Under the pieces are notes generated by a model. The model did not search any database and was not told the origin of the DNA. It saw only the letters and a program-made list of their open reading frames with translations. From assembly GCA_963759225.1 (NCBI GenBank), contig CAVWYL010000036.1:77786-141785 (forward strand): a DNA stretch of 64,000 nucleotides. Direction: 5' to 3'. The translations under genes and the position numbers were made by a program. This document shows positions 1 to 64,000 of this stretch, one piece after another; position 1 is the first letter of the stretch; each line of letters starts with the position of its first letter. Source of the stretch: an uncultured Acidimicrobiales bacterium (GTDB taxonomy: Bacteria; Actinomycetota; Acidimicrobiia; Acidimicrobiales; VFJN01).

Positions 1-470
1 AGCTGCCCCAGCTCGTCAACGTGCTCCGGGGCGACATGAGCGTCGTCGGGCCCCGCCCGGCGCTGCCGTCGGAGGCCGAGACCTTCGACCCCGAGCTGCA
101 GCAGCGTCAGGTCGTCCGCCCCGGCCTGACCGGTCTGTGGCAGACCGAGGCCAACCACAAGGCGGCCTTCGACGAGTACCGGCGCCTCGACCTGTTCTAC
201 GTCAAGAACTGGTCGGTCGCGCTCGACCTGTCGATCCTCATCAACACCATCCCCACCCTCTCGCGACGGGCCCTGTCCGCCCTTCGCCGATCGGCGCCGT
301 CCGCCCCGGCGCCGGTCAGCTCGCCCCCGCCTGCGTCCGCACCGGACCTGGGCCGCCTCGCAACCGGCCTGGTGCCGTCGGCCCGTGGGCACCGCCGCAG
401 CGCGGTGCGGCGTGTCCCGGCCGATGGCTCGGGACGGCGCAGGCGGGGGCGTAACCCGCGCAAGCCCCAC
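1..470 (+). CDS. Polyprenyl-phosphate sugar phosphotransferase (bacterial sugar transferase family, WbaP/PglC-like), C-terminal part; 5' end lies outside the window
   Basis: From base 3 the frame reads LPQLVNVLRGDMSVVGPRPALP..RPGLTGLWQ..DLFYVKNWSVALDLSILINT. This is the signature C-terminal catalytic block of the family. There is no in-frame stop before the next gene: ORF 21..1598 continues through an Ala/Pro/Ser/Arg linker. The 3' end is therefore undefined. Confidence 0.8.
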
Positions 471-1755
471 GTGCTGGTCATCGTGCAGAACCTGCCGGTT
501 CCGCTCGACCGGCGCGTGTGGATGGAGTCCAAGGCCCTCGTGGCCGCGGGCTACGACGTGTCGGTCATCTGCCCCCGCGGCGAGAAGGACGGCGAGCGCG
601 ACTCCCGGTTCGAGCTGCTCGACGGCGTGCGGATCCACCGCTACGCGCCGCCCCGGGCCGCCACCGGCACCCTCAGCTACGTGTGGGAGTTCGCCTACTG
701 CTGGATGCGCACCGCCCTGCTGTCGGGCCGCATCTACGCCCGGCGCCGCTTCCAGGTCATCCAGGCGTGCAACCCGCCGGACACCTACTTCGCCCTGGCC
801 ACGCTGTACCGGCCCTTCGGCGTGAAGTTCGTGTTCGACCACCACGACCTGTGCCCGGAGCTGTTCGAGTCCCGCGACCTCACCCAGCCGCCGTCCAAGC
901 CGCTCATGGCGGCGCTGCGGCTGCTGGAGCGGGGCACCTACGGCGCCGCCGACCACGTCATCACCACCAACGAGTCCTACCGCGACACCGCCCGGGTGCG
1001 CACCGGCAAGCCGCTCGGCGACTTCACCATCGTCCGCAGCTCGCCCGACCCGGCGCTGATGAAGCGCGAGGACGCGGTGCCCGAGCTGCGCCACGGCCGC
1101 GACCACCTCGCCGTCTACCTCGGGCATCATGGGCCACCAGGACGGCGTCGACATGGTCCTGCGGGCCGCGGACGTCATCGTCCACGACCTCGGGCGCACC
1201 GACATCCACTTCGCCCTGCTCGGCTTCGGCGACACCCTGGAGGGCCTCAAGGCCCTCGCCACCGAGCTCGACCTGGACGACTACGTCACCTTCACCGGGC
1301 GCGTCGGCCCCGCCGACATCTCCCGCTACCTCTCGACCGCCGACGTCGGGCTGTGCCCCGACCCGAAGACCCCCTTCAACGACCGGTCGACCATGAACAA
1401 GGTCCTCGAGTACATGGCGCACGAGGTGCCCGTGGTCTCGTTCGACCTGGCCGAGACCCTGCGTGCCGCAGGGCCGGCGACCCAGTCCGTCACGTGGCTG
1501 GGCAACCCCGAGGCCGACGCCAAGGCGTTCGGCCTCGCCGTCGTCGAGATCATCGACGACAACGAGCGGAACACGATCATGGGGCGCCTTGGTCGTGACC
1601 GCATCGAGAACGGGATGGGCTGGCCGACACAGGCTGCCGGCTACATCGCCGCCTACGATCGGCTGCTGGGGCGGAACCCCTCGGCCGGCACCGGCGACGC
1701 TGCGCCCACCCGGACCTTTCCCTCTAGACGGAGCCGCGATCTCCAAGGGGTGTGA
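471..1755 (+). CDS. Glycosyltransferase family 4 (GT-B fold); frame broken once as assembled
   Basis: VLVIVQNLPVPLDRRVWMESKALVAAGYDVSVICP..HLAVYLG in ORF 21..1598 continues as MGHQDGVDMVLRAADV..FTGRV..NKVLEYMAHEVPVV in ORF 1129..1755. The frames rejoin (..YLGIMGHQDGVD..) if one G is dropped from GGG 1122-1124. The GTG 471 start is a guess. Confidence 0.75.
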
Positions 1756-1761
1756 CACGAC

Positions 1762-2779
1762 ATGGATCTTCTGACCGCGCTCAAGATCCTCATCCGACGT
1801 TGGCCGGTGGTGCTGGCCGGGCTGGTGCTCACGATCGTGGGTGTCGTCCAGGTGGGCGCCATGATCGAACCCACCTACGAGGCGAAGAGCACCGTGCTCT
1901 TCCTCAGCCCGGGCACCGGCAACAGCTACCTCGAGTTCCCCGCGGGCCTGGAGGTGACCGCCGACGCGCTCATCGTCCAGCTGCAGAGCCCCGCCGGCGG
2001 CGAGCGGCTGGAAGCCGCCGGGGCCACCGCCGCCTACAAGCTGGAGCGGACCAACGGCCCGATCGTCGACATCACCGCCGAGGGTGCCTCGGCCGACGAG
2101 GCGACCCGGACGGTCAACCTCATCGTCGAAGGCCTGAAGGCCGAGCTCGACGCCCGCCAGAGCGCCGCGCCGGCCGACCAGCAGATCACGCTGGAGGCGC
2201 TGACCGAGCCGACCTCGAAGGCCAAGCTCGGCAGCCGCATCCGGGCCCAGGCGGCCGCGTTCGCGATCGGGCTGGCGGGCACGGTGGCGGCCGGGCTGGC
2301 CACGGACGCCGTCATGCGCCAGCGCCGGGAGGTCCGGCTCCGGCGTGAGGCCGAGGCCGAGGTCGCCGCCGCGGACTACGACGGCTGGGAGCCGCCCGAA
2401 CGCGTCGTCCCCACCCCGCGGGGTTCGTGGCCCGTCGACGAGCCCCGCCGGTCCCCCACCGTCAACGGCACGTACGCCGGCCGCGCCCCCGGTGCCGGTG
2501 GTCAACGGCAACGGCGCCGCCAACGGGCGGACGAGCGTCTACCGCCCCGTCCGCTCGCGGCCGGCGGCGGTCGTCGCCCCGGTCGCCCCGTCGCCCCGTC
2601 GCCCCCGACGGCCCCGCCGAGTCCGGGCCGAGCGCCGGCGACGACCGCCCGGCCGGCGAGCGCTCCTCTGGCGCGACGGCCGCCGCCGAGCGGCCGGCGC
2701 CCGCCCGCCGCCCGACGGGTCCGCCGTCGCGCCCCGAGGGCGAGAGCCACCCCGGCGACGGACCGCGCCCGGCGGGTGA
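1762..2779 (+). CDS. Wzz-like polysaccharide chain-length determinant / co-polymerase with a long Pro/Arg/Ala-rich tail; 3' end uncertain
   Basis: MDLLTALKILIRRWPVVLAGLVLTIVGVV (TM1) is followed by a soluble segment of about 190 aa, then TM2 (AAAFAIGLAGTVAAGLATDAV) and RQRREVRLRRE. This matches PCP/Wzz topology. ATG 1762 lies 7 nt after the GT4 stop. Beyond about 2340 all frames are low-complexity, and there is no in-frame stop before the Wzy ATG at 2836. Position 2779 is the stop of a neighbouring frame and is only a placeholder. Confidence 0.5.
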
Positions 2780-2835
2780 CGCCCGGCCGCCGTCCGAACG
2801 CGAAGGTCACCGAGCCGCCGCGCGCCAACCTGCAC

Positions 2836-4240
2836 ATGACCGCCACCGTCTTCCCGGCGGGTCTCTACCGGACCGCCGTCCGCCGCGACGCGTTCGCACG
2901 GCGGGCACGGTTCGACCCGGCCTGGATGGTGGGCGCGTTCATCACGGTGCTGCTCGTCATCCCGTCGCCGCTCGTGGTCGGGCCGCTCGGCGGGGCGGGC
3001 GCCCCGGCGGTGATGCTGGCCCTCTTCTGCCTGGCCTGGTGGGCGTGCGCGCGGTCCGTGCCGAGCGGCATGGCCTGGGGCTTCAACCCCATCCGCTGGG
3101 CCGTGATCGGGTTCACGCTCGCCATGATGGCCGGGTTCGGGGCGGGTGCCCTCCACCCGCTTGCAGGGCATCCAGGTCACCAGCTCGGACCGGACGCTGC
3201 TCATCCTGCTGGGCTTCTCCGGCATCACGCTGCTGGCCGCCGACGGGATCGGCTCGCTCGAGCAGCTCAACAAGGCCATCCGGCGCCTGGTCGACATCAC
3301 GGCCGGGCTGGCGGCGGCCGGGATCCTGCAGTTCTACACCGGCACCGACATCGCCGGGTTCATCAGCATCCCCGGGCTGACGCCGGCCATCGTGCCGACC
3401 GACGTGTTCGCCCTGGAACAGCGGGGCAACCTGCGGCGGGTGGTGGCGACCGCGTCGCACCCGATCGAGTTCGGGGTGGTGATGGCCATCGTCCTGCCGA
3501 TCGCCCTCCACCTGGCGCTCACGGCCACCGCGGAGGAGAAGCGGGCCCGCTGGATCTGCGTGGGGCTGATCGGCGTCGCCGCCCCCCTGTCGCTCGCACG
3601 CTCGGCGATCCTCGGCGTGCTGTGCGGGATGCTGATGCTCTGGTGCGGCTGGTCCTGGGAGCGCAAGAAGGCGGCCATCAAGATCACGCTCGCCTACATC
3701 GTCGGGATGCGGCTCCTCGTCGACGGCCTGCTGGGGACGATCCGGGGCATGTTCGTCAACATGTTCAACGACCCGAGCTACCAGGGCCGGACGATGGACT
3801 ACAGCAAGATCGGCGAGATGTTCGGCCAGCGGCCCTGGTTCGGCCACGGCCTCGGGACCTTCGACCCCCGCATCTACTTCTTCCTCGACAACCAGTACCT
3901 GGGCACGCTGGTCGAGACCGGGCTGGTCGGTCTCGTGTCGATGATCGCGCTGTTCCTGGTCGGCCTGTTCACCGCCCGCAGCGTCCACCGCATGTGCCGC
4001 AACGCCGGCCTCACCAAGCTGGGCGAGCTGGGGCGGGCGCTGGCGGCCTCCATGTTCGTCGTCATCACCAGCTTCATCACCTTCGACGCCCTCGGCTTCC
4101 GGATGGTGGCCGGGCTGCTGTTCGTCGTGCTCGGCCTCATCGGGGCCGCCTGGCGGATCGCCCGCGTCGAGTCGAGCCGCCTGACCTGGCACCCCCGCGA
4201 CGACGCGTCGATGCGGGTGGCGAGGGTGACCCCCCGATGA
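2836..4240 (+). CDS. O-antigen polymerase/ligase family (Wzy-like) polytopic membrane protein; one frame break
   Basis: From ATG 2836, MTATVFPAGLYRTAV..AWMVGAFITVLLVIPSPLVVGPLGG runs to about 3143. ORF 3146..4240 then continues (..ASHPIEFGVVMAIVLPIALHLAL..SLARSAILGV..FGHGLGTF..DNQYLGTLVETGLVGL..). The protein has many TM helices plus the Wzy_C-type loop. The frames rejoin if one G is dropped from GGG 3144-3146. Confidence 0.7.
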
Positions 4241-5058
4241 CGCTGACCCACCTGGTCCTCACGCGCTTCAACGTGCGGTGGATCGTCGGGCCGCACGACA
4301 CCGAATGGCTGGCCCAGCGGTTCGAGCTCTTCGAGCGCTACTGCCTGCCGTCGATGCGGGGCCAGACCGATCAGGGGTTCCGGTGGCTGGTGTTCTTCGA
4401 CGAGGACACGCCCGAGCCCTTCCGCTCCCGCATCGAGACCTACCGGGACTGGCCGGCGTTCACCCCGGTGTTCATCGGGCCGCCGTCGTCGGAGGCCTAC
4501 GACGACGCCATCGCCGCCCACCTCGGCGGCGCCGACCGCCTGGTCACCACCCGGCTCGACAACGACGACGCCCTGGCCCGCGACGCCCTGGCCCGCATCC
4601 GGGCCGCCGTGAGGCCCGGGCCCCGGGAGTTCCTCAACCTGCCCGACGGCTACGTCTGGCACCGGGGCCGCCTGTACCGGCACAGCCACCCGAGCAACGC
4701 CTTCCTCAGCCTGTCCGAGCCGGCCGACGGCTTCCGGTCGGTCTGGGCCGACCCCCACGAGAAGGCGTCGCAGGTCGCGCCCGTGCGGCAGGTCCCCGGC
4801 GGCCCGGCGTGGCTCCAGGTGATCCACGAGCGCAACGTGTCCAACCGCGTGCGCGGGCGCCGCGAGCCGGCCGACCGGCTGCACGCCACGTTCGCCCTCG
4901 ACCTCCACACCGAGGCCGCGGCGGACACCGCCGCCGCCTACTGGCTCGACCGGGTCGTCGGCTACCCGGCCCGGGCCGCCCGGGACGGCGCCTTCCGCGT
5001 CGCCAAGCCGGTGCGCGATGCGGCCGAGCGGGCCGTGACCGTGGTCCGGAGCCGCTGA
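4237..5058 (+). CDS. Putative glycosyl (rhamnosyl-type) transferase
   Basis: MTLTHLVLTRFNVRW..RFELFERYCLPSMRGQTDQGFRWLVFFDEDTP..TTRLDNDDALA. The LTRFN N-terminus and NDD motif resemble the 'putative rhamnosyl transferase' family (from memory). ATG 4237 overlaps the Wzy stop (ATGA). The gene is intact. Confidence 0.5.
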   Translation: MTLTHLVLTRFNVRWIVGPHDTEWLAQRFELFERYCLPSMRGQTDQGFRWLVFFDEDTPEPFRSRIETYRDWPAFTPVFIGPPSSEAYDDAIAAHLGGADRLVTTRLDNDDALARDALARIRAAVRPGPREFLNLPDGYVWHRGRLYRHSHPSNAFLSLSEPADGFRSVWADPHEKASQVAPVRQVPGGPAWLQVIHERNVSNRVRGRREPADRLHATFALDLHTEAAADTAAAYWLDRVVGYPARAARDGAFRVAKPVRDAAERAVTVVRSR

Positions 5059-5077
5059 GCGGGGCCCTCGGCGGGCC

Positions 5078-6181
5078 TCACCGCCGGTCGTCGATGCTGC
5101 AGGGCGCCTCGCCCACCACCCCGGTGATCTGGTAGTTGGCGTCGATCGTCACCAGGTCGTTGCCCTCGCAAACGAGATTCAGGGCGCCGGCGTCGACGAA
5201 GTAGAGCGGCCCGTAGTCGTACTCGCCGTTGACGACGTGGTTGTTCCTGGCGACGAAGACCGTCGGGACCTCGACCTGGTGGAGCCGGAGCGAGAAGGCG
5301 CCGCCCATGAGGATGTTCTCCTGGACGTCCGCCTCGGGGCTGCTGTCACCGAAGAACACGGCGGCGTTGCCGCAGTTGCCGCGGGCGTCGATCGTGTTGT
5401 GGCGGATGGTCACGTTGCGGCCGCCGCCGTAGCCCTGGACGCCGTCGAGGTGGTTGCACTCGCCCTCCCGCACCGACAGCTTGACGAACGAGTCCTCGAT
5501 GACGATGTCGTCGCCCGACACCCGGAACCCGTCGGTCACGTTGTGGATCTCGACGCGGCGTGCGGTGTAGCCGGCGGTGCCGACCGAGCCGTGGCCCCAG
5601 TTCAGGATCGCCGGAGTCGGGTCCCACCTCGACGTCCTCGATGAGGAGCCCGCCGAACTGCTCGTCGTCGTCCCACTGGTTCCAGATGATCCCCATCACC
5701 CGGGTGCGGCGCACCGTCACGCCGGTGGCCCGGATCTGCAGGTCGCCGGTGATCAGCAGGTCCTCGATGACCGTGCCCGCGTCGTAGACCCACAGGTCGC
5801 CCTCGTGGACGCCGGCCGGCGTCCAGCCTGCCGGCACGCCGGTCGTGGCCGGGTTGGGGTGGGTGCCCGGCCGGTAGGACGGCGCGGCCGCGGCCTCCTC
5901 GGCCGGTGGCGCGACGGTCGTGGGGGTGGGGGCGGCGGCGGGCGCGCCCGGTGCGCACCACCGGGCGCCGGGCGCACCCAGCACCGGGGCCCGCGGTGGT
6001 AGCCGCCCGCGCTGGCGGGCGGCGTCTGGGCCGCGTCCCGGGCGGACGCCGCCGGCGCCGCCCGCCGACCGACGCCCGAGGCCCCGTCGCCGACCATGGC
6101 GACCACGGCGATCGGCACGAGGAGGGCGGCGACGGCGATCGCCACCGTGCGGACGGGGCCGCGGGATGAGATTCGATTCAT
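5078..6181 (-). CDS. Secreted right-handed parallel beta-helix (pectate-lyase-fold) repeat protein; frame broken at least twice
   Basis: ATG 6181 opens MNRISSRGPVRTVAIAVAALLVPIAVVAMVG (signal/TM). The middle lies in ORF 5346..5984 (..DLWVYDAGTVIEDLLITGDLQIRATGVTVRRTRVMGIIWNQW..LLIEDVEVGP). The C-terminus lies in ORF 5078..5539 (IVIEDSFVKLSV..GRNVTIRHNTIDARGNCGNAAVFFG..ARNNHVVNG). The periodic hydrophobic/Asn turns are typical of beta-helix repeats. Confidence 0.55.
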
Positions 6182-6382
6182 GGCGGTGGGTCTTCCGGTC
6201 GCGTGCAAAACGGTTGCGTGCAGATCGAAGGCCCAGTCCGCGGCAGGAATCGTTCCCCAGGCGCCGACCCGGTGGAGGGCCCGCCGCGGGGCCACAGAGC
6301 CCCGACGGCCGCCAGCTTGCCCGAACGAAACAGCCTGGTCAAGCACCAGGCGAGGGGCCATGCGGCCGGTATCGGGCATGCC

Positions 6383-7500
6383 ATGCTCTTGGCCATGTCG
6401 CTGCGCGCCCAGGTCGGACGATGGGGTCGGCGCGCCGTGCACGGGCCCTGGTCGGCCGAGCCCCGGCTGTCGCGCTACGAGCCGGAGTCGACGCTGGAGC
6501 TGCCCGCCCACCCGCGGCCGGCGGCTCGGTTCCGGGCGGTCGACGTCCACAACCACCTCGGGCGCTGGCTCAGCGGCGACGGCTCCTGGGTCGAGCCCGA
6601 CGTCGACCGCCTGCTGCGGGCCATGGACCGGTGCAACCTCGGCGCCGTCGTCAACCTCGACGGGCGGTGGGGCGCCGAGCTCGAGGAGAACCTCGACCGC
6701 TACGACCGCGCCCACCCCGGCCGCTTCGCCACGTTCTGCCACGTCGACTGGTCGGTGTGCGGCCGCGACGGGTTCGACGACCTCCCCCGCCAGCTCGCCG
6801 AGTCCGTCGGCCGGGGCGCCCGGGGCCTGAAGGTGTGGAAGGACCTCGGCCGGTCGCGTGCGCGACGCCGCGGGCCGGCTCGTGGCGCCCGACGATCCCC
6901 GCCTCGCCGGGCTGTGGCGGGCCGCCGCCGATGCGGGCGTCCCGGTGCTCGTCCACACCGCCGACCCGGTCGCGCACTTCCGCCCCGTCGACCGGCGCAA
7001 CGAGCGGCTGGAGGAGCTGCGGCGCTCGCCCGGGGCGTCGTGGGCCCGCTCCGGCCTGACCCACGGGCGAGCTCATGGCGTCGTTCGAGGCGCTGGTGCG
7101 GGCCAACCCCGCCACGACGTTCGTCGGCGCCCACATGGCCGGGTGGAGCGAGAACCTGGCGCAGGTGGGGGCGATGCTGGCCGACTGCCCCAACCTGTAC
7201 GTCGACGTGTCCGCCCGGGTCGGCGACCTCGGTCGCCAGCCGCGGGCGGCCCGGCGGCTGGTCACCGCCCACCCCGACCGGGTGCTGTTCGGCAGCGACG
7301 TCTACCCCCTGCGCCCCGACGAGCTCGCCATCTACTTCCGCTGCCTGGAGACCGACGACGAGTGCTTCGCCTACTCCGTGGAACAGCCCCCGCCCCGCGG
7401 GCGCTGGGAGATCTCCGGCCTGGCGCTGGACGAGCCCACGCTGCGGAAGGTCTACGCCGCCAACGCCCAACGGCTGCTACCCGGCCTCGGCGACGGCTAG
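6383..7500 (+). CDS. Amidohydrolase-2 family metal-dependent hydrolase (TIM barrel); two frame breaks
   Basis: The first segment, ..FRAVDVHNHLGRW (HxH motif)..AVVNLDGRWG..GARGLKVWKDLG, is in ORF 6203..8494. The second, VRDAAGRLVAPDDPRLAGLWRAAADAGVPVLVHTADP, is in ORF 6858..7550. The third, ..FVGAHMAGWSENL..LYVDVSAR..VLFGSDVYP, is in ORF 7075..7500. The breaks lie near 6850 and 7060. Confidence 0.65.
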
Positions 7501-8660
7501 GGCCGCCTCGTACGCGGCGCGGAGGTCGGCGCCTGCGCTCCGCCAGGTGAGCTCGTCCCGGCGGGCGAGCGCCCGGGACCGCATCGCCGCCAGGCGGGCC
7601 GGATCGGCGGCCAGCGCCGCCAGGTCGCCCGTCAGCGCGGCGACGTCGCCGGCGGCGGTGGACCAGCCCGTCGGCACCGTGGTCGACCGGCGCACCGGCG
7701 GCGTCGGACACGACCGGCACCGCCCCCGACGCCATCGCCTCGAAGACGACCAGGGCGCTGCCCTCGGTCACCGTGGGCAGCACGAGCACGTCGGCCCCGC
7801 GCAGCACGGCGCCGATGTCGGTGACGAACCCGAGCTCCTCGGCGCCCGCCTGCTGGAGCAGGCCGGCGATCACGGTCCGGTAGTCCGGCTGGATGCGGCC
7901 ACAGATCAGGAACCGGCCGGTGCCGCTGAGGCCCGCGTCGACGAAGGCACGCAGCGCGTCGTGCAGTCCCTTGTTCGGCTCCCCCCGTCCCACGAACGCG
8001 ACGGTGAACGGCCGCCCCGGTTCCCGCTCCGGCGGGGCCGGGAACGCCACCGGATCGAACCCGTAGCGGTGCCGGACCAGCCGCTCGGGGGCGTAGCCCC
8101 GCTCGACGAAGGTGCGCACGACGTAGTCGCTGGGGGCGAGCACGAGGTCCGCGGCGTCGAACTCGGCGTTCTCCGTGGCCAGCCGCTGCGGGTCGTCGCG
8201 GTGCGAGTGCCCCACCGGCACCTCGAGCCCGAGGTCGGCGGCGGCCCGGCCGGCGCGCTCGAACGCCGACGCGGTGTGCGGGCTCGGCGCCTCGCGCAGC
8301 GAGACGACGCCGGCCCGGCGAGCGGCGGCGAAGGTCGCCAGGCAGCCGCCCGGCCAGGCGTGGACGACGTCCGGGGCCTCGGGCGGCGCGGCGCAGCGCC
8401 CGCGCCACCATCCGGTCGTGCCACCGGTAGGCGCGGTCGACGCCCAGGGTCCGGTGCGGGACGCGCCGGCCGGCGACCCGCAGCGTCTCGGTGAAGGCGA
8501 CCCCGGCCGGGGGCGCGGCGGCGTTGAAGGTGCAGAAGACCCGCAGGTCCACGCCCGCCTCGGCCAGGCCGCGCACCTGGTTGAGCGCGGTCGTGCCGAT
8601 GCCGGGCGACCCCAGCGTGTGGGGGAAGCTGTACCAGACCCGCAGGGGCGTCGACGGCAC
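7477..8660 (-). CDS. Glycosyltransferase family 4 (second copy); two frame breaks
   Basis: GTG 8660 opens VPSTPLRVWYSFPHTLGSPGIGTTALNQVRGLAEAGVDLRV. This is followed by ..EAPDVVHAWPGGCLATFAAARRAG..ENAEFDAADLVLAPSDYVVRTF..FVGRGEPNKG..LVLPTVTEGSALVVFEAMASGAVPVVS, and then ..GDVAALTGDLAALAADPARLAAM..*. The first break is repaired by dropping one base of the run at 8381-8383. The second lies near 7690. Confidence 0.7.
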
Positions 8661-8668
8661 CGGTCGGC

Positions 8669-9296
8669 CTAGCGCTGCCGTTCGAGCTCGACCAGGCCGT
8701 CGCCCCCGGCGTCGGGGGCGAGCGCACGCCCACACGCCGCGCAGGTCAGGTCGTCGCCGAGCCGGGCGCCGCAGGTGCACACCCAGCCGATCTGCCGGGC
8801 CGGGTTGCCCACCACGAGGGCGTGGGCCGGGACGTCGCGGGTCACCACCGCGCCGGCCCCGACGAGGGCGTGGGGGCCGACGGTCGTGCCGCACACGACG
8901 GTGGCGTTGGCCCCGATCGTGGCGCCCGTGCGCACGGTGGTGGCCAGGAGCTCGTCCGCGGCCCTTCCGCACGTGCGCCCGGGGCTGATAGTCGTTGGTG
9001 AACACGACGTTGGGCCCGAGGAACACGTCGTCCTCGGCGGTCACGCCGTCGAAGACCAGCACGGCGTTCTTCACCGTGACACGGTCGCCGATGCGGGCCC
9101 CGCCCTCGACGAACGCGTGGTCGCAGATGTTGCAGTCGGCGCCGACGACCGCGCCGGGCAGCACGTGGGCCCAGGCCCAGACGCGGGTGCCGGGGCCGAC
9201 GTCGTCGCTCTCGCACAGCCCCTGGGGGTGGACGAAGACGCGGGGGTCGAGGGTCACGAGTGCACCCTTCGGCCGCACCGGTGACCCGATCGCCAC
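8669..9296 (-). CDS. Left-handed beta-helix sugar N-acetyltransferase, WbpD-like; one frame break
   Basis: ..VFVHPQGLCESDDVGPGTRVWAWAHVLPGAVVGADCNICDHAFVEGGARIGDRVTVKNAVLVFDGVTAEDDVFLGPNVVFTNDYQPRA is followed by RTGATIGANATVVCGTTVGPHALVGAGAVVTRDVPAHALVVGNPARQIGWVC. The layout follows the WbpD pattern (VFTN..PR, ARQIGW). The break lies near 8950. The true start may be GTG 9257. Confidence 0.65.
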
Positions 9297-9342
9297 TTCG
9301 TGGCGCAGGGCGGACTGTGCCTATGGACCTCGCGACGCTCGG

Positions 9343-10462
9343 TCATGCCGCCCCGCCCACGGCCGCCAGCAGCTCGCCCGCCACCCGCTCCTGCTGGGCG
9401 GCGGTGATGCCGGGGAACAGCGGCAGCGTCAGGATCTCGCCGGCCGCCGCCTCGGCCACCGGGAAGTCGCCGGGGCCGTGGCCCAGGTCGGCGTAGGCCC
9501 CGAGCAGGTGGACCGGGTGGGGGTAGTGGATGCCCGCCCCGATGCCGGCCCCCTGCAGCGTCGCCAGCACCGCGTCGCGCCGGGCGACCCGGACGACGTA
9601 GAGGTGCCACACGTGCTCGTTGCCGGGCAGCGTCGCCGGCAGGCCGACGCCGTCGTGGCCGCCCGAGCAGGTCGTCGTAGCGGCGCGGCGGCCTCCCGGC
9701 GCTGCTCGTTCCAGCCCGGCAGGCGGGCGAGCTTGGCCCGCAGCACCACCGCCTGGAGCGTGTCCAGCCGGGAGTTCATGCCGACGAGGTCGTGGTGGTA
9801 CTTGCGGGTGCCGCCGTGGTCCCGCAGGGCCCGCAGCGTGGCGGCGGTGGCGTCGTCGCCGGTGAGGACCGCGCCCGCATCGCCGTAGGCGCCCAGGTTC
9901 TTGCCCGGGTAGAAGCTGGTGCCGGCGACGACGCCCACGCCGCCGCTGCGCCGCCCGTGGTGGGTGGCGCCCTGCGACTGGGCCGCGTCCTCGACGAGGT
10001 CGACGCCGGGCGGCAGCACGTCCGCCAGGGCGTCGACCGGGGCCATCTGCCCGTAGAGGTGGACCGCCATGACGGCCCGGGTCCGGTCGGTGAGCGCCTT
10101 GGCCACGCAGCTCCGGGTCGATGAGCAGGTGGTCGGGGTCGCAGTCGACCAGCACGGGCTGGGCGCCGACCCGGCTGACCGCCTCGGCCGTGGCGACGAA
10201 CGTGTTGGCCGGCAGGATCACCTCGTCGCCGGGCCCGATGCCGCGGGCCCGCAGGGCCAGCTCGAGGGCGTCGGTGCCGTTGGCCACGCCGACGCAGTGG
10301 GCGGCGCCGGAGAACGCGGCGAACTCGTCCTCGAAGGCGGCCACGTCGGGGCCGAGGATGAAGGCGCCGGAGGCGGTCACCCGGTCCCAGCCGGCGGCCA
10401 CCTCGTCGGCCACTTGGGCGTGCTGGAGCTTCAGGTCGACCAGGGGGATGGGATCGGTTCAT
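9343..10462 (-). CDS. DegT/DnrJ/EryC1/StrS-family PLP sugar aminotransferase (WbpE/PglE-like); about four frame breaks
   Basis: ..IPLVDLKLQHAQVADEVAAGWDRV..FEDEFAAF..HCVGVANGTDALELALRA..VILPANTFVATAEAV continues as ..AVMAVHLYGQMAP..LVEDAAQSQGA..AGTSFYPGKNLGAYGDAGAV and then ..NEHVWHLYVVRV..GIHYPHPVH. ATG 10462 overlaps the upstream stop (ATGA). MNRS-IPLVDL is restored by dropping one base of the run at 10450-10452. Confidence 0.75.
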
Positions 10463-11155
10463 GGGGAGAGAACCTCTCGGGGGAGATCGACGGTGCGGAG
10501 GAAGCGGGCGGGCACGCCGGCCCAGACCTCGCCGGCCGGGACGTCGCGGGTGACGGCCGCGCCCATGCCGACGAGGGCCCAGGCGCCGACGGTGCAGGAC
10601 TCGCGGACGAGGCAGCCGGCACCCAGGTAGGCGCCGGTGCCGACGGTCACGCCGCCGGCCAGGCGGGCGCCGGAGCCGACGGTGACGAAGTCGCCGAGCA
10701 CGTCGTCGTGGGTGAGGACCACCTGGGGCATCAGGCCCACGTGGGCGCCGATGCGAGACGTCGGCGGTGGCGACCACGCCGGCCAGCACGACCGTGCCCT
10801 CGCCCACCGTGCACGACGGCGGCACCACGGCCGCCGGGTGCACCAGCGTGGCGTAGCGGGCCGGATCGAGGCCCAGGCGGGCGACGATCGCCCGCTTGGA
10901 GGTGAAGTCGGCCGGGTTGCCGGTGCAGACGACGACCCGGGCCGACGGCCGGTCGGCCGCCGTGTCCACGGGGCCGACGACGGTGGTGCCGCTGACCGCG
11001 GTGCCCCACCGGGCCGGGTTGTCGTCGAGGAAGCCGGCCAGGTCCCAGCGGGGACGGCCGTGGCGGTCGGCGTGGTCGGCGTTGACCGCCCGCACCACCT
11101 CGACCGTCTCGCGGCCGAAGCCGCCGGCCCCGACGACGAGCAGCGGCTCAGCCAC
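10459..11155 (-). CDS. PglD/NeuD-family sugar acetyltransferase (Rossmann-like N-domain plus hexapeptide repeats); one frame break
   Basis: GTG 11155 opens VAEPLLVVGAGGFGRETVEVVRAVN..LAGFLDDNP..VVCTGNPADFTSKRAIVARLG..VHPAAVVPPSCTVGEGTVVLAGVV. The sequence continues ..HVGLMPQVVLTHDDVLGDFVTVGSGARLAGGVTVGTGAYLGAGCLVRE. The break lies near 10750. Confidence 0.7.
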
Positions 11156-12437
11156 CGGCACCACGGCCGGCCTCGTCGACGACCCGGCGCACGATGGCCT
11201 CCACCGCCTGGCCGGACACGTCCCACGAGAGCGACCGCACGCTGGCGGCGGCGGCCACGGCATCGGCGTCGACCTCGGCCGGCGGCCGGGTGACGAGGCG
11301 GCCGAGCGCGTCGGCCAGGTCCTGGGCGGTCGGGGGCGTGTACGCGACGTGGTCGTTGTCGAGGACGATCCGGTTGTGGTCGGCGTCGTTGACGACCGGG
11401 GTGCAGCCCGCGGCCAGCATCTCGTGGGGCACGAGCGACACGTTCGTGGCCGACAGGACCAGGCCCGCGAGGCTGCGGTTGTAGAGCCGGCCCAGCTCGG
11501 CCGGGGTCATGACCCCGTGGTCGGTCGCGGGGAAGGGCATGCGCCCGACGGGGTCGCCGTAGAAGTGGATGTCGACGTCCGGGTGGCGGGACGAGAACAG
11601 CTCCAGCGCCAGCGCACCCAGGTCGAACGCCCGGCGGGGCGTGGTCGGCCGGGCGAAGAAGCACACGCCGGTGCGCCGGCCCGCGCCGCCGGAGGGGTCC
11701 TCCAGCCGGTAGTGGTCGAGGTCGCACCCGAAGTCGAAGTGGTCGGCGGGCATGCCGTACTCGGCGCGCAGCTTGCCGGAGAGCCACCGGCCGGCCGTGA
11801 TGCCGTGGAACCCGAACCCGTAGGTGGCCTCGGCCAGCAGCGCCTCGCCGCCGGCCGGGAAGAAGGAGGGCTCGAAGTCCTGGACGAAGTAGAAGCGCGC
11901 GCCCTTGGCCGGCGAGCCCGCGACCGCGTACGCGGTCGGCCATGCGGTGGCGATCACGGCGTGGGAGTCCTCGATGCCCGCCGCGGCGTCGCGCACCTCG
12001 GCCCGGACCCACGGCCACCACGAGCGCAGCACCCGCTCGTGGTCGTCGAGCGACCCGCCCCAGCGGTCGTAGAAGTAGAGGACGCACCGGTGCCCGGCCT
12101 GCTCGAGGGCGCCGACCATGCGCAGCATGGTGGTGTGGCCGCCGGACCCCTCGACGGGGGGCGTCATGACCCAGGCGACCGTCAGCGGCTCGCCCGGCAG
12201 GGCGGGCAGCGCGGCCGGGCGGGCGCCGGCCGCCTCGGCGGCCGCCACCACGTCCTCGCGGAGCACGTTGAGCATGTGGCTCGGCGGCGCCATCCGCTCG
12301 GACAGGCGGCGCAGCGCACGGGCGGCGACGCCGGAGGCGCCCTCGTGCTGCATCAGGCGGCGCGCCCGGCCCATCCTGCGGCCCACACTGCTCAGTGCGT
12401 CCATGCTCGACTCACTTCGCTCGCTTCGCTCGCTCAC
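11148..12437 (-). CDS. WsaF-like (rhamnosyltransferase-type) glycosyltransferase; intact
   Basis: ..PLTVAWVMTPPVEGSGGHTTMLRMV..CVLYFYD..ARFYFVQDFEPSFFPAGGE..GFHGITAGRWL..VCFFARPTTPRRAF. The YF.QDFEP motif is recalled from the WsaF family. The start is either GTG 12437 (it overlaps the flippase stop and reads VSERSERSESS) or ATG 12404 (MDALSS). Confidence 0.55.
   Translation of the reverse strand: MSERSERSESSMDALSSVGRRMGRARRLMQHEGASGVAARALRRLSERMAPPSHMLNVLREDVVAAAEAAGARPAALPALPGEPLTVAWVMTPPVEGSGGHTTMLRMVGALEQAGHRCVLYFYDRWGGSLDDHERVLRSWWPWVRAEVRDAAAGIEDSHAVIATAWPTAYAVAGSPAKGARFYFVQDFEPSFFPAGGEALLAEATYGFGFHGITAGRWLSGKLRAEYGMPADHFDFGCDLDHYRLEDPSGGAGRRTGVCFFARPTTPRRAFDLGALALELFSSRHPDVDIHFYGDPVGRMPFPATDHGVMTPAELGRLYNRSLAGLVLSATNVSLVPHEMLAAGCTPVVNDADHNRIVLDNDHVAYTPPTAQDLADALGRLVTRPPAEVDADAVAAAASVRSLSWDVSGQAVEAIVRRVVDEAGRGAGG
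12405..12437 (-). repeat. Junction repeat copy A: GTGAGCGAGCGAAGCGAGCGAAGTGAGTCGAGC
   Basis: The first 22 nt are identical to the copy at 47377. The TGA at 12436-12434 is the flippase stop. Confidence 0.8.
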
Positions 12438-13918
12438 GCCGCCACCTCCACGACCGGGGCCGGCGCCGCGACACGGAAGAGCTCGCCCCGCTGGTGCTGC
12501 CGCCACAACGGTAGGCCGACGACCAGGCCGTAGACCAGGGCCGACGCGAGCCCGCCGACGGCCAGCTGCGCGAAGTCCGTCGGGACCACGGCGAGGGCCG
12601 CCAGGGCGGTCAGCGCCATCAGGGCGCCGCCCAGCAGCGGCCGGGAGATCGGGCCGATGATCGACGCCGTCGTGACCCCGAGGCGGGACAGCGACCGCAT
12701 GAACGCCGGCATGACGACGACCAGCCAGCGCCAGCGACGTGACCCGCGGCCACCCCGGTGATGCCGCCGAGATGGGCCGCCACGATCAGCGTGGGGACGA
12801 GCGACACGAACCACAGCAGGTTGAGCCGCAGCGCCTCGTTGGACTTCCCCGCCGACACCAGGAAGTCGTAGGCGAGCTCGAGGGCCACCCGTGACGCGCC
12901 CAGCACCGCCAGGAACGCCAGCGGCCCGGCGGCGTCGGACCAGCGGGAGCCGTACACGAACCGCACGAGCGGGCCGCCCAGCACGCCGAGCAGCACGCAG
13001 GCGGGCACCACGGGCACGAACAGCATGCCGAGCGCCTGGCCGAAGCTCGCCCGGTAGCGCGGCGGTGTCGGCGCGCAGCTCGGAGAACGCCGGGAGGCTG
13101 ACGGCCCGCACGGTGGCGGAGAACGCCCCCACCGGCCAGCCCGACAGGTTGAAGGCGAGCACGTAGATGCCGAGCGCCGTCGGCCCGAGGACGTTGCCGA
13201 TCACGGCGTAGTCGACGTTCATCACCGCGAAGACCACGATGCTGGCGCCGGCCAGCGGCAGCCCGAACAGCAGGAGCCGGCGGGCCAGCGCCGCGTCCCA
13301 CGCCGGCCGGTAGCGCTTGGGAGCCAGCGCGAACGTGAAGGCGAACAGCACGATGTTGCCGATCACCCGCGACCAGGCGAGGCTCCAGGCCCCGAACCCG
13401 GCCGACGCCATGGCGATGGCCACCGCGGTCGTCACCGCGAACGACACCGTGTCGGCGATCAGCTTGCGGTCCTGGAGGAACTCGCGCTGGATGCAGGCCG
13501 ACGGCGTGGCCGAGAGGCCGGCGATGACGAGCGACAGGGCGAGGACCCGGATGGGGCCGGTGGCGGCCGGGGCCCCGAGGGCCTGCGCCAGCCACGGCGC
13601 CAGCAGCGCCATCAGCGCACCCAGGCCGACGCCCGAGGCCACGGAGAGGGTGGTGACGACCGGTGCGATGCGGTCGACCTCCTCGCGGTCCTTGGCCTGG
13701 ACGATGGCGACGCTCACCCCCAGCTCGCTGACGCTGATCACGACCGACAGCACCACGAGCGCGGCGGCGAACACACCGAACTCGGACGGTGCGATCAGCC
13801 GGGCCAGGACGATCCCGACGAAGAGCTGGCCGACCCGACCGATGATCGTGTTGACCGTGCTCCAGGCCAGGCCGCGGCCGACCTTGGCGCCCAGCGTGCG
13901 CTCGCGGCGCTCGCTCAC
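12434..13918 (-). CDS. Wzx-type oligosaccharide flippase (MOP/polysaccharide biosynthesis protein family); about three frame breaks
   Basis: GTG 13918 opens VSERRERTLGAKVGRGLAWSTVNTIIGRVGQLFVGIVLARLIAPSEFGVFAAAL, followed by 12-14 TM helices. The sequence continues in ORF 12619..13026 (LFVPVVPACVLLGVLGGPLVRFVYGSRW..) and returns to the first frame (..WLVVVMPAFMRSLSRLGV..). The breaks lie near 13050 and 12730. Confidence 0.7.
   Translation of the reverse strand: MSERRERTLGAKVGRGLAWSTVNTIIGRVGQLFVGIVLARLIAPSEFGVFAAALVVLSVVISVSELGVSVAIVQAKDREEVDRIAPVVTTLSVASGVGLGALMALLAPWLAQALGAPAATGPIRVLALSLVIAGLSATPSACIQREFLQDRKLIADTVSFAVTTAVAIAMASAGFGAWSLAWSRVIGNIVLFAFTFALAPKRYRPAWDAALARRLLLFGLPLAGASIVVFAVMNVDYAVIGNVLGPTALGIYVLAFNLSGWPVGAFSATVRAVSLPAFSELRADTAALPGELRPGARHAVRARGARLRAARRAGRPARAVRVRLPLVRRRRAAGVPGGAGRVTGGPRARLRLPGVGGEVQRGAAAQPAVVRVARPHADRGGPSRRHHRGGRGSRRWRWLVVVMPAFMRSLSRLGVTTASIIGPISRPLLGGALMALTALAALAVVPTDFAQLAVGGLASALVYGLVVGLPLWRQHQRGELFRVAAPAPVVEVAA
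13895..13918 (-). repeat. Junction repeat, weaker copy E: GTGAGCGAGCGCCGCGAGCGCACG (it forms the flippase start)
   Basis: It matches the consensus at 11 of the first 11 nt and again at GCGAGCG. Here it is clearly coding (VSERRERT). Confidence 0.5.
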
Positions 13919-13926
13919 CGGTGCCG

Positions 13927-14972
13927 TCACTGGCCGGTCATCTTCCACCGCAGCGTGCCCAGCTCCGAGCGGACCTTGTGGGTCGCCCCGGCGACCAGCA
14001 GCGGCGGGAGCCACACCGACCGGCGACCGAGGCGGCGCCGCACGGCGAGGCCGTGCCACTCGCGCAGGCGCCGGACCGTGGGGCACACCTCCGGGCGAAG
14101 GCCACGAGCGCGTCGACGTCGACCTCGCCCTCGCGCCCCTTGTCGAGGGCCCGGCTGGCCTGCCACAGGGCCTGGCGGGCGAACGCCCGGCCGACCTGCG
14201 CCTCGTAGCGGGCCACCCCCGGCACGGCCTCCCCGCACTCGGCGAAGAAGGCGTCGAAGGCGGCCTTGCGGTGGCGCAGGTCGACCATGGGGTCGGCGTA
14301 GGTGGAGCGCAGCATGCTGCGGGGGTGCACCCGGTAGATGGCCTGGGGCACGCCCCGGATGTAGGCGATGTCGGACACGGCGGCGATGCGCAGCCACATC
14401 TCGAGGTCGCCCGAGTGGGGCAGCGACGGCTTGTAGCCGCCGACGGCGCGGTGGACCGAGCCGCGCACGACCACCTCGGGCGAGGAGATCACGTTGTAGC
14501 CCGTCTTCGACCGCTGGGAGATCCAGCGCAGGCCGGGCCACACGGTCGTGCCCCGCCACCGGCCCGCAGGGGTGGGCAGCGGGCGGTCCGAGGGGGCGTA
14601 GAGGGCGCGGCCGTAGACCATGCCGACGCGGGGGTTGCGGTCCATGACGCCGGTGGCCCGGGCCAGGGAGCCGGGGGTCATCATGTCGTCGGCCGAGATG
14701 AGCACGACGTAGTCGCCGCCGGCCCACTCCAGGCCCTCGTTGTAGGTGGCGATGTGGCCCTGGTTGACCTCGTGCCGCCGCACCTCGACCCGGGGGTCGG
14801 ACGCCGCCAGGGCGGCGGCGACGGCGGGGGTGTCGTCGGACGAGCAGTCGTCGATGACCAGCACCGAGACGTCGACGTCCGGCTGGTCGAGGATGCTGCC
14901 CAGGCAGCGGGGCAGGAACTCGGCGTAGTTGTAGCAGGGGACGATCACGCTGACCGTCGGCCGCCGGGTCAT
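13927..14972 (-). CDS. Glycosyltransferase family 2; frame break near 14100
   Basis: MTRRPTVSVIVPCYNYAEFLPRCLGSILDQPDVDVSVLVIDDCSSDDT..VLISADDMM. The C-terminal 55 aa lie in the frame of ORF 13927..14727 (..PTVRRLREWHGLAVRR..RWKMTGQ*). ATG 14972 shares one base with the upstream TGA. Confidence 0.75.
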
Positions 14973-16117
14973 CAGCCCCGCCCCTCGGCCGCGGCCGCCA
15001 GCACGTCGACGACGTGGTCCTGGTCGGCCTCGGTCAGGTCGTGGAACAGCGGCAGGATCAGCGAGTCGCGGGTCAGCCGCTCGGTGACCGGCAGCGGCGC
15101 CACCGGCACGCCGGCGTAGGCCGGCTCCAGGTGGGAGGCCATGATCCCGCGCCGGGCGCGACACGCCGGCGGCCGCCAGGCGGGCCAGCAGGTCGTCGCG
15201 GCCCACGGGGAACCCGTCGGGCAGCAGCACCCAGAACGACTGGAAGTTGGTGGTCCCGCCCTCGGGGTCGGCGGCGGTGACCGCGCCGGCCAGGCCCTCG
15301 ACGCCGGCCAGCAGCCGCTGGTAGCGCAGGCCCAGCTCGCGGCGCCGGGCCACGATGGCGTCGAGCTTGGCCAGCTGGACGAGGCCCACGGCCGCCTGGA
15401 TGTCGGTCATGCGGAAGTTGAACCCGGTCTCCAGGTACTGCTCCAGCACGGGGCCCCGGGCCGCGGTGGCGCTCGGCGGCGCTGACGCTCATGCCGTGCT
15501 CGCGCAGCCGGCGGCCGACGGCGGCGGTGCCGGGGTCGTCGGTGACCACCATGCCGCCCTCGCCGGTGGTGATGACCTTGCGGGGGTGGAACGAGAACGC
15601 GGCCAGCTCGGCCCGCGCCCCGACCGGCTGCCCGGCCCAGGTCGAGCCGATGGCGCACGCCGCGTCCTGCACGACGGCGATGCCGAGCGGGTCGCACAGC
15701 GCCCGCACGGCGTCGATGTCGGCGGGCACGCCCGCCTGGTCGACCAGGATCACGGCCCGGGTGCGGGCGGTGAGCGCCGCCTGCGACGGTGGCCGGGGTG
15801 AGGTTCTGGGTGGCGAGGTCGACGTCGGCGAACACCGGCGTCGCCCCCACGTAGCGGGCGGCGTTGGCGGTGGCGATGAACGACAGCGACGGCACGATGA
15901 CCTCGTCGCCCGGGCCGACGCCCGCCAGCACCAGCGCCAGGTGCAGGCCGGTGGTGCACGACGACACGGCCACGGCGTCGGCCGCGCCGACCCGGGCGGC
16001 GAAGGCGGCCTCGAACTCGACCACCCGGGGGCCCTGGGCCACCCAGCCGGACAGCACGGCGGCGGCGGCCGCGTCGGCCTCCTCCTGGCCGAGCCAGGGC
16101 CGCATCACCGGGATCAT
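14972..16117 (-). CDS. DegT/DnrJ/EryC1/StrS-family PLP sugar aminotransferase (second copy); three frame breaks
   Basis: MIPVMRPWLGQEEADAAAAAVLSGWVAQGPRVVEFE..VSSCTTGLHLALV..VIVPSLSFIATANA continues as ..ILVDQAGVPADIDAV..VVQDAACAIGS..FSFHPRKVITTGEGGMVVT, then ..FNFRMTDIQAAVGLVQL, then ..RGIMASHLEPAY..LPLFHDLT. The breaks lie near 15760, 15460 and 15150. ATG 16117 overlaps the upstream stop (ATGA). Confidence 0.75.
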
Positions 16118-17100
16118 CGGACGTGCGGCGCGTCTCGACCGCGGTCACCCGTCCGTCCTCGTCGCCGCTCGTTCTGCCACCAGTCGACGAGCCGGCGCAG
16201 GCCCTCGTCCAGGTCGACCTCGGCCACGAAGCCGAGCTTGCTCGCGGGCGGCGGCGGTGTCGGCCAGGCGCCGGGACACGGGGTTGACCTTGCGCTCGGG
16301 GCCGTACTCGGGCTCGAGGTCCGAGCCCATGACCCGCAGCAGCGCGTCGGCCAGGCCCCGCAGGCTGGTCTCGACGCCCGAGGCCACGTTGAACACCTCG
16401 TCGGTGACCGGCGCCACCGCGGCGGCGATGTTGGCCCGGGCCACGTCGTCGACGTACACGAAGTCCATGGTCTGCAGCCCGTCGCCCAGGATGAGCGGCG
16501 GCTGGCCGGCGGCGATGCGCTCCATCCACCGCACCAGCACCTCGGTGTAGACGCCGAAGATGTCCATGCGGGGGCCGTAGACGTTGAAGTAGCGCAGGGC
16601 CACGTAGTCGAGGTCCGTACATGTCGTTGAAGCTGCGCAGCAGGCCCTCGTTGAACGCCTTGGCCGCCCCGTACAGGGTGCGGTTGGCGTAGGGGTGCTG
16701 GGACTCGGTGGTCGGGAACTGCGTCGGCCAGGCCGTACACGGAGGCCGAGGACGCCACGACCGCCTTGCGCACGCCGGCGTCGACCGCCGCCTCGACGAC
16801 GTTGAAGGTGCCGTCGACCAGCACCTCGAGCGCCAGGCGGGGCTCCTCCGCGCACTGGGTGATGCGGATGGCGGCCTGGTGGAACAGGACGTCCACGCCG
16901 CTCATGACCTTGGCCACGGTCTCGCGGTCGCGGATGTCGCCCTCGACGATCTCGACCTTGCCGGTCGCGATCGCCGAGGCCAGGTTGGCGCGGCGGCCGC
17001 GGACGAAGTTGTCGAGCACGACGATGTCGACGTCGGCGGTGCGGGCCAGACGGTCGGCGATGGTGGAGCCGATCATGCCGGCGCCGCCGGTGATCAGCAC
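16114..17100 (-). CDS. NAD-dependent sugar-nucleotide epimerase/dehydratase (extended SDR); three frame breaks
   Basis: VLITGGAGMIGSTIADRL..VVLDNF..GDIRD..LFHQAAI..VVASSASVYG continues as ..YGAAKAFNEGLLRSF, then ..YVALRYFNVYGPRMD..DFVYVDDVARA, then ..LDEGLRRLVDWW. The Gly-rich NAD motif and the YxxxK motif are both present. The breaks lie near 16730, 16615 and 16260. An alternative GTG at 17150 has an AGGAGG 4 nt upstream but is out of frame. Confidence 0.75.
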   Translation of the reverse strand: MLITGGAGMIGSTIADRLARTADVDIVVLDNFVRGRRANLASAIATGKVEIVEGDIRDRETVAKVMSGVDVLFHQAAIRITQCAEEPRLALEVLVDGTFNVVEAAVDAGVRKAVVASSASVYGLADAVPDHRVPAPLRQPHPVRGGQGVQRGPAAQLQRHVRTSTTWPCATSTSTAPAWTSSASTPRCWCGGWSASPPASRRSSWATGCRPWTSCTSTTWPGPTSPPRWRRSPTRCSTWPRASRPACGAWPTRCCGSWARTSSPSTAPSARSTPCPGAWPTPPPPASKLGFVAEVDLDEGLRRLVDWWQNERRRGRTGDRGRDAPHVR

Positions 17101-17206
17101 GCGCGCGCCGTCCAGCGTGGACGGAGCGAAGCTGGGGAGAGTTCGGTCACGGGGCCTCCTCGGCCGAGTCGCGGTTCAGGTCGGGAGCGGGATATGTCTG
17201 TGACGA

Positions 17207-18271
17207 TCAGCCGGGCAGGGCGACGAGCGCACCACCCTGGTCGAGGCTGCGGCCCACGGCGTCGAGCACCTGGAGCACCCACAGCCCGGACTCGCCGCTG
17301 GTGGCGGCGGGCCGGCCCTCACGCACGGCCGAGATCATCTCGCGGATGACGCCGCCCAGCGCCTCCGCCTCCGGCAGCGCGGGAGCCACCATGTCGCCGA
17401 TGCGGTACGAGATCAGCGTGTCGCGGCGGGCCTCGACGTTCATCGCGCCCGTCAGCTCGACGCCCCGGTCGTGCACCGTGAGGCGCTGGGCCGGGTTCAT
17501 GTCGTCCCACACCAGCATCCGGCGGGACCCGCCGACGTGCATGGTGCGCACCTTGGTCGGGCTCAGCCAGTTGACGTTGACGTGCGCCATGCCGCCGTTG
17601 GCCAGCGGCATGGTCAGGTAGCCGACGCAGGACCGCTCGGCGCCGATGGGGTCGGCGCCGTGCGCCGCCACCGCCACGGGGCGGGCGTCGGCCGGCAGCA
17701 CGAAGTCGAGGATCGACAGGTCGTGGGGCGCCAGGTCCCAGAACACGTCGACGTCCTGCTGCACCAGCCCGAGGTTGATGCGGATGGAGTCGACGTACTG
17801 GATGTCGCCCACGTCGCCGGCGGCGACCATGTCACGGATGTGCCGCACCGTCGGCGTGTAGCAGTAGGTGTGGTCGCACATCAGCACGAGGCCGGCGTCG
17901 GCCGCCACCTCGACCAGCTTGCGCCCGTCGTCGACGGAGGTGGCCAGCGGCTTCTCCACGATGACGTGCTTGCCGGCCTCGAGGCAGGCCAGCGCGACCG
18001 GCACGTGGGTGTGGGCCGGCGTGGCGACGGCCACGACCTGGACGGTGGGGTCGTCGAGCACGGTGTCGAGCGAGTCGGTGACCTGCACCGCGCTCTGGCG
18101 CCCGACGGCCTTGCGGGCCCGGCCGACGTCGAGGTCGCACACCCAGCGCAGGTCCGCGTCGTCGGTCTTCAGGATGTTGCGGATGAGGTTGGGGCCCCAG
18201 TAGCCCGCACCCACCACGGCGAAGCCGAGGGGGGCGGGGTCGGTGGGGAGGTCGGGTGAGGGGGAGCTCAC
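17207..18271 (-). CDS. Gfo/Idh/MocA-family NAD(P) oxidoreductase (WbpB-like sugar-nucleotide 3-dehydrogenase candidate); intact
   Basis: VSSPSPDLPTDPAPLGFAVVGAGYWGPNLIRNI..VVAVATPAHTHVPVALACLEAGKHVIVEKPLA..MCDHTYCYTP. GTG 18271 overlaps the stop of the DUF4082 gene (GTGA). Confidence 0.75.
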   Translation of the reverse strand: MSSPSPDLPTDPAPLGFAVVGAGYWGPNLIRNILKTDDADLRWVCDLDVGRARKAVGRQSAVQVTDSLDTVLDDPTVQVVAVATPAHTHVPVALACLEAGKHVIVEKPLATSVDDGRKLVEVAADAGLVLMCDHTYCYTPTVRHIRDMVAAGDVGDIQYVDSIRINLGLVQQDVDVFWDLAPHDLSILDFVLPADARPVAVAAHGADPIGAERSCVGYLTMPLANGGMAHVNVNWLSPTKVRTMHVGGSRRMLVWDDMNPAQRLTVHDRGVELTGAMNVEARRDTLISYRIGDMVAPALPEAEALGGVIREMISAVREGRPAATSGESGLWVLQVLDAVGRSLDQGGALVALPG

Positions 18272-21200
18272 GAACCCTCCTGGAAGGCGATGTCGACCCA
18301 GTAGTTGCCGGCGTTGAAGGTGCCGGTCGGGAAGCCGCCGCCGCTGCCGTAGCGGTAGACGCCGTTCCCGCCGTCGACCCCGTTGGCGAGCGCGTGGATC
18401 ACGCCGTTGTCCACGCCCTGGGTCGAGAAGTAGCCGCCGTTGACCGCGTAGCGGCCCTGCGGGGCGTAGTAGGACACCACGTAGGTGGTGCCCGGGGCCA
18501 CGGCGACCGGGTTGGTGAAGTTGGCCTGCTGCCACCCGGTGCCCGACTCGTTGGTGAAGGTCACCTGGCCGAGCAGGGCGCCGTCGGACCGCCACACGCT
18601 GCCGACGTGGGAGCCGCCGTTGCCGGCGCCCTTGTAGAACCGGACGCCGACGACCAGCCCGGCCGCGTCGACCCGGAACTTGGTGCCGACCTCGATGGCC
18701 GCGCCGTCGTTGGCCGCCGTCACCGCCGGGACCGTGGTGGGGGTCCAGAAGCTGAGCACGCCCGCCGGCCACGGTGGCGAACGACCAGGCGTGCGCCGCC
18801 GCCATGGCGTTGCCCGCCGCGTCGCGGGCGCCGTTGACCCGGGCGGTGAAGGTGTGGGCCGTGGCCAGGGCCGCCGAGGGCGTGAACGTGGCCGTGCGGG
18901 TGTTGGCGTCGTAGGCCCACGACCCGCCCACGTTGGCGCCGGCGGTGTCGTCCCGCAGCGTGAAGGTCAGGTTGGCCGTGTCGACCGACTCGCCGAAGGT
19001 GGCGATGACCGGGGTGTCGGTGGCCACGCCGGTGGCGTTGGCCGCCGGGGTGGTGGCGATGACGGTCGGGCCGGTGGTGTCGACGAACACGACGTCCACG
19101 CCATACCAGGACGAGTTGTAGCTGCCGGTCGGGAACCCGCTGGTGGCGCCGTAGCGGAACACGCCGTTGCCGCCGTCGACGCCGTTGCGCAGGGCCTCCA
19201 GCGGGGCGCGGACCACGCCGGCGGCCGCGAACTTGTTGGCCTCCACCGAGTAGCGCCCGACCGGGGCGTGGTACGAGACCACGTACGTCTGGCCGGCGGT
19301 CACCGGGATGGGCGAGGCGAAGTTGGCCTGCTGCCAGCCGCTCGCCGTCTCGGTCGTGAAGGCGACCTGGCCGAGCGGGGTGCCGTCGGACCGCCACAGG
19401 TTGCCCACGTGGGCGCCGGTGTTGCCCGGGCCCTTGTAGAACCGGACGCCGCCCACGTGGCCGTGGCTGGCGGCCCGGAACTTGAGGCCGACCTCGATGC
19501 CGCCGCTGTCGTTGGCCGCCGGGGTGGCGGGCACGACCGAGCTGTCCCAGATGGTGGCGGGCACCCCGCCCGGCGCGGTGACCGTGGTGAACTGCCAGAC
19601 CACCGGGGCCGGCATGGCGTTGCCCTTGGTGTCGGACGCCGACACGGACGCCGTGTACACGGTGGCCTGGGCCAGCGCCCCCGACGGCGTGAACGTGGCC
19701 GTCTTCGTGGCCGCGCTGTAGCTGACCGCGCCGGCGACCGCGCCGCCGGGGCCGGTGAGCGTGAAGGCGAGCGACGCCGTGGCGATCGCTTCGTCGAAGG
19801 TGGCGGTCACCACGCTGTTGGTGGTGACGCTCACCAGCCCGATGCCCGGCGAGCGGTCGAGGACGACCGGACCGGTGGTGTCGGGCGGGATGACGAACAC
19901 GACGTCCACCGCGTAGTTGGTGTCGTTGTAGCTCGACGTGGGGACGCCGGAGGCGCCGTAGCGGAACACGCCGTTGCCGCCGATGGTGTTGCCCCGGGGG
20001 ATCCTGATCGCCCCGCGGCCCTTGTCGGCCGCCCCGAACTCGTTGGGGGTGGCCGAGTAGCCGCCGGCCGGCGCGTAGTACGACGCGATGTAGCTCTGGC
20101 CCGCGGTCACGGGCACCGGCGTCGGGAAGTTGGCCTGCTGCCAGCCGGTCTCGCTCTCGTCGACGAAGGTGGCCGTCGAGAGCAGGGTGCCGTCGAGCTT
20201 CCACAGGTGGCCGACGTGGCCGCCGCTGTTGGACGGGCCCTTGTAGAAGCGCACGCCCTTGATGAGGCCGCTGAGGTTCGGGATGAACTTCACGCCCAGC
20301 TCGACGGCCAGCGTGTCGGTGACCGAGGGCGTGGCCGGGGTGACCGACGTGTCCCACACGGTGAGGGGGTACGAGTCGTTCGTGCCGGTGGTGGTGAACG
20401 TCCACTCGACCGGGGCCGCCATCGGCGTGCCGGCGCGGTCGCGGGCGGTCACGACGCGGGCCGTGTAGGTGGTCACCGTGTCCAGCGGAGCCTCGGGCGT
20501 GAAGGTCGCCCGGCGGGTGGCGGTGTCGTAGGCCACGGCGCCGGGGACCGAGACGCCGCCCGGCCCGATGCAGGTCGATGTCGATCGAGCTGCCGGTCAT
20601 CGCCTCGCTGAAGCGGACGCTGATCGTGGGGTCGAGGCGCACGCCGTCGAGCCCGGGGGCCGGGTTGCGGTCGACGACGGTCGGGGCCCGGTGGTCGTCG
20701 ATGTCGAAGACCACGTCGACCCAGTAGTTGGTGGCGTTGAACGACGAGTCGGGGAAGCCGGTCGAGCCGTAGCGGAACACGCCGTTGGGGCCGTCCTCGG
20801 CCACCGACAGGGCCCGCAGCGGCCACACGTCGTAGGCGCTGTTGAAGTAGCCGACGTCGCCGGCGTAGTGCCCGTTGGGCGCGTAGTACGAGACGATGTA
20901 GGTCGTGTTCTTGGACACGGCGACCGGGTTCGGGAACAGCGCCTGCTGCCAGCCGGACGCGGTCTCGCCGGTGAAGGTGACCGTGGCGAGCGGGGCGCCG
21001 CCGAAGGCGCTCCACAGGTGGCCGACGTGGGTGCCGGTGTTGCCCGCGCCCTTGTAGAAGCGCACGCCGGTGACGAAGCCGTCCTCGACGGTGCGGAACT
21101 TGACGCCCAGCTCCAGCGGCCCGTTGTCGGCGATGGAGGGGCGGATCGGGGTGATCGAGGAGTGCCAGATCGACGCCGGGAAGGCGCGGGGGCCACCGGT

Positions 21201-23068
21201 GATGGTGACGCCCGGGCCGGGCGTCTCGGTGTTCACGCTGTCGTCGATGGCGCGCGACCGGATCGTGAGGGGCCCGAGCGCCGTGGGGATGAAGACGAAG
21301 CTCCACGACGTGGTGCCCGCGGCCCGCTTCCAGGTGGTGCCGCCGTCGACCGACACCTCGACCGCGGCGACCACGCCGCCGACGTCGGAGGCGGTGCCCG
21401 TGACCGTCAGCGGCGACCCGACCGGCACGGTGGTGCCGGCGACCGGGAAGGTGACGGTGGAGACCGGGGCCGTGTGGTCGGTGGACGTGGACGGCATGGT
21501 CAGGCCCGACTGCAGCGTGGCGGGCAGGGAGCCCATGTCGGCCAGCATGTTGGCCGTGGCCTGCTGCATGCGGGCCTGGGGGGCGCCGCCGGTGCGGGGA
21601 TGGGTGTCGTCGAGGCCCCACGACCACTGGCAGGTGCCGGTGCCCCACACGAGCGCGCCGCTGGGGGCCCGGTACAGGGTGAGGCGGTGGGTGGCGGGCT
21701 GCGCGTGGTAGCTGCCGCCCTCGTCGACGAGCACGGCGGGGACCGTCTCGGTCGTGGACGTCAGCTCGAGCAGGCCGGGGGGCTTGGGGCCGACGTCGCG
21801 GTCGTCGTCCCACTCGTAGCCGAGCGTGCCCTGGGTGAGCGAGATGGTCGACCCGTTGGGCATCGACGCCACGTCGGTGTGGCGCCAGAACCGCAGCGCC
21901 TTGTACTGCGACGGGACCTTGATCGTGAGGTCGGGCGCGGACTCGTCGTTGATGGCGCCGAAGATCTGCCCGATGAGCGGGAGCTCGGGCCGGCCGCCGT
22001 CGGACGGCGGGCTGAAGCGGGCGTCACGCCAGGTTCCGGTCCAGGCGGGGGTGGGGTCGAGCTTGGCGCCCTCGAGCGTCTCCTTGTAGCAGACGAGGGT
22101 GCGGCGCGGCGTGTTGGTGCCGTCGACGCTGTTCTCCCAGCGGACCTTCCAGAACACCTCGTTGCCGGCCATGAAGACGACGTTGACGCCGGCGTCGCGG
22201 GCGGCCTCGACGTTGGCCCGCTGGGCGGCCGACCAGTACTCGTCGTGGCCCGAGGAGATGAACACCTTCTTGTTGAGCATCAGCGAGCCGCGGAAGTCGC
22301 TGTCGACGTCGGAGGTGTAGCTGACGTTGTAGCCGTTGCGCTCCAGCCACCGGACGAGCGGGTACTCGGCGTCCCAGAAGGCGTTGCCGTTGCCGTTGAT
22401 CTGGAACGGGCGGTTGTAGCTGACCTTGTGGGCCCGGCCGCCGTTCTCGGCCCAGTACAGGCTGGCGCCGCCCCAGCGGTTGTAGGCGTGCATCGTCGTG
22501 TCGGACGTCTGCAGCAGGACGTCGGCGGCGCGGCTGTCGTTGCGCACGACGAACAGGATCCGGTTCTCGCCCGAGTTGTCGAGGCGCTGGATGTTGGCGG
22601 TGTAGACGCCGGACACGGCGTTGGCCGGGACCGCCCACGAGGCGGACACGGCCCAGTTGCCGCAGTCGACGAGGCCGGTGGCGGCGTCGACGATCGGGTT
22701 GGGCTGGTTCTGGGGCAGCGGGACCGACGGCATGATCTCGGCCACCCGCCGGGCGCCGAGGCCGCCGTACCAGCCCATCCGGTAGATGCGGATGCGGTAG
22801 TTGGTGGAGGGGGTCTTGATCTTGAACCGGATGGTCTCGCCCGCGTTGACGCTGAACTGCGTGGCGAAGCCCTCGATGCTCGAGTCCTCGAAGGAGTCCC
22901 ACTCGCTGGAGGGCGCCCCCGGGAGGGCGTTCTCCACGGACACTGCGTTGGGAGCGGCCGAGGCTTCCCCGCCGAGCACCCCCATCATCCCGACCGCGCC
23001 CGCGCTGGCCGCGGCGCCCTTCAGGAACGAGCGCCGTCCGAACGCGCCGAAGAACGCGGACCCGCCAT
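18268..23068 (-). CDS. Giant (about 1,600 aa) Tat-secreted multidomain protein; about four frame breaks. Domains: a DMFase-large-subunit-like N-domain, one Ig-like domain, and four DUF4082 modules separated by Ig-like (SbsA/Big_5-type) domains
   Basis: The Tat motif RRSFLKGAAASAGAVGMMGVLGGEASAA is followed by ..YRMGWYGGLGARR..YNRWGGASLYW..FISSGHDEYWS... Four modules then follow the type ..ELGVKF....V.GVRFYKG.GN.G.HVG.LW...G..L..V.F..E..SGWQQA.F..PV.V..G..Y..SYY.P.G.Y......NGVFRYG...FP...........DVVF. The frames switch near 23030, 20560 and 18770. Placement of the start codon is uncertain. Confidence 0.7.
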
Positions 23069-23294
23069 CAGCGATTCGTGGCCGTCCTGGCCTGAATTGC
23101 CGCCCATCGCCCTTTCCGCCCTATCTCTGTCCCGGCCAAGCCGCGCCACCGGACGCGACTTGACCGGGGTCTCGTGCCGGGCACAGTTCTGCCCGAGCTT
23201 CCCTGTGAGTCTCGGGATGGTTCCTGAAGCGGGGCTGAAGGACCACTGAAGCCGTACTGAGACTTCCGGCCAGGGAGTTCGCGTTGACGAACCG

Positions 23295-24759
<1,465 letters not shown>

Positions 24760-24763
<4 letters not shown>

Positions 24764-25059
24764 GGTGCCTCCCCCAGGACCGGCGGGACGCGGAACCGGC
24801 CGTCCTCGATCGCCGGGGCCGCGGCCAGCACCTGGTCGCGGTCGAGGCAGGCGACCTCCTCGTCGGCCCGCAGCACGTTCACCAGCGGGTACGGGTGCGA
24901 GGTCGGCGGCACGTCGCCGACGTCGAGCGCCTCGACGTCGCGGGCGTGGTCGAGCACCTTGGCGAGCTGCTCGGTGAACATGTCGAGCTCGCCCTCGGTC
25001 AGCGTGAGCCGCGCCAGGGACGCGACGTGCGCGACGTCGTCGCGGGTGATCTGCGCCAT
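24760..25059 (-). CDS. gatC: Glutamyl-tRNA(Gln)/aspartyl-tRNA(Asn) amidotransferase subunit C
   Basis: [56 protein letters not shown]. It is 99 aa and sits directly upstream of gatA. Confidence 0.9.
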
Positions 25060-25079
25060 AGGGGGACAATGCTAGGCGG

Positions 25080-25105
25080 GGAACGTCCGGCGCCCGTCGG
25101 GCGTC
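25080..25105 (+). promoter_or_regulatory. Candidate ECF-type autoregulated promoter GGAAC-N17-CGTC
   Basis: GGAAC lies at 25080-25084 and CGTC at 25102-25105, 10 nt before the sigma-factor ATG at 25115. The layout matches the general ECF -35/-10 pattern. Confidence 0.4.
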
Positions 25106-25114
25106 CCCTTGTCG

Positions 25115-25600
25115 ATGAGCGCCGTGCCCCTGGACCCGACTGCCACGGTCGTCCCCTGGGACGACGACCTGGTGCGCCACTACGAACGGCACTACGACGA
25201 CCTCGTCCGCCTCGCCTACCTGGTGTCGGGGCAGGCGGCGCAGGCCGAGGAGGTGGTGCAGGACGCCTTCGTGCGCGCCCAGCGCTCGTGGGCCCGGGTC
25301 CGCGACCCGCTGCCCTACCTGCGGACCGCCGTGGTGAACGGCTGCCGCTCGCTCGGGCGCCGCCAGGTGCTGGAGCGGGAGCGCCGCCCCCGGCCGCCCG
25401 AGCCGGAGCCGTTCGCGGCCGACGAGCTGTGGGACGCGCTCGGCACCCTCACGGACCGCCAGCGGGCCGCGGTGGTGCTCCGGTTCTACTGCGACCTGCC
25501 CGACGCCGAGATCGCGACCGCCCTCGGCTGCCGGGTCCCCACCGTCCGGACCTCCATCCACCGGGCCCTCGCCAAGCTGCGCAAGGAGATCGACCGATGA
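25115..25600 (+). CDS. ECF-subfamily RNA polymerase sigma-70 factor
   Basis: Region 2 reads ..HYDDLVRLAYLVSGQAAQAEEVVQDAFVRA. Region 4 reads ..LTDRQRAAVVLRFYCDLPDAEIATALGCRVPTVRTSIHRALAKLR. The ORF track starts at TTG 25109; ATG 25115 is preferred. Confidence 0.85.
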   Translation: MSAVPLDPTATVVPWDDDLVRHYERHYDDLVRLAYLVSGQAAQAEEVVQDAFVRAQRSWARVRDPLPYLRTAVVNGCRSLGRRQVLERERRPRPPEPEPFAADELWDALGTLTDRQRAAVVLRFYCDLPDAEIATALGCRVPTVRTSIHRALAKLRKEIDR

Positions 25601-26925
25601 CCCGCTCCCCCGTGCTCGACGACGAGGACTTCGAGGCCGAGCTGCGGGCCATGCTCGCCCGCCGGGCCACCGACGTCCGGCCGGCCCGGCCCCCGGTGCC
25701 GGCCGGACCGACCGCCGTCCCGCTGGCCCGGCCGGCGTCCCGGCGCCGGCGGTGGGCCCCGCTGGCCGCGGCGGCCGCGGCCGTCCTCGTGGTCGCCGGC
25801 GCCGCGGTGATGCTCGCCGGCGGCGTCGGCCGCGACCGGGCCGAGACGGACTCGGTGCCCGCAGCCGAGCCGGCCGCCCCCGACGTCCCCGACGTGTTCC
25901 AGACCCTCGGGGCGGTGTGGCCGGTGGTCGGCCGCGACGCCCTGGCCGCCCTCGTCGCCGACCCCGGCGACATGGCCGCGACGCTGTCGTCGCCGGAGTC
26001 GGCCGCCGCCGCCTACCTCGCCGAGGTCGCCCCGGCGGCGACCGCCGACCTCGCGGGGACGGTCGTCGGCCCCGACGGCGATGCCACCGTGCCGTGGTCG
26101 TCCGGCGATCTGGCGGGCATCGTCGCCCTCCGCAACGCCGGCCTCGCCACCGTCCCGGTCTGGGTCGTGACGGGCGCCGAGACCGACGGCGTGCAGGTCG
26201 CCTTCGGTGCCCTGGAGTCGGCGGGGGACGACATCGGGTTCGCCCTCCACGTCACCGGGCCGGCCACCGGCCACGAGCTGAGGGTCGAGGCGTTCGCCGA
26301 CGGCGAGGAGGCGACGGTCCGCAACGGGCCGGCGCATCCGGACGGGATCACCGCCAACCTCGAGGTGGTCGCCCCGTGGGGCGCCGACGTCGAGGTGCTC
26401 GTCCGGGCGGTCGACGCCGCCGGGACCTACCTGTCGACGAGCCACACGGGGTTCACCCTGCCGGCGACGCCCGAGGCGCCCGAAGCGCCCGCCGATCCCG
26501 GGCTGGTCGGCGAGGGCGCCGTCGAGATGTCGGGCACGTTCGCCGGCACGGAGCTGTTCACCTTCACGGCCGACCCGGACTGCGAGATCGACCAGACCCT
26601 CGATGCGACGCTCACGATCGGCGACGGCACGACCTGGTCGCTGACCGCGACCTACTGCGGTTCGATGAGCGAGGGGGCCGAGCGCGTGACGGCCGAGGGC
26701 GTGTTCACGCTCACGACGCCCGGCGGCGACACGCTGTCCGGCCGGCTGGTCACCGAGACGGAGCTGGCCACCAGCAGCGGCCCCTACACGCTGGAGATCG
26801 CCGAGGGCACCGGGGCGTATGCCGGCGCCACCGGATCCTGCACGCTCGGCAGCCGCCTCCTCGACGACCCGCCGCCGGACTCGCAGGCCCGGGAGGGCAC
26901 CTTCACCTGCGAGGTCAGCCGGTGA
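25597..26925 (+). CDS. Sigma-associated single-pass membrane protein (putative anti-sigma factor) with an extracytoplasmic domain of about 340 aa of unknown fold
   Basis: ATG 25597 overlaps the sigma-factor stop (ATGA). The N-terminal cytoplasmic segment is acidic, followed by the TM helix RRRRWAPLAAAAAAVLVVAGAAVMLAG. No zinc-binding HxxxCxxC motif is visible. The gene is intact over 1.3 kb. Confidence 0.5.
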   Translation: MTRSPVLDDEDFEAELRAMLARRATDVRPARPPVPAGPTAVPLARPASRRRRWAPLAAAAAAVLVVAGAAVMLAGGVGRDRAETDSVPAAEPAAPDVPDVFQTLGAVWPVVGRDALAALVADPGDMAATLSSPESAAAAYLAEVAPAATADLAGTVVGPDGDATVPWSSGDLAGIVALRNAGLATVPVWVVTGAETDGVQVAFGALESAGDDIGFALHVTGPATGHELRVEAFADGEEATVRNGPAHPDGITANLEVVAPWGADVEVLVRAVDAAGTYLSTSHTGFTLPATPEAPEAPADPGLVGEGAVEMSGTFAGTELFTFTADPDCEIDQTLDATLTIGDGTTWSLTATYCGSMSEGAERVTAEGVFTLTTPGGDTLSGRLVTETELATSSGPYTLEIAEGTGAYAGATGSCTLGSRLLDDPPPDSQAREGTFTCEVSR

Positions 26926-27676
26926 CGCGCCGGGCGAAGGCGACCGCCCGCTCCTCGATGAGGTCCTTGTCGTAGTCCAGGGTGGCGACGTGGTAGCTGC
27001 GCTCCAGCGTGACCCGCTCGACCGGGCCGCTGACGCCGCCCGCGATCAGCTCGCTGTTCAGCGGGTCGACCACGTGGTCCTGCGTGCTGGTGAGGACCAG
27101 CGCCGGGCAGGCCACCTTGGCCAGGTCGGCCCGCACGTGGGCGGCGCCGGCCGCCAGGCTGATCAGCGCCTCGAGCGGGGTGGCGTCGTAGGCCTTCTCC
27201 CGCGCCGCCGGGTCGGCGACGTCGTTGCCGATGGCCGGGATGCGGTCGACCCCGCTGTCGACCAGGTCCTGGAGGGGGCCGACCATCTCGGCCGGCACGT
27301 CGACGAGCGCGTTGACGAGGACGATGCCGGCGATCTCGGGGTGGCGCTCGGCCAGCCACAGCGTGAGCGTGCCGCCCATCGACAGCCCGGACACGACCAC
27401 CTTGTCGCACCGCTCGGCCAGCGCCGCGTACGCGGCCTCCGCCGCCGCGGCCCAGTCGTCCCAGCGGGTCCCGGCCATGTCGTCGACCGAGGTGCCGTGG
27501 CCGGGCAGCAGCGGCAGGTCGACGGCGAGCCCGGCGCCGGCGAAGGCGGATGCCAGCCCCCGCAGGCCCTGCGGGTTCCCGGTGAAGCCGTGCACCACGA
27601 GGGCCCCGTGGGGACCACCGTCCGCCGACCACGGCTCGCAACCGGCGATGATGTCCTTGCCGTCAGAGGTCTGCAC
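26915..27676 (-). CDS. Alpha/beta-fold hydrolase (carboxylesterase / monoacylglycerol-lipase-like)
   Basis: ..GALVVHGFTGNPQGLRGLA..KVVVSGLSMGGTLTLWLA (GxSxG nucleophile elbow)..LVLTSTQDHVV..SYHVATLD. The ORF track starts at TTG 27700; GTG 27676 is more plausible. Confidence 0.75.
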   Translation of the reverse strand: MQTSDGKDIIAGCEPWSADGGPHGALVVHGFTGNPQGLRGLASAFAGAGLAVDLPLLPGHGTSVDDMAGTRWDDWAAAAEAAYAALAERCDKVVVSGLSMGGTLTLWLAERHPEIAGIVLVNALVDVPAEMVGPLQDLVDSGVDRIPAIGNDVADPAAREKAYDATPLEALISLAAGAAHVRADLAKVACPALVLTSTQDHVVDPLNSELIAGGVSGPVERVTLERSYHVATLDYDKDLIEERAVAFARRVTG

Positions 27677-27700
27677 GGCCGCCGAGCGTAGCCCCGGCAA

Positions 27701-27716
27701 TTGACCCCTGGGTCAA
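27701..27716. promoter_or_regulatory. Perfect 16-bp palindrome TTGACCCCTGGGTCAA in the hydrolase/TetR divergent spacer (candidate TetR operator)
   Basis: The 7-bp arms TTGACCC/GGGTCAA are perfect. The site lies 30 nt upstream of the TetR ATG and 25 nt upstream of the hydrolase GTG. Confidence 0.5.
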
Positions 27717-27745
27717 GTCTCGCCACACTGTCGGTCGGAGAGACC

Positions 27746-28399
27746 ATGAACGATCGTCAGCTCACCTCGCAGGGCGCCGAGCGCAAGCAGCAGCTCCTGG
27801 ACGCCGCGGCCCGCCTGTTCGCCGAGCAGGGCTACGCGGCCACGCGGGTCGTCGACATCGTCGAGGCCGCCGGGGTCGCCAAGGGCCTGTTCTACTGGTA
27901 CTTCGAGAACAAGGAAGCCCTGTTCCGCGAGCTCGCCGCCGAGATCCGCCGCCGCCTCCGCCGCCAGCAGGGCGCCGCCATCGACGACGACGCCCCCGCG
28001 CTCGTCCGCATCCTGCAGGGCACCGTGGCGAGCGTGGTGTTCATGGCCGAGAACGCACCGTTCTTCTCGCTGCTGGAGGTCGAGGGGCGCAACGTGTCCG
28101 AGGTCCTGCGCCAGGGCACCGAGCAGCACCTGCAGGACATCTCGGTGCTCATCCTCGACGGCCAGCGCGACGGCACCGTGACCCAGGACGAGCCGGCCGA
28201 GCTGCTGGCGCTGGCGGTCGTGGGCACCGTGGGCCAGTTCAGCCACTTCCATCGCACCGGGCGCATCGACCTGTCGCTCGCCGAGCTGGCCGGCTACGTG
28301 GCCCGGCTGGTGGCCCGGATGCTGACCGCGGACGAGAACGTCGCCCGCACGTCGCTGCTCGCGCTGCGGGACGGGTACCGGACCGCCCCTGCGGTGTGA
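27746..28399 (+). CDS. TetR/AcrR-family transcriptional regulator
   Basis: ..RKQQLLDAAARLFAEQGYAATRVVDIVEAAGVAKGLFYWYFENKEALF is the canonical TetR N-terminal HTH. Confidence 0.85.
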   Translation: MNDRQLTSQGAERKQQLLDAAARLFAEQGYAATRVVDIVEAAGVAKGLFYWYFENKEALFRELAAEIRRRLRRQQGAAIDDDAPALVRILQGTVASVVFMAENAPFFSLLEVEGRNVSEVLRQGTEQHLQDISVLILDGQRDGTVTQDEPAELLALAVVGTVGQFSHFHRTGRIDLSLAELAGYVARLVARMLTADENVARTSLLALRDGYRTAPAV

Positions 28400-28459
28400 C
28401 CCCCGGGTGAGGTCCCGCTAGCCTCTCCCGGTCCGCTTTCCCACGAGGTGCTCCGTCCC

Positions 28460-28825
28460 ATGATCCGCCGTCACCGCGTCGTCGCGCTCGCCGTCATCGC
28501 CGGCCTGTTCCTGTCGGCCTGCTCCAGCAACGACGCCAAGCGCAGCGACGTCGTCGACGCCATGACCGATGCCGGTCTCGACCAGGACCAGGCCGACTGC
28601 GTCGGCGACGGGTTCGACGAGGCGTTCGCCGACGACCAGGACCTCTACAACGAGGTGGCCGCCGCCACCGAGAAGGGCGACTTCCCCGGCGACTCCGAGC
28701 AGACCGTCAACAGCATCCTCGACGAGTGCGTGGACGGCTCCGGCGGCGGCGACGACGGCAGCTCCGACTCGAGCGACACCACCGAGTCCGGCGACGCCAC
28801 GACGACCGAAACGACCGGCGGCTGA
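28460..28825 (+). CDS. Small acidic lipoprotein, function unknown
   Basis: MIRRHRVVALAVIAGLFLSAC carries a lipobox (LSAC). The mature part is rich in Asp, Glu, Ser and Thr. Confidence 0.55.
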   Translation: MIRRHRVVALAVIAGLFLSACSSNDAKRSDVVDAMTDAGLDQDQADCVGDGFDEAFADDQDLYNEVAAATEKGDFPGDSEQTVNSILDECVDGSGGGDDGSSDSSDTTESGDATTTETTGG

Positions 28826-28904
28826 CCCGCCGCGGACTGTTGCACCGGCGCTGCAAGTACCAGCTACCATGCGGTCACTTCGCCGGCGATGAGGGGAGAA
28901 TCCC

Positions 28905-29297
28905 GTGCCCTACAAGTTCCTGTCCGCTGAGTGGGTCGAGGAAGCCCGCAAGATCCGGGAGGAGCTCGACTCCCCGGCCGCGGCTCCGCAGCCCGTCAAG
29001 ATGAACCTCGTCATCACCGACGTGCCGTTCGACGACGGCACCGTCGACGCTCACATGGACACCACCAGCGGCGAGCTGGTGCTCGACACGGGGCACGTCG
29101 AGGGACCGGACGTGACGGCGACGCTCGACTACGAGACGGCCAAGGCGATGATGGTCGACGCCAACCCGCAGGCCGCCATGCAGGCGTTCATGGCCGGCAA
29201 GATCAAGCTGCAGGGCGACATGACCAAGGCGATGGCGCTGCAGAGCGGCCCGCCGAACCCCGAGCTGACGAAGCGGATCCAGGAGATCACCGAGTAG
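28905..29297 (+). CDS. SCP2 sterol-binding domain protein
   Basis: VPYKFLSAEWVEEARKIRE..MNLVITD..TLDYETAKAMMVDANPQAAMQAFMAGKIKLQGDMTKAMAL is the typical SCP2 C-terminal pattern. The RBS GAGGGGAG precedes GTG 28905. Confidence 0.7.
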   Translation: MPYKFLSAEWVEEARKIREELDSPAAAPQPVKMNLVITDVPFDDGTVDAHMDTTSGELVLDTGHVEGPDVTATLDYETAKAMMVDANPQAAMQAFMAGKIKLQGDMTKAMALQSGPPNPELTKRIQEITE

Positions 29298-29322
29298 CCC
29301 CGGGCTCGAGCACGACATGATC

Positions 29323-29348
29323 GAAGGGCGCCCTGCGGGGCGCCCTTC
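29323..29348. terminator. Bidirectional terminator-type hairpin GAAGGGCGCCC-TGCG-GGGCGCCCTTC
   Basis: An 11-bp perfect stem lies between the convergent SCP2 gene (ends 29297) and the methyltransferase gene (ends 29397). Confidence 0.6.
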
Positions 29349-29396
29349 TCGCGTCTACGTACAGGAACGGCGGGCGGCGTCCTGTCGCCGGAGGGG

Positions 29397-30221
29397 TCAG
29401 GGCTTCCGGCCGACGCCGCCGTAGTGGAAGCGGCCCTCCGTCGGTCCGTCCGGGTCGCCGGGGCGCCACTCGTCGATCCGCACGATGCCGGGCTCCACCA
29501 GCTCCAGGCCCTCGAAGAAGCGGGCCAGCTCGGCGTGGGTCCGCGAGCGGAACAGGTAGCGGGCCTGGGTCGGCACCGACTGGGTGAGCGCCGCCATCTC
29601 CTCGTTGCGCATGTCGTCGGTCAGGTGGGACAGGGCGAGGTAGCTGCCCGAGGGCACGGCAGAGACCAGGTGGGCCACGTGGCGGTAGGGCTCGGCCTCG
29701 TCGGGGACGTGGTGCAGGACCGCGTTGAGCACGAGCGCCACCGGCTCGGAGAAGTCGAGGTGCTCTGCGGCCTGCCGCACGATGTCCTCGGGCTCTCGCA
29801 GGTCGGCCTGGAGGAAGGCCGTCACGCCCTCCGACGTGCCCGAGAGGAGCACGTGGGCGTGGGCGAGGACGATGGGGTCGTTGTCGACGTAGACGATGCG
29901 CGCCTCGGGCGCCAAGCCCTGGACGACGGCGTGCAGGTTGTCGGCGTTCGGGATGCCGGTGCCGATGTCGAGGAACTGGCGGACGCCGGCCTCGACGGTC
30001 AGGTAGCGGATCACCTGACGGAGGAAGGCCCGGTTGCTCCGCACCGACGCCCGGGCCACGTCGATGCCGCCGACGGCGGCGCCTGCCCGCTCGGCGGCGA
30101 CGTGGTCGGCCTCGAAGTTGGTCACGCCGCCGAGCAGGTAGTCGTAGACACGCGCCTCGTGCGCCACGCTCGTATCGATCACCGGCTCGCCGGCCAACTC
30201 ACCTCTGCGCGGTTCCTGCAC
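29397..30221 (-). CDS. SAM-dependent methyltransferase (actinobacterial DUF574-type)
   Basis: ..ARVYDYLLGGVTNFEADH..NRAFLRQVIRYL..RQFLDIGTGIP..IVYVDNDPIV. An RBS (GGAGGGG) precedes GTG 30221. Confidence 0.75.
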   Translation of the reverse strand: MQEPRRGELAGEPVIDTSVAHEARVYDYLLGGVTNFEADHVAAERAGAAVGGIDVARASVRSNRAFLRQVIRYLTVEAGVRQFLDIGTGIPNADNLHAVVQGLAPEARIVYVDNDPIVLAHAHVLLSGTSEGVTAFLQADLREPEDIVRQAAEHLDFSEPVALVLNAVLHHVPDEAEPYRHVAHLVSAVPSGSYLALSHLTDDMRNEEMAALTQSVPTQARYLFRSRTHAELARFFEGLELVEPGIVRIDEWRPGDPDGPTEGRFHYGGVGRKP

Positions 30222-30464
30222 CCCAGATCCCCTCCAGCGTCATGCCGTATCGGCCCGACCAGTATGGCCCACGGCGGAGCGACCCGAACGCCAGGGTAGC
30301 GCGCCCTGGGCCCGAGGGCCGCGGGGGTGCGCGGCGGGGGCCAAAACAAAGTGTGCCGAGCCTGCTGGGGCGGCAGCCTCATCGCGGCGGCTGGGGAACA
30401 CCGCGTCCGGCATACCGCCCCAACGGGCCCGGCACGCTCCGTAGTTTACTCGCTGCTCACTGCT

Positions 30465-30624
30465 ATGTCAGCTTTCGCCATACAGCCGACATGAAAAACC
30501 TCAGGACGAGGCTCAGCCTTCGGCCGCATGGGGAGAGGCCGATAAGCCCGGAGGGGGTCTCCGGGATAGGGGAAGATTCCCCCGAACCAGGGTCCCTGGT
30601 CAAGACCCAGATCGAGAAATTTTC

Positions 30625-30626
<2 letters not shown>
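30465..30626 (-). ncRNA. Candidate structured RNA: an array of seven near-perfect hairpins. The core 30521-30565 has two C-rich loops and is reminiscent of actinobacterial 6C sRNA
   Basis: Plus-strand coordinates of the hairpins: 30614-30626 (GAGAAA/TTTCTC); 30586-30600 (ACCAGGG/CCCTGGT); 30569-30582 (GGGGAA/TTCCCC); 30547-30565 (7 bp; the minus-strand loop is ACCCC); 30521-30541 (5 bp; the minus-strand loop is UCUCCCCAUGC); 30499-30511 plus a U5 tail on the minus strand; and 30465-30492 (9 bp). The last stem has a G.U pair only when read on the minus strand. The identity of the RNA is not established. Confidence 0.25.
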
Positions 30627-32723
<2,097 letters not shown>

Positions 32724-32843
32724 GGCCACGACGCGAGGATACTGCTTCCCCGCCGCTGGACCCGATCGCGGTGGTGCTGCGACCGTGCCCGCCCGCTCCG
32801 GCTTCGGCTGCCGGGCCCCGGCGTGCCAGGATTGCCGGTCGCC

Positions 32844-35347
<2,504 letters not shown>

Positions 35348-35365
35348 TTACCGACAGACCGCCGT

Positions 35366-36370
35366 TCAGGCCCCCAGGGTAAGTCCCAGTTCGAGGGCCC
35401 GGGCCTCGACCCGCTGGGCCACGTGGCCGGTGAGGTCGACGACGCGGTCGGCCTGGGCCACGTCCATGCCCACGAGCCCGCAGGCCGGGGTGATGAGGGC
35501 CTGCTCGACCAGCCGGCGGGGGTCGCAGCCGCCCTCGGCCAGGCCGTCCCACTCGGCCACGAGGCGGCGCCACAGGATCTCGGCCGACTCGCCGAGCGGG
35601 CGGTCGGTCGGCACGGCGCCCCAGGCCAGCCAGCCGCCGCGCTCGAGGTAGTCGGCGAACGCGCCGGGATGGTCCACGGCGCCCGCCCCCACGGGCAGCG
35701 ACAGCATCTGGGGCCCGGCCTGCAGCACGACCGGCCAGTCGGCCCGACCGCAGCAGTGCAGCCCGGCGATGGCCCGCTCCTCGATGGCGGCCAGCGCCGA
35801 GGACACCAGGTCCAGCGTGTCGTCCACGCCCAGCGGGAACCCGGGGTCGAGCGCGGCGGTGAGGCCGGGCTCGTCCAGGAACATCAGCGGCGTCGCCCCG
35901 GGCGCGGCCCGGCGGGCGGCCCGCAGGACCTCCTCGGTGCGGGTCCCGACCGCCTTGGCCGCCACCGCGAAGGCCCGGTCGCCGGGGACGCCGACGGCGT
36001 GCAGCGCCAGGCCCAGCGTGACCGGGCCGGTGAGCTGGATCTTGAACGGCGCCACCCGCCCGGCGATGGCGTCGAGGAAGGCCCGCAGGGCGACGAAGGG
36101 CTCCTCGTCGAGCCCGCCGCCCACCGGAGCCTCGGGGTCGACGGCGGCCTCGTCCACCAGCAGCGACCCGTCGGGAAGGACGCTGACCCCGTCGATGCCC
36201 CAGGCGGCCTGGGGGATCATCCCCTCGACCGCGGCCCGGCGGGGCAGCGACGGGGCGGCGGGCAGGCGCGGCTGGCTGTCGAGGACGAACGCGACCGCGT
36301 CGGCGACGTCGTCGTGGGGCAGGCTGCCGACCGTCGACGCGAGCCCGATCGGGAGAAGTACGTCCCTCAT
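35366..36370 (-). CDS. Conserved protein, cobalamin-independent methionine-synthase (MetE C-terminal)/URO-D-like fold; counterpart of the gene next to ligA in mycobacteria
   Basis: MRDVLLPIGLASTVGSLPHDD..FKIQLTGPVTLGLAL..LMFLDEPGL..GLHCCG. Its position beside ligA recalls the Rv3015c/Rv3014c arrangement (from memory). Confidence 0.55.
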   Translation of the reverse strand: MRDVLLPIGLASTVGSLPHDDVADAVAFVLDSQPRLPAAPSLPRRAAVEGMIPQAAWGIDGVSVLPDGSLLVDEAAVDPEAPVGGGLDEEPFVALRAFLDAIAGRVAPFKIQLTGPVTLGLALHAVGVPGDRAFAVAAKAVGTRTEEVLRAARRAAPGATPLMFLDEPGLTAALDPGFPLGVDDTLDLVSSALAAIEERAIAGLHCCGRADWPVVLQAGPQMLSLPVGAGAVDHPGAFADYLERGGWLAWGAVPTDRPLGESAEILWRRLVAEWDGLAEGGCDPRRLVEQALITPACGLVGMDVAQADRVVDLTGHVAQRVEARALELGLTLGA

Positions 36371-36477
36371 GGTTCCGCCACCCGCGGTTCCACGCTGTTG
36401 GTCACTGAGAGCCCCCACTCGGCTTGTACCGGCTCTGAAATAGCGACCGGAGCACGGCATCGGCAAATCTCCGGGCC

Positions 36478-37407
36478 GTGGAACCGCCCGCCGCGCCTCT
36501 CACCACCGCTTCCGCGGGGTCCGGGCTCGCCCACCGGATCGGCGCGCTCGCCCACTCACCGTGGCCGGTGCGCGCGGTGTGGCTCGCGCTGCCGCTGGTG
36601 GCCGGACCCGGTCTGAGCGGCGCGCTGGCCGGGTCGTCGGGGCCCGTGCGGTGGGTCGCCGGCGTGCTGGCGTGGGGCGGCTGGCTGGTGGCGCTGGTGG
36701 CCACGCTGGTCCCGTCGACGGTGAGCCTGACCGTGCTGCGGGTGGCCGGCCCGGCCGCCTTCGCCGCGGGCGTCGCCGCCTGCGTGGCGGGCACCGGCCC
36801 GACGGCCGGGGTGGCGGCGGTGGCGGCCGGGCTGCTGGTGGCGCTGGTGTCGCTGGCCCCCGAGACCGCCGAGGTGTTCGTGGACGGCTCGTCCTACGGC
36901 GACGAGCGGCGCCTGCCGCTGCGCACCCCCACGCCCCTGGTGGCGGGCCCGGTCGAGCTGGCGTGGCTGGCCGTGGTGGCCGGCCCGGCGGCGGGCGCGC
37001 TGCTGCTGGCCGCAGGACAGTGGCTGGCGGGGGCGCTGGTGCTGGCGGCGGGGCTCCCGCTCGCATGGCTGGGCGCCCGGTCGCTGCACGCCCTGGCCCG
37101 GCGGTGGCTGGTGTTCGTGCCGGCGGGCCTGGTCGTGCACGACCACCTCGCCCTGGCGGAGCCGACCCTGCTGCGCCGCGGCGCGATCCGGTCGCTGGCG
37201 GCGGCGCCGGCCACCACGGACGCCCTCGATCTCACCGCGGGCGCGGCCGGCCTGGCGCTCGAGGTGCGGCTCGCGGACCCGGTCGCCGTCGTCCCGGCCG
37301 CCCGCCGGGGCACCCCGGTCGAGCTGACCGAGGTGACCGCCCTGCTCGTCACCCCCAGCCGCCCCGGCCGGGTCCTGGCCGAGGCCCGCCGCCGCCGGCT
37401 CGGCTAG
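36478..37407 (+). CDS. Polytopic membrane protein, function unknown
   Basis: It has several Ala/Leu/Val/Gly-rich helices (AVWLALPLVAGPGL, WVAGVLAWGGWLVALVATLV, AAVAAGLLVALVSL..). Coding is plausible but cannot be told apart from high-GC noise with certainty. Confidence 0.4.
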   Translation: MEPPAAPLTTASAGSGLAHRIGALAHSPWPVRAVWLALPLVAGPGLSGALAGSSGPVRWVAGVLAWGGWLVALVATLVPSTVSLTVLRVAGPAAFAAGVAACVAGTGPTAGVAAVAAGLLVALVSLAPETAEVFVDGSSYGDERRLPLRTPTPLVAGPVELAWLAVVAGPAAGALLLAAGQWLAGALVLAAGLPLAWLGARSLHALARRWLVFVPAGLVVHDHLALAEPTLLRRGAIRSLAAAPATTDALDLTAGAAGLALEVRLADPVAVVPAARRGTPVELTEVTALLVTPSRPGRVLAEARRRRLG

Positions 37408-38002
37408 GCCCTGGTCGAAGGAGGCGAGGAGGCGGTCGACGAGGCGCTCGACGAAGGGCTCGTCGGCGGGCTCGCCGGACACCATCTCGCGGTAGAAGAC
37501 CGTGCCGCCCAGGATGTCGAGCAGCAGCTCGACGTCGGTGTCGGGGGGCAGCTCGCCCCGGTCCACGCCCCGCTGCACCGCCTCGCGCGGGCGGCTGCGG
37601 CGGTCGCGGATGAAGCGGCCCAGCACCTCCCGCATCTCGGGGTTGACCGCGGCCTCGGCGATGACGCCGGGCAGGATGCGGCCGGCCGCGGTGTCCCGGA
37701 GCTTGGTGCCGAGCTGGGTCATGATCTGCACCAGGTCGTCGCGCAGCGAGCCGGTGTCGACGAGCGCCGGTTCGAGCCCCATGCGGTGGGCGGTGTCGAG
37801 CAGCAGGTTGGCCCGCGACGGCCAGCGCCGGTAGATCGTCGCCTTGCCGCACCCGGCCCGGGCCGCCACCGCGTCGACGGTGAACCCGGCCGGGCCCTTC
37901 TCGGCCAGCACCTCGACGGACGCCAGCATGATCGCCTCGTCGGCCCCGGCGTCGCGGGGACGCCCGGGCCGGCGGTCGACCGTCGTCCTGGGCGGGGCTC
38001 AT
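37404..38002 (-). CDS. TetR-family regulator downstream of the MFS pump; two frame breaks
   Basis: ATG 38002 overlaps the MFS stop (ATGA). RPGRPRDAGADEAIMLASVEVLAEKGPAGFTVDAVAARAGCGKATIYRRWPS is the HTH. The natural stop TAG at 37406-37404 is reached (..SFDQA*) if one base of the run at 37409-37411 is dropped. Confidence 0.7.
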
Positions 38003-39668
38003 CGCACCTCGGCCGGAGGCGCGACGTCGACCGGGGCGCACATCGGCCGGGGCGACGTCGGCCGGGGTGCCGTCGATCGGGTCGGCGGCCTCGTCGGGGT
38101 CGGCCTCGGGCTCCGGGATGCCGTAGTCCTCGTGGTCGTGGCCCCGGGCCGGCAGGTACAGGGCCACGATCAGGGCCCCGAGCGCCAGCGCCGCGGCGCC
38201 GATCATGAAGGCGATGCCCATGCCGTCGGCGAAGCCGGACGAGGCGGCGTCGGCCAGGGCGCGCCCCGGCTCCCCGCCGATCTCCGCCGCGGCCCGCATG
38301 GCCGCGCCCACCTGGTCGGTGATGGCGTCGGCCGCCTCGGCCGGCACGGGGAAGCCGGCGATGGCGTCGCTCACCCGGGGCCGGTAGGTCGAGGCCATGA
38401 CCGAGCCGAGCACGGCCACGCCGAGCGCCCCGCCGATCTCGCGGGTGGTGTCGTTCACGGCCGAGCCGACGCCCGCCTTGGCCGGCGGCAGCGAGCCCAT
38501 GATCGACTCGGTGGCGGGCGGCATGACCAGCGCCAGGCCCACGGCCAGCACGATCAGCGAGGCGAGCACGTCGCCGTAGGTCGCCTCGGCGGTCAGCTGG
38601 CTGGCCATGCAGCAGGCCGACGGCCCCGATGCCGAGGCCGGTGGCCACGACGATCTTGCTGCCGACCCGCTCGACGATCTTGGCCGACATCGGCGCCACC
38701 ACCATCTGGACGGCGGCCATCGGCACGAGGCGGACACCGGCCTCCAGGGCCGTGTAGCCGAGCACCGACTGCAGGAACTGGGTGAGCAGGAACAGCGAGC
38801 CGAACATGGCGAAGAACGTGAGCATCAGCGCCCCGCTCGCCGCGCTGAACCGGGCGTTGCGGAAGAAGTCGATGTCGAGCATCGGCGTCCGCGTGTGCCG
38901 CTCCCACAGGACGAACGCGCCGAGCAGCACGAACGAGGCCGCGAAGGCGCCGAGCACCATGGGGTCGGTCCAGCCGTGCGGGCCCTCGATGATCGCCCAC
39001 ACCAGCGCGACCAGGCCGGTGATCGACAGCACGGCGCCGGGCACGTCGACCGGCGGGGCCGAGGGGTCGCGGGAGGTGGGCACGTAGAGCTGGCCGAGCA
39101 CCAGCGCGACGATCACGACGGGCACGTTGATCAGGAAGACCGAGCCCCACCAGAAGTGCTCGAGCAGGTAGCCGCCGGTCACCGGGCCGATGGCGACGGC
39201 CACGCCGGCCATGGCGGCCCAGATGGCGATGGCCTGGGCCCGCTCCTTCCGGTCGGTGAACACGTTGGTGATGATCGACAGGGTGGCCGGCATCACCAGC
39301 GCCCCGCCGATGCCCATGACGGCCCGGGCGGCGATGAGGTGGTTGGCGCTGGTGGAGAACGACGACAGGAGCGACGCGATGCCCATGATCGACAGGCCGA
39401 TGGCGAGCGCTCCCCGCCGCCCGAAGCGGTCGCCGAGGGAGCCCATCGTGAGCAGCAGCCCGGCGAACACGAGGATGTAGGCGTCGACGATCCACTGGAG
39501 CTGGCTCGTGGAGGCGCCGAGGTCCTCCTGCAGGGTCGGGAGGGCGACGTTCACGATCGTGTTGTCCATCACGATCAGCAGCAGGCTGAGGCACATGACG
39601 CCGAGCACGACCCAACGGCGCGGGTCGGCCTGGCGGGCCTCGGGGGCGCGAGTGTCGGCGGTGGTCAT
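37999..39668 (-). CDS. DHA2 (EmrB/QacA-type, 14-TMS) MFS drug:H+ antiporter; two frame breaks
   Basis: MTTADTRAPE..RRWVVLGVMCLSLLLIVMDNTIVNVALPTLQEDLGAS.SQLQWIVDAYILVFAGLLLTMGSLGDRFGRR continues in ORF 37349..38737 from ..QLTAEATYGDV. The breaks lie near 38610 and 38030. Confidence 0.8.
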
Positions 39669-39694
39669 GGATCCAGACTGCGCCCCGCGGATTA

Positions 39695-39716
39695 CGGAAC
39701 GCAAGAGTTCCGGAAC
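39695..39716. promoter_or_regulatory. Candidate operator CGGAAC-N6-GTTCCGGAAC upstream of the MFS-TetR operon
   Basis: The inverted repeat is CGGAAC (39695-39700) / GTTCCG (39707-39712). A 10-bp perfect palindrome GTTCCGGAAC lies at 39707-39716. The site is 27-48 nt upstream of the MFS ATG at 39668. Confidence 0.4.
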
Positions 39717-39719
39717 GAA

Positions 39720-40785
39720 TCAGTCCGTGAACTTCGTCACGCGGTCGGCGACCACGCCGCCGCCCACCACCTCGTCGCCCTCGTACAGCACGACCGACTG
39801 CCCCGCCGCCACCCGCCGCTGCGGGGTGGCGAAGCGCACGACGGCCGCGTCGCCCGGCCCCGGCTCGACCGTCGCCGGGCGGGCGGCACCGTGCGCACTG
39901 CACTGCGCGACCACCGGGCCGGACACCGGCCGCGCCCGGCCACACCATCGACGCCAGGGCGACGCCGCCCGCCAGCAGCTCGGTCGCCGGACCGACCCGG
40001 ACGGTCGCCCCCGGCACGTCCACGTCCACCACGTAGCGGGGCTCGTCGCCGCCGGGCAGGCCCAGGCCCCGGCGCTGGCCCACGGTCACCAGCTCGACCG
40101 CCGGCACCTCGCCCACGGCCCGGCCGTCGCCGTCGACCACCCGCCCCGGGCGCAGCGGGATGCGGTGGCCGAGGAAGTCCCGGCGCCCCCGGGCCGCGGT
40201 CACGAAGCACACGTCCTGGCTGTCGGGCTTGGCCGCCGTCCGCAGGCCCAGCGCCGCCGCCTCGGCCCGCACCGCGGCCTTGGACGTCGCCCCCACCGGC
40301 AGCAGCGTCCGGGCCAGCGTGGCCTGGTCGAGCACGTACAGCACGTAGCTCTGGTCCTTGGCCGCGTCCGCCCCCCGGGCCAGCCGCCGGGTCCCGTCCG
40401 GGCGCTCGACGATGCGGGCGTGGTGCCCGGTCGCCACCGCGTCGAACCCGACCGCCCACGCCCGCCGGGTCAGCCGGTCGAACTTCAGGTGGCGGTTGCA
40501 CTCCACGCACGGGTTGGGGGTGGCGCCGCGGCGGTGGGCGTCGACGTAGGGCCCCACCACGTGGCGCTCGAAGTCGTCGGTGAAGGTCCAGGTGTGGTGG
40601 TCGATGCCGAGCTGCTGGGCCACCCGGCGGGCGTCGTCCACGTCGCTGACCGAGCAGCAGCCGGTGTCGGACTCGCCGCCCCACAGCTTCATCGTCACGC
40701 CCACGACGTCGTGCCCGGCGGCCAGCAGCCGGGCCGCGGCCACCGACGAGTCCACGCCCCCGGACATGGCCACCAGCACCCTCAC
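39720..40785 (-). CDS. mnmA: tRNA 2-thiouridine(34) synthase; one frame break near 39930
   Basis: VRVLVAMSGGVDSSVAAARLL (PP-loop)..PNPCVECNRHLKF..ATGHHAR..KDQSYVL.. The C-terminus is in ORF 39720..39926. GTG 40785 overlaps the iscS stop (GTGA). Confidence 0.85.
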
Positions 40786-41928
40786 GCCGCCGCCTCCCGC
40801 AGCCGGGCCGCCGCCGCCGGGATGACCGCCAGGGCGCGGTCGACGTCGGCGCCGGTGCTCGACCAGCCGAGCGACAGCCGCAGCGCGCCCGCCGCCCGGG
40901 CCCGGGGGACGCCCATCGCCGCCAGCACGTGCGAGTCCTGGTGGGCGCCGCTGGCGCAGGCCGCGGCGGCCGACGCGCACACGCCCGCCTCGTCCAGCAG
41001 GAACAGCAGCGCCTCGCTCTCGGTCCCCGGCACGCACAGGTGCACGAGGCCCGGCAGCCGGGCCGCCCGGTCGGGCGACGGTCTCGACCGCCCCCGGGAC
41101 CGCGGCCACCAGCCCGTCCGCCAGCCGGTCGGCCAGCGCCCGGACCCGGGCCGCGCGCCTCGTCGCGGGTGGCGGCCGCGGCGGCCAGCGCCGCGGCGAA
41201 CCCCACGATGCCGGCCACGTTGTGGGTGCCGCTGCGCAGCTCGCGCTCCTGGCCGCCGCCCAGCGCCCGGGCCCGCAGCGGGGTGCCGGGCCGCACCACC
41301 AGCGCGCCCACGCCCTGGGGGCCGCCCACCTTGTGCGAGCTGACGCTGACCAGGTCGGCCCCGGCGACGAGGGCGGGCAGGTCGAGCCACGGCGCGGCCT
41401 GCACGGCGTCGGCGTGCACGGCGGCGCCGCGGCGCCCGGCGGCGCACCGCCTCGGCCACGGCGGCCACCGGCTGGACGTGCCGACCTCGTTGTTGGCGGC
41501 CATGACCGACACCAGCGTCGACGTCCGGCCCCAGCGCCGCCGGCGAGCGCGTCCACGTCGACGGCGCCGGACGCGTCCACCGGCACGCGTGCAGCCCGCC
41601 GACCGGCGGCCACCGGGGCCAGCACCGCCTCGTGCTCGACGGCGCTGCACAGGACCCGGCCCGGCCGGGCCGCGGGCACGCCGGGCACGGCCAGGTTGTC
41701 GGCCTCGGTGCCCCCGCTCGTGAACACCACGTCGCCCGGCCGGCACCCCACGGCCGCGGCCACGACGTCGCGGGCCTCGTCGACCGCCCGGCGGGCGGCC
41801 CGGGCCACCCGGTGGGCGCCCGACGGGTTGCCGAAGCGCCCGCCCAGCCAGGGCGCCATGGCGTCGGCGGCCTCCGGGCGCAGCGGGGTGGTGGCGGCGT
41901 GATCGAGGTAGGTGAGCCGGTCCGGCAC
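40782..41928 (-). CDS. iscS: Cysteine desulfurase (IscS/NifS class V aminotransferase); six to seven frame breaks
   Basis: VPDRLTYLDHAATTPLRPEA..GNPSGAHR..FTSGGTEADNLAV..SAVEHEAVL is in one frame. It is followed by ..LVSVMAANNEVGT, ..HADAVQA..SVSSHKVGGPQGVGALVV..GGGQERELRSGT.NVAG, ..ALADRLADGL and ..LRLSLGWSST, spread over all three frames. Confidence 0.8.
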
Positions 41929-41945
41929 CCCCCAAGTGGATCAGG

Positions 41946-42704
41946 TCAGTGGGCGCGCTGCCAGGCCGCGGCCACGCACACGAGGAAGAGGTAGGGGTGC
42001 AGCCACGTCGGCGGCGTGTAGCCCATGCGCACGGCCACCGGGTTGGCCAGCCGCAGCGCCAGGTGGTCCCGCGCCGCGGCGGTCAGCTCGGGCACCCGCA
42101 GCAGGTAGGTGCGCACGACCTCGTAGGCGTCCTCGTCGAGGGCGCTGATGTCGAGCGAGGCCACGTAGCCCTCGTAGCCCGGCGGCGCCGGGAACCAGGC
42201 CGGCACGACCTGGTTGCGCGCCGTGCGCTCCCGCACCACCAGCGTGCCGGCCGCCATGTCGCCCAGGCGCTGGTCGCGGGGCGACAGCGTGGCCGTCACC
42301 ACGGCCACGAACCCGATCGGGATCAGGAAGAAGTCGACCAGGCCCACCGCGGCCCGCAGGAACGCCTGCTGGAACCGCTCGGCCGTGCCGTCCGCGCTCA
42401 CGACCCGCAGGCCGAGCGCCGCCTTGCCGGGCGTGCGGCCCCGGGCCAGGGTCTCGAAGCCGGTGAACCAGGCGACCCACAGGCCGAGCCCGCTGATGCC
42501 CGCCACCAGGGCGCCGCCCGCCCCGTCGAGGCTCCCGAGCGCGCTCACCACCAGCACGATGACCAGCACGGTGGCGGCCAGGGCGACGATGTCGATCGCG
42601 AACGCCAGGGTGCGCGACGCGACCCCGGCCCGCTCGAAGTCGAGCAGCACCGCCTCGGGGGTGACGATCCCCTGGGTCCCTGGCGTCAGCGCCACCGCGG
42701 GCAA
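41946..42704 (-). CDS. RDD-family membrane protein
   Basis: ..ASRTLAFAIDIVALAATVL..GRTPGKAALGLRVVSADG..RAAVGLVDF..SPRDQRLGDMAAGTLVV. The gene is intact. Confidence 0.7.
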   Translation of the reverse strand: MPAVALTPGTQGIVTPEAVLLDFERAGVASRTLAFAIDIVALAATVLVIVLVVSALGSLDGAGGALVAGISGLGLWVAWFTGFETLARGRTPGKAALGLRVVSADGTAERFQQAFLRAAVGLVDFFLIPIGFVAVVTATLSPRDQRLGDMAAGTLVVRERTARNQVVPAWFPAPPGYEGYVASLDISALDEDAYEVVRTYLLRVPELTAAARDHLALRLANPVAVRMGYTPPTWLHPYLFLVCVAAAWQRAH

Positions 42705-42741
42705 CGCTACAGCGGGGCACCGCTAGCGTCCGGCGCAGCCC

Positions 42742-43776
42742 GTGGACATCGACCGCTTCATCGCCCGCAACGCCCCCGCCTGGGACCGGCTCGACGAGCT
42801 CAGCCGGCGGGCCGGCCGCGGGCTGCGCCGGCTCGAGCCGGCCGAGGTCGACGAGCTGGTCGACCTCTACCAGCGGGTGTCGTCGCACCTGTCCCACGCC
42901 CGGGTCGCCTACGACGACCGGGCGCTCATCGGCCGGCTGACGCGGCTCGTCAGCCAGGCCAACGGGGTGATCTACGCCAGCCGGTCCCGCACCCGGCGGG
43001 CCGTGGCCGACTTCTTCGCCTGGCGCTTCCCCGCCGCCGTCTACCAGAGCTGGCGGTTCGTGGCGGTCGCCGCGCTGCTGCTGCTGGGGCCGGCCGTCGC
43101 CTTCGGGGCCTGGCTCGGCACCGACCAGGAGGCCCTGGAGGCGTCGGCGTCCGAGGCCGTGCGGGAGGCGTACCTGGAGGAGGACTTCGAGTCGTACTAC
43201 TCGTCGGAGCCCGCCGCCCAGTTCGCCAGCGAGGTCACCATCAACAACATCCAGGTGGCCGTGACGGCCTTCGCGGCGGGCGTGGTGCTGTGCCTGCCGA
43301 CGGCCGCCATCCTCGCCTTCAACGGCGCCAACCTCGGCGTGGCGGCCGGGCTGTTCGCCGACGCGGGCGAGCTGCCCAAGTTCTTCGGGCTGATCCTGCC
43401 GCACGGCCTGCTCGAGCTGAGCGCCGTCATCGTGGCCGGCGCCGCCGGGCTGCGGCTGGGCTGGGCGATCATCGCGCCCGGCGACCGCAGCCGGGGCCAG
43501 GCCCTCGGCGAGGAGGCCCGCCGGGCCGGCGTCATCGCCCTCGGGCTGTGCCTGGCGTTCGTCGTCGCCGGCCTGATCGAGGGGTTCGTCACCGGCCGCG
43601 GGCTCCCGACGGCCGTCCGGGTCGGCATCGGGGTGCTGGCCGAGGCCGTGTTCGTGGCCTGGATCGTGATCCAGGGCCGGGCGGCGACGCGCCAGGGCGT
43701 GACCGGCGCCCTCGGCGAGCTCGACCGGGGCTGGGACGACCTGGCCGAGGCCCGGGAGAAGGCCTGGGCCCGGTGA
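42742..43776 (+). CDS. SpoIIM-like (DUF95) integral membrane protein
   Basis: ..FIARNAPAWDRLDEL..LYQRVSSHLSHAR..NNIQVAVTAFAAGV..FNGANLG..ILPHGLLELSAVIVAGAAG. The gene is intact. Confidence 0.65.
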   Translation: MDIDRFIARNAPAWDRLDELSRRAGRGLRRLEPAEVDELVDLYQRVSSHLSHARVAYDDRALIGRLTRLVSQANGVIYASRSRTRRAVADFFAWRFPAAVYQSWRFVAVAALLLLGPAVAFGAWLGTDQEALEASASEAVREAYLEEDFESYYSSEPAAQFASEVTINNIQVAVTAFAAGVVLCLPTAAILAFNGANLGVAAGLFADAGELPKFFGLILPHGLLELSAVIVAGAAGLRLGWAIIAPGDRSRGQALGEEARRAGVIALGLCLAFVVAGLIEGFVTGRGLPTAVRVGIGVLAEAVFVAWIVIQGRAATRQGVTGALGELDRGWDDLAEAREKAWAR

Positions 43777-43783
43777 CCCCGGC

Positions 43784-45136
43784 CTACAGCCGGCCGGTGG
43801 CCTTGACCCGGAGGTAGGTGTCGGCCAGGCCCGTGGCCAGCTCGCCCGGGCGGGCGTCGATGACGGTGGCGCCCAGGCCCCGCAGGCGGGTCACGGTGCG
43901 CCGCCGGGCTGTCGAGGGCGCCGAGCGCCGCCGCCCGCCGGTACACCGTCGCGGCGTCGCCGCCCGGCGCCGTCGACCACCGCACGACGTCGGGGTCGCT
44001 GACCCCCGCCACCACCACGACGTGCTCCCGCAGGATCAGCGGCAGCGCCGGGGCCAGCCACTCGTCCACCGCCGGCGCCACCAGGTCGGTGAGCACCACC
44101 AGCATCGTCCGGCGCCGGAACCGGGCCAGCGTCTGGCTGAAGGCCCCCGCGTAGTCGCTCTCGGCCAGCACCGGCTCGAGGTCGTAGAGCGCCTCCACCA
44201 CCCGGCCCAGCTGGGCCCGGCCCGACCCCGGCGGCACCGCGGCCCGCACCTCCCGGTCGAACGCCACCACCCCGCAGCGGTCGCCGAGGCCGGTGGCCAC
44301 CGCGGTGAGCATCATCACCGCGTCGACCGCATGCTCGACCCGGGGCACGCCGTCGACCCGGCCGGCCATCACCCGGCCGTTGTCCAGCAGGACCAGCACC
44401 GTCTGGTTGCGCTCGGCCCGGTAGGTGCGCACGATCGGCCGGCGCAGCCGGGCCGTCGCCCCCCAGTCGACCCGGCGGAACTCGTCGTCGACCGTGTACT
44501 CGCGCAGCTGGTCGAACTCGGTCCCCGCCCCCCGCCCCTGGGCCGACCGCAGCCCCACCTCCAGGATGCGGGCCTTGCGGATGCGCAGCTCGGCCTCGTC
44601 CTTGGACCGGAACGACGGGTAGACCCGCATCGTGCCCGGCACGGTCAGCGTGCGCCTGCCGGGCACGCCAGGCCGAGCGGGCCCGCCACCCGCACCACCA
44701 GGTCCCGCACCGTGAACCGGCCCCGGCGGGCCGGCCGGATCGAGCGTGGCGGCCCGCAGCGTGCCCCCCGCCGGCACCCGGGCCCGCGGCCCGGCGGGTC
44801 TCGGCCCGCAGCGACGGGGCCAGCTCGTCGGCCAGCGCGACCCACACCGCCCGCCGCAGCGGGTTGCGCACGGTCCAGACGATCTCGGCCTCGGCCCCCA
44901 GCGTCACCGCCGGCGGCAGCGACCGGCGGACCTCGAGCTGCCCCGGCGACGGGGCCAGCCACGCACGTCGAGCACGGCCACGGCCAGCAGCACAGCGTTG
45001 ACCGACCAGCAGCGGGGCCAGCACGGCGTCGCTCGGGCAGGCCGACCACCACGACGCGACGCCAGCGCGGCCGCCAGCGCGAGGCGCCGGGTCGGCGTCA
45101 CGCCGACCCGCCGCAGCCGCGGCCGCGGTCCGGTGC

Positions 45137-45140
<4 letters not shown>
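43784..45140 (-). CDS. DUF58 (vWA-like) protein, MoxR partner; at least four frame breaks
   Basis: ..RVYPSFRS..GTEFDQLREYTVDDEFRRVDWGATARLRRPIVRTYRAERNQTVLVLLDNGR is the DUF58 signature. The N-terminal TM region and the C-terminal 45 aa (..RLRGLGATVIDARPGELA..KATGRL*) are in other frames. TTG 45140 overlaps the MoxR stop (TTGA). Confidence 0.7.
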
Positions 45141-46133
<993 letters not shown>

Positions 46134-46141
<8 letters not shown>

Positions 46142-47307
46142 GGGCGAGGACCTCCTCACGGATGCGGTCGATGGTGCGGGCCAGGTCGGCGAGGGCGGCG
46201 TCGCTCGTGACCGGCTCGGGTGCGAGAGCCTTGCGCAGCTCGGCCTCGTCGAGCGACGTGCGCTCGGCGGCCACGGCCACGAGCACGTCGACGCCCGCAC
46301 CGGCGGGGACACCGAGCCGGTCGGCCAGGAACCGCCGCAGGTCGGCCTGCAGCAGGGCGGCGGCGTGCTGGGGCGAGCGGCTGCGGTCGAGCAGGTTGCC
46401 GACCGCCGCCACCAGCTCGGACCCGGCCACGGCCACCGGCTGGCGCTCGGGAACGGGGCGGCCGAGCCGCCGGGCGCGCCACAGCGCGTAGACGACGAAG
46501 GCCAGCGCCGCCTGCAGCAGGCCCCGCTTGACCCCGGGCGAGATCAGGTCGACGAGCGAGTCGCCGTCGCCGCCGGAGCTGCCGAGGAACCCCGGCTCCA
46601 GCACGGTGAGGCGGGTGCCCTCCCGGGGCGCCAGGAACGCCGCCGCCACCGGGGCGTTCTCGCCCTCGTCCAGCGCCGCGTTCACGAGGATGCCCGCCCC
46701 GCCCATGGCCACGACGGTCCCGTCGCCGTCCCCGGTGGCCACGATGTAGGCGCCGCCGGCGTACCTCGACGCAGGACGCCGAGCCCACGGGCGGCTGGTA
46801 GAGCAGACCGCCGTTGTGGGGCTCGATCCCGCCGGCCTCGATGCCGTCGAGGGCCTCGATCTCGCAGGCGGCGGTGAGGCGGGCCGGCGTCCCCAGCTCG
46901 GAGACCTCGTCGAAGAACCCCGACTCGGCGGGCGCGAACGACGACAGGGAGTCGGTGACGACCAGCACGCCGCCGCGGCGGACCCAGTCCTCGACCTCGC
47001 CGGTCTGGTCCTCGTCGAGCAGGTCCTGGAACAGCAGCACGACGTCGGGCGGCTCGGGGCCGTCGAGGTCCGGGAGCCGGTCCGCCACGTCCACCTCGGC
47101 GCCGAGGTCGCCGGCCAGCGCCACGAGCGCGCTGGTCCCGAGCTCCTCGTCCGAGCGGGGCGACAGCGGCGGCCCGCTGCTGCCGGCGCCCACGGCCAGG
47201 ACACCGAGGACGACGACGAGGGCGATGAACCCGCCCAGCAGCCACGGCTGGACGCCCCCGCCGCCGCGGGCCCGGGCGCGCTCACCGGTGCACCCTTCGG
47301 GGTGCAC
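46134..47307 (-). CDS. DUF4350-like membrane-anchored protein; one frame break near 46780
   Basis: The N-terminal TM helix is VQPWLLGGFIALVVVLGVLAV. It is followed by ..DVVLLFQDLLDEDQ..GGVLVVTD, and then, in ORF 46134..47285, ..VVAMGGAGILVNAAL..AALAFVVYALWRARRLGRPV. The family call is from memory and from the operon context. The start is GTG 47307 or GTG 47285. Confidence 0.55.
47288..47307 (-). other. Perfect 8-bp hairpin GTGCACCC-TTCG-GGGTGCAC covering the candidate start of the DUF4350 gene
   Basis: Read directly from the sequence. The loop is CGAA on the transcribed strand. Confidence 0.7.
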
Positions 47308-47310
47308 GCA

Positions 47311-47377
47311 GTGAGCGAGCGGCCCTCCGGGCCGGGTACCGCACTGTGCTGCTGGTTCGCTCGCTTCGCTCGCTCAC
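47311..47377 (-). repeat. Junction repeat copy C, a 67-bp inverted-repeat element (11-bp termini GTGAGCGAGCG / CGCTCGCTCAC)
   Basis: 47311-47321 is the exact reverse complement of 47367-47377. An inner hairpin GGCCC-TCC-GGGCC lies at 47321-47333. The TGA at 47376-47374 is the stop of the DUF4129 gene. Confidence 0.8.
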
Positions 47378-48027
47378 GGCACGCCCACCGGCTCGGCCCG
47401 GCGGCGGGCCTCGTCGGCCAGCGGGACGAAGCGGTCGCGGTCCCCGGGGCCCACGGGCGCGCCGCCGTACCAGGCGGCCTCGAACAGGTCGGTGGCGGCG
47501 GCGAAGGCGGGACCGGCGGCGGGCGCCACCGCCCGGACCTCGGCCGTGAGCTCGCCCGTCGTGCGCCCGACGAGGTCGCCGAGCACGCCCCGGGCCGCGA
47601 GGTCGCCGACGAGCACCCGGTAGCGGGCCCGCAGCGCGTCCCGCCAGCGGCCCTCGGCCTCGGCCCGGGCCACCTCGGCCGGCCAGTCGACCAGGTCCTC
47701 GTCCGCCGACACGACCACCCGTCCCCGGCCCCCGCGCCGGCCCGGCCCGGCGGCGCGCAGCCACGAGTCCCGGGTGCGCCAGATCAGGTAGGCCAGGCCG
47801 CCGAGCAGGGCCCCGAGGATGAGGTAGCCGACCCACACGGGCAGCCCCCCGAACGCCAGGGCGGAGCCGAGCCGGGCCAGCTGGTCGCCGATCCAGTCGT
47901 TGATCCGCTCGATGAGCGTGCGGTCGTCGGCCCACCGGTACTCGGGGCGCGACAGGATCTCGTCGGCGAGCTGCCGGGCCTGGTCCGGATCGTGGGTGGG
48001 CTCCGGCAGGTCGAGGGGCAGCGGCAC
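47374..48027 (-). CDS. DUF4129 domain membrane protein
   Basis: ..QARQLADEILSRPEYRW.. is followed by the TM helix LPVWVGYLILGALLGGLAYLIW and then ..TGELTAEVR..LFEAAWYGG. The gene is intact. Confidence 0.6.
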   Translation of the reverse strand: MPLPLDLPEPTHDPDQARQLADEILSRPEYRWADDRTLIERINDWIGDQLARLGSALAFGGLPVWVGYLILGALLGGLAYLIWRTRDSWLRAAGPGRRGGRGRVVVSADEDLVDWPAEVARAEAEGRWRDALRARYRVLVGDLAARGVLGDLVGRTTGELTAEVRAVAPAAGPAFAAATDLFEAAWYGGAPVGPGDRDRFVPLADEARRRAEPVGVP

Positions 48028-48029
48028 CG

Positions 48030-49039
48030 TCAGCCGGCCCGGTCCAGCACGCGGCCGGCGGCCATCTCGATGTCGAGGCCCTCGGTGCGGACCCGCAGGT
48101 CGAGGTAGAGCAGCACCGTGGCGGCGGCCACGAACGGCAGGACGATCAGCTCGGAGACGATGGACGCCCAGGGCCAGGAGCGGCCAGCCGCTGCTCGAAG
48201 CCGATCCAGCTGGCGAGGAGCTGCGGCAGCGCGCTGAGGGCCAGGCTGAGCAGCTCGCTCACGATCGCCATGACGATCGCGACCCCGAGCGCCGGGAAGT
48301 AGCGGGGCCGGACCAGCCGGACCGAGCGCCCCATGGCCGCCAGCGGGCCCAGGCCCTCGACCGCGATCACGGGCGCCACGACGAGGAACAGCGCCATCAC
48401 GAAGACGATGCCGATGTAGCACCCGAAGGCGCCCGCCCCCTCGGCCAGCTTGACCAGCACGAACGACGCCAGCAGCGGCCAGGCCCGCCGGCCGACGACC
48501 CCGAGCAGCTCGCCCGCCGCCGGGTCGCGGCCCATCATCCACTGGGTGATCAGGTGGGCGAGGGCGGCGGCCACGCACACGAGGGCGCTCGTGGCCAGGA
48601 ACAGCACCGCCAGCATGGCCACCAGCTGCCAGTCGGCGGTGTTCGACTGCTCGTCGAGGATGGTGGGATCGTTCGACAGCATGCTGGAGACGTCGAAGCC
48701 CGAGCTCGCCACGTCGCGCTGCAGGAACGCCGCCAGGAGCTGGGCCGGCACCACGAACACCGCCGTCACGGCCAGGATCCGCTTGGGGCGGGCCTTCAGC
48801 ACCGCGAACCCGCCGTCGAGGATGTCGGCCGTCGTCCGGGGATACAGCGCGACGCGGGGCACGTCGGGGGCGCCGGGCGCCGCGGCCGGCGGACCGTCGG
48901 CCACCACCGAGCCCCAGCCGGACACGGCCGGGGCGTCGACCGGAGCGTCGCGCACCGGCTGGTCGACGGACGAGCCGGGCATGGCCCAGCCCTGCTCCCC
49001 TCCCGCGCGACCGGCCTGTTCCTCCACGGGCGACATCAT
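48030..49039 (-). CDS. Polytopic membrane protein heading the MoxR operon, function unknown; frame break(s) near 48180
   Basis: MMSPVEEQAG..ILDGGFAVLKARPKRILAVTAVFVVPAQLL is followed by several TM helices. The C-terminus ..SIVSELIVLPFVAAATVLLYLDLRVRTEGLDIE is in ORF 48030..49046. Confidence 0.5.
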
Positions 49040-49051
49040 CGCCCATGATGG

Positions 49052-49861
49052 GTGGGGGTGCGGCGCGAGGGGAAGGACGGTGCCGACCACGTGGAGGGCT
49101 ACGAACCGAGCACCTACGGCAACCGCTTCGCCGACGTGTACGACGGCTGGTACGGCGACGTCACCGACGTCGACGCCACCGTGGCCCGGGTCGTGGCCCT
49201 GGCCGGGGCCGAGGGCGGCGCCCGGGGCCCGGTGCTGGAGCTGGGGGCGGGCAGCGGGCGCCTGGCCGTGCCGCTGGCCGGCGCGGGCCTCGACGTGTGG
49301 GCGATCGACGCCTCGCCGGCCATGGTCGAGGCGCTGCGGGCCAAGCCGGGCGGCGACCGGGTGCACACGGTGGTGGGCGACATGGCCGACCTCGACCTCG
49401 GGCCGGGCGCGCCCGGGGCGTTCGCCGTGGTCCTGTGCGCCTTCAACACCCTGTTCAACCTGACCGACACCGACGCCCAGCGCCGCTGCCTGTCCCGCGT
49501 GGCCGAGGTGCTGGCGCCCGGGGGGCGGCTGCTCGTCGAGGCGTTCGTCCCCCCGCCCGCCGGCGACGCGGGCGGGCCGTCCAGCGCGGTCGAGGCCCGC
49601 CACATCGGGCTCGACGAGGTCGTGCTCAGCGTCAGCCGGATCGACCCGGCGGCGCGCACCCTCACCGGGCAGCACGTCCAGATCCGCGAGGACGGCATCC
49701 GCCTGCGGCCGTGGGTCCTGCACTACGCCGGTCCCGACGAGCTCGACGCGCTGGCCGCCGCCGCCGGGCTGCGCCGGGTGGAGCGCCACGCTGGGTGGCA
49801 GGGCGAGCCATTCACGTCCTCGTCGGACGTCCACGTCACCGGCTATGCCCGCCAGGAATGA
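49052..49861 (+). CDS. Class I SAM-dependent methyltransferase
   Basis: ..VLELGAGSGRLAVPLAGAGLDVWAIDASPAMV (motif I)..VLCAFNTLFNL..LAPGGRLLVE. The gene is intact. Confidence 0.8.
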   Translation: MGVRREGKDGADHVEGYEPSTYGNRFADVYDGWYGDVTDVDATVARVVALAGAEGGARGPVLELGAGSGRLAVPLAGAGLDVWAIDASPAMVEALRAKPGGDRVHTVVGDMADLDLGPGAPGAFAVVLCAFNTLFNLTDTDAQRRCLSRVAEVLAPGGRLLVEAFVPPPAGDAGGPSSAVEARHIGLDEVVLSVSRIDPAARTLTGQHVQIREDGIRLRPWVLHYAGPDELDALAAAAGLRRVERHAGWQGEPFTSSSDVHVTGYARQE

Positions 49862-49954
49862 AGAACGCGTGAAGAACACGCTCCGTGCCCCGACGCCGAA
49901 GCGGTACGTTGACGCGGTGTCCATGACCGTGGCTATGCGCCGCCCCCCGCCCCC

Positions 49955-50935
49955 GTGTCCATGAGCCAGCTTCGCCTCAACCCGCTCACCGGTCGGTGGG
50001 TTGCGGTCGCCGCCGGCCGGGAGAACCGCCCGGGTGATCTGGTCTCCCGCCAGCTCCCCGTCGAGGCCGACCCGAACCGCCCCTGCCCGTTCTGCCCGGG
50101 CAACGAGGAGGCGACCCCGCCCGCCCTCGAGACCTACGACAAGCACGGCGAGTGGGTCGTGCGGGTCGTCCCCAACCGCTTCCCCGCGTTCGACGGCGAC
50201 GAGCCGCTGCGGGTCCAGAACATGGGCCCGGTCTTCACCCAGGCCGTGGCCAGCGGCATCCACGAGGTGCTCGTGTTCTCACCCGAGCACACGGCCGGCT
50301 GGGCCGACCTCGACGACGCCCAGGCCGCCGTGACGATGGCCGCCATCCGCGACCGGATGGAGGACCACGCCCGCCGGCCCACGATCCGCTACACGCAGGT
50401 CATCGTGAACCACGGCCGCGAGGCCGGCGCCAGCCTGGAGCACCCGCACGGGCAGCTGCTCGGCACCCCGTTCGTCCCCGGCGAGATCGCCGAGGAGGAG
50501 GCCGGGTTCCGGCGGTTCGAGGGCTCGTGCCTGCTCTGCACCACGCTGGAGGCCGAGGAGGCCGCCGGTCACCGCATGGTCTACGCCGACGACCGGGTCG
50601 TGGTCGTGTGCCCCTTCTGGTCGGGCACGCCCTACGAGATGCTGGTGCTGCCCCGGGCCCACGCCGTGCACGTCACGGACGCGTCGCCCGCCGACGTGGT
50701 CGCGATCGGGCGCTCGCTGCGCATCGCGCTGGCCAAGCTTCGGGGCGCGCTCGGGTCGGTGGCCTACAACCTGGTGTTCCACACGGCGCCGCACCGCCAC
50801 GCCGGCCCGTTCCACTGGCACGTCCACGTGCTGCCCCGGGTCACGAGCGTCGCCGGGTTCGAGCAGGGCACCGGCGTCATGATCGACATCGTGGCCCCCG
50901 AGCTGGCGGCCAAGCACCTCAACGTCGTCGGCTGA
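49955..50935 (+). CDS. galT: Galactose-1-phosphate uridylyltransferase-type HIT-family nucleotidyltransferase
   Basis: ..RLNPLTGRWVAVAAGRENRP..CPFCPGNE..VRVVPNRFPA..NHGREAGASLEHPHGQLL (HxHxQ). The gene is intact. The start is GTG 49955 or ATG 49961. Confidence 0.8.
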   Translation: MSMSQLRLNPLTGRWVAVAAGRENRPGDLVSRQLPVEADPNRPCPFCPGNEEATPPALETYDKHGEWVVRVVPNRFPAFDGDEPLRVQNMGPVFTQAVASGIHEVLVFSPEHTAGWADLDDAQAAVTMAAIRDRMEDHARRPTIRYTQVIVNHGREAGASLEHPHGQLLGTPFVPGEIAEEEAGFRRFEGSCLLCTTLEAEEAAGHRMVYADDRVVVVCPFWSGTPYEMLVLPRAHAVHVTDASPADVVAIGRSLRIALAKLRGALGSVAYNLVFHTAPHRHAGPFHWHVHVLPRVTSVAGFEQGTGVMIDIVAPELAAKHLNVVG

Positions 50936-50961
50936 GGTTGCGCTCTGGCAGCCGCTGCCGT

Positions 50962-51795
50962 TCACTTCTCCCGGACCGCCAGGTCGTAGGCCCGGCGGCG
51001 GGGGACGTCGAGGCGGGCGGCCACCGTGCGGGCCGCGTCGCGGGCGGTGGCGCCCGCGGCCAGCTCGGCCCGCAGCGCGGCGACCACGTCGTCGTCCCCC
51101 GGCGGGGCGGCGGCCGGGGCGCCGTCGAGCACGATCACCATCTCGCCGGGGGGTTGGCGCTCGGCGGCCCAGGCGGCGGCGCCGTCGAGCGTGCCCCGCC
51201 ACACCTCCTCGTGCAGCTTGGTGATCTCGCGGGCGACCGCCACCCGGCGGTCCCCGCCGCACGCGGCGGCCAGGTCGGCCAGCGTGCGGGCCAGGCGGTG
51301 GGGCGCCTCGTAGACCACGGCGGTGCGGGGCTCGGCGGCCACGGCCGCCAGGCGCTCGCCGCGGCCCGCGCCCTTGCGGGGCAGGAAGCCCTCGAACACG
51401 AACCGGCCGGCGGGCAGGCCGCTCACGACGAGGGCCGCCAGCGACGCCGAGGGGCCGGGGACGACCTCGACGGGGTGCCCGGCCGCGACGGCCGCCGCCA
51501 CCAGCCGCTCGCCGGGGTCGGAGATGCCGGGCATGCCGGCGTCGGACACGAGCACGACCCGCTCGCCCCGGGCCAGGCGGTCCAGGACCCGCGGGATCTC
51601 GCGGTCCTCGGTGTGCTCGTTGACGACCACGAAGGGCCGGCGGTCGATCCCGGCCAGGGTCAGCAGCTTGCCGGTGCGGCGGGTGTCCTCGCAGCACACG
51701 GCGTCGGCCGAGCCGATGGCCTCGGCGGCCCGGGGGCTGAGGTCGCCGAGGTTGCCGATGGGCGTGCCCACCAGCACCAGCGCCCCGCCACTCAC
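50962..51795 (-). CDS. rsmI: 16S rRNA (cytidine1402-2'-O)-methyltransferase
   Basis: ..LVLVGTPIGNLGDLSPRAAEAIGSADAVCCEDTRRTGKLL..VLVSDAGMPGISDPG..VPGPSA..FEGFLPRK..YEAPHR. The gene is intact. Confidence 0.9.
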   Translation of the reverse strand: MSGGALVLVGTPIGNLGDLSPRAAEAIGSADAVCCEDTRRTGKLLTLAGIDRRPFVVVNEHTEDREIPRVLDRLARGERVVLVSDAGMPGISDPGERLVAAAVAAGHPVEVVPGPSASLAALVVSGLPAGRFVFEGFLPRKGAGRGERLAAVAAEPRTAVVYEAPHRLARTLADLAAACGGDRRVAVAREITKLHEEVWRGTLDGAAAWAAERQPPGEMVIVLDGAPAAAPPGDDDVVAALRAELAAGATARDAARTVAARLDVPRRRAYDLAVREK

Positions 51796-51799
51796 GCTC

Positions 51800-52159
51800 T
51801 CACCCCTTCACCTCGAGCTGGTCGCCCTCGTGCAGGTTCCAGCGGGCGAACGCGCCCGCCTCCGCCTCGATCACGGACCGGGCCCGCCACACCGGGCGGG
51901 ACACGCGGTGGCGGCGCAGGGTCACGATGCGGAGGACCCGCAGGTCGGCGTCGCAGAACGCGACGTCGATCGGGAACCGCATCCCCACGGTGTGGACGCT
52001 GCGGGTGGGCGCCAGCAGCATCGCCCCCTCGATGCCGTCGCGGCCGAGCAGGCCCCGGGCGCGGGCGCGGCGGCCCTCGGCGGTCTCCAGGCTCGCCAGC
52101 ACCTCGCCGTCTCTCAGCAACCAGGCCACGGAGCACAATGATGCCGAGCCGGGCGCCAT
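51800..52159 (-). CDS. DUF192 domain protein
   Basis: ..ARGLLGRDGIEGAMLLAPTRSVHTVGMRFPIDVAFCDADLRVL. Confidence 0.7.
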   Translation of the reverse strand: MAPGSASLCSVAWLLRDGEVLASLETAEGRRARARGLLGRDGIEGAMLLAPTRSVHTVGMRFPIDVAFCDADLRVLRIVTLRRHRVSRPVWRARSVIEAEAGAFARWNLHEGDQLEVKG

Positions 52160-52188
52160 GTGCGGCACACCCGGTCGCCGTCCGGCGT

Positions 52189-52557
52189 TCAGATGGCCTG
52201 TTCGGCGTCGTAGGCGGCGACGACCCGCTTGGGCGCCCGGCGGCGCCACGCCTCCTCCAGCAGCTCGCGCACCTCGTCCGTCGCGGCGGCCGGCAGGTTG
52301 ACCTGGACCCAGTTCCGTATCGGCCGCTTGCCCCAGATGATCTCGGTGAACGCCGCGGGGTTCCCCTCCACGAGGGCGTGCCACTCGTCGGGGTCGACCG
52401 GGATGCGCAACTGCTCCCCGCCGGGCGGGATGGTGGCGAAGATCTTGCCCCGCACCCGCCACGACGACAGGTCGAAGTGGGGTTCCTCGTTCGCCTCGGG
52501 CAGGCCCAGGGCAAACCGCCTCGCCGTGTCCAGGTCCACCGCGGGAGCGTACGTCAC
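52189..52557 (-). CDS. MmcQ/YjbR-family protein
   Basis: ..ARRFALGLPEANEEPHFDLSSWRVRGKIFATI.. It is 122 aa. Confidence 0.7.
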   Translation of the reverse strand: MTYAPAVDLDTARRFALGLPEANEEPHFDLSSWRVRGKIFATIPPGGEQLRIPVDPDEWHALVEGNPAAFTEIIWGKRPIRNWVQVNLPAAATDEVRELLEEAWRRRAPKRVVAAYDAEQAI

Positions 52558-52573
52558 ACGTCGAAGCGACCGC

Positions 52574-52607
52574 TTGACGCTTAACTCTATATAGCTAGAG
52601 TTAGGGC
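52574..52607 (+). promoter_or_regulatory. Promoter plus operator of the PadR operon: -35 TTGACG, an inverted repeat TAACTCTA-N6-TAGAGTTA, and -10 TAGAGT; the transcript is predicted to be leaderless
   Basis: TTGACG lies at 52574-52579, followed by a 16-nt spacer, then TAGAGT at 52596-52601. The ATG at 52608 lies 7 nt after the -10 with no RBS. The 8-bp arms (52582-52589 and 52596-52603) overlap the -10. Confidence 0.5.
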
Positions 52608-52934
52608 ATGGCTCGGAAGCGGAGGCTGTCGGACCAGGCAGCGGCGGTGGTGGTGGCCCTCGGAGAGTCGCCGGCCGAGTGGCGCTACGGCTACGACCTC
52701 TGCCAGCAGCTGGCGATCAAGGCGGGGTCGATGTACCCGATCCTGATGCGGCTGGCCGACCGTGGGCTCCTGGAGACGACGTGGGAGAGCGACGCTCCCT
52801 CGGGGCGGCCGCCACGGCACCTCTACCGGCTGACCGGGCCGGGACGGGCGCTGGCCACCGAGCTGGCGGCCGACGTCGGGCCGGCGGGAGCGGAGCGGGG
52901 CCTGCGGCCGCGGCTGTCCTGGGAGGGCACGTGA
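52608..52934 (+). CDS. PadR-family transcriptional regulator
   Basis: ..WRYGYDLCQQLAIKAGSMYPILMRLADRGLLETTWE...GRPPRHLYRLTGPG is the PadR winged helix. Confidence 0.85.
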   Translation: MARKRRLSDQAAAVVVALGESPAEWRYGYDLCQQLAIKAGSMYPILMRLADRGLLETTWESDAPSGRPPRHLYRLTGPGRALATELAADVGPAGAERGLRPRLSWEGT

Positions 52935-54102
52935 ACGCGAGGGCACTCGTCCGCACGGCCGTCCTCTACGGGTCGGCCGTCGTGGTGACCGCGCTCCTCC
53001 AGGCCGGCTTCATCCTCGCGGGCAGCGGCCTGTCCGAGGACCGGCCCCACGTCCAGTGGTCCGAGTTCGTCGTGGCGTCGATGGTGCTCGCCACACCCGT
53101 GGTTCCTGACGGCCTGGCTGCTGTGGTCGGCGTGGCTGGCCGAGGCGCCCGCCTCGACGACGACGCCGGACTCCCCCGCCCGGCTGCTGGCCGCGGCGAT
53201 CGCCACGCTGCCCGAGGACCGTCGCGACTGGGGCGCGGCGATGACCGCCGAGCTCGCCCAGGTGCCGACCCGCCCGGGCCGGTGGCGCTTCGCGCTGGGC
53301 TGCGCCCGGGCGGCGATCTTCCCGCCGCGCAGCAACCGCGGGCCGGTGGTCGCGGCCGCGGTGCTCGGCGCCGCCGGGGTCGGCGTGGCCGGGCTCGCAC
53401 TGGGCGAGGTCGTCCCCCCGATGCGGGTCTTCGCCATGACCTTCGTCGGGCTCATCGGCGCCGCCGCCGCCGTGACCCTGGCCCGCGCGCGCCCGCTGTC
53501 CCGGCGCACGTCCGGCCCGCTCGTCATGACCGCCGGCATCGCCGGCGTCGCCTCGTGCATCGCGGCCACGTGGTCCTACGTCGACCGCCATCCGGCGGCG
53601 GCCCTCTACCTGCACCCCGGAGACGCGATCCTCCTCGCCGCCATCCTGGTCGGCGCGCTGTGGCTCGTCGTGGCCCCGCCCCGCGCTGACCGGCGACCCG
53701 CTGGGGCGCCGCATCGCCGTCGGCGTGACGCTGCTGCTCGCCCTCGGCCTGCTGGTGACGTCGCGGTTCGACCCGCGCGGCCACGACGACGGGATCTTCG
53801 GCTACCTGTTCCTGATGCCGCTGGTGGCGATCTGCGCGACCGCGCTGGTGCTCGCGGCCGTGCGACGATCGGCCTGGGCCGGCGTCCGGGCCGCGGTGTG
53901 GACCGCGCTGCTCGTGTCGCTCGCCTTCTACGCGATCTCGGTGTCCGAGGCGGCGCGGATCTACGCCGGCGACGGGAACCCGGTCCACATCCTCGGCGGG
54001 ACCATCCGGGAGCTCACCGTCCTCCTGGTCCTGTTCCCGTCCCTGTGGCTGCCGTTCGGATGCGCCGCCGCCGGCGTCGGCTACACGATGAAGCGGAGCT
54101 GA
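52931..54102 (+). CDS. PadR-associated polytopic membrane protein; two frame breaks
   Basis: GTG 52931 overlaps the PadR stop (GTGA). ..LLAAAIATLPEDRRDWGAAMTAELAQVP is a motif common in PadR-linked membrane partners (from memory). It has at least six TM helices. The breaks lie near 53100 and 53690. Confidence 0.5.
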
Positions 54103-54169
54103 GGTCGCAGGTTCGAAGGCGGCCGCAAGGCCGGCAGTGAGGTGCTCAGGTTCGACCAGGACGATCGAG

Positions 54170-55634
54170 TCATATCCCGGTGCGTGCCTCGACCCTTCCG
54201 GCATCGGCGGCGGCTGCGAGCGCGGCGTGGTCGCGTTCGTTCTGGTCGGCGTAGGTCTCCGCGAAGTCGGCCAGTGCGTTGTCGAATTTGGCCGAGTTGC
54301 CGAGGTATGCCGCGATCGCGATGCGATCGCCGGAACGGGCGTGGGCGTGGGCGAGCGTCCAGCCACAGAGCCTGGCGTACGCCCCCATTCTCCGGGGGCT
54401 CAGGTTTTCGATGTCGGCCGACATCTTCCAGTCCCGGAGCTGGCGCACGTAGTAGTCCTGGTCCTGGCCGACTCTGGGCCGGGCGCGCATCCAGCCCAGG
54501 AAGATGTCGCTCGATTCCTGCATGAGGCGCTGACCGGTGACCACGCGCTTACCGTGGCTGGCGTAGACCGACTTGCCCGCGTAGGCGGCGAGGACCGACC
54601 GCTCGGCCTGCTTGGCCTGCAGGAGCAGGGGATCGGCGTCGCCGGCCTCGAGTAGGAGAATCCACGCCCGGAGGCCGACACTGCCCACTCCCACCACCTT
54701 GTGGGCGACGTCGGCCAGGGCGAAGTGATCGAGCAGGTGCCGCCGGTTGTATTGCAGCGTGCCGCGATAGGTCGCGACCAGGTCGTCGATCCGCCCGAGC
54801 AGCCCGTCCTGGTCGAACTCGCTCAGCTCGTCGATCGGGACGATCAACGGCGGATCGCTGATGATCCGCCGCGCGCCGTTCACGGTGGTCAGCTTGTCGA
54901 CCGCCTCCAGGCTGTCGCGGGTGTGGGCCTTCGCGACCCAACGCTGGGTCGCCTTGAGGCCGGCCTTGTCCTTCTTGCGCTTCCGAGCGCTGAGCACGGA
55001 CCTGAACTCCGTGACGGCGTCTTCGACGTCGAGGTGCGCATACCAGACCGCGAGGATCGTCTGGCTGGCGAAGGCACGCATCGCCTCGCGGTAACTCGCC
55101 ACGGCCACCAGGCTCGTCTTCCGGCATTGCTTCGTGGTGAACCCGTTGTCCCGTCCCGCCACCACGAGGCTCGCAACCAACCGCTTGACATCCCACTCGA
55201 ACGGGCCAGGCAGCGTCTCGTCGAAGTCGTTGACGTCGAAGACCAGGCGACGCTCGGGGGAGGCGTACGCACCGAAGTTGGACACATGCGCATCGCCGCA
55301 AAGCTGGGCTCTCAGGCCCGGCGTCGGGGTCGTGTCGAGGTCGGCGGCCATCACCACTGCCGCGCCTCGGTAGAACGCGAACGGCGACACCAACATCCGC
55401 CCGTAACGGATCGGCACCAGCTCGGGGACGCGGGTCTTCGCCTGGTCCGATCAACAACCCCACCGGGTCGCGTGACGCCGCCGGCTCGAAGTCGGCATGC
55501 GCCTCCAGCGGCGCCTTCGCACGCGCCGCCTTCCCCGACGCCGCCCGCTCCTCGGGGCTCGGACGCTCGACCCCCACATCGCGTCGATCCGATGCCGATG
55601 CGGCCTCCGCCGTTCGCTTGGTCGACTGGGCCAC
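54170..55634 (-). CDS. DUF2252 domain protein; one frame break near 55440
   Basis: ..PIRYGRMLVSPFAFYRGAAVVMAADL..QLCGDAHVSNFG..VFDVNDFDET..DYYVRQLRDWK. The N-terminal 65 aa are in ORF 54549..55634. Confidence 0.75.
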
Positions 55635-55750
55635 GATGGCGCACCTCGAGACCGGTTCCCACGGGAGCCCTCACCCTCCAGTCAACCACCACCCACCCTG
55701 GCGGGCCAGGAGATCTGGCAGCTACAGAACTGTCAGGCCACTATGCGCAA

Positions 55751-56368
55751 GTGCCCCGATCGCTCAGCTCTACGCGAATGGAGGCGTTCAGTGACGGTGT
55801 GTTCTCGATCGCGGCGACACTGCTGGTACTCGACATTGCGCTTGATCCGCCGGGAACGCCGCTGGAGCAAGTGCTCCATGCGTGGCCTGCCTATCTCGGC
55901 TACGTCGTCAGCTTCCTGACGATCGGTGCGGCATGGCTCGGACACAGCGCGATGACCGACCGCCTGGCACACGCAGACTCACTACTCCTTCGCATCAACT
56001 TGCTCCTGCTACTCGTCATCGCGTTCCTTCCATTCCCGACGAGCCTCGTCGCCGACGGAATCGCCGAGGACACCAACGGCGAGCGCGTGTTCGTCACGTT
56101 GTACGGCGTGACGCTGCTCACCATCCGCCTCCTCGGGTACGCCCTCGACGCATACGCCCGACGCGAGCACCTCTACTCGCACGAACAAGCCGACGACCAG
56201 CTGCAGACCGACCGCCGAACGCTGGTGCCCGTTGTCATCAGCTACGTCGGAGCGATCCTTGTCGGGCTCGCCCTACCAACACTCGCAGTCGTCTTGTACT
56301 TCGCCCTCGCCGTGTTCGTCGTGGTGCCGTTTGGCGAAGTTCGGCGGCTCATGTTCAAGCGCTCATGA
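55751..56368 (+). CDS. TMEM175-family (DUF1211) potassium channel
   Basis: ..RMEAFSDGVFSIAATLLVLDI..GYVVSFLTIGAAWLGH..INLLLLLVIAFLPFPT. The start is GTG 55751 or ATG 55778. GC is about 60%. Confidence 0.75.
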   Translation: MPRSLSSTRMEAFSDGVFSIAATLLVLDIALDPPGTPLEQVLHAWPAYLGYVVSFLTIGAAWLGHSAMTDRLAHADSLLLRINLLLLLVIAFLPFPTSLVADGIAEDTNGERVFVTLYGVTLLTIRLLGYALDAYARREHLYSHEQADDQLQTDRRTLVPVVISYVGAILVGLALPTLAVVLYFALAVFVVVPFGEVRRLMFKRS

Positions 56369-56375
56369 CGGCCGA

Positions 56376-56412
56376 TCTCGCGCGCTCTCCGAACGCCACG
56401 GAACGCGCGAGA
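56376..56412. terminator. Hairpin between the convergent TMEM175 and ychF genes
   Basis: TCTCGCGCG (56376-56384) pairs perfectly with CGCGCGAGA (56404-56412). An inner 4-bp stem is TCCG/CGGA. There is no U-tract. Confidence 0.4.
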
Positions 56413-56486
56413 CGGTGGGTACCGATGGGGGCGCGGCCGACCCGCTGTGCGAGGAACGCCAGGTCAGACGGCACGCGGGCGCCCCG

Positions 56487-57563
56487 CTACACGTTGAAGC
56501 GGAACTCCACGGTGTCGCCGTCGACCACCTCGTAGTCCTTGCCCTCGATGCGGAGCTTGCCCACGTCGCGGGCCTTGGACCACGCACCGATGGCGATCAG
56601 CTCGTCCCAGCCGATGACCTCGGCCCGGATGAAGCCCCGCTCGAAGTCGGTGTGGATGACCCCGGCGCAGCGGGGCGCCTTCCACCCGGCCTTGAACGTC
56701 CAGGCCCGGGACTCCTTCTCGCCGGTGGTGAAGAACGTGCGCAGGCCCAGCAGGTGGTACGCCGAGTGGACGAACCGCAGCAGGGCGCCCTCGCCGAGGC
56801 CGAGGGCCTCCAGCATCTCGCCCCGCTCCTCCAGGGTGAGCAGGGCGGCCTCGGCCTCCAGCTGCACGCACATGCCGAGCACCTCGGCCCTGCCCGCCAG
56901 CTCGGCCTCGACCGGGGCGACCACCGCCGCCATGTCGTCGAGCTGGTCCTCGCCGACGTTGACCACCGCCAGCACCGGCCGGTTGGTGAGCAGGAAGTAC
57001 GGGCGCAGCAGCTCGGCCGCCGCCGGGTCGAGACCCGCCCGGTACAGCGGGACGCCCTCGCCCAGCGCCGCCTCGGCCGCCTCCAGCGCCGCCACCTCGT
57101 CGAGGATGGCCCGGTCGCCCTTGGCCGCCTTGCGCCGCTTCGCCACCTGGCTCTCGACCGACTCCAGGTCGGCGAGCGTCAGCTCCAGCTCGACGACGCG
57201 CAGGTGCTCCAGCGGGTCGGACGGCCCGGGGACGTCGGCGTCGGTGAAGGCGCGCAGCACGTAGACGATGGCGTCCACCTCGCGGATGCTGGCCAGGAAC
57301 CGGTTGCCCAGGCCCTCGCCCTTGCTGGCCCCCTCGACGAGGCCGCCGATGTCGACGAACTGCACCGCGGCCGGCACCACGTTGCGGCTGGCCGACATGG
57401 TGGCGAGCGCGTCGAGCCGGTGGTCGGGGAGCCGCGCCACCCCCACGTTGGGGTCGCGGGTGGCGAACGCGTAGGGCGCGGCCAGCGCGCCCCCGCCCGC
57501 CAGCGCGTTGTACAGGGACGACTTGCCGGCATTGGGGAGACCGACGAACCCGAACCGTTCCAC
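56487..57563 (-). CDS. ychF: Ribosome-binding ATPase YchF
   Basis: ..FGFVGLPNAGKSSLYNAL (G1)..FVDIGGLV..GEGLGNRFL..TFFTTGEKESRAWT..DFERGFIRAEV. The gene is intact. Confidence 0.9.
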   Translation of the reverse strand: MERFGFVGLPNAGKSSLYNALAGGGALAAPYAFATRDPNVGVARLPDHRLDALATMSASRNVVPAAVQFVDIGGLVEGASKGEGLGNRFLASIREVDAIVYVLRAFTDADVPGPSDPLEHLRVVELELTLADLESVESQVAKRRKAAKGDRAILDEVAALEAAEAALGEGVPLYRAGLDPAAAELLRPYFLLTNRPVLAVVNVGEDQLDDMAAVVAPVEAELAGRAEVLGMCVQLEAEAALLTLEERGEMLEALGLGEGALLRFVHSAYHLLGLRTFFTTGEKESRAWTFKAGWKAPRCAGVIHTDFERGFIRAEVIGWDELIAIGAWSKARDVGKLRIEGKDYEVVDGDTVEFRFNV

Positions 57564-57594
57564 CCCGGCAGGCTAGGCCGGTAGCTTGCGAGCC

Positions 57595-58248
57595 ATGGAG
57601 CCGGAGATCGTCGTCCGGGGCACCGCCGAGGCCCGCGCCCTGCCCGACCGGGCCCGCCTGCGGGTCGAGGTCACGGCCGACCACCGCGACCAGGAGCGGG
57701 CGTACCAGGCCCGGGCCGAGATCGCCGCCCGGGTCGACGCCGTGCTGGCCGAGCACGCGCCGGCCGTCGACCGCACGACCGTGGCCGGCCTGCGGGTCCA
57801 GCCCCGGGTCCGGTGGGCCGACGGCCGCGAGCTGCACGAGGGCTGGCGGGCCGGCCGCACCACGCTGGTCGAGCTCGTCGGCCTCGACGCCCTGGGGCCG
57901 ATCATGGCGGGGCTGGTCGAGGCGGGCGCCGCCGTCACCGGGCCCGAGTGGACGCTCGCCCCCACCAACCCCGCCCACGCCGAGGCCCGCCGGGCCGCGG
58001 CCGAGGACGCCCGGCTGCGGGCCACCGCCTACGCCGAGGCGCTGGGGCTCGAGCTGGGGCCGGTGGCGTGGGTGGCGGAGCCCGGCCTCCGCCCGGACGT
58101 GCCCGCCGGCGGACCCCCGGGCGGCGCGATGCGGGCCATGGCCATGGTGTCCCGGGCCGGCGCCGAGGGACCCGAGCCGGCCGAGGACCTGTCCGCCGCC
58201 GAGATGACCGTGGAGGCCGCCGTCGAGGTGGGCTTCCGCCTGCTGTGA
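57595..58248 (+). CDS. SIMPL (DUF541) domain protein
   Basis: MEPEIVVRGTAEARALPDRARLRVEV....AR..A...A...AEALG..LG.V. This matches the SIMPL pattern. Confidence 0.65.
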   Translation: MEPEIVVRGTAEARALPDRARLRVEVTADHRDQERAYQARAEIAARVDAVLAEHAPAVDRTTVAGLRVQPRVRWADGRELHEGWRAGRTTLVELVGLDALGPIMAGLVEAGAAVTGPEWTLAPTNPAHAEARRAAAEDARLRATAYAEALGLELGPVAWVAEPGLRPDVPAGGPPGGAMRAMAMVSRAGAEGPEPAEDLSAAEMTVEAAVEVGFRLL

Positions 58249-58250
58249 CG

Positions 58251-59321
58251 ATGCGCCCCGCCGACGCCCTCGACCGCATCGTCTACCTGCTCGACCGCGT
58301 CCTGGCCGAGGGCCAGAAGGTGCGGGCCTTCGCCCGGGCCCGCGACGTGGTCGAGGCCACCGGCGACGACGAGATCGCCCGCCTCCACGCCGCGGGCAAG
58401 CTGACCGACCTCGCCGGCATCGGGCCGACGACGGCCCGGGTCATCGCCGAGGCGCTCGACGGCGACGTGCCGTCCTACCTGGCGCAGCTGGAGGGCGAGA
58501 CCGTCATCGACCCCGGCGAGGGCGCCGACCTGCGGGCCGCGCTGCGGGGCGACTGCCACACGCACTCGACCTGGTCGGACGGCGGGGCGCCGATCGAGAA
58601 GATGGCCCGCACCGCCATCGCCCTCGGCCACGAGTACATGGTCCTGACCGACCACTCCCCCCGCCTCACGGTGGCCCACGGGCTGAACGAGGAGCGCCTG
58701 CGCCGGCAGCTGGAGGAGGTGCGCCGGCTCAACGGGGAGCTGGCCCCGTTCCGCATCCTCACCGGCATCGAGGTCGACATCCTGGAGGACGGGGCCCTCG
58801 ACCAGACCGAGGAGATGCTGGCCCAGCTGGACGTGGTCGTGGCCAGCGTCCACTCCAAGCTGCGCATGGAGCGGCGCGAGATGACACGGCGCATGGTGAC
58901 GGCGGTGGCCAGCCCGCACGTCGACATCCTGGGGCACTGCACCGGGCGCAAGCTGGTGGGCCGGGGACGGCCGCCGTCGACCTTCGACGCCGAGATCGTG
59001 TTCGCGGCGTGCGCCCAGTTCGACACGGCGCTGGAGATCAACTGCCGGCCCGAGCGCCAGGACCCGCCCGACGAGCTGCTGGCGCTGGCGCTCGACTGGG
59101 ACCTGCGCTTCGCGGTCGACACCGACGCCCACGCCCCCGGCCAGATGGAGTGGCAGGCCTACGGCTGCGACAAGGCGGCCCGCCACGGCGTCGACCCCGA
59201 CCGCATCGTGAACACCATGGCGGCCGACGACCTGGTGGCGTGGGCCGCAGGCGCACGCCTGACCGTTTGTCGTCTCTCACCGCGGATATCCGCGGTGAGA
59301 GACGACAGACAGCGCCCTTGA
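58251..59321 (+). CDS. PHP-domain phosphoesterase with an N-terminal HhH segment (PolX-C-terminal-like)
   Basis: ..LTDLAGIGPTTARVIAEAL..GDCHTHSTWSDG..MVLTDHSP..GIEVDIL..VVASVHS..ILGHCTGR..DTDAH. The last 17 codons are encoded by the 40-bp palindrome. Confidence 0.75.
   Translation: MRPADALDRIVYLLDRVLAEGQKVRAFARARDVVEATGDDEIARLHAAGKLTDLAGIGPTTARVIAEALDGDVPSYLAQLEGETVIDPGEGADLRAALRGDCHTHSTWSDGGAPIEKMARTAIALGHEYMVLTDHSPRLTVAHGLNEERLRRQLEEVRRLNGELAPFRILTGIEVDILEDGALDQTEEMLAQLDVVVASVHSKLRMERREMTRRMVTAVASPHVDILGHCTGRKLVGRGRPPSTFDAEIVFAACAQFDTALEINCRPERQDPPDELLALALDWDLRFAVDTDAHAPGQMEWQAYGCDKAARHGVDPDRIVNTMAADDLVAWAAGARLTVCRLSPRISAVRDDRQRP
59268..59307. repeat. Perfect 40-bp palindrome TGTCGTCTCTCACCGCGGAT|ATCCGCGGTGAGAGACGACA
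   Basis: All 20 base pairs were checked arm against arm. The centre lies between 59287 and 59288. It sits inside the 3' end of the PHP ORF. Confidence 0.95.
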
Positions 59322-59361
59322 CACCCTTGCCTTGACGCCCTTGCGCCCCTAGCCTGGGGGC

Positions 59362-59901
59362 ATGGACCCCGAGGCCCGGAACTACGTGCAGGCGGTGTCG
59401 AGCCGGGTGTCCGAGGGCCTGGCCCGGCGGATCGGCGCGCTGCAGCAGCAGGGACAGCACGCCGCCGCCCTCGGCGACCCCGACGAGATCGCCGCCCGGA
59501 TGCTGGCCACCGTGCCCGAGCCGTCGCCGTGGGCCGAGCTCGGCCCCTACTACAGCACCGCGGGCCTGGCCCGGGTGCTGGGCGGCGTGTCCCGCCAGGC
59601 CATCGAGGAGCGCCGGCGCCGCCGCACCGTGCTGGCCCTGCGCACCGCCGACGACGTGTGGGTCTACCCCGCCTTCCAGCTCGACGACCACAACCGGGTG
59701 GTCCGGGGCCTGGCCGACGTCCTCGACCGCTTCCACCCCCGGGCCCGCGACGACGAGTGGATGGTCGCCTCGTTCCTGGCCGCGGCCCAGCCCGGCCTCG
59801 ACGGCCGGACCGTGGTCGACCACCTGCGGGCCGGCGGCGACCTCGGCCCGGCACTGGCGCTGGCCGACGAGCGCGCGGCCCGCTGGTCGCTGGCGTCGTA
59901 G
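59362..59901 (+). CDS. Xre/MbcA/ParS-type antitoxin (HTH plus a DUF2384-like toxin-binding C-domain)
   Basis: ..YSTAGLARVLGGVSRQAIEERRRRRTVLALRT.DDVWVYPAFQLD.. is the HTH segment. ..FLAAAQPGLDGRTVVDHLRAGGDLGPALALAD resembles the DUF2384 C-domain. It lies directly upstream of a RES-domain gene. Confidence 0.6.
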   Translation: MDPEARNYVQAVSSRVSEGLARRIGALQQQGQHAAALGDPDEIAARMLATVPEPSPWAELGPYYSTAGLARVLGGVSRQAIEERRRRRTVLALRTADDVWVYPAFQLDDHNRVVRGLADVLDRFHPRARDDEWMVASFLAAAQPGLDGRTVVDHLRAGGDLGPALALADERAARWSLAS

Positions 59902-59965
59902 TCTCCACGCCCGGCGGCGGCACGAAGCGATCCGCCCTCCCGCGCCCGGAGATCGACCCGAGGCC

Positions 59966-60616
59966 ATGGTCCAAGACGCCAAGCGCCATCCCGACACCCG
60001 CCAGATCCCGAGCATCGGGTCACCGCCCGACCCCGAGGACCTCGACGGCTTCCCCACCTGGCACGTCCACGCGGGCACCACGCTGTGCCGGGTCACGACG
60101 GTGGGCCTGGGCCCGTGGTGGTTCTCCAGCGACGGCCAGGGGCGCTTCGACCTCGAGCCGCCCCGGGGCACCTGCTACCTCGCCGACGACGAGATCGGGG
60201 CGCTGCTGGAGGTGCTCGGCCCCATCGTCGTCGTCAGCGCCGGCTGGGCCCGCCGCCTCAGCCTCTGGTACCTCGGGCTGCCCGACCAGTGCCGGGCCGC
60301 CGACACCACGGTCCGGGCCTCCCGGGGCTTCGGCGTGACCGCCGAGCTGGCCAGCATGACCCCCTACGACCTGCCCCAGCGGTGGGCGGCCGCCTTCGCC
60401 CGCGCCGGCTACGGGGGCGTGCGCTACCGGGTGCGCCACGACCCGGGGGGCAGCCGGGCGCTGGCCCTGTTCGGCCCGGCCGGCGAGCGGACCCGGTGGC
60501 CGCTCGGCCGCCAGGTGCCCGTCGACGACGACCTGCTGGCCCGCCTGGGGGACGAGACCGGCATCCCGGTGGCGGACGTCCCCCGCGTGACCGACCTGGG
60601 GGAGATCCTCGAATGA
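59966..60616 (+). CDS. RES-domain toxin (NAD+-targeting family)
   Basis: ..WWFSSDGQGRFDL..GTCYLADDEIGALLEVL..GYGGVRYRVRHDPGGSRALALF. The spacing of the Arg, Glu and Ser blocks is typical of RES domains. Confidence 0.65.
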   Translation: MVQDAKRHPDTRQIPSIGSPPDPEDLDGFPTWHVHAGTTLCRVTTVGLGPWWFSSDGQGRFDLEPPRGTCYLADDEIGALLEVLGPIVVVSAGWARRLSLWYLGLPDQCRAADTTVRASRGFGVTAELASMTPYDLPQRWAAAFARAGYGGVRYRVRHDPGGSRALALFGPAGERTRWPLGRQVPVDDDLLARLGDETGIPVADVPRVTDLGEILE

Positions 60617-62676
60617 CCGCACAGGCCCGGCGCGACGACGTCGCCGAGAGCGTGCACGGCGTGACCGTGCCCGACCCCTACCGCTGGCTGGAGGACGGCG
60701 ACGATCCCGCCACCCGGGCGTGGGTCGAGGCCGAGAACGCCCGGACCCGGGCCACCCTCGACGCCCGCCCCGAGCGGGCCGGCCTCGTCGCCCGGTTCAC
60801 CGACCTGTTCTCGGCCGGGACGGCCGGGGCCCCGTCGATCCGGGGCGGGCGCCTGTTCTCGGTCGACCGCTGGGCGGGCCACGAGCAGGCCGTGCTCGTG
60901 GTGCGCGACGCCCACGGCGAGGCGGTCCCGGCCGCCCGCACGCTGCTCGACCCCCACGAGGTCACCGGCGACGCCACCGCCGCCCTCGACTGGTACGCGC
61001 CGTCCAAGGACGGCCGGCTGGTGGCCTACGGCGTGTCCACCGGCGGCGACGAGCGCTCGACGCTGGGCGTCGTCGACGTGGCCACCGGCGAGATCCTGGC
61101 CGACCGCATCCCCCACACCCGGGCGGCGTCGGTCAGCTGGGCGCCCGACGGGTCCGCCTTCGCCTACACCCGCTACCCCGACCCCGCGGTCGTGGGCGAC
61201 GAGGAGGCCAACTACAACCGCACCGTCCGCTGGCACATCCTCGGCGACGACCCGGGCCACGACGAGGTCGTGTTCGCGCACCTGCCCGACAAGACGGCGT
61301 GGCCGTCGGTCGAGCTGTCCCGGGACGGGCGCTGGCTGGTGATCGAGGTGTCGCTCGGCTGGACCCGCACCGACGTCTACCTGATCGACCGCACGACCGG
61401 GGACCGGACCACGGTGATCGAGGGCGTCGACACCGTGTCCTCGTTCACCGTGGTGGGCGACCGGCTCGTCGGCACCACCCTGCTCGACGCCCCCCGGGGA
61501 CGGGTGGTGACGGCACCGCTGGCGTCCCCGACCCCCGACCACTGGCGGACCGTCGTCGCCGAGTCGGACGACGTCGTCGAGGGCGTGGCCGTCACCGCGT
61601 CGTCGCTGCTGGTGGCGACCAGCAGGCGGGCCACCAGCCGCCTCGGTCGGGTCCCGCTGGCGGCGCTCGACGGCGACGCGCCGGTCGTGCCCGAGGACAT
61701 CCCGCTGCCCGAGCCCGGGTCGCTGGCCGGCGTCGCCGGCGACCGGGACAGCGAGACGGCGGTGATCGGCTTCACCTCGTGGGCCCGGCCGTCCGAGCTG
61801 TGGCGCTGGGTCCCCGGCGAGCCGCTGCGCCGGTGGAGCGACCTGCCCTCCCCCGTCGACCCCGCGGCGTACGCGGTGGGCGTCGACCGCTACCCGTCGA
61901 CCGACGGCGCCGAGATCACGCTGTTCACCGTGCGCCGCCGCGACGTCGCACCCGGCCCGGCCACGCCCACGCTGCTCACCGGCTACGGCGGGTTCGCGGT
62001 GTCGATGAGCCCGGCCTACAGCCCGACGGCGGTGGCCGTGGCCGACGACGGCGGCGTCTTCGCCGTCGCCTGCATCCGGGGCGGGTCCGAGGACGGCGAG
62101 GACTGGCACCGGGCCGGCATGCGCGACCGCAAGCAGCAGGTGTTCGACGACTTCGCGGCGGCGGCCGACTGGCTGGTGGCCGAGGGCCGGACCGGGCGCG
62201 ACCGCCTGGCCATCCGGGGCGGCAGCAACGGCGGGCTGCTGGTCGCCACCACGCTGACCCAGCGGCCGGACCTGTGCCGGGCGGCCGTGTGCGCGGTGCC
62301 GCTGACCGACATGGTCCGCTTCCCCCGGTTCCTCATCGCCAAGCTGTGGACGCCGGAGTACGGCGACCCCGAGGTGGCCGAGGAGTTCGCCTGGCTGTGG
62401 GCCTACTCGCCGTACCACCACCTGGTCGAGGGCACCTGCTACCCGGCCACGCTGGTGCTGACCGGCGAGGAGGACAGCCGGGTCGATCCCGCCCACGCCC
62501 GCAAGTTCGGCGCCGCGCTGGCGTGGGCCACGTCGTGCCCCGAGGAGCGGCCGGTGCTGGTGCGGGTCGAGTCCCGGGCCGGGCACGGCCAGGGCAAGCC
62601 GGCCTCCAAGCAGGCCGAGGAGGCCGCCGACGTCCACGCCTTCCTGCGCTGGCAGATCGGCGTGGGCGCCGGGTGA
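60613..62676 (+). CDS. Prolyl oligopeptidase (S9A serine peptidase)
   Basis: MTAQARRDDVAESVHGVTVPDPYRWLED.. opens the beta-propeller. ..GGSNGGLLV is the catalytic Ser motif, followed by ..GEEDSRVDP..AGHG. The gene is 687 aa and intact. Its ATG overlaps the RES stop (ATGA). Confidence 0.85.
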   Translation: MTAQARRDDVAESVHGVTVPDPYRWLEDGDDPATRAWVEAENARTRATLDARPERAGLVARFTDLFSAGTAGAPSIRGGRLFSVDRWAGHEQAVLVVRDAHGEAVPAARTLLDPHEVTGDATAALDWYAPSKDGRLVAYGVSTGGDERSTLGVVDVATGEILADRIPHTRAASVSWAPDGSAFAYTRYPDPAVVGDEEANYNRTVRWHILGDDPGHDEVVFAHLPDKTAWPSVELSRDGRWLVIEVSLGWTRTDVYLIDRTTGDRTTVIEGVDTVSSFTVVGDRLVGTTLLDAPRGRVVTAPLASPTPDHWRTVVAESDDVVEGVAVTASSLLVATSRRATSRLGRVPLAALDGDAPVVPEDIPLPEPGSLAGVAGDRDSETAVIGFTSWARPSELWRWVPGEPLRRWSDLPSPVDPAAYAVGVDRYPSTDGAEITLFTVRRRDVAPGPATPTLLTGYGGFAVSMSPAYSPTAVAVADDGGVFAVACIRGGSEDGEDWHRAGMRDRKQQVFDDFAAAADWLVAEGRTGRDRLAIRGGSNGGLLVATTLTQRPDLCRAAVCAVPLTDMVRFPRFLIAKLWTPEYGDPEVAEEFAWLWAYSPYHHLVEGTCYPATLVLTGEEDSRVDPAHARKFGAALAWATSCPEERPVLVRVESRAGHGQGKPASKQAEEAADVHAFLRWQIGVGAG

Positions 62677-62691
62677 GCGAGCGAAGCGAGC
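62673..62691 (+). repeat. Junction repeat copy D: GTGAGCGAGCGAAGCGAGC
   Basis: The 19 nt are identical to copies A and C. The TGA at 62674-62676 is the oligopeptidase stop. Confidence 0.8.
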
Positions 62692-63630
62692 ACCGGCCCC
62701 GACGTCTTCGCCCGCGTCCGGGACGCCTGCGCCACGGTGGCGGGCGCCGCGGCGTACGTGACGGTGGACGAGGCCGCGGTCGAGGCGCTGGCCTCCACCG
62801 TCTCCCCGGAGGACCCGCCGCTGCTCCCCGAGGAGCGGGCCGCCGGCGACGAGGACGCGGTGGCATCCTCGGTCCTGGCCTGGAACGCCGTGAACTTCGG
62901 GTCGGGCTGGTTCCCCGACCTGCGCAAGCGCCCCGGGCTGTCGGGCGCCCGCACGCTGGCCGCGTGCCTGTCCGACCATGTGGAGCGGGAGGGTCCGCCG
63001 ACCGCCACCTGGCTGTGCCAGGCCGACCCGGCCACGTGCGCGGCGGTGTTCGGCCAGCCCTACCCGGGCCCGGTCGACGACCTGCTGGCCCTGTTCGCCC
63101 GGGCCTGGCGCGAGCTGGGGGCGCTGCTGACCGACCGGTTCGCGGGCTCGGCGGCGGCGCTCGTCCGCTCGGCGGGCGGCTCGGCCGCCGAGCTGGTGTC
63201 GACCCTCGACGCCCTGCCGCTGATGCACGACGTGGCCCAGCACGGCGACGTCGAGGTCCCGCTGTACAAGCGGGCCCAGATCACCGCGTCGCACCTGTCC
63301 CGGGCCACCGGCGGCACCGGCATCGGCGCCTTCGCCGACATCGACCGCCTGACCGCGTTCGCCGACAACCTGGTGCCCCACACCCTGCGGATGGCGGGGG
63401 TGCTGGTCTACGACGACGGGCTCGCCGACCGCATCGAGGGCGGCGACCTGCTGGCGCCCGGGTGCGCCGAGGAGGTCGAGATCCGGGCGTGCGGCGTCCA
63501 CGCCGTCGAGCTGCTGGCCGCCCGCACCGGGCTCACGCCGGCCGCGCTCGACCATCAGCTGTGGCAGCGGGGCCAGGATCCGGCGGTCAAGGCGGTCCCC
63601 CGCCACCGGTGCCGCTGCCCGTACTACTGA
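62673..63630 (+). CDS. Queuosine salvage family protein (DUF2419 / Qng1-like)
   Basis: ..VLAWNAVNFGSGWFP..LYKRAQITASHL..FADNLVPHTLR. The conserved N-terminus (DVFARVRDACATVAG) lies upstream of the first in-frame start, GTG 62737. It becomes in frame with GTG 62673 if one C of CCCC 62697-62700 is dropped. Confidence 0.65.
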
Positions 63631-63660
63631 CCACGGCCGTGGGGAGTAGCGTCCGGCCCG

Positions 63661-64000
63661 TGGGGACGCCGGCACCACCGCTGGTCGAGATCACCGTGGG
63701 CGACGGGGCCGCCGCGTGGGCGGCGATCGGGTTCGACGTCGGCGCGGACGGCACCGCCACCGTCGGCGCGGTGCGGCTGCGCCTGGCCGGTGCGGTCGGC
63801 GGCCGCGGGATCCTCGGGTGGGCGCTGGCACCCGACCTGGCCGACGGCGGCGACATCGACGGCCTGCCCACCGCGGCGGCGAGCGGCCCGGCCCCCGTCC
63901 CCGGGACCCATCCCAACGGGACCACGAGCATCGACCATGTCGTGGCCCTCACCCCCGACCTGGACCGCACGACCGCGGCGCTCGACGACCGCGGCATCGT
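63661..64000 (+). CDS. Glyoxalase-like (VOC superfamily) domain protein, N-terminal part; 3' end lies outside the window
   Basis: From GTG 63661: VGTPAPPLVEITVGDGAAAWAAIGF..THPNGTTSIDHVVALTPDLDRTTAALDDRGI. It is absent from the ORF track because no stop is reached. Confidence 0.5.

What the first reader, a model, noticed from the sequence alone, without database searches (positions are those of the whole stretch)
59268..59307. A perfect 40-bp palindrome is embedded in the 3' end of the PHP-domain gene
TGTCGTCTCTCACCGCGGAT|ATCCGCGGTGAGAGACGACA has 20 of 20 base pairs and no spacer. It contains GATATC and two CCGCGG sites. The ORF reads straight through it, so the last 17 codons or so (..RLTVCRLSPRISAVRDDRQRP*) are palindrome-encoded, after what looks like the natural C-terminus (..DDLVAWAAG).

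A perfect palindrome this long is rare. It can extrude as a cruciform or form a very stable RNA hairpin. It looks like an inserted element or a strong terminator or recombination site placed just ahead of the toxin-antitoxin module. Its arm GGTGAGAGACGA loosely resembles the junction repeat GTGAGCGAGCGA.
Basis: seen in the sequence. Interest (0 to 1): 0.6.

Follow-up and report, generated by a model that had tools for sequence, protein, structure and literature searches.

The report
Solo copy of genome-wide palindromic repeat
The 40-bp palindrome is one of about 64 near-identical copies of a 46-bp hairpin repeat that sits just after gene ends in this soil Acidimicrobiales genome, and the same repeat brackets a DNA-binding nuclease gene that co-occurs and co-varies with it in related species, much as REP repeats go with their transposase in proteobacteria.

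Summary
In detail: window 59268-59307 is a perfect 20/20 palindrome. It is not unique and not an assembly artefact.

- **Repeat family.** It is the core of a 46-bp element (59264-59309; 21-bp stem, 4-nt loop). About 64 copies occur in this 74% GC Acidimicrobiales MAG, and more in 19 independently assembled metagenome contigs.
- **Position.** Copies lie 0-10 nt after stop codons, mostly between convergent genes. None has a U-tract.
- **PHP tail.** The palindrome-encoded tail comes from one extra base (about 59253). All orthologues end ...WAA(G/S)HA*, at the TGA now out of frame at 59260-62.
- **Insertion.** All 30 or so orthologous loci lack the element but keep the toxin-antitoxin promoter region, so it was inserted in this lineage.
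- **Mobiliser.** No RAYT transposase occurs in 28 genomes of the genus. The only two adjacent copies bracket an AbiEi-wHTH/PD-(D/E)xK nuclease gene.
- **Partnership.** Orthologues of that gene co-occur with the repeat across the genus. In G013 and G011 they are bracketed by a different palindrome, and that palindrome is the one dispersed in those genomes.

Best reading: a solo copy of a REP-like repeat partnered with a non-RAYT nuclease. This scan has noted the same layout in other actinobacterial genomes. The mobility mechanism and any RNA role are inferred only.

The parts
59264..59309 (.). 46-bp palindromic repeat element (GTTTGTCGTCTCTCACCGCGG-ATAT-CCGCGGTGAGAGACGACAGAC): 21-bp stem with one T.G pair and a 4-nt loop. 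It is a solo copy of a family of about 64 copies.
   Evidence: covariance model score 76 bits at G000:C36:137047-137098, which is window 59262-59313
59268..59307 (.).
59260..59262 (+). Ancestral TGA stop codon of the PHP-domain gene. It is now out of frame and lies 1 nt upstream of the element, which is the spacing typical of the family.
   Evidence: orthologues end GGC CAC GCC (GCC) TGA; for the spacing
59250..59256 (+). Site of the single extra base (GGC-G-CAC) that shifts the PHP frame and creates the palindrome-encoded tail. It is either a real mutation or an assembly indel.
   Evidence: alignment with 7 orthologues
58251..59262 (+). PHP-domain gene (HhH plus PHP phosphoesterase) as it would read without the extra base
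59311..59361 (+). Conserved promoter/operator-like region of the downstream toxin-antitoxin pair (repeated CCTTGAC, and TAGCCT 6 nt before the ATG). It is present in orthologous loci without the palindrome, so it is not part of the element.

Best explanation
**What is shown.** The palindrome is a solo copy of a lineage-specific, REP-like 46-bp palindromic repeat. The repeat is present across one Acidimicrobiales genus and has about 64 near-identical copies in this genome, which I read as a recent amplification. This copy was inserted into the 3-13-nt spacer between the ancestral stop codon of the PHP gene and the conserved promoter region of the next operon. The apparent palindrome-encoded protein tail comes from an unrelated 1-base frameshift. 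Family members lie 0-10 nt downstream of stop codons, usually filling the short gap between convergent genes. A few lie in frame inside genes.

**What is supported by association.** The family is partnered with one gene, at G000 contig C28:55.7-56.8 kb. It encodes an AbiEi-type winged-helix domain fused to a PD-(D/E)xK nuclease (Pfam REase_MTES_1575) and is bracketed by two copies of the repeat. The layout is that of a REP/RAYT unit with an unrelated enzyme.

**What is inferred.**
- The protein binds the conserved outer arms (CTGKCGTCYCTCA / TGAGRGACGMCAG) as a dimer. By cutting there it multiplies, moves or homogenises the copies.
- Once inserted and transcribed, each copy forms a -48 kcal/mol 3'-UTR hairpin. 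That hairpin can block 3' exonucleases and hinder read-through in both directions. This would explain why copies survive at gene ends.
For: **Family**
- There are 62-65 copies in 4.77 Mb. The backwards-pattern control gave 0.
- 41 haplotypes occur, and the three commonest differ only at one stem pair.
- The loop varies while the stem is kept. 9 of 21 pairs show changes on both sides, above all shuffles and slid controls.

**Not an artefact**
- 19 contigs from the Ga0190270 and Ga0190271 assemblies carry the exact core. They are mostly 96-99% identical to this genome.
- Four loci differ in presence or absence between strains.

**Insertion at this locus**
- Searches show orthologous loci without the element.

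**Position**
- 39 of 62 copies have a stop codon within -3..+12 nt of an edge, and 19 have one at both edges.
- 18 confidently called convergent gaps have distances of -2..10 nt on both sides. In co-directional gaps, 9 of 10 copies lie closer to the upstream stop (p = 0.011).
- The median convergent gap in this genome is about 20 nt, so the tight fit follows naturally.

**No known mobiliser**
- PF01797 is absent from all 28 genomes of the genus while the controls ring.
- There are no solo arms and no parent IS.

**Partner gene**
- The two closest copies bracket the AbiEi_4/REase_MTES_1575 gene.
- Covariance-model counts in the 14 genomes with an orthologue are 0, 2, 8, 9, 10, 16, 20, 25, 28, 31, 46, 82, 128, 131. 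In the 14 without they are 0, 0, 0, 0, 0, 1, 1, 1, 1, 2, 2, 2, 4, 4.
- The orthologue is patchy on the PHP tree. Four sister pairs all go the same way.
- Model hits flank 9 of 13 orthologue loci, and at most one weak hit occurs in 15 paralogue loci.
- Prospective test: G013's orthologue is bracketed by a different 46-bp palindrome. That palindrome proved to be dispersed about 36 times in G013 and about 35 times in G011. G011's gene has one bracket of each type. It is absent from G000, G043 and G022.
- The nuclease motif residues (DLAWP, VECD, HEWDR) are invariant in 11 orthologues.
- The cassette sits at different loci in G000, G011 and G013 but is syntenic in 10 other species.
Against: - No target-site duplication is seen.
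- In three within-species or orthologue comparisons the element replaces sequence of similar length rather than simply adding to it. No known transposition chemistry fits this.
- G024 has an orthologue but no model hits, and G005 has only 2. Five of 13 orthologue loci (G013, G017, G024, G005, G019) have no model-detectable flanking copy; G013's gene is instead bracketed by the type-B palindrome.
- The tree rests on one gene, and 8 of 21 branches are unresolved.
- An earlier check in this scan, on other DNA, reported that a pre-set test of 'repeat goes with gene' failed (e1-2255667).
Any RNA-level role is inference.
- Oriented copies show only a weak G.U over C.A excess (15 to 6, with duplicates included).
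- In G001 and G009 the inner part is not palindromic. This argues against a conserved full-length RNA hairpin across the genus.
Confidence: 0.72

Rival explanations
1. The hairpins are primarily functional RNA elements, namely lineage-specific bidirectional terminators or mRNA 3'-end stabilisers like the mycobacterial TRIT motif. They are kept at gene ends by selection, and the nuclease gene merely happens to carry two of them.
For: - Copies lie in a narrow window 0-10 nt after stop codons, mostly between convergent genes.
- The fold is very stable.
- The stem shows compensatory changes and the loop varies.
- Oriented copies show a slight G.U over C.A excess.
- TRIT shows the same palindromic form, gene-terminus location and narrow stop distance (PMC3152330).
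- E. coli REPs act as partial terminators and stabilisers (preprint 10.64898/2026.03.23.713779).
Against: - 0 of 62 copies have a U-tract.
- Term-seq in M. tuberculosis found only 2-4% overlap between each class of predicted terminator (TRITs among them) and mapped 3' ends (10.1101/2022.06.01.494293).
- Selection on RNA structure does not explain near-identical sequence at 64 loci, or species-specific sequence types that match the brackets of one gene.
- Copies inside ORFs and non-palindromic inner parts in G001 and G009 do not fit either.
- The empty alleles have no structure to replace.
Confidence: 0.15
2. The palindromes are DNA binding sites (operators or roadblocks) of the AbiEi-type repressor domain. 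This would be a dispersed regulon or a set of nucleoid-organising sites, with no mobility caused by the protein.
For:
- The 5' bracket copy lies next to an AT-rich promoter-like stretch of the nuclease gene.
- Across species the conserved part is two 13-nt outer arms spaced about 20 nt apart, as expected for a dimeric DNA binder.
Against: - Sites at the 3' ends of about 60 unrelated genes, with no recurring neighbour family, are not a regulon layout.
- The conserved nuclease active site is not needed for binding alone.
- Copies are gained, lost and polymorphic between strains 96-99% identical.
Confidence: 0.1
3. It is a unique cruciform, terminator or recombination site tied to the adjacent toxin-antitoxin module, or a chimeric fold-back assembly artefact.
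For: - It lies adjacent to the Xre-like/RES pair.
- In two other loci a strain carries the element where this genome carries a 570-bp or 2.36-kb segment.
Against: - About 64 copies exist with unrelated flanks.
- Independent assemblies carry it.
- The PHP-TA arrangement and its promoter region are conserved without the palindrome in most of the roughly 30 orthologous loci read.
Confidence: 0.02

Closest known systems
REP/REPIN repeats with their RAYT (TnpA-REP, Y1 HUH) transposase (REPtrons) of Proteobacteria
   Same: Short GC-rich palindromes in tens of copies. They are extragenic, mostly at gene 3' ends and between convergent genes. Sequence types are species-specific. One protein gene is bracketed by copies of the same repeat, and gene and repeat co-occur across genomes.
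   Different: No Y1 transposase occurs in any of 28 genomes of the genus. There is no GTAG/CGTC head. The bracketed gene is a winged-helix plus PD-(D/E)xK nuclease. The unit is a single long 46-bp perfect hairpin, not a 20-35-nt imperfect REP or a two-REP REPIN.
TRIT (Tuberculosis Rho-independent terminator motif) of Mycobacterium (Gardner et al. 2011, PMC3152330)
   Same: Actinobacterial, with conserved sequence, palindromic and therefore bidirectional. Roughly 10^2 copies, genus-restricted, with a very narrow distance to the nearest stop codon.
   Different: The sequence and the genus differ. TRIT overlaps the coding end (around -8), whereas this family starts 0-10 nt after the stop. The paper I read (PMC3152330) names no partner gene for TRIT. 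Terminator activity of TRIT is itself doubtful.
Rickettsia palindromic elements (RPE)
   Same: Some copies lie in frame inside protein-coding genes. Two of three frames of the element are open on each strand, and the copies are read as GLSSLTADIRGERRQT.
   Different: Only about 7-10 of 62 copies are intragenic. In the one case compared with orthologues (an MFS transporter loop) there is no net insertion. Intragenic location is not the main habit of this family.
Canonical intrinsic terminators and MITEs
   Same: A stable hairpin after genes, as in terminators. Terminal inverted arms and dispersal, as in MITEs.
   Different: No U-tract in 0 of 62 copies. No target-site duplication, no internal sequence, and no parent IS with matching ends.

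Membership tests
REP/RAYT (REPtron) | Short dispersed extragenic palindromes in tens to hundreds of copies | tested here: met
   About 64 copies; 39 of 62 lie next to stop codons
REP/RAYT (REPtron) | RAYT (Y1 HUH transposase, PF01797) present and flanked by the repeats | tested here: not met
   0 of 28 genomes of the genus have PF01797; 6 of the 14 control genomes ring
REP/RAYT (REPtron) | Conserved GTAG or CGTC tetranucleotide at the 5' head of the REP | tested here: not met
   The consensus begins (C)GGTYTGTCG with no GTAG/CGTC head
REP/RAYT (REPtron) | A single-copy gene bracketed by the genome's own repeat type, co-varying with it across genomes | tested here: met
   Met with an unrelated enzyme (AbiEi_4/REase_MTES_1575):
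TRIT (Mycobacterium) | Conserved palindromic motif concentrated at gene termini with a narrow stop-codon distance | tested here: met
   Stop-to-element distance is -2..10 nt in 58 flanks
TRIT (Mycobacterium) | Match to the TRIT covariance model or sequence | not testable with these tools
   The TRIT model is not in Rfam. cmscan of 59100-59500 gave only sub-threshold chance hits. The paper states that TRIT is restricted to Mycobacterium.
Canonical intrinsic terminator | GC-rich hairpin followed by a U-tract | tested here: not met
   No terminator-like site at 59150-59450; 0 of 62 copies have 5 or more T in 8 nt after the stem on either strand
MITE | Terminal inverted repeats shared with a parent IS, and target-site duplication | tested here: not met
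   No solo arms with 2 or fewer mismatches in the genome. No duplication at filled versus empty sites. The genome is only 73% complete.
Rickettsia palindromic element-like in-frame inserts | Element adds residues in frame relative to orthologues | tested here: inconclusive
   In-frame copies occur in an MFS loop, a CopA-like linker and other genes. The MFS orthologues have a loop of similar length.
Integron attC / cassette array | Co-oriented hairpin sites in one array, each ending a cassette | tested here: not met
   Copies are spread over 20 or more contigs. Only one pair lies within 1 kb.

The most novel reading that the evidence does not exclude
A REPtron-like partnership built on a different enzyme. 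A winged-helix/PD-(D/E)xK nuclease of the very large actinobacterial AbiEi_4-DUF559/REase_MTES_1575 family recognises the palindromes that frame its own gene. It multiplies, moves or homogenises their solo copies at gene ends. The window's palindrome would be one product of that activity.
Probability: 0.45. Interest if true: 0.8.

Novelty: new variant of a known kind. Interest (0 to 1): 0.58.

Why it matters
Taken alone, the palindrome is an ordinary solo repeat. The annotation lessons are practical. The PHP tail is a frameshift product, and such hairpins should not be read as locus-specific regulators.

The wider point is that high-GC Actinobacteria lack RAYTs yet carry REP-like families, and how these spread is unknown. 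In this genus the repeat type dispersed in a genome matches the palindromes bracketing its single AbiEi-wHTH/PD-(D/E)xK nuclease gene, and genomes without the gene have almost no copies.

If the nuclease really drives the repeats, this would assign a function to a huge uncharacterised protein family. It would also add a second, independent enzyme solution to the REP lifestyle. The claim can be tested directly with two natural, mutually exclusive palindrome types (A and B). I found no paper describing this in the held library. This scan has noted the same layout several times in other actinobacterial genomes.

Tried and rejected
- **Assembly artefact:** rejected, because independent assemblies carry the element.
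- **Rfam:** no family matched.
- **RAYT:** none found.
- **Viral origin:** 0 hits in viral contigs.
- **Parent IS or solo arms:** none found.
- **Recurrent neighbour gene family next to solo copies:** none found.
- **Target-site duplication or clean empty sites:** not found. The alleles look like replacements.
- **Pre-existing hairpins as targets:** the empty alleles are unstructured.
- **RNA versus DNA test by G.U orientation:** weak and inconclusive.
- **Relation to the GTGAGCGAGCG junction repeat:** it is a different family.
- **In-frame copy as a net insertion in an MFS transporter:** not supported.
- **A loose regex scan of relatives' loci** was too permissive. It was useful only for the lines at the model-hit positions.

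Full report
**1. The observation**

Window 59268-59307 is a perfect 40-bp palindrome, as described. With one T.G position it extends to a 21-bp stem at 59264-59309. The arm occurs nowhere else in the window (expected 0.02). As RNA the region folds at -51.4 kcal/mol, z = -9.3. The ORF 57813..59321 reads through it.

**2. It is a repeat family, not a singular site**

- A 30-nt core with up to 3 mismatches occurs 53 times in the window's own genome. That genome is G000: 4.77 Mb, 37 contigs, 74% GC, 73% complete. The backwards-read control gave 0.
- A looser regex and an nhmmer profile give 62-65 copies.
- The unit is 46 bp: GTYTGTCGTCTCTCACCGCGG-ATAT-CCGCGGTGAGAGACGACARAC. The four central bases vary (ATAC, CTAT, ACAT and others) and the stem is kept.
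- Of 41 haplotypes, the commonest (11 copies) is the asymmetric GTTTG...CAGAC form present in the window. The two perfect forms, GTCTG...CAGAC (7 copies) and GTTTG...CAAAC (3 copies), differ from it by one transition each.
- On an alignment of 44 distinct copies, including four from relatives, 9 of 21 pairs show changes on both sides. This exceeds all 500 shuffles and all slid controls.
- Nothing in Rfam matches.

**3. It is not an artefact**

- The exact 30-nt core occurs in 19 contigs of two JGI metagenome assemblies. They are mostly 96-99% identical to G000, so they come from the same or a sister population. None occurs in viral contigs.
- Four of these loci differ between strains.
  - The element is present in contig L099 where G000 C8 has 18 other bases.
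  - It is present in L097 where C1 has an unrelated 62 nt.
  - It is present in L108 where C27 has a 570-bp segment.
  - It is present in L102 where C8 has 2.36 kb.
- The flanks are otherwise 97-99% identical up to the stop codons. Turnover is therefore recent. The alleles look like replacements, without target-site duplication. The empty alleles have no unusual structure.

**4. The PHP gene end**

- The organism is an uncultured soil Acidimicrobiales (record titles).
- Most of the 27 orthologues read end ...WAA(G/S)H(A/G/T/P)x*, directly after the residues aligned with window ..WAAG.
- A nucleotide alignment shows one extra base in the window, GGC-G-CAC GCC TGA.
- Without that base the gene ends GHA* at the TGA of 59260-62, 1 nt before the element. 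That spacing is typical for the family. The tail ARLTVCRLSPRISAVRDDRQRP is therefore a frameshift product.
- I cannot tell whether the frameshift is a real mutation or an assembly indel. Other ORFs in this MAG also lose frame.
- No orthologous locus carries the palindrome. This includes the closest relatives G011 (91% identity) and G013.
- Most of these loci, including G011, G013 and G021, keep the CCTTGAC...CCTTGACGCCCTTGC...TAGCCT region 6 nt upstream of the antitoxin ATG.
- The element was therefore inserted into a 3-13-nt spacer in the G000 lineage. It has nothing specific to do with the toxin-antitoxin pair.

**5. Where copies sit**

I used my own GC3 and codon-usage gene calls, which are crude (about 75% of the genome called as coding).

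- 39 of 62 copies have a stop codon within -3..+12 nt of an edge, and 19 have one at both edges. Stop usage mirrors the genome.
- In 18 confidently called convergent gaps both distances are -2..10 nt.
- In 10 co-directional gaps, 9 copies lie closer to the upstream stop (2-7 nt) than to the downstream start (11-76 nt), p = 0.011.
- The median convergent gap genome-wide is about 20 nt. An insert into such a gap necessarily fits tightly.
- No copy has a U-tract.
- Two of three reading frames of the element are open on each strand.
- About 7-10 diverged copies lie inside ORFs, read as GLSSLTADIRGERRQT. Examples are the central loop of an MFS transporter and the linker of a CopA-like ATPase.
- MFS orthologues have a loop of similar length, so that copy is not a net insertion.

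**6. Distribution**

- A covariance model (R1) finds the family in 22 of 28 genomes of the genus, with very unequal numbers. Counts include both strands, and at most 150 candidates are scored. G000 gives 128, G011 131, G043 82, G001 46, and many genomes give 0-4.
- In 120 other genomes of the order (104 genera) there is one weak hit.
- Species carry their own variants. The outer arms CTGKCGTCYCTCA / TGAGRGACGMCAG are conserved and the inner part differs. G011 has GTCGC-ATAT-GCGAC. G043 has CGCGC-GATG-GCGCG. In G001 and G009 the inner part is not palindromic.

**7. What moves it**

- No Y1/RAYT transposase occurs in any of the 28 genomes.
- There are no solo arms or parent IS.
- No gene family recurs next to solo copies.
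- The only two copies within 1 kb of each other (C28:55752-55797 and C28:56729-56774) bracket one gene. It encodes about 300 aa with an AbiEi_4 winged-helix domain (weak match) and a REase_MTES_1575 PD-(D/E)xK nuclease domain (E = 4e-9).
- I had set this aside. Earlier notes of this scan describe the same layout in other Actinobacteria, so I went back and tested it here.

Four tests followed.

- **(a) Co-occurrence.** Orthologues (59% identity or more, some degraded) occur in 14 of 28 genomes.
  - Model counts with an orthologue are 0, 2, 8, 9, 10, 16, 20, 25, 28, 31, 46, 82, 128, 131.
  - Counts without are 0, 0, 0, 0, 0, 1, 1, 1, 1, 2, 2, 2, 4, 4.
  - The Mann-Whitney p is 7e-5, but relatives are not independent.
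  - On a PHP-protein tree the orthologue is patchy, with at least 3 changes forced by supported branches.
  - Four sister pairs all point the same way: G001 46 against G020 2, G002 8 against G006 2, G041 9 against G010 1, and G043 82 against G004 4.
- **(b) Flanking copies.** Model hits flank 9 of 13 orthologue loci. They lie on both sides in six, and in G001 and G009 they form short arrays. In 15 paralogue loci there is at most one weak hit.
- **(c) Prospective test.** G013's orthologue is bracketed by a different 46-bp palindrome, ATTTGGCGGCGCATACGCCG-N6-....
  - I searched for that type. It is dispersed about 36 times in G013 and about 35 times in G011.
  - G011's gene has one bracket of each type.
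  - It is at chance level in G000, G043 and G022.
- **(d) The gene itself.**
  - The nuclease motifs are invariant in 11 orthologues.
  - In G000, G011, G013 and G043 the ORF runs through its 3' palindrome and ends ..RRQxA* just beyond it.
  - The cassette is syntenic in 10 species but lies at three different loci in G000, G011 and G013, which are among the more repeat-rich genomes.

**8. Mechanism**

- *Shown:* the family is dispersed and its spread appears recent, it lies next to stop codons, the window copy is an insertion, no RAYT is present, and the repeat co-occurs and co-varies with one nuclease gene.
- *Inferred:* the protein dimer recognises the conserved outer arms and, by cutting, multiplies, moves or homogenises the copies. 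Transcribed copies act as 3'-UTR hairpins.
- A purely RNA-level explanation does not account for sequence identity at 64 loci, or for repeat types that match the brackets of one gene.
- A pure operator or regulon reading does not account for the conserved nuclease site and the strain-level turnover.
- Two observations have no explanation so far. The alleles are of the replacement type, and there is no target-site duplication.

**9. Comparison with known systems**

- It works like a REP/RAYT unit but fails two defining features, the RAYT and the GTAG head.
- It resembles mycobacterial TRIT in phylum, palindromic form, copy number and narrow stop distance (PMC3152330). Term-seq found only 2-4% overlap between each class of predicted terminator (TRITs among them) and mapped 3' ends.
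- E. coli REPs act as partial terminators and stabilisers.
- I found no paper linking AbiEi_4/DUF559/REase_MTES_1575 proteins to repeats.

**10. Verdict**

The finding as written is an ordinary solo repeat plus a frameshift. The family it belongs to is a new variant of the REP kind, with a candidate non-RAYT partner enzyme. The evidence is associative but consistent.

Noticed in passing
window 59311-59361: The CCTTGAC...CCTTGACGCCCTTGC...TAGCCT block is conserved in most of the orthologous loci read in the genus. TAGCCT ends 6 nt before the antitoxin ATG. This suggests a leaderless transcript with a reiterated operator for the Xre-like/RES pair.
   Followed up: partly
window 59250-59256: One extra base relative to all orthologues frameshifts the last three codons of the PHP gene. 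Other ORFs in this MAG also lose frame (the CopA-like ORF at G000 C21:219197-221188 and the ORF at C32:123384-124721), so assembly indels are plausible.
   Followed up: partly
window 47282-47377 and G000 genome-wide: A second, unrelated dispersed repeat carries the termini GTGAGCGAGCG...CGCTCGCTCAC. The 11-mer occurs 67 times in the genome, with units of about 90-110 bp that are often paired.
   Followed up: partly
G000 C15:77814-77983 (also C27:37363, C28:131114, C8:487600): A third repeat is a 170-bp element with terminal inverted repeats CACTAGTGCCCGGTCCGG. It has about 7 copies. Strain contig L095 carries an extra copy that is absent from G000 C32:180.93 kb.
   Followed up: no
G000 C27:236684-237255 and C8:514325-516688: A 570-bp segment and a 2.36-kb segment in G000 lie exactly where closely related strain contigs (L108, L102) carry only the 46-bp element. 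The 570-bp segment looked by eye like a small two-gene cassette on the opposite strand; I did not translate or annotate it. Gene-cassette gain or loss therefore coincides with element sites.
   Followed up: partly
G000 C8:3556-5527 versus C17:3085-5092: Two 96.5%-identical versions of one region are both in the MAG, one with the element and one without. This indicates strain heterogeneity in the bin.
   Followed up: no
G000 C8:413092-413137, C21:219729-219774, C3:10782-10827, C32:93625-93670: Diverged copies lie in frame inside genes and are always read as GLSSLTADIRGERRQT-like peptides. The genes include an MFS transporter central loop, a CopA-like linker and an anti-sigma-like membrane protein. 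The copies sit in cytoplasmic loops or just before transmembrane helices.
   Followed up: partly
G000 C28:55745-55800; loci L144, L145, L146: The nuclease ORF reads through its own 3' bracket palindrome and stops just beyond it. The tails end RRQTA*, RRQIA* and RRQIA* in G000, G011 and G013; in G043 the ORF also reads through (...GRQARVAG*). The palindrome therefore encodes the last 17 or so residues of its putative partner.
   Followed up: partly
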